Below, piece after piece: positions 1 to 64,000 of a stretch of DNA of 64,000 nucleotides (its first letter is position 1; each line of letters opens with the position of its first letter). The position numbers were made by a program, and so were the translations under genes. Source of the stretch: Escherichia coli (GTDB lineage Bacteria; Pseudomonadota; Gammaproteobacteria; Enterobacterales; Enterobacteriaceae); assembly GCF_003018255.1 (NCBI RefSeq), contig NZ_CP027440.1. One strand, 5' to 3'. The notes beneath the pieces were generated by a model, which did no database searches, had not been told where the DNA came from, and saw only the letters and a list, made by a program, of their open reading frames with translations.

Positions 1-912
1 CGTAACGACGGTCCTGAATCACACTTCAGCAAGCGCGGTACGCCGACCATGGGCGGGATTATGATCCTGACAGCGATTGTGATCTCCGTACTGCTGTGGG
101 CTTACCCGTCCAATCCGTACGTCTGGTGCGTGTTGGTAGTGCTGGTAGGTTACGGTGTTATTGGCTTTGTTGATGATTATCGCAAAGTAGTGCGTAAAGA
201 CACCAAAGGGTTGATCGCTCGTTGGAAGTATTTCTGGATGTCGGTCATTGCGCTGGGTGTCGCCTTCGCGCTGTACCTTGTTGGCAAAGACACGCCCGCA
301 ACGCAGCTGGTGGTCCCATTTTTTAAAGATGTGATGCCGCAACTGGGGCTGTTCTACATTCTGCTGGCTTACTTCGTCATTGTGGGTACAGGCAACGCGG
401 TAAACCTGACTGATGGTCTCGACGGTCTGGCAATTATGCCGACCGTATTTGTCGCCGGTGGTTTTGCGCTGGTGGCGTGGGCGACCGGCAACATGAACTT
501 TGCCAGCTATTTACACATACCGTATCTACGACACGCCGGGGAACTGGTCATTGTCTGTACCGCGATAGTCGGGGCAGGGCTGGGCTTCCTGTGGTTTAAC
601 ACCTATCCGGCGCAGGTCTTTATGGGCGATGTCGGTTCGCTGGCGTTAGGTGGTGCGTTAGGTATTATCGCCGTACTGCTGCGTCAGGAATTCCTGCTGG
701 TGATTATGGGGGGCGTGTTCGTGGTAGAAACACTTTCCGTCATCCTGCAGGTCGGCTCCTTTAAACTGCGCGGACAACGTATTTTCCGCATGGCACCGAT
801 TCATCACCACTATGAACTGAAAGGCTGGCCGGAACCGCGCGTCATTGTACGTTTCTGGATTATTTCGCTGATGCTGGTCCTGATTGGTCTGGCAACGCTG
901 AAGGTACGTTAA
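1..912 (+). CDS. mraY: Phospho-N-acetylmuramoyl-pentapeptide transferase MraY (5' end lies upstream of window)
   Basis: Frame 1 is open from nt 1 ([23 protein letters not shown]...); hydrophobic polytopic protein; ORF track 49..912 is the internal-Met version; followed by murD as in the dcw cluster. Confidence 0.95.
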
Positions 913-914
913 TC

Positions 915-2231
915 ATGGCTGATTACCAGGGTAAAAATGTCGTCATTATCGGCCTGGGCCTCACCGGGCTTTCTTGCGTGGACTTTTTCCTCGCTCGCGG
1001 TGTGACGCCGCGCGTTATGGATACGCGTATGACACCGCCTGGCCTGGATAAATTACCCGAAGCTGTAGAACGCCACACTGGCGGTCTGAATGATGAATGG
1101 CTGATGGCGGCCGATCTGATTGTCGCCAGTCCCGGTATTGCACTGGCGCATCCATCCTTAAGCGCTGCCGCTGATGCCGGAATCGAAATCGTTGGCGATA
1201 TCGAGCTGTTCTGTCGTGAAGCACAAGCACCGATTGTGGCGGTCACCGGTTCTAACGGCAAAAGCACGGTCACCACGCTAGTGGGTGAAATGGCGAAAGC
1301 GGCGGGGGTTAACGTTGGTGTGGGTGGCAATATTGGCCTGCCTGCGTTGATGCTGCTGGATGATGAGTGCGAACTGTACGTGCTGGAGCTGTCGAGCTTC
1401 CAGCTTGAAACCACCTCCAGTTTACAGGCGGTAGCAGCGACCATTCTGAACGTGACTGAAGATCATATGGATCGCTATCCGTTTGGTTTACAACAGTATC
1501 GTGCAGCAAAACTGCGCATTTACGAAAACGCAAAAATTTGCGTGGTTAATGCTGATGATGCCTTAACAATGCCGATTCGCGGTGCGGATGAACGCTGCGT
1601 CAGCTTTGGCGTCAACATGGGCGACTATCACCTGAATCATCAGCAGGGTGAAACCTGGCTGCGGGTGAAAGGCGAGAAAGTGCTGAACGTGAAAGAAATG
1701 AAACTTTCCGGGCAGCATAACTACACCAATGCGCTGGCGGCGCTGGCGCTGGCAGATGCCGCAGGGTTACCGCGTGCCAGCAGCCTGAAAGCGTTAACCA
1801 CATTCACTGGTCTGCCGCATCGCTTTGAAGTTGTGCTGGAGCATAACGGTGTGCGCTGGGTTAACGATTCAAAAGCGACCAACGTCGGCAGTACGGAAGC
1901 GGCGCTGAATGGCCTGCATGTAGACGGCACGCTGCATTTGTTGCTGGGTGGCGATGGTAAATCGGCGGACTTTAGCCCACTGGCGCGTTACCTGAATGGC
2001 GATAATGTACGTCTGTATTGTTTCGGTCGGGACGGCGCGCAGCTGGCGGCGCTACGCCCGGAAGTGGCAGAACAAACCGAAACCATGGAACAGGCGATGC
2101 GCTTGCTGGCTCCGCGTGTTCAGCCGGGCGATATGGTTCTGCTCTCCCCGGCCTGTGCCAGCCTTGATCAATTCAAGAACTTTGAACAACGAGGCAATGA
2201 GTTTGCCCGTCTGGCGAAGGAGTTAGGTTGA
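915..2231 (+). CDS. murD: UDP-N-acetylmuramoylalanine--D-glutamate ligase MurD
   Basis: 438 aa, [22 protein letters not shown]-terminus, GSNGKST P-loop (Mur ligase); synteny. Confidence 0.96.
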
Positions 2232-3475
2232 TGCGTTTATCTCTCCCTCGCCTGAAAATGCTGCGCCTGCCAGGATTCAGTATTCTGGTCTGGATCTCCA
2301 CGGCGCTAAAGGGCTGGGTGATGGGCTCGCGGGAAAAAGATACCGACAGCCTGATCATGTACGATCGCACCTTACTGTGGCTGACCTTCGGCCTCGCGGC
2401 GATTGGCTTTATCATGGTGACCTCGGCGTCAATGCCCATAGGGCAACGCTTAACCAACGATCCGTTCTTCTTCGCGAAGCGTGATGGCGTCTATCTGATC
2501 CTGGCATTCATTCTGGCGATCATTACGCTGCGTCTGCCGATGGAGTTCTGGCAACGCTACAGTGCCACGATGCTGCTCGGATCTATCATCCTGCTGATGA
2601 TCGTTCTGGTAGTGGGTAGCTCGGTTAAAGGGGCATCGCGTTGGATCGATCTCGGTTTGCTGCGTATCCAGCCTGCGGAGCTGACAAAACTGTCGCTGTT
2701 TTGCTATATCGCCAACTATCTGGTGCGTAAAGGCGACGAAGTACGTAATAACCTGCGCGGCTTCCTGAAACCGATGGGCGTAATTCTGGTGTTGGCAGTG
2801 TTACTGCTGGCACAGCCAGACCTTGGTACGGTGGTGGTGTTGTTTGTGACTACGCTGGCGATGTTGTTCCTGGCGGGAGCGAAATTGTGGCAGTTCATTG
2901 CCATTATCGGTATGGGCATTTCAGCGGTTGTGTTGCTGATCCTCGCCGAACCGTACCGTATCCGCCGTGTTACCGCATTCTGGAATCCGTGGGAAGATCC
3001 CTTTGGCAGCGGCTATCAGTTAACGCAATCGTTGATGGCGTTTGGTCGCGGTGAACTGTGGGGACAAGGTTTAGGTAACTCGGTACAAAAACTGGAGTAT
3101 CTGCCGGAAGCGCACACTGACTTTATTTTCGCCATTATCGGCGAAGAACTGGGGTATGTCGGTGTGGTGCTGGCACTTTTAATGGTATTCTTCGTCGCTT
3201 TTCGCGCGATGTCGATTGGCCGCAAAGCATTAGAAATTGACCACCGTTTTTCCGGTTTTCTCGCCTGTTCTATTGGTATCTGGTTTAGTTTCCAGGCGCT
3301 GGTTAACGTAGGCGCGGCGGCGGGGATGTTACCGACCAAAGGTCTGACATTGCCGCTGATCAGTTACGGTGGTTCGAGCTTACTGATTATGTCGACAGCC
3401 ATCATGATGCTGTTGCGTATTGATTATGAAACGCGTCTGGAGAAAGCGCAGGCGTTTGTACGAGGTTCACGATGA
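2228..3475 (+). CDS. ftsW: Peptidoglycan glycosyltransferase / lipid II flippase FtsW (SEDS family)
   Basis: 415 aa polytopic membrane protein overlapping murD stop; exact start (2228 vs 2231) ambiguous; synteny. Confidence 0.93.
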
Positions 3476-4539
3476 GTGGTCAAGGGAAGCGATTAATGGT
3501 GATGGCAGGCGGAACCGGTGGACATGTATTCCCGGGACTGGCGGTTGCGCACCATCTAATGGCTCAGGGTTGGCAAGTTCGCTGGCTGGGGACTGCCGAC
3601 CGTATGGAAGCGGACTTAGTGCCAAAACATGGCATCGAAATTGATTTCATTCGTATCTCTGGTCTGCGTGGAAAAGGTATAAAAGCACTGATAGCTGCCC
3701 CGCTGCGTATCTTCAACGCCTGGCGTCAGGCGCGGGCGATTATGAAAGCGTACAAACCTGACGTGGTGCTCGGTATGGGCGGCTACGTATCAGGTCCAGG
3801 TGGTCTGGCCGCGTGGTCGTTAGGTATTCCGGTTGTGCTTCATGAACAAAACGGTATTGCGGGATTAACCAATAAATGGCTGGCGAAGATTGCCACCAAA
3901 GTGATGCAGGCGTTTCCAGGCGCTTTCCCTAATGCGGAAGTGGTGGGTAACCCGGTGCGTACCGATGTGCTGGCGCTGCCGTTGCCGCAGCAACGTTTGG
4001 CTGGACGTGAAGGTCCGGTTCGTGTGTTGGTAGTGGGTGGTTCCCAGGGCGCACGCATTCTTAACCAGACAATGCCGCAGGTTGCTGCGAAACTGGGTGA
4101 TTCAGTCACTATCTGGCATCAGAGCGGTAAAGGTTCGCAACAATCCGTTGAACAGGCGTATGCCGAAGCGGGGCAACCGCAGCATAAAGTGACGGAATTT
4201 ATTGATGATATGGCGGCGGCGTATGCGTGGGCGGATGTCGTCGTTTGCCGCTCCGGTGCGTTAACGGTGAGTGAAATCGCCGCGGCAGGACTACCGGCGT
4301 TGTTTGTGCCGTTTCAACATAAAGACCGCCAGCAATACTGGAATGCGCTACCGCTGGAAAAAGCGGGCGCAGCCAAAATTATCGAGCAGCCACAGCTTAG
4401 CGTGGATGCTGTCGCCAACACCCTGGCCGGGTGGTCGCGAGAAACCTTATTAACCATGGCAGAACGCGCCCGCGCCGCATCCATTCCGGATGCCACCGAG
4501 CGAGTGGCAAATGAAGTGAGCCGGGCTGCCCGGGCGTAA
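3472..4539 (+). CDS. murG: UDP-GlcNAc:lipid I N-acetylglucosaminyltransferase MurG
   Basis: 355 aa, [27 protein letters not shown]-terminus; 4-bp overlap with ftsW. Confidence 0.96.
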
Positions 4540-4592
4540 TTGTAGCGATGCCTTTTGCATCGTATGAATTTAAGAAGTTAATGGCGTAAAGA

Positions 4593-6981
<2,389 letters not shown>

Positions 6982-6982
6982 T

Positions 6983-7813
6983 ATGTCGCAGGCTGCTCTG
7001 AACACGCGAAACAGCGAAGAAGAGGTTTCTTCTCGCCGCAATAATGGAACGCGTCTGGCGGGGATCCTTTTCCTGCTGACCGTTTTAACGACAGTGTTGG
7101 TGAGCGGCTGGGTCGTGTTGGGCTGGATGGAAGATGCGCAACGCCTGCCGCTCTCAAAGCTGGTGTTGACCGGTGAACGCCATTACACGCGTAATGACGA
7201 TATCCGGCAGTCGATCCTGGCATTGGGTGAGCCAGGTACCTTTATGACCCAGGATGTCAACATCATCCAGACGCAAATAGAACAACGCCTGCCGTGGATT
7301 AAGCAGGTGAGCGTCAGAAAGCAGTGGCCTGATGAATTGAAGATTCATCTGGTTGAATATGTGCCGATTGCGCGGTGGAATGATCAACATATGGTAGACG
7401 CGGAAGGAAACACTTTCAGCGTGCCGCCAGATCGCACCAGCAAGCAGGTGCTTCCAATGCTGTATGGCCCGGAAGGCAGCGCCAATGAAGTGTTGCAGGG
7501 CTATCGCGAAATGGGGCAGATGCTGGCAAAGGACAGATTTACTCTGAAGGAAGCGGCGATGACCGCGCGGCGTTCCTGGCAGTTGACGCTGAATAACGAT
7601 ATTAAGCTCAATCTTGGCCGGGGCGATACGATGAAACGTTTGGCTCGCTTTGTAGAACTTTATCCGGTTTTACAGCAGCAGGCGCAAACCGATGGCAAAC
7701 GGATTAGCTACGTTGATTTGCGTTATGACTCTGGAGCGGCAGTAGGCTGGGCGCCCTTGCCGCCAGAGGAATCTACTCAGCAACAAAATCAGGCACAGGC
7801 AGAACAACAATGA
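6983..7813 (+). CDS. ftsQ: Cell division protein FtsQ
   Basis: 276 aa, single TM ([24 protein letters not shown]), synteny between ddlB and ftsA. Confidence 0.95.
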
Positions 7814-9072
7814 TTAAGGCGACGGACAGAAAACTGGTAGTAGGACTGGAGATTGGTACCGCGAAGGTTGCCGCTTTAGTAGGGGAAGTTCTGCCCGACG
7901 GTATGGTCAATATCATTGGCGTGGGCAGCTGCCCGTCGCGTGGTATGGATAAAGGCGGGGTGAACGACCTCGAATCCGTGGTCAAGTGCGTACAGCGCGC
8001 CATTGACCAGGCAGAATTGATGGCAGATTGTCAGATCTCTTCGGTATATCTGGCGCTTTCTGGTAAGCACATCAGCTGCCAGAATGAAATTGGTATGGTG
8101 CCTATTTCTGAAGAAGAAGTGACGCAAGAAGATGTGGAAAACGTTGTCCATACCGCGAAATCGGTGCGTGTGCGCGATGAACACCGTGTGCTGCATGTGA
8201 TCCCGCAAGAGTATGCGATTGACTATCAGGAAGGGATCAAGAATCCGGTAGGACTTTCGGGCGTGCGGATGCAGGCAAAAGTGCACCTGATCACATGTCA
8301 CAACGATATGGCGAAAAACATCGTCAAAGCGGTTGAACGTTGTGGGCTGAAAGTTGACCAACTGATATTTGCCGGACTGGCATCAAGTTATTCGGTATTG
8401 ACGGAAGATGAACGTGAACTGGGTGTCTGCGTCGTCGATATCGGTGGTGGTACAATGGATATCGCCGTTTATACCGGTGGGGCATTGCGCCACACTAAGG
8501 TAATTCCTTATGCTGGCAATGTCGTGACCAGTGATATCGCTTACGCCTTTGGCACGCCGCCAAGCGACGCCGAAGCGATTAAAGTTCGCCACGGTTGTGC
8601 GCTGGGTTCCATCGTTGGAAAAGATGAGAGCGTGGAAGTGCCGAGCGTAGGCGGTCGTCCGCCGCGGAGTCTGCAACGTCAGACCCTGGCAGAGGTGATC
8701 GAGCCGCGCTATACCGAGCTGCTCAACCTGGTCAACGAAGAGATATTGCAGTTGCAGGAAAAGCTTCGCCAACAAGGGGTTAAACATCACCTGGCGGCAG
8801 GCATTGTATTAACCGGTGGCGCAGCGCAGATTGAAGGTCTTGCAGCCTGTGCTCAGCGCGTGTTTCATACGCAGGTGCGTATCGGCGCGCCGCTGAACAT
8901 TACCGGTTTAACGGATTATGCTCAGGAGCCGTATTATTCGACGGCGGTGGGATTGCTTCATTACGGGAAAGAGTCACATCTTAACGGTGAAGCTGAAGTA
9001 GAAAAACGTGTTACAGCATCAGTTGGCTCGTGGATCAAGCGACTCAATAGTTGGCTGCGAAAAGAGTTTTAA
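7810..9072 (+). CDS. ftsA: Cell division protein FtsA (actin-like ATPase)
   Basis: 420 aa, [35 protein letters not shown] motif; 4-bp overlap with ftsQ. Confidence 0.96.
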
Positions 9073-9132
9073 TTTTTATGAGGCCGACAATGATTACGGT
9101 CTCAGGCGACAGGCACAAATCGGAGAGAAACT

Positions 9133-10284
9133 ATGTTTGAACCAATGGAACTTACCAATGACGCGGTGATTAAAGTCATCGGCGTCGGCGGCGGCGGCGG
9201 TAATGCTGTTGAACACATGGTGCGCGAGCGCATTGAAGGTGTTGAATTCTTCGCGGTAAATACCGATGCACAAGCGCTGCGTAAAACAGCGGTTGGACAG
9301 ACGATTCAAATCGGTAGCGGTATCACCAAAGGACTGGGAGCTGGCGCTAATCCAGAAGTTGGCCGCAATGCGGCTGATGAGGATCGCGATGCACTGCGTG
9401 CGGCGCTGGAAGGTGCAGACATGGTCTTTATTGCTGCGGGTATGGGTGGTGGTACCGGTACAGGCGCAGCTCCAGTCGTCGCTGAAGTGGCAAAAGATTT
9501 GGGTATCCTGACCGTTGCTGTCGTCACTAAGCCCTTCAACTTTGAAGGCAAGAAGCGTATGGCATTCGCGGAGCAGGGGATCACTGAACTGTCCAAGCAT
9601 GTGGACTCTCTGATCACTATCCCGAACGACAAACTGCTGAAAGTTCTGGGCCGCGGTATCTCCCTGCTGGATGCGTTTGGCGCAGCGAACGACGTACTCA
9701 AAGGCGCTGTGCAAGGTATCGCCGAACTGATTACTCGTCCGGGTTTGATGAACGTGGACTTTGCAGACGTACGCACCGTAATGTCTGAAATGGGCTACGC
9801 AATGATGGGTTCTGGTGTGGCGAGCGGTGAAGATCGTGCGGAAGAAGCTGCTGAAATGGCTATCTCTTCTCCGCTGCTGGAAGATATCGACCTGTCTGGC
9901 GCACGCGGCGTACTGGTAAACATCACAGCGGGCTTCGACCTGCGTCTGGATGAGTTCGAAACGGTAGGTAACACCATCCGTGCATTTGCTTCCGACAACG
10001 CGACTGTGGTTATCGGTACTTCTCTTGACCCGGATATGAATGACGAGCTGCGCGTAACTGTTGTTGCGACAGGTATCGGCATGGACAAACGTCCTGAAAT
10101 CACTCTGGTGACCAATAAGCAGGTTCAGCAGCCAGTGATGGATCGCTACCAGCAGCACGGGATGGCTCCGCTGACCCAGGAGCAGAAGCCGGTTGCTAAA
10201 GTCGTGAATGACAATGCGCCGCAAACTGCGAAAGAGCCGGATTATCTGGATATCCCAGCATTCCTGCGTAAGCAAGCTGATTAA
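9133..10284 (+). CDS. ftsZ: Cell division GTPase FtsZ
   Basis: 383 aa, tubulin signature [10 protein letters not shown] and [13 protein letters not shown]. Confidence 0.98.
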
Positions 10285-10363
10285 GAATTGACTGGAATTT
10301 GGGTTTCGAGGCTCTTTGTGCTAAACTGGCCCGCCGAATGTATAGTACACTTCGGTTGGATAG

Positions 10364-11302
<939 letters not shown>

Positions 11303-11364
11303 CGACATTTATACTGTCGTATAAAATTCGACTGGCAAATCTGGCACTCTCTCCGGCCAGGTGA

Positions 11365-12045
<681 letters not shown>

Positions 12046-12106
12046 CAACAATAAACCGTTACTTCATTTTATTAACTCCGCAACGCGGGGCGTTTGAGAT
12101 TTTATT

Positions 12107-14812
12107 ATGCTAATCAAATTATTAACTAAAGTTTTCGGTAGTCGTAACGATCGCACCCTGCGCCGGATGCGCAAAGTGGTCAACATCATCAATGCCATGG
12201 AACCGGAGATGGAAAAACTCTCCGACGAAGAACTGAAAGGGAAAACCGCAGAGTTTCGTGCACGTCTGGAAAAAGGCGAAGTGCTGGAAAATCTGATCCC
12301 GGAAGCTTTCGCCGTGGTGCGTGAGGCAAGTAAGCGCGTCTTTGGTATGCGTCACTTCGACGTTCAGTTACTCGGCGGTATGGTTCTTAACGAACGCTGC
12401 ATCGCCGAAATGCGTACCGGTGAAGGTAAAACCCTGACCGCAACGCTGCCTGCTTACCTGAACGCACTAACCGGTAAAGGCGTGCACGTAGTTACCGTCA
12501 ACGACTACCTGGCGCAACGTGACGCCGAAAACAACCGTCCGCTGTTTGAATTTCTTGGCCTGACAGTTGGTATCAACCTGCCGGGCATGCCAGCACCGGC
12601 AAAGCGTGAAGCTTACGCAGCTGACATTACTTACGGTACGAACAACGAATACGGCTTTGACTACCTGCGCGACAACATGGCGTTCAGTCCTGAAGAACGT
12701 GTACAGCGTAAACTGCACTATGCGCTGGTGGACGAAGTGGACTCCATCCTGATCGATGAAGCGCGTACACCGCTGATCATTTCCGGCCCGGCAGAAGACA
12801 GCTCGGAAATGTATAAACGCGTGAATAAAATTATTCCACACCTGATCCGTCAGGAAAAAGAAGACTCCGAAACCTTCCAGGGCGAAGGCCACTTCTCGGT
12901 GGATGAAAAATCTCGCCAGGTGAACCTGACCGAACGTGGTCTGGTTCTGATTGAAGAACTGCTGGTTAAAGAAGGCATCATGGATGAAGGTGAGTCTCTG
13001 TACTCTCCGGCCAACATCATGCTGATGCACCACGTAACGGCGGCGCTGCGCGCTCATGCGCTGTTTACCCGCGACGTCGACTACATCGTTAAAGATGGTG
13101 AAGTTATCATCGTTGACGAACACACCGGTCGTACCATGCAGGGCCGTCGCTGGTCCGATGGTCTGCACCAGGCTGTGGAAGCGAAAGAAGGTGTGCAGAT
13201 CCAGAACGAAAACCAAACGCTGGCTTCGATCACCTTCCAGAACTACTTCCGTCTGTATGAAAAACTGGCGGGGATGACTGGTACTGCTGATACCGAAGCT
13301 TTCGAATTCAGCTCCATCTATAAGCTGGATACTGTCGTTGTTCCGACCAACCGTCCAATGATTCGTAAAGATCTGCCGGACCTGGTCTACATGACTGAAG
13401 CGGAAAAAATTCAGGCGATCATTGAAGATATCAAAGAACGCACTGCGAAAGGCCAGCCGGTGCTGGTGGGTACAATCTCCATCGAAAAATCGGAGCTGGT
13501 GTCAAATGAACTGACCAAAGCCGGTATTAAGCACAACGTCCTGAACGCCAAATTCCATGCCAACGAAGCGGCGATTGTTGCTCAGGCAGGTTACCCGGCT
13601 GCGGTGACTATCGCGACCAACATGGCGGGTCGTGGTACCGATATTGTGCTCGGTGGTAGCTGGCAGGCAGAAGTTGCCGCGCTGGAAAATCCGACTGCAG
13701 AGCAAATTGAAAAAATTAAAGCCGACTGGCAGGTACGTCACGATGCGGTACTGGCAGCAGGTGGCCTGCATATCATCGGTACTGAACGTCACGAATCCCG
13801 TCGTATCGATAACCAGCTGCGCGGTCGTTCTGGTCGTCAGGGGGATGCTGGTTCTTCCCGTTTCTACCTGTCGATGGAAGATGCGCTGATGCGTATTTTT
13901 GCTTCCGACCGAGTATCCGGCATGATGCGTAAACTGGGTATGAAGCCAGGCGAAGCCATTGAGCACCCGTGGGTGACCAAAGCGATTGCCAACGCCCAGC
14001 GTAAAGTTGAAAGCCGTAACTTCGACATTCGTAAGCAACTGCTGGAATATGATGACGTGGCTAACGATCAGCGTCGCGCCATTTACTCCCAGCGTAACGA
14101 ACTGCTGGATGTCAGCGATGTGAGCGAAACCATCAACAGCATTCGTGAAGATGTGTTCAAAGCGACCATTGATGCCTACATTCCGCCACAGTCGCTGGAA
14201 GAAATGTGGGATATTCCGGGGCTGCAGGAACGTCTGAAGAACGATTTCGACCTCGATTTGCCAATTGCCGAGTGGCTGGATAAAGAACCAGAACTGCATG
14301 AAGAGACGCTGCGTGAGCGCATTCTGGCGCAGTCCATCGAAGTGTATCAGCGTAAAGAAGAAGTGGTTGGTGCTGAGATGATGCGTCACTTCGAGAAAGG
14401 CGTCATGCTGCAAACGCTTGACTCTCTGTGGAAAGAGCACCTGGCTGCGATGGACTATCTGCGTCAGGGTATCCACCTGCGTGGCTATGCACAGAAAGAT
14501 CCGAAGCAGGAATACAAACGTGAATCGTTCTCCATGTTTGCAGCGATGCTGGAGTCGTTAAAATATGAAGTTATCAGCACGCTGAGCAAAGTTCAGGTAC
14601 GTATGCCTGAAGAGGTTGAGGAGCTGGAACAACAGCGTCGTATGGAAGCCGAGCGTTTAGCGCAAATGCAGCAGCTTAGCCATCAGGATGACGACTCTGC
14701 TGCCGCAGCTGCACTGGCGGCGCAAACCGGTGAACGCAAAGTAGGACGTAACGATCCTTGCCCGTGTGGTTCTGGTAAAAAATATAAGCAGTGCCATGGC
14801 CGCCTGCAATAA
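12107..14812 (+). CDS. secA: Preprotein translocase ATPase SecA
   Basis: 901 aa, [26 protein letters not shown]-terminal zinc-binding [14 protein letters not shown]. Confidence 0.98.
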
Positions 14813-14833
14813 AAGCTAACAGTTGAAGTAAAA

Positions 14834-14858
14834 GGCGCAGGATTCTGCGCCTTTTTTA
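14834..14858 (+). terminator. Rho-independent terminator after secA
   Basis: GGCGCAG-gatt-CTGCGCC hairpin followed by TTTTTT. Confidence 0.7.
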
Positions 14859-14871
14859 TAGGTTTAAGACA

Positions 14872-15270
14872 ATGAAAAAGCTGCAAATTGCGGTAGGTAT
14901 TATTCGCAACGAGAACAATGAAATCTTTATAACCCGTCGCGCAGCAGATGCGCACATGGCGAATAAACTGGAGTTTCCCGGCGGTAAAATTGAAATGGGT
15001 GAAACGCCGGAACAGGCGGTGGTGCGTGAACTTCAGGAAGAAGTCGGGATTACCCCACAACATCTTTCGCTATTTGAAATACTGGAATATGAATTCCCGG
15101 ACAGGCATATAACACTGTGGTTCTGGCTGGTCGAAAGCTGGGAAGGGGAGCCGTGGGGTAAAGAAGGGCAACCCGGTGAGTGGATGTCGCTGGTCGGTCT
15201 GAATGCCGATGATTTTCCGCCAGCCAATGAACCGGTACTTGCGAAGCTTAAGCGTGTGTATGTCGGATAG
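14872..15270 (+). CDS. mutT: 8-oxo-dGTP diphosphatase MutT (Nudix)
   Basis: 132 aa, Nudix box GGKIEMGETPEQAVVRELQEEVGI. Confidence 0.95.
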   Translation: MKKLQIAVGIIRNENNEIFITRRAADAHMANKLEFPGGKIEMGETPEQAVVRELQEEVGITPQHLSLFEILEYEFPDRHITLWFWLVESWEGEPWGKEGQPGEWMSLVGLNADDFPPANEPVLAKLKRVYVG

Positions 15271-15274
15271 GCGT

Positions 15275-15470
15275 TTATGCCGCATCCAACATTTGCACAA
15301 GATGCCCGATGCGACGCTGGCGCGTCTTATCAGTATCTACAATTTTAACATGTTGATATGTAAGGTCTTGTAGGTCGGATAAGGCGTTCCCGCCGCATCC
15401 GACATTTGCACACGATGCCTGATGCGACGCTGCCCGCGTCTTATCAGGCCAGCGTCGCATCAGATAAAAT
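15275..15470. repeat. REP/BIME cluster (repetitive extragenic palindromes)
   Basis: Repeated GCCTGATGCGACGCTG..CGCGTCTTATCAGGCC and TAGGTCGGATAAGGCGTTCCCGCCGCATCCGAC units between mutT and yacG. Confidence 0.8.
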
Positions 15471-15471
15471 G

Positions 15472-15669
15472 TCACTGCTTTGGCTCTTCGCTCCAGTCAT
15501 CGCTTTCGGAAAGATCGCCACTGCTGGGGATTCGTTTTTCTTCAGCAGCCCATTCTCCGAGGTCGATCAGCTGACAACGTTTGGAGCAAAATGGCCGAAA
15601 CGGGCTGATTTCACCCCACACCACCGTTTTCCCGCAGGTTGGGCAATTCACCGTAATAGTTTCTGACAT
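15472..15669 (-). CDS. yacG: DNA gyrase inhibitor YacG (zinc finger)
   Basis: 65 aa, CPTCGK...CSKRCQ zinc ribbon. Confidence 0.92.
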
Positions 15670-15678
15670 TTTTACTCC

Positions 15679-16422
15679 TTAGCAACAGGCCAGTTCGAAA
15701 TCCAGACGTTCCGGTACCTGTCCGTTTTCACTGTCCAGCGGCATAAAACGAATGGCAAAACGGCTCTTATGACCGGAAATTTGCGGATAAAGCTGTGAAT
15801 CGAGTGACAGATTCAGGCGCAGCAAGTCGGCATCGCCACCGTTATCCTGATAAAAACCATTCAGGCTGGTTTGTTTACGGAAGGGGGCCGACTGGCGAAT
15901 TAAATCCAGCACCATGGTAAGTGCCTGGGTGAGCGGGTTCAGGCTGGCAATCCAGGTTTCTACCTGGCTGTCGCGCTGCGCCTGGGGTAGATGCAGCCAA
16001 ATGTGCAATGTAGGTAAATCAAAGCTACAACAGCCGCCGGGGATGCTCAGTCGCTGACGCACCAGGGCAATCAAACGATCTTCACGCAGAAATTGCCCGA
16101 TACGGGGCGCGGAAATTAATACGCTCCCCGCCGCTTTTAACTGCTGAATTAATGCTTCAATACGGCTCTGGTCCACGCCAGGCACGCCAATCCAGGTCTG
16201 GAGTTTACGTTGCTGCCGGTCAAGTTCTTTCAACAACTCAGTGCGGACTTCGCCGCGCTCGAAAACATCCAGCAATTCACTGACATTGCGGAAGAAATGC
16301 AGAGCGCCAGCGTAGTCAACGACGGGCAAATTTACGGTGAGTTGTTGAATTAAAAACTCAATGCGCAGCCATGTACGCATTTTTTCATTTAGTGGATGTT
16401 CAAAAAGGACCTGGGTCTGCAT
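15679..16422 (-). CDS. zapD: Z-ring-associated protein ZapD (YacF)
   Basis: 247 aa, [28 protein letters not shown]; synteny with coaE/yacG. Confidence 0.93.
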
Positions 16423-17042
16423 TACGGTTTTTCCTGTGAGACAAACTGCGACGCAAGCTGCAAATAGTGTGCGTGCAGGCGGGCAACATCCGATGCGATA
16501 GCATCCGGTGCGCCGTTATTATCAATGACGTCATCTGCCACGGCAAGGCGGGCTTCGCGCGTTGCCTGAGCAGCAAGAATTTGTTCAACATGCTCGCGAG
16601 TGACATCATCGCGCTGCATGGTGCGTTTAAGTTGCGTTTCTGGGCTGACATCCACCACCAGCACTCGATTCGCTTTTTTATACAATGAGTTTTCTACCAG
16701 CAATGGCACAACCCAAAGTACATAGGGGGAAGATGCTTGCTGGATCTGGTGTTGCGTCTCTTGCTGAATCAGCGGATGCAGCAGGGCGTTAAGCCAGTTT
16801 TTCTCTTCCGGGTTGGCGAAAATCCGCTCGCGCAAGGCCCGGCGCTGCAATGTTCCATCAGCAGCAATCATGTTAGCGCCAAAGTGATCAGCAATGGCAT
16901 GTAGCGCAGGTGCACCTGGTTCAACCACCTGACGCGCAATAATATCGGCATCAATGACGTTAATTCCGAGATCAGCAAACGCATTGGCAACGGTACTCTT
17001 GCCACTGCCAATGCCTCCCGTTAAGGCAACTATATACCTCAT
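16422..17042 (-). CDS. coaE: Dephospho-CoA kinase CoaE
   Basis: 206 aa, P-loop GGIGSGKST. Confidence 0.95.
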
Positions 17043-17266
17043 AATTTATATTCCCGGGAATTCATCATGATTATCAAAACGTTAAAAATGAGCGCACGAA
17101 AGCGAAATTGATGAAACGTTCGCTCACTATTTACCAGGTAAATTTATGGGATTGTAGCGTAAAAAAAGACAATTTCGCAGTCTTGCGCCGCATTGATTAG
17201 TGCGTATGATAGCGTCACTGGAGTTGCGCTCTTACCCTTATAGCCATTAACCCCAGGAATCCGCAC

Positions 17267-37126: not shown

Positions 37127-38884
37127 TTACCTTTCCAGTCGCCTTGCTCCGCGCTCAGAGAGACGTTCGCGTACTGCTGACCGTTGCTCGTTATTCAGCC
37201 TGACAGTATGGTCACTGTCGTTTAGACGTTGCGCGCGGCTCTCCTGAACTTTCTCCCGAAAAACCTGACGTTGCTCAGGTGATGCTGATTGAACACGCTG
37301 GCGGGCGTTATCACGTTGCTGTTGATTCAGTGGGCGCTGCTGTACTTTTTCCTTAAACACCTGGCGCTGTTCGGGAGTTGCAGACTGAATGCGCTCACGC
37401 GCTGCCTCTCTTCGCTGCTGGATCTGCGGGTTAGTCTGCATTTTCTCGCGGACTGCCTGGCGCTGCTCAGGAGAGGCCGACTGATAACGCTGACGAGCGG
37501 CGTCCTTTTGTTGCTGGGTCAGTGGTTGGCGACGGCTGAAGTCGCGGAAGTCGTCATAGCTCCCATAGTTTTCAGCTTCATTAAACCGCTGTGCCGCTGC
37601 CTGACGTTGGGTATCTCGTGTAATGACTGGTGCGCTGTGTGTTCGTTGCTGAAACTGACTTGCTGCCGCCTGACGCTGGCTGTCGCGTGTTGGAGCAGGT
37701 AGCTGCGTGGCGCTCATTCCGCCGTTGACATCGGTTTGATGAAACCGCTTTGCCATATCCTGATCATGATAGGGCACACCATTACGGTAGTTTGGATTGT
37801 GCCGCCATGCCATATTCTTATCAGTAAGATGTTCACCGGTGATACGGTTGAAATTGTTGACGTCGATATTGATGTTGTCGCCATTGTGTTGCCAGCCATT
37901 ACCATCACGATGACCGCCATCGTGATGGTGATAATCATCATCGTCATGATGATGATGGTCATGATCGTCGTCATCCCAGTCGATGCTGCTGAATAGCGCG
38001 TACGTGGTAGCAACGCCCATGCTATAGCCGAATCCGCGCACAAAGCTGTCAACAAACGGTTCTCCGGCTGGCGGCGGCAGATAAACCGGCGGATACGCAG
38101 TATTGGCCCAGTTCCCGTAAACCACGGTTGGGTTGTAGTTGGGAATATAGACCACATCAGGATTGGTGGGTTCAATGGAAATGACGGTTGTTGCAGGCTC
38201 TGTAATGACAGGGTTGGCAGTTGAAACGGTATTGGATGGTATGACGGGAGCCGTGACTGTCTGTTTTACCGGTACAGCTTTCTTCGTTGTGGTAATAACT
38301 TTCTGTTCAGTTGATGACTTCAGCGAGCCGGTTTGTTGCGCCAGTTGCCGCAATCGCTGTACCGAGTCCATCACCTCCTGCGGCTGCGCCAGAAAAGCAT
38401 CGCCCAGGTTTTGCACCCATTGCGGGTTTTCGCCCATCAATGCCATCAACTGTGGAAAGGCCACCAGTGATTTGACGCTGGCGTCCCAGGGCTGGTCAGA
38501 TACCGCCTGAATAGCAGCATCGCCTTGTTTAAGTGGATTATCGTGCGACCATTGCACTGCTTGAGCAACGTTTGCCGGATAGGTTGATGCCATTAACACT
38601 TGTGAAAGCAGAGAGTCGGGGTATAGCGCGACAGGTGCAACCCATTGATCTATTTGCGCAGTGCTGAATGCGGATTTGACGACGGCAGGTGTTACAGGAG
38701 GCACGGAAACCGTTGCAGGAAGCGTAACTGCGGAGATGTCAGGCGCAGCCAGTTGTGTCGATTGCGGTTCCACAGGCGCTTCCACTGTGCGGCTTTTTAT
38801 ATATAGCCCGGTAGAGGCGGCACAAAGCCCGGCACTGCAAATTAGCGCCAGCACATGGGGTTTAAACGGCAAAGTCATTTTCAT
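37127..38884 (-). CDS. yacH: YacH (DUF3300-type exported protein with His/Asp-rich and Gln/Arg-rich repeat regions)
   Basis: 585 aa, signal peptide MKMTLPFKPHVLALICSAGLCAAS; DDDDHDHHHHDDDDYHHHDGGH tract; three QSASPEQRQVF.EKVQ repeats; synteny between lpd and acnB. Confidence 0.85.
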   Translation of the reverse strand: MKMTLPFKPHVLALICSAGLCAASTGLYIKSRTVEAPVEPQSTQLAAPDISAVTLPATVSVPPVTPAVVKSAFSTAQIDQWVAPVALYPDSLLSQVLMASTYPANVAQAVQWSHDNPLKQGDAAIQAVSDQPWDASVKSLVAFPQLMALMGENPQWVQNLGDAFLAQPQEVMDSVQRLRQLAQQTGSLKSSTEQKVITTTKKAVPVKQTVTAPVIPSNTVSTANPVITEPATTVISIEPTNPDVVYIPNYNPTVVYGNWANTAYPPVYLPPPAGEPFVDSFVRGFGYSMGVATTYALFSSIDWDDDDHDHHHHDDDDYHHHDGGHRDGNGWQHNGDNINIDVNNFNRITGEHLTDKNMAWRHNPNYRNGVPYHDQDMAKRFHQTDVNGGMSATQLPAPTRDSQRQAAASQFQQRTHSAPVITRDTQRQAAAQRFNEAENYGSYDDFRDFSRRQPLTQQQKDAARQRYQSASPEQRQAVREKMQTNPQIQQRREAARERIQSATPEQRQVFKEKVQQRPLNQQQRDNARQRVQSASPEQRQVFREKVQESRAQRLNDSDHTVRLNNEQRSAVRERLSERGARRLER

Positions 38885-39238
38885 AATTCGGATCTCAAGG
38901 AAATCGCAATGGTCGGCGAACTGCCACCCGCAGGTGCTGTGAATCCGAGTATAAAGAGGCGGTAGTTTAAATTTTGACTAATCTTGGGATTCGTTGAGAA
39001 AGGTGATTATCACCATGCGAATTAACGAAGTTTTTACGGAGGGAAACAATCTCTAGACCATCCTTAACGATTCAGCCACTTTTTTATGTTGCTTTTTTGT
39101 AAACAGATTAACACATCGTCAAAATCCTGCTATTCTGCCCGTTGCGGTACTGGGCATTTACCCTACAAACTGCTGTCTCACAGGAGCGTGAAGAGAATCG
39201 CCTGCCGCACTATGACAATGAGAGCGAGGAGAACCGTC

Positions 39239-41836
39239 GTGCTAGAAGAATACCGTAAGCACGTAGCTGAGCGTGCCGCTGAGGGGATTGCGCCCAAACC
39301 CCTGGATGCAAACCAAATGGCCGCGCTTGTAGAGCTGCTGAAAAACCCGCCCGCGGGCGAAGAAGAATTCCTGTTAGATCTGTTAACCAACCGTGTTCCC
39401 CCAGGCGTCGATGAAGCCGCCTATGTAAAAGCAGGCTTCCTGGCTGCTATCGCTAAAGGCGAAGCCAAATCCCCTCTGCTGACTCCGGAAAAAGCCATCG
39501 AACTGCTGGGCACCATGCAGGGTGGTTACAACATTCATCCGCTGATCGACGCGCTGGATGATGCCAAACTGGCACCGATCGCTGCCAAAGCACTTTCTCA
39601 CACGCTGCTGATGTTCGATAACTTCTATGACGTAGAAGAGAAAGCGAAAGCAGGCAACGAATATGCGAAGCAGGTAATGCAGTCCTGGGCGGATGCCGAA
39701 TGGTTCCTGAATCGCCCGGCGCTGGCTGAAAAACTGACCGTTACCGTCTTCAAAGTCACAGGCGAAACCAACACCGATGACCTCTCTCCGGCACCGGATG
39801 CGTGGTCACGCCCGGATATCCCACTGCACGCGCTGGCGATGCTGAAAAACGCCCGTGAAGGTATTGAGCCAGATCAGCCAGGCGTTGTTGGTCCGATTAA
39901 GCAAATCGAAGCTCTGCAACAGAAAGGTTTCCCACTGGCGTACGTCGGTGACGTTGTGGGTACGGGGTCATCGCGTAAATCCGCCACTAACTCCGTTCTG
40001 TGGTTTATGGGCGATGATATTCCACATGTGCCGAACAAACGCGGCGGTGGTTTGTGCCTCGGCGGTAAAATTGCACCCATCTTCTTTAACACGATGGAAG
40101 ACGCGGGTGCGCTGCCAATCGAAGTCGACGTCTCTAACCTGAACATGGGCGACGTAATTGACGTTTACCCGTACAAAGGTGAAGTGCGTAACCACGAAAC
40201 CGGCGAACTGCTGGCGACCTTCGAACTGAAAACCGACGTGCTGATTGATGAAGTGCGTGCTGGCGGCCGTATTCCGCTGATTATTGGGCGTGGCCTGACC
40301 ACCAAAGCGCGTGAAGCACTTGGCCTGCCGCACAGCGATGTGTTCCGTCAGGCGAAAGATGTCGCTGAGAGCGATCGCGGCTTCTCGCTGGCGCAGAAAA
40401 TGGTAGGCCGTGCCTGTGGCGTGAAAGGCATTCGTCCGGGCGCGTACTGTGAACCGAAAATGACTTCTGTAGGTTCCCAGGACACCACCGGCCCGATGAC
40501 CCGTGATGAACTGAAAGACCTGGCGTGCCTGGGCTTCTCGGCTGACCTGGTGATGCAGTCTTTCTGCCACACCGCGGCGTATCCGAAACCAGTTGACGTT
40601 AACACGCACCACACGCTGCCGGACTTCATTATGAACCGTGGCGGTGTGTCGCTGCGTCCGGGTGACGGCGTAATCCACTCCTGGCTGAACCGTATGCTGC
40701 TGCCGGATACTGTCGGTACCGGTGGTGACTCCCATACCCGTTTCCCGATCGGTATCTCTTTCCCGGCGGGTTCTGGTCTGGTGGCATTTGCAGCCGCAAC
40801 AGGCGTAATGCCGCTGGATATGCCAGAATCCGTTCTGGTGCGCTTCAAAGGCAAAATGCAGCCGGGTATCACCCTGCGCGATCTGGTACACGCGATCCCG
40901 CTGTATGCAATCAAACAAGGTCTGCTGACCGTTGAGAAGAAAGGTAAGAAAAACATCTTCTCTGGCCGCATTCTGGAAATTGAAGGTCTGCCGGATCTGA
41001 AAGTTGAGCAGGCATTTGAGCTGACCGATGCGTCTGCCGAGCGTTCTGCTGCCGGTTGTACCATCAAGCTGAACAAAGAACCGATCATTGAATACCTGAA
41101 CTCTAACATCGTCCTGTTGAAGTGGATGATCGCGGAAGGTTACGGCGATCGTCGTACCCTGGAGCGTCGTATTCAGGGCATGGAAAAATGGCTGGCGAAT
41201 CCTGAGCTGCTGGAAGCCGATGCAGATGCGGAATACGCGGCAGTGATCGACATCGATCTGGCGGATATCAAAGAGCCAATCCTCTGTGCACCGAATGACC
41301 CGGACGACGCACGTCCGCTGTCTGCGGTACAGGGCGAGAAGATCGACGAAGTATTTATCGGTTCTTGCATGACTAACATCGGTCACTTCCGTGCTGCTGG
41401 TAAACTGCTGGATGCGCACAAAGGTCAGTTGCCGACCCGCCTGTGGGTGGCACCGCCAACGCGTATGGACGCTGCGCAGCTGACCGAAGAAGGCTACTAC
41501 AGCGTCTTCGGTAAGAGTGGTGCTCGTATCGAGATCCCTGGCTGTTCCCTGTGTATGGGTAACCAGGCGCGTGTAGCAGACGGTGCGACGGTGGTTTCCA
41601 CCTCTACCCGTAACTTCCCGAACCGTTTGGGTACTGGCGCGAATGTCTTCCTGGCTTCTGCGGAACTGGCTGCTGTTGCGGCGCTGATTGGCAAACTGCC
41701 GACGCCGGAAGAGTACCAGACCTACGTGGCGCAGGTAGATAAAACAGCCGTTGATACTTACCGTTATCTGAACTTCGACCAGCTTTCTCAGTACACCGAA
41801 AAAGCGGACGGGGTGATTTTCCAGACTGCGGTTTAA
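39239..41836 (+). CDS. acnB: Aconitate hydratase B / 2-methylisocitrate dehydratase AcnB, GTG start
   Basis: 865 codons from GTG 39239 ([34 protein letters not shown]); ORF track start 39086 is an upstream extension. Confidence 0.96.
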
Positions 41837-41870
41837 TAAGTAAGCGCACGCGCTGCGCATAAACGACACA

Positions 41871-41905
41871 ATGCCCGGTGAATGAGATTCCCGGGCATTT
41901 TTTAT
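41871..41905 (+). terminator. Rho-independent terminator after acnB
   Basis: ATGCCCGG-tgaatgagatt-CCCGGGCAT followed by TTTTTTATTT. Confidence 0.75.
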
Positions 41906-42010
41906 TTCTAAACCATCGCCGTTCCGCTGTTTTTCTCCGGTAAGGCTGCGATAATTACATCAATGGCGCAATGCGATTTCGGCGCATTGCCAGGAGCAGA
42001 GGAACACACT

Positions 42011-42373
42011 ATGGATTACGAATTTCTGCGCGATATTACCGGAGTGGTAAAGGTGCGCATGTCCATGGGGCATGAAGTGGTCGGGCACTGGTTTAATGAA
42101 GAGGTGAAAGAAAACCTGGCCTTGCTTGATGAAGTAGAACAAGCGGCGCACGCATTGAAAGGTAGCGAACGTTCCTGGCAACGGGCAGGGCATGAATACA
42201 CGCTATGGATGGATGGTGAAGAGGTGATGGTTCGCGCCAATCAACTGGAATTCGCTGGCGATGAAATGGAAGAGGGGATGAACTACTACGATGAAGAGAG
42301 CTTGTCGCTGTGCGGCGTTGAGGATTTTCTTCAGGTGGTGGCGGCTTACCGTAATTTCGTGCAGCAGAAGTAA
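42011..42373 (+). CDS. yacL: UPF0231 family protein YacL
   Basis: Start taken at [23 protein letters not shown] (120 aa). Confidence 0.88.
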
Positions 42374-42410
42374 GTAAATCAGGCGGAGCCTCCGTGCTCC
42401 GCCTGAGACG

Positions 42411-43205
42411 TTAAACAGCGGGCATATTGCGCCCGTAATAAATCTCGCGCATTTCTTTCCACAGCGCAGTGGTAATTTCCTGGCGCTCGCTGTCGGTTAA
42501 ATCTTCCGGTTTGGTGTGGAACATGTAGTGCTTAAGGTCGAACTCTTTAAGCAACATCTTGGTATGGAAGATATTTTCCTGATAGACGTTTACATCCACC
42601 ATGTCATACAGCGCCTTCATATCGTCAGACATAAAGTTCTGAATCGAATTAATCTCATGGTCGATAAAGTGCTTCATACCGTTAATGTCGCGGGTAAAAC
42701 CGCGCACGCGATAATCAATAGTCACAATATCGGACTCAAGCTGGTGGATCAGGTAATTCAGCGCCTTCAGCGGAGAAATCACGCCGCAGGTAGAGACTTC
42801 AATATCGGCGCGGAAGGTACATAAACCGCCTTCAGGATGACTTTCCGGGTAGGTATGTACGCAAATATGACTTTTATCGAGATGGGCAACGACCGTTTCT
42901 GGCAGTGGGCCGGGGTGTTCTGTTTTGTCGATAAGTTTCGGGTCGACCGGTTCTTCACTCACCAGAATAGTGACGCTGGCACCTTGTGGCTCGTAATCCT
43001 GGCGGGCGATGTTAAGAATATTGGCCCCGATAATGGAACAGGTTTCTGACAGGATTTCGGTCAGACGGTTGGCATTATAGAGTTCATCGATATAAGCAAT
43101 ATAACCGTCGCGCTCTTCGGTAGTTTTGGCGTAGCAGATATCGTAAATACAAAAACTCAGACTTTTGGTCAGATTATTAAAGCCATGCAGTTTCAGTTTT
43201 TTCAA
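42411..43205 (-). CDS. speD: S-adenosylmethionine decarboxylase proenzyme SpeD
   Basis: 264 aa, [28 protein letters not shown]. Confidence 0.96.
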
Positions 43206-43220
43206 TTTCTTATCTTCTCC

Positions 43221-44087
43221 TTAGGACGGCTGTGAAGCCAGTGCATCTTGCAGATACTGGGGTAAGGCAAAAGCTGCCGTATGGACTGCCGGATTGTAAT
43301 AACGGCATTTCAGGCCAGAAGCGAGAAAACGCGCCTGAATAATTTCGGTTGAGAGATGGCGTAAGGCGTCGTTATCTGTCGCCCATGCAAAGGTCATGAT
43401 GCCGCCGTAATAGGTCGGGATCGCCGCCTGATAAAAGCCAACATCGCTGAAGTAATGGCTGAGTTTGCGATGGCTGTCGATGGCCTCTTCCTGCTGTAAA
43501 AAGCAGACGCCGTTTTGTGCGACGAAGATACCGCCAGGATTCAGGCAACGTTTGCAGCCTTCATAAAATGCTGAGGTGAACAGACTTTCGCCGGGACCGA
43601 TAGGATCGGTGCAGTCGGAAATAATGACATCAAAGGTCTGGCTGGTTTGATTAACGAAATTGACGCCATCGTCGATCACCAGTTTAAAGCGCGGATCGTC
43701 GTAGCTACCGGCGTTATGGTTGGGTAGATACTGACGGCAGAACGACACGACACCCGCATCGATTTCCACCATCGTGATTGACTCAACGTTTTTATGTCGG
43801 GTTACTTCACGCAGCATGGCACCGTCGCCGCCGCCGATAATCAGCACATGTTTCGCGTGACCGTGGGCCAGTAGCGGAACATGGGTCATCATCTCATGAT
43901 AGATAAACTCGTCGCGCTCGGTGGTTTGTACTACGCCATCCAGCGCCATTACGCGACCAAATGCGGCGTTCTCAAAAATGATCAGATCCTGGTGATCGGT
44001 CTTTTCATGATACAGAACGTTATCTACCGCAAAGTACTGCCCAAACTGGTCGTGTAGCGTTTCATGCCACTGTTTTTTTTCGGCCAT
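43221..44087 (-). CDS. speE: Spermidine synthase SpeE
   Basis: 288 aa, [24 protein letters not shown] motif. Confidence 0.96.
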
Positions 44088-44192
44088 GGGTTGATACCTC
44101 CTTTGTTAACACCCGTAAAAAAAGGGCGCAACATAATAGCTAACATTGACCGCGGATGCACGGTCAATATTTCTACAAAAAGGTATCAGGGA

Positions 44193-44540
44193 TTATTTGA
44201 CGTAGGCAAGCAGGCTTAAGGAGTCGCGAGCCAGGGCTTTGCACTTTTTAGCGACGGGAATGCCAATGCCGCTGAGATCGCGGTAGCTGTCTTCACCGAG
44301 GGCTTTCATGTCGAAGGTGTCGTAATTACTGAGATCCCACTGGTTTTGCTGGGCAAAAAAGACCAGTGCGCGACGAATTTGCCCGTTAGGTAAGTTCTGG
44401 TAACCACAATCGTTCTTCAGAAAAACAAAAACTGCCGTTAAATCGGCCATATCTTCGGCTTCAGACTCGCTGAGCGCGTAACTGTTTGCGCAGACGGCCA
44501 TCAGGCTGCCGAATAACACTGTTCTGAAAAACGTCTTCAT
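44193..44540 (-). CDS. yacC: YacC, PulS/OutS-like periplasmic protein
   Basis: Start taken at MKTFFRTVLFGSLMAVCANSYA (signal peptide; 115 aa); ORF track extends to 44711. Confidence 0.85.
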   Translation of the reverse strand: MKTFFRTVLFGSLMAVCANSYALSESEAEDMADLTAVFVFLKNDCGYQNLPNGQIRRALVFFAQQNQWDLSNYDTFDMKALGEDSYRDLSGIGIPVAKKCKALARDSLSLLAYVK

Positions 44541-44629
44541 TGCTTCTACCAGGGGCTTAAAGAAGATAAACGTTAGCACACTGCGAGCGAGGCGACGACC
44601 ATTATTGTCGATTAAATTGTGTCTGCGGC

Positions 44630-44660
44630 TTGACCTTCCCGTAAGGGGAAGGACTATGCT
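44630..44660 (+). promoter_or_regulatory. cueO promoter with CueR (MerR-family) operator
   Basis: TTGACC (-35) then inverted repeat CCTTCCC-gtaa-GGGGAAGG then TATGCT (-10) with 19-bp spacer, ~45 nt upstream of cueO start. Confidence 0.8.
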
Positions 44661-44705
44661 CAACGTTTGATTTTGTTTCGCCTGCTTAAGAATAAGGAAA
44701 TAACT

Positions 44706-46256
44706 ATGCAACGTCGTGATTTCTTAAAATATTCCGTCGCGCTGGGCGTGGCTTCGGCTTTGCCGCTGTGGAGCCGCGCAGTATTTGCGGCGGAACGCCC
44801 AACGTTACCGATCCCTGATTTGCTCACGACCGATGCCCGTAATCGCATTCAGTTAACTATTGGCGCAGGCCAGTCCACCTTTGGCGAGAAAACCGCAACT
44901 ACCTGGGGCTATAACGGCAATCTGCTGGGGCCGGCGGTGAAATTACAGCGCGGCAAAGCGGTAACGGTTGATATCTATAACCAACTGACGGAAGAGACGA
45001 CGTTGCACTGGCACGGGCTGGAAGTACCGGGTGAAGTCGACGGCGGCCCGCAGGGAATTATTCCGCCAGGTGGCAAGCGCTCGGTGACGTTGAACGTTGA
45101 TCAACCTGCCGCTACCTGCTGGTTCCATCCACATCAACATGGCAAGACCGGGCGACAGGTGGCGATGGGGCTGGCTGGTCTGGTGGTGATTGAAGATGAC
45201 GAGATCCTGAAATTAATGCTGCCAAAACAGTGGGGTATCGATGATGTTCCGGTGATCGTTCAGGATAAGAAATTTAGCGCTGACGGGCAGATTGATTATC
45301 AACTGGATGTGATGACCGCCGCTGTGGGTTGGTTTGGCGATACGTTGCTGACCAACGGTGTAATCTACCCGCAACACGCTGCCCCGCGTGGCTGGCTGCG
45401 CCTGCGTTTGCTCAATGGCTGTAATGCCCGCTCGCTCAATTTCGCCACCAGCGACAATCGCCCGCTTTATGTGATTGCCAGCGACGGCGGTCTGCTACCT
45501 GAACCGGTGAAGGTGAACGAGCTGCCAGTGCTGATGGGCGAGCGTTTTGAAGTGCTGGTGGAGGTTAACGACAACAAACCCTTTGACCTGGTGACGCTGC
45601 CGGTCAGCCAGATGGGGATGGCGATTGCGCCGTTTGACAAGCCGCATCCGGTAATGCGGATTCAGCCGATTGCCATTAGTGCCTCTGGTGCTTTGCCAGA
45701 CACATTAAGTAGCCTGCCTGCGTTCCCTTCGCTGGAAGGGCTGACGGTACGCAAGCTGCAACTTTCTATGGACCCAATGCTCGATATGATGGGGATGCAG
45801 ATGCTGATGGAGAAATATGGCGATCAGGCGATGGCCGGGATGGATCACAGCCAGATGATGGGGCATATGGGGCATGGCAATATGAATCATATGAACCACG
45901 GCGGGAAGTTCGATTTCCACCATGCCAATAAAATCAACGGTCAGGCGTTTGATATGAACAAGCCGATGTTTGCGGCGGCGAAAGGGCAATACGAACGTTG
46001 GGTTATCTCTGGCGTGGGCGACATGATGCTGCATCCGTTCCATATCCACGGTACGCAGTTCCGTATCTTGTCAGAAAATGGCAAACCGCCAGCGACGCAT
46101 CGCGCAGGCTGGAAAGATACCGTTAAGGTAGAAGGTAATGTCAGCGAAGTGCTGGTGAAGTTTAATCACGATGCACCGAAAGAACATGCTTATATGGCGC
46201 ACTGCCATTTGCTGGAGCATGAAGATACGGGGATGATGTTAGGGTTTACGGTATAA
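44706..46256 (+). CDS. cueO: Multicopper oxidase CueO (Tat-exported)
   Basis: Start taken at [28 protein letters not shown] (twin-arginine signal), HWHG and HCHLLEHED copper sites, Met-rich insert. Confidence 0.96.
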
Positions 46257-46319
46257 AAAGACCGTATTCGGAAATATGCCCGGATCTCTCCGGGCATGAA
46301 ACTGATGACAAACGCAAAA

Positions 46320-46425
46320 CTGCCTGATGCGCTACGCTTATCAGGCCTACGCGCAATGTATTGAATTTGCAAATGTTTTGTAGGCCGGATAAGGCGTTCA
46401 CGCCGCATCCGGCATGAACAAATCG
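46320..46425. repeat. REP/BIME elements between cueO and gcd
   Basis: TGCCTGATGCGCTACGCTTATCAGGCCTAC and GTAGGCCGGATAAGGCGTTCACGCCGCATCCGGCA. Confidence 0.8.
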
Positions 46426-46451
46426 CACGTTGTCAGCAATCTGAGCAAGCC

Positions 46452-48842
46452 TTACTTCACATCATCCGGCAACGCATAAGCCACAATATAGTCGCCCATC
46501 TTCGTACCAAATGAACCGTGACCGCCTGCGGAGATCACCACATACTGCTTACCATTCACTTCATAGGTCATTGGCGTCGCCTGACCACCCGCTGGTAAAC
46601 GACCTTGCCACAGTTTTTCACCGTTGCTCATGTTATAAGCGCGCAGGTAGTTATCTGCCGTAGCGGCGATAAACAGCACGTTACCCGCCGTGGAGATTGG
46701 CCCGCCCAGCATCGGCATACCCATATTGAACGGCACAGGTACCGGCATCGGGAATGGCATACTGTCCTGCGGCGTACCAATACGTTTCTTCCACACCACT
46801 TCATTGGTTTTCAGATCCAGCGCCGAGATATAACCCCATGCTGGCTGTTTACACGGCAGACCAAACGGTGAGAGGAACGGATTGAGCGTGACGCCATACG
46901 GTACACCGTACTGCGGCTGAATGCCGGATTCCGTACCCGTGCCTTTGGCATCTTTCGGCTGCTCCATCGGGTTGCCAGGACCGCGTGGGATCAGTTTCGA
47001 AACAAACGGCAGTGCCATTGGGTTGGCAATTGCCACTTCACGATTCGGATCAACGGAAATCCCGCCCCATTCGAACATCCCCAGGTTACCCGGGAAGACC
47101 AGCGTACCCTGTTCAGATGGCGGCGTGAAAATGCCTTCATAGCGCATCTGGTGGAACATCACGCGGCACATCAACTGGTCAAACATGGTGGCTCCCCACA
47201 TATCCGCACCGCTCAAATCTTTCGTCGGACGGAAGCTCAGTTCCGAGAATGGTTGAGTAGGGGTTACGTAATCGCCTTTGGCAGCACCTTGGGGAACCGG
47301 TTTTTCCGGGGCAGGAACCACCAGTTCACCATTACGACGATCGAGCACAAAAATGTTGCCGGTTTTCGCTGGAGCATAAATGACCGGAACCTTTTGACCG
47401 TTAACGGTGATGTCCGCCAGCGTCGGCTGTGCCGGAAGATCCATATCCCACAGGTCGTGGTGAACGGTCTGGTAGCTCCACGCCAGTTTCCCGGTAGTGG
47501 CATTCAGCGCCAGAATCGAGCTGGCATAACGTTCCTGTTCCGGTGTGCGATTACCGCCCCAGATATCCGGCGTGGTCACGCCCATCGGCAGATACACCAG
47601 ATCCAGCTTCGCGTCATAGGCCGCTGGTGCCCACGAGTTTGGCGAGTTAAAGGTAAAGGTGTGTTCGTCAGACGGGATTGCGTTAGGATCTTTCGCACCA
47701 GGATCAAAAGCCCACAGCAGCTCCCCGGTGTTGACATCAAAACCACGGATCACGCCAGACGTTTCACGGGTTGAGAAGTTATCGGTGACTGAACCGGCCA
47801 TCACGATGGTTTTATCGGTGATAATCGGCGGCGAAGTCGGTTCATACAGACCCGGTTTGGTGTCCGGCATATTGCTTTGCAGATTGAGCACGCCTTTATT
47901 GGCGAAGGTTTCGCACAGCTTGCCGTTTTCAGCGTTAATTGCAATCAGACGACCATCATTGACCGGAAGAATGATACGACGCGGGCAATCCGCCATCACT
48001 TCCGGCGAAGCAGTTTCTGCTTTGGCTTCATGATAAGAGACGCCACGGCAGGTTACATGCTGGAAGGACTCGTTGGTTTTCAGCTCAGGATCGTAATGCC
48101 ATTTCTCTTTGCCGCTGGCGGCATCGAGCGCAAACAGGCGCTGGTGAGCGGTACACAGGTAAAGGGTGTCGCCCACTTTAATTGGCGTCACTTCATTGGT
48201 GATTTCACCTGGATCGTTCGGCTGCTTCACATCGCCAGTACGGAACACCCAGGCTTCTTTCAGCTTGTGGACGTTATCAGCGTTAATTTGTTTCAGAGGT
48301 GAAAAGCGTTGACCTTCCTGATTGCGACCATAGGCAGGCCAGTCCTGATCGGCAACGGGGGAGATGGCTTCTGCTGGCGTGGTATCGGCGCTTAAGGTGC
48401 CGCTGATTTCCTGCGGATCGTTAAATCCGGCCCAGGCCAGGATACCACCGCTAATCAGCAGTGCCACCACCAGTGCGGCAACTGCGCCGCTGGCAGGAAT
48501 GACCAGGCGACGCCAGACAAACGGCAGGATCAGCCAGATGCCGAAGAAGACCAGAATGTCGCTGCGCGGAGTCAGCGCCCAGAAGTCGAAACCAACTTCC
48601 CAGACGCCCCAAATCATAGTGCCGAGCAGCAGGGCTGCGTACAGCCAAAGCGCGGCGCGTTTACTGCGCCACAGCATCCAGGCGACGCCGAGCATCACAA
48701 GGCCAGCGATAGGGTAGTACCAGGAGCCGCCAATCGCGACCAGCCAGCCTCCGCCAATGAGTAGATACAGCCCGCAAAGCGCTGCAAAAAGGGCTGTTAG
48801 CGTGACGAGTAATCGCCGCGAGCCGGTATTGTTAATTGCCAT
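46452..48842 (-). CDS. gcd: PQQ-dependent membrane glucose dehydrogenase Gcd
   Basis: Start taken at MAINNTGSRRLLVTLTALFAAL (796 aa); N-terminal TM helices plus PQQ beta-propeller. Confidence 0.95.
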   Translation of the reverse strand: MAINNTGSRRLLVTLTALFAALCGLYLLIGGGWLVAIGGSWYYPIAGLVMLGVAWMLWRSKRAALWLYAALLLGTMIWGVWEVGFDFWALTPRSDILVFFGIWLILPFVWRRLVIPASGAVAALVVALLISGGILAWAGFNDPQEISGTLSADTTPAEAISPVADQDWPAYGRNQEGQRFSPLKQINADNVHKLKEAWVFRTGDVKQPNDPGEITNEVTPIKVGDTLYLCTAHQRLFALDAASGKEKWHYDPELKTNESFQHVTCRGVSYHEAKAETASPEVMADCPRRIILPVNDGRLIAINAENGKLCETFANKGVLNLQSNMPDTKPGLYEPTSPPIITDKTIVMAGSVTDNFSTRETSGVIRGFDVNTGELLWAFDPGAKDPNAIPSDEHTFTFNSPNSWAPAAYDAKLDLVYLPMGVTTPDIWGGNRTPEQERYASSILALNATTGKLAWSYQTVHHDLWDMDLPAQPTLADITVNGQKVPVIYAPAKTGNIFVLDRRNGELVVPAPEKPVPQGAAKGDYVTPTQPFSELSFRPTKDLSGADMWGATMFDQLMCRVMFHQMRYEGIFTPPSEQGTLVFPGNLGMFEWGGISVDPNREVAIANPMALPFVSKLIPRGPGNPMEQPKDAKGTGTESGIQPQYGVPYGVTLNPFLSPFGLPCKQPAWGYISALDLKTNEVVWKKRIGTPQDSMPFPMPVPVPFNMGMPMLGGPISTAGNVLFIAATADNYLRAYNMSNGEKLWQGRLPAGGQATPMTYEVNGKQYVVISAGGHGSFGTKMGDYIVAYALPDDVK

Positions 48843-49047
48843 AAAGAGACACCATTTCAATTCATTAATATTTTAGTAGCAATTAATTATAGGTTTTAAC
48901 ATGTGTGATCGTCATCACAATTCGAGCTTTATTAACAGATTCCGCGAATGAATAGTTTTACTGGTATACTGCGTGTCTTGCGCTTTGTTGCGGTGCTGAA
49001 ACCTGCCCGTGCGAAGTGATTTGTTTTTAAATCATATGGTTAGAGAT

Positions 49048-64000: not shown

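Follow-up and report, generated by a model that had tools for sequence, protein, structure and literature searches.

The two palindromic sites in the window, a 64,000-nt stretch of Escherichia coli DNA (contig NZ_CP027440.1), are almost certainly members of the E. coli REP/BIME repeat family that lie between convergent genes. The mutT-yacG site holds a BIME-2-type array and the cueO-gcd site a BIME-1 (Table 1). Both clusters are already known, textbook E. coli features, and they belong to repeat families that also occupy these sites in K-12 and in most E. coli, in line with an earlier sequence-only reading of this DNA that had called them ordinary for the species.

Two REP clusters occupy convergent gene junctions

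The window is E. coli. In our comparison set of 5,426 complete E. coli genomes, the genes around both sites were matched in essentially all. Strain JNE23-011 is 100% identical throughout the mutT-yacG region, and chicken strain 104 is 100% identical throughout the cueO-gcd region. Open reading frames and genome searches established that the gene names mutT, yacG, cueO and gcd assigned in the sequence-only reading are correct, and that mutT/yacG and cueO/gcd, which it had described as convergent or 3' junctions, are both convergent pairs; the other open reading frames near mutT-yacG are secA, zapD and coaE.

That reading had also placed REP units at both junctions and proposed a pattern search with REP consensus sequences as the means of checking them. 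In this search, the Y REP consensus matched at 15370-15403 (-) with three mismatches and at 46380-46413 (-) with none, and the short z consensus matched at 46322-46350 (+) with none. Neither consensus found a match in any shuffled window. The matches at both loci, including the two perfect copies at cueO-gcd, thus stand far above chance and bear out the claim. A blastn-short REP census of the 64-kb window returned significant matches only at 15269-15463 and 46322-46413; REP-like words at 54839-54874 were weak and fell inside a coding region, and we rejected them as a REP. Together, the two loci contain six REPs and one half-REP; two of the REPs reproduce the consensus perfectly and one is degenerate. 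The units are dispersed, in that a query containing the cueO-gcd region matched a median of at least 39 places per genome. Both clusters are intergenic apart from REP1, which extends into the final 13 nt of mutT. The K-12 RefSeq annotation table lists no REP features at mutT-yacG or cueO-gcd.

Table 1. Genes and repeat elements at the two junctions (window coordinates).
Feature	Position	Strand	Description
mutT	14872-15270	+	ORF and genome searches
REP1	15258-15290	-	degenerate Y type; + strand reads GTATGTCGGAT-AGGCG...CCGCATCCAAC
First S-type linker	15291-15303		head-to-head; ATTTGCACAAGAT; repeated at 15404-15416
REP2	15304-15340	+	long z (Z2); 26-nt exact match to long z consensus
Tail-to-tail linker	15341-15369		29 nt; joins the two units
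REP3	15370-15403	-	well-preserved Y; GTAG foot and stem mismatch intact
Second S-type linker	15404-15416		ATTTGCACACGAT
REP4	15417-15450	+	Z2; 34-nt long z consensus match, E = 9e-8 (blastn-short)
Half Z2 REP, inverted	15448-15465	-	16-nt exact match (blastn-short); inverted repeat
yacG	15472-15669	-	ORF; stop codon 15472-15474
cueO	ends at 46256	+	ORF
Conserved 9-bp hairpin 3' of cueO	46276-46297		ATGCCCGGA-TCTC-TCCGGGCAT; outside BIME
Left outer flank	46298-46321		present or absent together with BIME-1
Z1 REP	46322-46350	+	short z, perfect consensus copy
L linker	46351-46379		29 nt; putative IHF-type core AATTCAATACATTG on minus strand
Y REP	46380-46413	-	perfect consensus copy
Right outer flank	46414-46451		abuts gcd stop; dispersed repeat
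gcd	46452-48842	-	ORF; stop codon 46452-46454

The mutT-yacG site holds a BIME-2-type array

BIME-2s are composed of y and z2 REPs with a short linker, arranged in tandem, and BIME-1s of y and z1 REPs flanking a long linker, L, in which an IHF site is common (PMC3333891, PMC2817692, PMC6379681, PMC4550694). The naming of z1 and z2 is inconsistent in the literature, PMC3479197 writing z1 where PMC3333891 has z2, and we fixed the z labels by comparison with reference BIME-2s of K-12, one at sucB-sucC and others flanking rayT on either side, all of which contain the long z REP and match the mutT-yacG array exactly in layout.

Repeat finding revealed a tandem duplication with a 113-nt period in the mutT-yacG cluster, which is built from two Y-S-Z2 units followed by a half-REP and spans 15258-15465. 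The sequence-only reading had located the cluster correctly and set its extent at 15275-15470, thereby missing the degenerate first Y REP. We identified this element, REP1, from its 113-nt repeat relationship with REP3, a partial blastn-short match and alignment with K-12 and O157 Sakai. The first S-type linker occupies the same position as the short linkers of the K-12 reference BIME-2s. Both Z2 REPs end abnormally: the tail of REP2 (15326-15340) reads CTTATCAG-TATCTAC in place of CTTATCAGGCCTAC, that is TATCTAC instead of the usual GGCCTAC, and the CTAC tail of REP4 is replaced, reading GGCC-AGC. The tail-to-tail linker contains a predicted IHF site, with a perfect match to the core consensus, TATCAACATGTTA, at 15346-15358 (-). 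In the alignment, the corresponding K-12 linker is only about half identical, yet the same IHF core is kept.

At the distal end of the array, the half-REP pairs with the left arm of REP4 in a hairpin of 17 nt that is 94% complementary and lies 8 nt from the yacG stop codon. This hairpin dominates the predicted RNA fold on both strands. It (15419-15463) competes with the normal REP stem, and its K-12 version is less complementary.

The array shares with other BIME-2s (for example K-12 sucB-sucC, the rayT flanks and REP325/naRNA4) the alternation of Y and Z2 REPs, the short head-to-head linker, the tandem arrangement, the position between genes and a copy number that varies between strains. By contrast with these elements, its tail-to-tail linker is long (29 nt), carries the perfect IHF core and is closer to the L/l motifs; its first unit is decayed and overlaps the mutT coding sequence; and neither of its z tails has the normal GGCCTAC. 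Because of the long tail-to-tail linker and the IHF core, the array may be filed as an 'atypical' BIME rather than as a strict BIME-2.

The cueO-gcd site holds a BIME-1 within a larger mosaic element

The cueO-gcd element resembles the class variously called BIME-1, RIB or RIP: one Y and one Z1 REP are placed tail-to-tail around an L linker of about 30 nt with an IHF-type core, and the element is present in single copy, has repeated outer motifs and sits at the 3' ends of transcription units. It differs in the L linker, which is 7 nt shorter than that of K-12 in the alignment and than the ES036 consensus. Scored against the Rfam ES036/CssrF model, the linker reaches 31.7 bits, below the 37.6-bit threshold, and aligns apart from the 7-nt gap. 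Its candidate IHF-type core, ATTCAATACATTG, has one mismatch to WATCAANNNNTTR; we take this core to resemble the RIB core.

Upon comparison of alleles, we found that the unit of gain and loss extends beyond the REPs. The left outer flank is missing from N68- and NCTC9022-type alleles, and strains without BIME-1 can miss the whole 154 nt at 46298-46451, including both non-REP flanks. The right flank, searched as a 39-nt query, was found in 5,411 genomes, with a median count of 5 places in each. Because the flanks are lost along with the REPs and the right flank is itself dispersed, the REP pair is part of a larger mosaic element. The sequence-only reading had placed the cluster at 46320-46425, and the REPs are indeed there, whereas the repeated element is 46298-46451 with its non-REP flanks. 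It had listed both sites as REP/BIME clusters, which they are; they represent two different BIME families, and the mutT-yacG cluster begins with a REP that overlaps the mutT coding sequence.

Outside the element, the 46276-46297 hairpin is invariant in a five-allele alignment that includes BIME-less alleles. A direct repeat, GGCATGAA, at 46290-46300 and 46409-46419 brackets BIME-1 together with its left flank, and the Nissle-type allele looks like a deletion between the two GGCATGAA copies.

Both sites vary between strains

At mutT-yacG, the inter-unit linker of the window, searched in a 46-nt context, was found in 73 of the 5,426 genomes, many of them from poultry, and the K-12-type linker, which marks a two-unit allele, in 1,856 of the 5,426. 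Inspection of individual strains showed one unit in O157 Sakai and 88.0502, and diverged versions of the window's allele, with the same TATCTAC tail, in E09 and AR_0017. At cueO-gcd, an empty site with an intergenic distance of 46 nt was found in 1,697/5,426 genomes, and an allele that lacks the REPs and keeps the right flank, as in Nissle 1917 and ATCC 25922, in 94/5,426. Strain GN05476 has an extra Y REP at this site, duplicated together with the right outer flank. Copy-number and presence variation of this sort has been described for BIMEs (PMC3333891). With clear length alleles at both sites across the 5,426 genomes, the proposal that these repeats are useful for strain typing proved sound.

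The tail of REP2 resembles a footprint of IS621

IS621 is a bridge-RNA-guided element of the IS110 family, whose natural target is the 11-nt z-REP tail ATCAGGCCTAC with a CT core (PMC11208160). We found no IS621 element within the window. The only intact target there is a perfect ATCAGGCCTAC at 46340-46350, the tail of the cueO-gcd Z1 REP. The mutT-yacG REP tails, ATCAGTATCTAC and ATCAGGCCAGC, do not match the target. Thus, compared with IS621 insertion sites, both potential targets at mutT-yacG are destroyed, one of them by an apparent remnant of the IS621 right end.

The origin of this remnant is suggested by strain 88.0502, in which IS621 is inserted in the mutT-yacG z REP, the junctions reading CTTATCAGGC-CT/TGTAT...1,281 nt...AACAGTAT-CT/AC. 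In a comparison of the junctions, the REP2 tail consists of REP sequence as far as CAG, followed directly by the terminal bases of the IS621 right end. From this sequence evidence, we consider it probable, with some room for doubt, that the REP2 tail (15326-15340) is the footprint of a lost IS621 and that such footprints recur at REP loci. Both the REP tail and the IS right end contain a CAG, and a deletion running from one CAG to the other would leave TAT-CT where GC-CT had stood. Since this scar destroys the IS621 target, a scarred REP tail would record past IS621 occupancy and would be immune to re-insertion.

We searched the comparison set with a scar-tail query built so that ordinary z REPs could not seed matches. 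At least 364 of the 5,426 genomes contain a TATCTAC-type tail, with a maximum of 5 places per genome. Other scarred loci are dppA-rtT, ygfZ-trhA and yaaX-yaaA, none with IS621 nearby. The yaaX-yaaA locus differs from K-12 in the scar tail and nowhere else. At dppA-rtT, 304 genomes carry IS621 at the site; the flanks of occupied and scarred alleles are identical there, and exactly the 1,280 nt between the two CAGs separate them. Two further candidates were set aside: the match at eco-mqo is another kind of tail, reading TATACGC, and the IS621 of strain E2865, on the rtT side, has a different left flank, pointing to a rearrangement rather than a simple insertion. The left flank of the E2865 element comes from the gldA region and includes a short z REP, which suggests rearrangement between IS621 copies or REP targets.

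The tail could instead be an ordinary mutation, unrelated to IS621, that spread among REPs by gene conversion, a process that REPs are thought to undergo. Two observations are in keeping with this alternative. First, none of the 5,426 genomes carries IS621 next to the window-type linker, which would be the occupied intermediate. Second, IS621 excision was not seen in a published plasmid assay (Kusumoto 2011, as cited in bioRxiv 10.1101/2023.06.07.543989); given that result, IEE-assisted excision is not supported as the source of the scar. Gene conversion does not readily explain, however, why the same replacement of GC by TAT, one nucleotide longer, is found at no fewer than four unrelated loci and coincides with the terminal bases of the IS621 right end, why at yaaX-yaaA it is the sole difference from K-12, or why dppA-rtT alleles that share the same flanks carry either IS621 or the scar. 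We therefore regard spread by gene conversion as rather doubtful and favor the footprint of a lost IS621. A published account describes IS110 excision as 'scarless', and we found no earlier description of such an IS621 footprint in the literature searched, whose scope stopped short of Choi et al. 2003 (J Bacteriol 185:4891). As a detail, the apparent scar is of modest weight and possibly new.

Predicted activities of the REPs

REPs are substrates of RAYT (REP-associated tyrosine transposase, also TnpA-REP), which requires a 5' GTAG, a stem mismatch and a nearby CT cleavage site (PMC3333891, PMC3479197). The GTAG/CTAC foot is present in REP2 (CTAC), REP3 (GTAG) and both cueO-gcd REPs. It is lost from REP1, which reads GTAT and has 1 nt deleted in the bulge, and from REP4, in which AGC replaces TAC. 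Because of this loss, REP1 and REP4 are probably no longer RAYT substrates. Judged by sequence, all three RAYT features are found only in REP3 and in both cueO-gcd REPs. The suggestion in the sequence-only reading that these repeats are potential transposase targets is supported in two ways: REPs as a class are RAYT substrates, and an IS621 sits in the mutT-yacG REP of strain 88.0502. As a refinement, several REPs of this allele lack the GTAG/CTAC foot on which both RAYT and IS621 depend.

By analogy with characterized REPs, RAYT would maintain and reshuffle these non-autonomous repeats. At the DNA level, the BIME-2 may attract gyrase and the BIME-1 linker may bind IHF: the BIME-2 class is a preferred site of gyrase binding and cleavage (PMC6379681), and IHF binds the BIME-1 linker (PMC2817692). 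The gyrase binding proposed in the sequence-only reading thus fits the mutT-yacG array as a member of its class. In the supplementary gyrase Topo-seq lists searched (PMC6379681), we found no entry for mutT, yacG or cueO. The gene adjoining the BIME-2, yacG, encodes a DNA gyrase inhibitor and thus neighbors a member of the class of preferred gyrase sites, which is probably a coincidence.

When transcribed, the REPs would fold into 3' hairpins, and these would shield or attenuate the converging mRNAs. Compared with shuffled sequences, the predicted RNA folds of the two strands have z = -7.1 and -8.7 at mutT-yacG and z = -3.8 and -5.1 at cueO-gcd. A more specific role would follow if unit 2 (15373-15450) were not a passive repeat but a functional gene for an naRNA4-type sRNA that binds HU and condenses the nucleoid. 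Unit 2 matches the Rfam naRNA4 model (RF02564) over its full length on the + strand, the sense strand for mutT, with 73.5 bits against a gathering score of 59.5; REP3 forms the first half of the match, and naRNA4 itself corresponds to a single Y-linker-Z2 unit from the REP325 BIME-2 (PMC4550694). This Rfam model in effect fits any BIME-2 unit, however, so that the match speaks for family membership and not for function. Moreover, unit 1 scores 48.5 bits, under the 59.5-bit threshold, the activity described in PMC4550694 is assigned to REP325, and we found no promoter for unit 2, the sole promoter-like site in the scanned region facing away from it, and one such site being about as many as shuffled sequence yields. 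An sRNA gene at this position is accordingly improbable. Elsewhere in the window, three other Rfam families matched above their thresholds: STnc40 at 14788-14857 (+; 83.2 bits), which covers the 3' end of secA and the spacer between secA and mutT, PssrA at 9052-9141 (+; 104.9 bits) and tp2 at 30621-30734 (-; 103.4 bits).

Finally, the palindromes do sit at convergent gene 3' ends, and no intrinsic terminator was predicted in either intergenic region, but the perfect or near-perfect identity to REP consensus sequences, the tens of related places per genome, the lack of a T-tract after the hairpins and the gain and loss of whole units between strains leave virtually no room for gene-specific terminators or chance inverted repeats in place of a repeat family.

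A REP sets the end of MutT

REP1 encodes the mutT codons Tyr-Val-Gly and the stop codon TAG (15268-15270), which lies in the REP stem, and the protein ends in ...KRVYVG. MutT is 132 amino acids long in the window and in O157 Sakai and 129 in K-12. The reading frame stops in K-12 at the TAG within the REP's GTAG foot and in O157 Sakai at the TAA of GGATAAGG. A single base in the GTAG foot, TAG or TAT, thus sets the length of MutT (window 15256-15270). Because REP1 supplies the last codons and the stop codon, a nominally 'extragenic' REP fixes the end of the protein.

According to Liang et al. 2015, as cited in PMC12306157, a REP that lies less than 16 nt from a stop codon lowers translation of the gene upstream of it. 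By analogy, this effect would apply to both mutT and yacG. At cueO-gcd, the distances to the stop codons are 65 and 38 nt, and the effect would therefore not apply there.

Implications

The mutT REP offers a clean natural system in which the effect on translation reported for stop-proximal REPs could be tested. Both sites are simple and informative presence/absence markers across E. coli lineages. If the IS621 footprint is confirmed, it would mean that the element behind a widely used bridge recombinase can be lost with a scar in nature, and it would offer a way to trace past IS621 activity.

What the first reader, a model, noticed from the sequence alone, without database searches (positions are those of the whole stretch)
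37700..38180. YacH contains an Asp/His homopolymeric tract and tandem Gln/Arg-rich repeats
Seen in sequence: DDDDHDHHHHDDDDYHHHDGGH and three repeats of ...ARQR.QSASPEQRQVF.EKVQ... at the C-terminus. Such tracts are slippage-prone and suggest metal binding; the protein length (585 aa) may differ from other strains through repeat copy number.
Basis: seen in the sequence. Interest (0 to 1): 0.3.

Follow-up and report, generated by a model that had tools for sequence, protein, structure and literature searches.

The report
Length-variable repeats in E. coli YacH

Summary
The ORF at 37127-38884 (-) is E. coli yacH. It is 585 aa, belongs to Pfam DUF3300, and lies between lpdA and acnB.

**Observation.** The Asp/His tract DDDDHDHHHHDDDDYHHHDGGH is real (aa 304-325, nt 37910-37975). 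The three 32-aa Gln/Arg-rich repeats are also real, but they lie at nt 37247-37534, outside the stated coordinates.

**Length prediction.** It holds.
- Alleles carry 2, 3, 4 or 5 units (553, 585, 617 and 648 aa).
- In systematic samples of 5,426 complete genomes, about 47% have 3 units, about 50% have 4 and about 2% have 2.
- About 17% differ in Asp/His tract length (-13, -1, +2, +8 aa).
- One nearly identical allele backbone carries 2 to 5 units, so units have been gained and lost repeatedly.

**What the parts are.**
- The Asp/His tract is an Enterobacteriaceae-specific expansion of a loop that is four residues long in most DUF3300 proteins. The model shows it disordered.
- It is under strong purifying selection (dN/dS 0.02-0.10).
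- Each repeat unit is modelled as a helical hairpin with net charge +4.

**Not shown.** Metal binding remains an inference, and no solved structure resembles the protein.

**Side finding.** Escherichia lacks the DUF2950 gene that follows yacH homologues in every other genus examined.

Interest is low.

The parts
37127..38884 (-). yacH coding sequence, 585 aa plus stop codon
   Evidence: ORF list. Pfam DUF3300, E 2e-78, 263 bits against a cut-off of 25. 99.9% identical to an annotated yacH, and present in 5425 of 5426 complete E. coli genomes.
38813..38884 (-). N-terminal export signal, about aa 1-24: MKMTLPFKPH, then the hydrophobic stretch VLALICSAGLCAAS
   Evidence: This is the only segment hydrophobic enough for a signal peptide or membrane anchor (19-residue Kyte-Doolittle mean 1.91 at aa 11-29; the next candidate, aa 281-299, scores 0.78). 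The cleavage site is inferred by eye. The family is reported to carry signal peptides (PMC4653623), and homologue P0129 has a lipobox-like LVVGC.
37886..38662 (-). DUF3300 domain, aa 75-333
   Evidence: hmmscan envelope 75-333. In the AlphaFold2 model aa 70-200 is helical with pLDDT 95-98 and aa 230-270 has pLDDT about 94. Near-invariant family residues include W133, G161, Q176, R179, W303, H362 and R367.
37910..37975 (-). Asp/His-rich tract DDDDHDHHHHDDDDYHHHDGGH, aa 304-325. It is a low-complexity expansion of the loop between the near-invariant W303 and the NINIDVNNFNR strand.
   Evidence: Coordinates and codons. Tandem Repeats Finder reports periods of 9, 15 and 24 nt. The loop is 4-5 residues in most family members and 24-34 in the YacH clade. 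pLDDT is below 50. dN/dS is 0.02-0.10. Length variants.
37553..37690 (-). Two tandem 23-aa units (TRDSQRQAAASQFQQRTHSAPVI / TRDTQRQAAAQRFNEAENYGSYD), aa 399-444
   Evidence: Direct repeat D4 with 69-nt spacing. 43% amino-acid identity. One unit is deleted in allele L003 (562 aa).
37247..37534 (-). Array of three 32-aa (96-nt) Gln/Arg-rich units, aa 451-546. Each is modelled as a helix, an S-A-S-P-E-Q turn, and a second helix, with net charge +4 per unit.
   Evidence: Direct repeat D1. Repeat register. Shuffle test. Model helices at 457-468/472-483, 486-500/504-515 and 521-532/536-575, pLDDT about 80. Net charge +12 over 96 aa. Copy number 2-5 among alleles.
37130..37246 (-). C-terminal end, aa 547-585. 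It contains one degenerate motif, LNNEQRSAVRERL, that resembles the SPEQRQAVREKM core of the units.
   Evidence: Read from the translation. It is not in register with the 32-aa units (3-9% identity at a 32-residue offset).

Best explanation
**Shown**
- This is E. coli yacH. It encodes a DUF3300-family protein whose N-terminus looks like an export signal.
- The gene carries two kinds of length-variable coding repeat.
- The first is the Asp/His tract. It is an expansion, specific to Enterobacteriaceae, of a turn that is four to five residues long in most of the family. The turn sits between a near-invariant Trp and a conserved alternating D/N-hydrophobic strand. The model shows the tract as disordered.
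- The tract changes length by small indels between short imperfect codon repeats; the E. coli variants I saw are in frame, and a published Salmonella isolate has an 8-bp frameshifting deletion in the orthologous tract. Its amino-acid content is kept by purifying selection.
- The second is the C-terminal array of 96-nt units. Each unit encodes a predicted helical hairpin made of two 16-residue helices with S/T-P-E-Q-type starts, and adds +4 net charge.
- Units are gained and lost repeatedly. E. coli strains carry 2 to 5 units, and 3 and 4 are about equally common.

**Inferred**
- The mutational mechanism is replication slippage or unequal recombination between neighbouring 96-nt units (about 0.85).
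- The Asp/His loop binds divalent metal ions (Zn, Ni or Cu) or acts as a pH- or polycation-responsive acidic patch in the periplasm (about 0.4 for metal specifically).
- The basic helical tail is a spacer or binding arm of adjustable length and charge (about 0.3).

The biochemical function of YacH and of DUF3300 remains unknown.
For: **Identity and context.**

**Copy-number series.**
- Alleles have 2 units (L002, 553 aa), 3 (the window, 585 aa), 4 (K-12 type, 617 aa) and 5 (P0001, 648 aa).
- In a systematic sample of 60 of 5,425 genomes, 28 have 3 units and 12 have 4 by measured span. Another 18 give split alignments like known 4-unit K-12 strains, and 1 has 2 units.
- A 96-nt junction probe gives 8,835 places in 5,392 genomes, with a median of 2 per genome.
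- Alleles L002, L003, P0047 and P0001 differ by only 1-5 substitutions over 450 aa and by none in the C-terminal end, yet carry 2, 3, 4 and 5 units. The changes are therefore recurrent and recent.

**Asp/His tract.**
- Variants are -13, -1, +2 and +8 aa, all inside the tract.
- 10 of 60 sampled genomes differ in length there.
- A Salmonella isolate has an 8-bp deletion in the same tract (PMC10048834).
- The loop is 4-5 residues in about 95 of 107 aligned family members and 24-34 residues in the YacH clade.
- A tract of 9-31 aa is present in all 28 Enterobacteriaceae loci examined.

**Selection.** dN/dS is 0.07-0.17 for the whole gene. It is 0.02-0.10 in the tract, despite dS of 0.34-1.46, and 0.06-0.16 in the array.

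**Structure and charge.** The model shows a disordered tract and helical-hairpin units. Net charge is -11 for the tract region, +12 for the array and +15 for the tail.

**Envelope link.** yacH is reported as CpxR-regulated and repressed by protamine and cecropin A, and its deletion raises protamine survival (PMC9600279).
Against: - The only similarity to metal-binding proteins is compositional (a ZnuA His-rich loop at E = 10, and His/FLAG tags).
- The gene is dispensable. A viable deletion strain has been studied, one strain has an IS1 insertion and one has a frameshifted copy.
- Copy-number frequencies come from systematic samples of 40-60 rows, not from a full census.
- 18 of the 60 rows were assigned to 4 units by inference from split alignments.
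- The junction probe does not map one-to-one onto total unit number. L044 gives 3 places but has 4 units, and L006 has 3 units of which two are the probe type.
Confidence: 0.8

Rival explanations
1. Neutral drift in a decaying orphan gene. Escherichia lost the DUF2950 partner of the ancestral two-gene module, YacH has no remaining role, and the repeat and tract length changes are unconstrained noise on the way to loss of the gene.
For: - DUF2950 lies directly downstream of the yacH homologue in all 23 non-Escherichia loci and in 3 metagenomic loci. It is absent from all 6 Escherichia loci and from the window.
- No full-length DNA homologue of it was found in 5,426 E. coli genomes.
- Inactivated copies exist: an IS1 insertion (L017) and a frameshift (L004).
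- The deletion mutant survives protamine better than wild type.
Against: - dN/dS is 0.07-0.17 over the whole gene, and equally low in the tract and the array.
- 5,415 of 5,426 genomes keep at least 80% of the gene.
- Apart from that frameshift and the IS1 insertion, the length variants seen are in frame.
- The tract's composition is conserved across genera that are only about 50% identical.
Confidence: 0.1
2. Contingency locus. The repeats are an evolved hypermutable switch that varies an exposed envelope protein to escape phage, host immunity or antimicrobial peptides.
For: - Units are gained and lost repeatedly on one allele backbone.
- 3-unit and 4-unit alleles are both common.
- The protein appears to be exported.
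- There is a published link to cationic-peptide survival.
- Each unit changes the tail's net charge by +4.
Against: - The units are 96 nt long and only 62-84% identical, so changes should be rare.
- Unit lengths are multiples of three, so there is no on/off switching.
- No evidence places YacH on the cell surface.
- No within-strain variation was examined.
Confidence: 0.1
3. The Asp/His loop is not a metal site but an acidic, His-titratable patch. It either binds polycations such as protamine, other cationic peptides or polyamines, or folds back onto the protein's own basic tail in a pH-dependent way.
For: - The tract region has net charge -11 with 10 His, and the tail has +15.
- The yacH deletion increases protamine survival, and yacH is repressed by protamine and cecropin A (PMC9600279).
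- The tract is modelled as disordered.
Against: No direct evidence. The phenotype comes from a single study of one deletion strain. Runs of His interleaved with Asp are also the typical composition of metal-binding loops (my own knowledge, not tested here).
Confidence: 0.2
4. The C-terminal SPEQRQ units are diverged LTXXQ modules of the CpxP/Spy/ZraP periplasmic chaperone kind.
For: - The motif S-P-E-Q-R-Q-x-F/V-R-E-K at the start of a helix resembles the LTPEQ motif of that family (my recollection, so a lead only).
- yacH is reported as Cpx-regulated.
- The units are modelled as helical hairpins.
Against: - hmmscan of the tail at E up to 10 lists no LTXXQ or related family. The best hit is DUF3106 at E 0.012, 16.5 bits against a cut-off of 24.3.
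- A profile of 13 units searched against all PDB sequences finds no Spy, CpxP or ZraP, and neither does phmmer with the tail.
- Structure searches return only generic helical matches.
Confidence: 0.07

Closest known systems
DUF3300 (Pfam PF11737) proteins, normally encoded just upstream of a DUF2950 (PF11453) gene
   Same: - Full-length match to the family model.
- N-terminal export signal, a helical N-domain, the W-turn-DIDID/NINVN motif, and a WxHxPxHRxGVxYRD motif.
- A basic, repeat-rich C-terminal tail is common in the family: P0129 and P0209 carry their own unrelated tandem repeats.
   Different: - The window and all Escherichia loci lack the DUF2950 partner.
- The turn after the near-invariant Trp is expanded from 4-5 residues to about 33, rich in Asp and His.
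- The 32-aa SPEQRQ array is found at 3-4 copies only in Escherichia. Other genera have 16-17-aa units.
- No member of the family has a known function.
His/Asp-rich flexible loops and tails of metal-handling proteins, such as the His-rich loop of periplasmic ZnuA (named from my own knowledge)
   Same: A disordered stretch of interleaved His and Asp in a protein that appears to be exported. The ZnuA loop is the only natural protein segment that the PDB sequence search aligned to the tract (7rcj_A, query 303-325, E = 10).
   Different: That match is not significant and reflects composition only. YacH has no recognisable metal-transport or metallochaperone domain, and no binding data exist.
Intragenic minisatellites (coding VNTRs) in bacterial envelope proteins
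   Same: Head-to-tail units whose length is a multiple of three, in-frame gain and loss, and copy number that differs among strains and recurs on one backbone.
   Different: - The units are fairly diverged (62-84% nucleotide identity) and the range is narrow (2-5).
- It is not the 96-bp VNTR ms11 of the Shigella/E. coli MLVA scheme. Neither ms11 primer matches the window, even allowing 3 mismatches.
DUF3106 (PF11304) and the LTXXQ/CpxP-Spy family
   Same: Repeated short helices that start with an S/T-P-E-Q-R-like motif. The hit to DUF3106 is weak (E 0.012).
   Different: The DUF3106 score is below the Pfam cut-off. LTXXQ-family proteins were not detected by hmmscan, phmmer or a unit profile.

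Membership tests
DUF3300 (PF11737) | Match to the Pfam model above its gathering score | tested here: met
   263.3 bits against a cut-off of 25, E 2.2e-78. Protein residues 75-333 match profile positions 2-227 of 227.
DUF3300-DUF2950 two-gene module | A DUF2950 gene immediately downstream on the same strand | tested here: not met
   - In the window the yacH stop codon (37127) lies 70 nt from the stop codon of the convergent lpd gene (37056), which leaves no room for another gene.
- tblastn finds DUF2950 in 26 of 26 non-Escherichia loci and in none of 6 Escherichia loci or the window.
- blastn finds no full-length homologue in 5,426 E. coli genomes.
DUF3300-DUF2950 two-gene module | N-terminal signal peptide (exported protein) | tested here: inconclusive
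   The N-terminus has a basic stretch followed by a 14-residue hydrophobic core, and it is the only strongly hydrophobic segment. No dedicated signal-peptide predictor was available. The family is reported to carry signal peptides.
Coding VNTR / minisatellite | Head-to-tail tandem units | tested here: met
   Three units at an exact 96-nt spacing. 38 of 64 identities at an offset of 32 residues, against 7.5 +/- 2.4 in shuffles.
Coding VNTR / minisatellite | Copy number differs among strains | tested here: met
   Alleles with 2, 3, 4 and 5 units. In the sample about 47% have 3 units, about 50% have 4 and about 2% have 2.
Simple-sequence contingency locus (phase variation) | A perfect short-unit tract (1-8 nt) whose length changes shift the reading frame or alter a promoter | tested here: not met
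   The longest perfect run is CAT x4, and the units are 3 nt or 96 nt. The E. coli length variants seen are in frame, apart from one frameshifted copy (L004) and one IS1 insertion (L017). One Salmonella isolate is reported with an 8-bp frameshifting deletion in the tract.
His-rich metal-binding segment | A cluster of His, with Asp or Glu, in a flexible exposed segment | tested here: met
   The 22-residue tract aa 304-325 has 10 Asp and 9 His. pLDDT is below 50. The amino acids are conserved, with dN/dS 0.02-0.10.
His-rich metal-binding segment | Measured binding of a metal ion | not testable with these tools
   Needs ITC, ICP-MS or IMAC retention of the native protein or peptide.
LTXXQ / CpxP-Spy-ZraP family | Significant sequence or profile match to the family | tested here: not met
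   No such family appears in hmmscan of the tail at E up to 10. No Spy, CpxP or ZraP chain is found by phmmer or by a profile of 13 units against the PDB.
DUF3106 (PF11304) | Match above the gathering score | tested here: not met
   16.5 bits against a cut-off of 24.3, E 0.012.

The most novel reading that the evidence does not exclude
After Escherichia lost DUF2950, the otherwise universal partner of DUF3300, YacH was kept under purifying selection as a stand-alone periplasmic protein. In this reading an acidic His/Asp loop senses or binds metal ions or polycations, and a basic helical tail is tuned in steps of +4 charge by gain and loss of units. The roughly 50:50 split between 3-unit and 4-unit alleles would then be maintained by selection, for example through different sensitivity to host cationic antimicrobial peptides.
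Probability: 0.08. Interest if true: 0.5.

Novelty: new member of a known kind. Interest (0 to 1): 0.22.

Why it matters
**Practical use.** Automated annotation and pan-genome clustering will split yacH into many length classes: I saw 553, 562, 585, 587, 593, 604, 612, 617, 619, 625, 634, 648 and 662 aa. The 96-nt array could also serve as a typing marker.

**Biological use.** YacH is one of E. coli's uncharacterised genes, and DUF3300/DUF2950 is a widespread exported gene pair with no known function. Three results give concrete handles for experiments:
- The Asp/His tract is a selected, lineage-specific expansion of a conserved loop.
- The tail changes in charge steps of +4.
- Escherichia has lost the partner gene.

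Natural alleles with 2 to 5 units on one backbone form a ready-made allelic series for such experiments. None of this would surprise a specialist.

Tried and rejected
1. **LTXXQ/CpxP/Spy-like modules.** I tested whether the SPEQRQ units belong to this family. hmmscan, phmmer and a unit profile against the PDB give no support. The only hit is a sub-threshold one to DUF3106.
3. **MLVA locus ms11.** I tested whether the 96-nt array is this published 96-bp VNTR. Neither primer matches the window with up to 3 mismatches, so it is a different locus.
4. **Second membrane-spanning segment.** I considered aa 281-299 (GFGYSMGVATTYALFSS), which would put the tail in the cytoplasm. Its hydropathy is only 0.78 and the model shows strands, not a helix. 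Rejected.
5. **Decaying gene.** Rejected by the dN/dS values.
6. **Full census by junction probe.** The count of probe places does not equal unit number minus two in every allele, because some alleles have homogenised units (L006, L044). I used it only as a consistency check on the span-based samples.
7. **NCBIfam.** No model matches.
Full report
**Observation**

The finding sits in the ORF at window 37127..38884 on the minus strand, 585 aa. It lies between lpd (35599/35632..37056, +) and acnB (39086..41836, +). RefSeq annotates the near-identical gene in other E. coli as yacH, a DUF3300 domain-containing protein, with the same neighbours. Pfam gives one family, DUF3300, over residues 75-333 (E 2e-78). 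NCBIfam gives none.

The tract DDDDHDHHHHDDDDYHHHDGGH is at aa 304-325, nt 37910-37975, within the stated coordinates. 19 of its 22 residues are Asp or His. In the six-frame translation of the 64-kb window, the five richest 22-aa windows on each strand all lie at this locus or read its antisense strand.

The three Gln/Arg-rich repeats are real. They are 32-aa (96-nt) units at aa 451-546, nt 37247-37534, which is outside the finding's coordinates 37700-38180. The units share 53-69% amino-acid and 62-66% nucleotide identity. At an offset of 32 residues, 38 of 64 positions are identical, against 7.5 +/- 2.4 in shuffles (0 of 20,000 reach 38). A further pair of 23-aa units lies at nt 37553-37690.

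**Is length variable among strains?**

Yes. Aligning annotated alleles shows the following:

| Change | Allele | Length (aa) |
|---|---|---|
| 2 units | L002 | 553 |
| 3 units | the window | 585 |
| 4 units | K-12 type, L001/L007 | 617 |
| 5 units, three of them identical | P0001 | 648 |
| one 23-aa unit deleted | L003 | 562 |
| 45-aa duplication | P0002 | 662 |
| 17-aa duplication | P0019 | 634 |
| tract +DH (listed rows include an O25b:H4-ST131 strain) | L005 | 587 |
| tract +HH | P0020 | 587 |
| tract +DHDHHHHD | L006, L043 | 593 |
| tract +DDDDYHHH | P0117 | 625 |
| tract -13 aa | L041 | 604 |

Two further alleles lose a single His from the tract (P0001, L042).

I took systematic samples, at even steps down the ranking, of the 5,425 genomes that carry the gene.
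- For the C-terminal segment (n = 60), 28 have 3 units and 12 have 4 by measured span. Another 18 give split alignments like K-12 strains known to have 4 units. One has 2 units and one is too divergent to score.
- For the tract segment (n = 60), 49 match the window's length. Six are +6 nt, one is -3, one is +24, two are -39 and one is partial.
- A 96-nt probe for the junction of units 1 and 2 gives 8,835 places in 5,392 genomes, with a median of 2 and a maximum of 3. This agrees with 4-unit alleles being about as common as 3-unit ones. The probe count does not map exactly onto unit number, because some alleles have homogenised units.

Alleles L002, L003, P0047 and P0001 differ by 1-5 substitutions in the 450 aa before the array and by none after it, yet carry 2, 3, 4 and 5 units. 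Unit number has therefore changed repeatedly and recently on a single backbone.

A published Salmonella Typhimurium isolate has an 8-bp deletion (GATCATCA, Asp284fs) in the orthologous tract (PMC10048834).

**What the two features are**

A search of 1.84 billion cluster representatives finds 9,474 relatives at E <= 0.001. In an alignment of 107 of them (A1), the family shows a near-invariant Trp (W303 here). This is followed by a short turn and then an alternating strand of the type DIDID/NINVN, and later by WxHxPxHRxGVxYRD.

In most members the turn is 4-5 residues, for example WGGGD, WGHND or WHHGD. In the window and its three closest representatives it is 24-34 residues of Asp, His, Gly and Tyr. 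In 28 Enterobacteriaceae loci from a species-level genome scan, every orthologue has such a tract. It is 9-31 residues long, and both sequence and length differ by genus. The tract is therefore an old, clade-specific low-complexity expansion of a loop inside DUF3300.

The AlphaFold2 model has mean pLDDT 74.
- It shows a confident helical domain (aa 70-200, pLDDT 95-98) and confident strands around aa 230-270.
- The tract has no confident structure (pLDDT below 50).
- Each 32-aa unit is a pair of helices joined at the S-A-S-P-E-Q turn (pLDDT about 80).

Other genera carry 16-17-aa units of the same style: PTAQQQQRRDAAK in Atlantibacter and Citrobacter, and STPEQRQARRENVQQRV four times in one uncultured Enterobacteriaceae genome. 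The 32-aa unit at 3-4 copies is seen only in Escherichia. More distant family members have unrelated tandem repeats in equally basic tails.

By charge, the tract region is -11 with 10 His, each 32-aa unit is +4, and the tail from aa 399 onward is +15. Only the N-terminal segment (aa 11-29) is hydrophobic enough to be a signal peptide or membrane anchor. This fits the family's reported signal peptides (PMC4653623).

**Selection**

I computed Nei-Gojobori estimates between the window allele and seven others: K-12 type, two alleles carrying D/H-tract insertions (L005, L006), one very divergent E. coli allele, two other Escherichia lineages, and E. albertii.
- Whole-gene dN/dS is 0.07-0.17.
- In the Asp/His tract, dN/dS is 0.02-0.10 with dS of 0.34-1.46.
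- In the 32-aa array, dN/dS is 0.06-0.16.

The high nucleotide divergence of yacH is mostly synonymous. Identity to the window over the first 885 nt is 95-99% in 3,912 genomes and 90-95% in 1,435. For lpdA all genomes are at 95% or above. The gene and both repeat regions are kept by purifying selection on the protein. Frequent GAT/GAC and CAT/CAC exchange keeps the DNA of the tract imperfect.

**Function**

Nothing here establishes a biochemical function.
- No solved structure resembles the model.
- PDB sequence searches hit only affinity tags, plus a ZnuA His-rich loop at E = 10.
- Published work reports yacH as CpxR-regulated, up 3.9-fold with NlpE overproduction. It is repressed by protamine and cecropin A, and its deletion improves protamine survival (PMC9600279). 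Expression is lower in a rob deletion (PMC7537768).

My best reading is a periplasmic or envelope protein whose acidic, His-rich, disordered loop binds divalent metal ions. Alternatively the loop could act as a pH- or polycation-responsive patch. The basic helical tail would be a spacer or binding arm of adjustable length. These steps are inferences.

The mutational mechanism is slippage or unequal recombination between 96-nt units and between short codon repeats. It is inferred from the exact unit-sized, in-frame changes.

**Comparison with what is known**

The protein is a member of DUF3300. It does not meet one feature of the usual DUF3300 context: the DUF2950 partner gene is missing. It does not match the LTXXQ/CpxP-Spy family or DUF3106 above threshold. 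The 96-nt array is not the MLVA locus ms11.

The polymorphism is of a familiar kind, a coding minisatellite plus a low-complexity indel tract. I found no paper describing it for yacH in the searchable library. The length difference from K-12 (617 aa) is plain in public annotation.

**Verdict**

The feature is ordinary, so interest is low. The loss of DUF2950 in Escherichia and the loop-expansion origin of the tract are modest additions.

Noticed in passing
window 37057-37126 (yacH-lpd gap); loci L012-L040, L009-L011: A DUF2950 gene lies directly downstream of the yacH homologue in all 23 non-Escherichia loci from the genome scan and in 3 metagenomic loci. It is absent from all 6 Escherichia loci (E. 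coli, E. albertii, E. whittamii and unnamed Escherichia species) and from the window, where yacH abuts the convergent lpd gene. The genus appears to have lost the partner of an otherwise universal gene pair.
   Followed up: yes
L017 (E. coli E69, CP089930.1) about 4632-5400: yacH is interrupted after codon 382 by an insertion whose ORFs read like IS1 InsA and InsB. The intact ORF ends at 392 aa. A second strain, Eco_23-3571 (L004), has a yacH annotated as frameshifted.
   Followed up: partly
L008 (E. coli AST85, NZ_AP043644.1) 2501-4360: This is a very divergent yacH allele of 619 aa, with dS above 2 against the window and only 98 nt matched by megablast. Its N-terminal linker and the region before the repeats both differ, and its acnB protein is a different RefSeq sequence from the one in L001-L004 and L007. 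It may have been imported from a divergent Escherichia lineage.
   Followed up: partly
window 37127-38884 compared with L005/L006: Synonymous divergence between alleles is mosaic. Against L005, dS is 0.07 in the helical domain, 0.39 in the strand region and 0.61 in the tract. This suggests recombination between old allele classes within the gene.
   Followed up: no
window 37057-37126; L006, L013, L014, L016: The yacH-lpd intergenic region varies in length: 70 nt in the window, about 242-249 nt in L006, L013 and L014, and 753 nt in E. albertii (L016). The longer gaps appear by eye to include REP-like palindromes, and the E. albertii gap may hold a small ORF on the opposite strand with a signal-peptide-like start; neither was checked with a tool.
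   Followed up: no
window 37091-37115: The sequence AGCGGC-TAACCAC-GCCGCT, followed by a T run and preceded by an A run, looks like a two-way intrinsic terminator shared by lpd and yacH (read). The consensus scan did not list it.
   Followed up: no
L020 (Salmonella enterica subsp. arizonae) 5097-8319: The DUF2950 gene loses similarity after about residue 218 and is followed by a 793-aa ORF. The 3' 55-65 nt of that query segment match sequences found mainly on E. coli plasmids. This suggests a mobile insertion truncated the gene.
   Followed up: partly
L037 (record titled Chryseobacterium sp. 18061): This contig carries an Enterobacteriaceae-type yacH-DUF2950 pair; the DUF2950 is 86% identical to that of L011, the yacH-acnB locus of the enterobacterial-type orthologue P0121. 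The record is probably mislabelled or contaminated.
   Followed up: no
window 37289-38510, + strand: Several ORFs of 86-153 aa overlap yacH: 37289-37702, 37736-37996 and 38163-38510 on the + strand, and 37714-38175 on the - strand in another frame. They read as low-complexity sequence mirroring the repeats and are very likely not genes.
   Followed up: no

Follow-up and report, generated by a model that had tools for sequence, protein, structure and literature searches.

A known CueR operator in the overlong spacer of the Escherichia coli cueO promoter, recovered from raw sequence

The 31-bp site at positions 44630-44660 (+ strand) of the analysed Escherichia coli DNA, a stretch of 64,000 nucleotides referred to below as the window, is almost certainly the sigma-70 promoter of cueO, with an operator for the copper sensor CueR built into the spacer between the -35 and -10 hexamers. 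The exact string, TTGACCTTCCCGTAAGGGGAAGGACTATGCT, was located at these positions, and all of its 31 bases are equal to those of the cueO (yacK) promoter PcueO in E. coli K-12 MG1655 (NC_000913.3, 137007-137037). In the flanks that were compared, from the start of yacC through the start of cueO, no base differs between K-12 and the window. The CueR operator at cueO is an already known element and has no novel aspect. What is said below on CueR binding, on activation and on the distortion of the DNA comes from published work on K-12, where the sequence is the same. An earlier, sequence-only reading of this DNA had proposed a CueR operator in the cueO promoter at this place, and the proposal is borne out by the match to the CueR core, by the identity to K-12, by the CueO equivalog encoded downstream and by the published status of this promoter as a CueR target. 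The same reading had recommended the site as a positive control for the recognition of regulatory elements, and this use is appropriate for a known element identical to that of K-12.

The promoter can be read hexamer by hexamer. The -35 hexamer TTGACC (44630-44635, +) agrees with TTGACA at five of six positions, and the -10 hexamer TATGCT (44655-44660, +) agrees with TATAAT at four of six, the A at position 2 and the T at position 6 being present. Both hexamers had been named before and were found as described. The 19 bp formerly reported between them were also counted here (44636-44654, +), which is 2 bp above the sigma-70 optimum. The operator dyad, CCTTCCCGTAAGGGGAAGG (44634-44652, without strand), is an exact match to the core CCTTCC-N7-GGAAGG. 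It was resolved by the inverted-repeat finder into two perfect 7-nt arms, CCTTCCC (44634-44640) and GGGAAGG (44646-44652), with a 5-nt gap, GTAAG, between them; this description is equivalent to the CCTTCC-N7-GGAAGG of the literature. The inverted repeat had therefore been recognised as a real feature, but its former parse as CCTTCCC-GTAA-GGGGAAGG has unequal arms (7-4-8) and gives way to the 7+7 arrangement. It had furthermore been placed after the -35 hexamer, which needs correction: the dyad sits inside the promoter and shares 2 bp with the hexamer, whose final CC also forms the first two bases of the dyad. Coordinates and alignment put it in the same register as in the copA promoter, PcopA. 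Downstream, a transcription start zone at 44665-44670 (+), 5-10 nt past the -10 hexamer, is predicted from the promoter geometry. With a start at about 44665-44670, we infer that the cueO mRNA has a 5' leader of about 40 nt. A Shine-Dalgarno-like AAGGA (44694-44698, +) lies 7 nt ahead of the cueO ATG, and in this region a TAAGGA block is conserved in E. albertii, Citrobacter and Rahnella.

The window offers no second promoter of the ordinary kind at this place. With a spacer of 17 or 18 nt, the -10 hexamer read from the window sequence would be ACTATG or CTATGC. Neither has the conserved A in its second place or the conserved T in its sixth, so only the 19-nt spacing yields a usable -10. A standard sigma-70 scan of 44100-44900 with spacers of 16-18 nt returned zero promoters. 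Given this result and the unusable shifted hexamers, the overlong-spacer arrangement is the only promoter-like one upstream of cueO.

The gene downstream is a copper-homeostasis gene. The start of the site is 76 nt from the ATG of cueO (44706-46256, +), which follows directly on the same strand and encodes 516 amino acids plus a stop. The product is a multicopper oxidase (NCBIfam NF008205 equivalog, 980.5 bits against a cutoff of 525) whose N-terminus begins with an RR motif. On the other side, the divergent neighbour yacC (44193-44540, -), encoding a YacC family pilotin-like lipoprotein (NF037975), forms the left boundary of the regulatory region. The gene order speD, speE, yacC (all -), cueO (+), gcd (-) is common to the window and K-12 MG1655, and in the matching genomes the RefSeq annotation likewise has cueO downstream of the site and yacC under the same match. 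The regulator gene cueR is outside the 64-kb window; in K-12 it is about 377 kb away. Of 5426 complete E. coli genomes, 5424 carry it, and it is very likely present in the source genome as well.

Within E. coli the site is nearly invariant. Of the 5426 complete genomes, 5415 match the 31-mer, and in 5414 the identity is 99% or more. An 801-bp query that takes in the surroundings of the site matches 5424 of the 5426, with an identity of only 95-99% in 4740 records. With the 31-mer near-invariant and the surrounding 801 bp variable, the site is evidently kept more tightly than its flanks. About ten of the 5426 genomes gave no match to the 31-mer. The one variant inspected, in strain BS15R-A (NZ_CP063349.1, 2100070-2100100), has TATACT for TATGCT in the -10 and an intact dyad; TATACT is one step nearer to the -10 consensus. 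Among plasmid-labelled records, ten places match the yacC-cueO region and three match the 31-mer. These may be chromosomal segments on plasmids, or mislabelled assembly records.

For the comparison across species, one genome per species was scanned in 100,044 species with the pattern TTGACCTTCC-N7-GGAAGG, which gave at least 120 loci with at least 124 sites. Loci ascertained by a pattern have its 16 specified bases invariant by construction, and independent evidence is found only in the unspecified positions, the 19-bp register of the -10 and the identities of the downstream genes. As regards the genes, the first same-strand homolog within 750 nt downstream is of CopA, CueO or CueR/MerR type in 83 of the 124 sites listed; these 83, among the matches listed, divide into 53 CopA-type ATPases, 21 MerR-family or CueR-like regulators and 9 CueO-type oxidases. 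As regards the register, TAnnnT stands at exactly 19 bp in 59 of the 124 sites listed and at 15-18 or 20 bp in none of them (0/124), and an A occupies -10 position 2 in 118 of the 124 sites listed. The conserved unspecified positions include the C after CCTTCC, the AGG before GGAAGG and the A..CT of the -10.

The box also lies ahead of cueO orthologs in five other Enterobacterales, with protein identities of 97% in E. albertii, 81% in Citrobacter werkmanii, 64% in Yersinia artesiana, 62% in Pantoea sp. IMH and 63% in Rahnella bruchi. When the cueO intergenic regions are aligned, the operator is the sole long conserved block, the flanks being unalignable in distant genera, and every aligned Enterobacterales cueO promoter has A at -10 position 2 and ends the hexamer with CT. 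Among the matches listed there are also loci from metagenome-assembled Firmicutes genomes (Faecalibacterium, Lachnospiraceae, Oscillospiraceae and Clostridiales) in which the TTGACCTTCC-N7-GGAAGG box lies 50-120 nt ahead of a MerR-family gene, usually with a good TAnnnT -10 at 19 bp (loci L005, L011, L017, L020, L033, L044, L046, L050, L061, L070, L080, L082, L094, L099 and L121). The 'CueR' tblastn matches in these Firmicutes reflect similarity to the MerR family in general and do not establish CueR orthology. It appears that the CueR-like half-site is used by seemingly autoregulated MerR-family genes far beyond the Proteobacteria.

The literature describes this promoter in the same terms. 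CueR is a MerR-family Cu(I) sensor whose apo form also binds promoters and represses them, and whose holo form activates (PMC5329002). Both copA and cueO are under its control (PMC8169799; PMC5329002). Cryo-EM of the CueR activation complex revealed bending of the 19-bp spacer, the core CCTTCC-N7-GGAAGG, a repeat that overlaps the -35, and CueR and RNA polymerase on opposite faces of the DNA (PMC8169799). By comparative genomics, cueO was assigned to the CueR regulon in E. coli, Salmonella and Yersinia, and the 19-bp requirement was described (PMC1526738). A PcueO-lacZ fusion, activated by Mn and not by Ni, has served as a reporter of CueR activity, with Cu treatment named only in a figure legend; in the same work, deletion of PcopA and PcueO abolished the in-cell CueR-promoter FRET signal (PMC9396075). 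In our literature text search, the copA site string was matched in three papers and the cueO site string in none. The primary papers cited by these sources are those of Outten et al. 2000, Stoyanov et al. 2001 and Yamamoto and Ishihama 2005.

A very improbable alternative is that the dyad is the operator of another MerR-family regulator, for example a ZntR-, SoxR-, HmrR- or GolS-like one, and not of CueR. The operators of ZntR and SoxR have half-sites unlike CueR's, and GolS is, to our knowledge, a Salmonella protein absent from E. coli. The architecture as such would admit other members of the family, as a dyad in a 19-20-bp spacer is common to all MerR-family promoters (PMC1526738; PMC8113463), and the box also stands, among the matches listed, ahead of the Firmicutes MerR-family genes described above. 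The half-sites speak for CueR, however, because CCTTCC/GGAAGG is the published CueR core (PMC8169799) and recurs in PcopA. The signal of HmrR is almost identical to that of CueR, but HmrR is treated as the CueR ortholog, hence no separate E. coli protein is implied (PMC1526738). The presence of cueR in 5424 of 5426 E. coli genomes and the loss of the CueR-promoter FRET signal when PcopA and PcueO are deleted (PMC9396075) point the same way.

That the palindrome and hexamers came together by chance and regulate nothing, cueO being transcribed from elsewhere, is harder still to accept. The inverted repeat is short, with 7-nt arms, and matches to the core with two mismatches occur in the window at chance frequency (3 found, 1.76 expected). 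The exact core, however, has one occurrence in the 64-kb window and was matched in 0 of 100 dinucleotide-preserving shuffles; with one mismatch or less, 0.08 matches are expected in the window. Chance would also have to account for a site near-invariant in 5414 of 5426 E. coli genomes between variable flanks, for a box kept ahead of cueO in five other Enterobacterales with its 19-bp register, for the lack of any other sigma-70-like promoter in 44100-44900, and for the naming of PcueO as a CueR target in the literature (PMC5329002; PMC8169799; PMC9396075).

Weaker matches to the core lie elsewhere in the window. One, at 3923-3941 (+), CTTTCCCTAATGCGGAAGT, has two mismatches and falls inside the chance expectation. 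Another, at 45721-45739 (+) within cueO, CGTTCCCTTCGCTGGAAGG, has one mismatch (expectation 0.08) and was considered as an internal CueR site and rejected. First, the hexamers in register with it would be CCTGCG and TGACGG, neither of which is a -35 or a -10. Second, the match arises only through a strain-specific codon: compared with K-12, the window strain has one Leu-to-Phe codon within cueO (TTA to TTC, 45723-45725), and K-12 and E. albertii, which carry TTA at the equivalent place, have two mismatches to the CueR core. Third, the match is not conserved in other genera. We judge it to be a chance match.

That the inverted repeat works as a hairpin in RNA or DNA, for instance as an intrinsic terminator or a stabiliser of mRNA, and not as a protein site, deserves next to no credence: its G+C-rich 7-bp stem and 5-nt loop could fold if transcribed, but no T-run follows the repeat on either strand, a terminator scan was empty there, and the repeat lies between divergent genes and upstream of the predicted start, so that the yacC and cueO transcripts should both be without it. 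An Rfam scan covering the entire window gave no RNA family match at the site or in its vicinity. Away from the site, four matches reached the gathering score, at 9052-9141 (+), 14788-14857 (+), 15373-15450 (+) and 30621-30734 (-), to PssrA (104.9 bits), STnc40, naRNA4 and tp2. PssrA is described as a plasmid-encoded Shigella sRNA, and is found here in DNA that is apparently chromosomal.

With the site read as the CueR-controlled cueO promoter, the mechanism known from K-12 would operate as follows. A CueR dimer would bind CCTTCC-N7-GGAAGG (44634-44652) on the DNA face opposite RNA polymerase. The 19-bp spacing would leave TTGACC and TATGCT too distant and out of phase, which would make the promoter weak alone, and apo-CueR would hold it repressed. 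Binding of Cu(I), or also of Ag(I) or Au(I), to CueR would then bend and undertwist the spacer and thereby realign the hexamers for the sigma-70 holoenzyme. Transcription would be expected to start about 7 nt past the -10, and the mRNA, with its leader of some 40 nt, would direct synthesis of CueO, a periplasmic multicopper oxidase that oxidises Cu(I) to the less toxic Cu(II).

The divergent neighbour calls for a separate comment. The yacC-cueO pairing is kept in five of five other Enterobacterales examined. A block at 44568-44579, AAACGTTAGCAC (minus strand GTGCTAACGTTT), is conserved from E. coli to Citrobacter and partly in Pantoea and Rahnella. The minus-strand sequence of 44570-44578, TGCTAACGT, is similar to an extended -10 and lies about 30 nt upstream of the yacC ATG and about 55 bp from the dyad; judged by its sequence, it is a candidate yacC promoter. 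Proximity and conserved synteny would be consistent with an influence of the CueR operator on yacC as well, although we consider this very improbable. If it were true, the copper regulon would gain a third, so far unrecognised member in YacC, a pilotin-like lipoprotein that is uncharacterised.

The value of the cueO site is that of a calibration point, since it demonstrates that a textbook MerR-type operator in an overlong spacer can be read from raw sequence. The tools recover the known site with strong statistical, population and cross-species support, and knowledge of copper homeostasis is left unchanged.

Among known promoters other than PcueO itself, the closest comparison is with PcopA of K-12, the CueR operator used in the cited cryo-EM work (PMC8169799). 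The sequence-only reading had suggested this comparison. The K-12 copA promoter, TTGACCTTCCCCTTGCTGGAAGGTTTAACCT, is in the same register and has 22 of 31 bases identical to the window site in the alignment. The two promoters share the -35 hexamer TTGACC, the half-sites CCTTCC/GGAAGG, the 2-bp overlap with the -35, the 19-bp spacer, and the T, the A and the final CT of the -10. The mismatches cluster in the middle 7 bp of the dyad, which read CCTTGCT in PcopA and CGTAAGG in the window site, and the -10 is TAACCT in the former and TATGCT in the latter. They also differ in the gene controlled, which is a Cu(I) P-type ATPase in the case of PcopA, whereas the window site precedes a periplasmic oxidase.

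In their half-sites and their 19-bp spacer, the HmrR/ActP-type copper promoters of alpha- and beta-proteobacteria agree with the window site. HmrR is regarded as the CueR ortholog of other proteobacteria, with an almost identical signal, but the extended consensus differs, ACCTTCCAG-(3)-CTGGAAGG against ACCTTCCC-(5)-TGGAAGGT (PMC1526738). Many sites in the species scan are upstream of copA/actP-like ATPases of this type among the matches listed, and, among the same matches, the regulator is often in the same operon, downstream of the ATPase, which distinguishes these loci from the present one. Other MerR-family promoters, such as those of MerR, ZntR, SoxR and BmrR, differ in their half-site sequences from those of CueR, and the effectors of their regulators are Hg(II), Zn(II), redox signals or drugs. 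What they have in common with the window site is the dyad operator in an overlong spacer of 19-20 bp and activation by DNA distortion, an architecture described for the MerR family as a whole (PMC1526738; PMC8113463).
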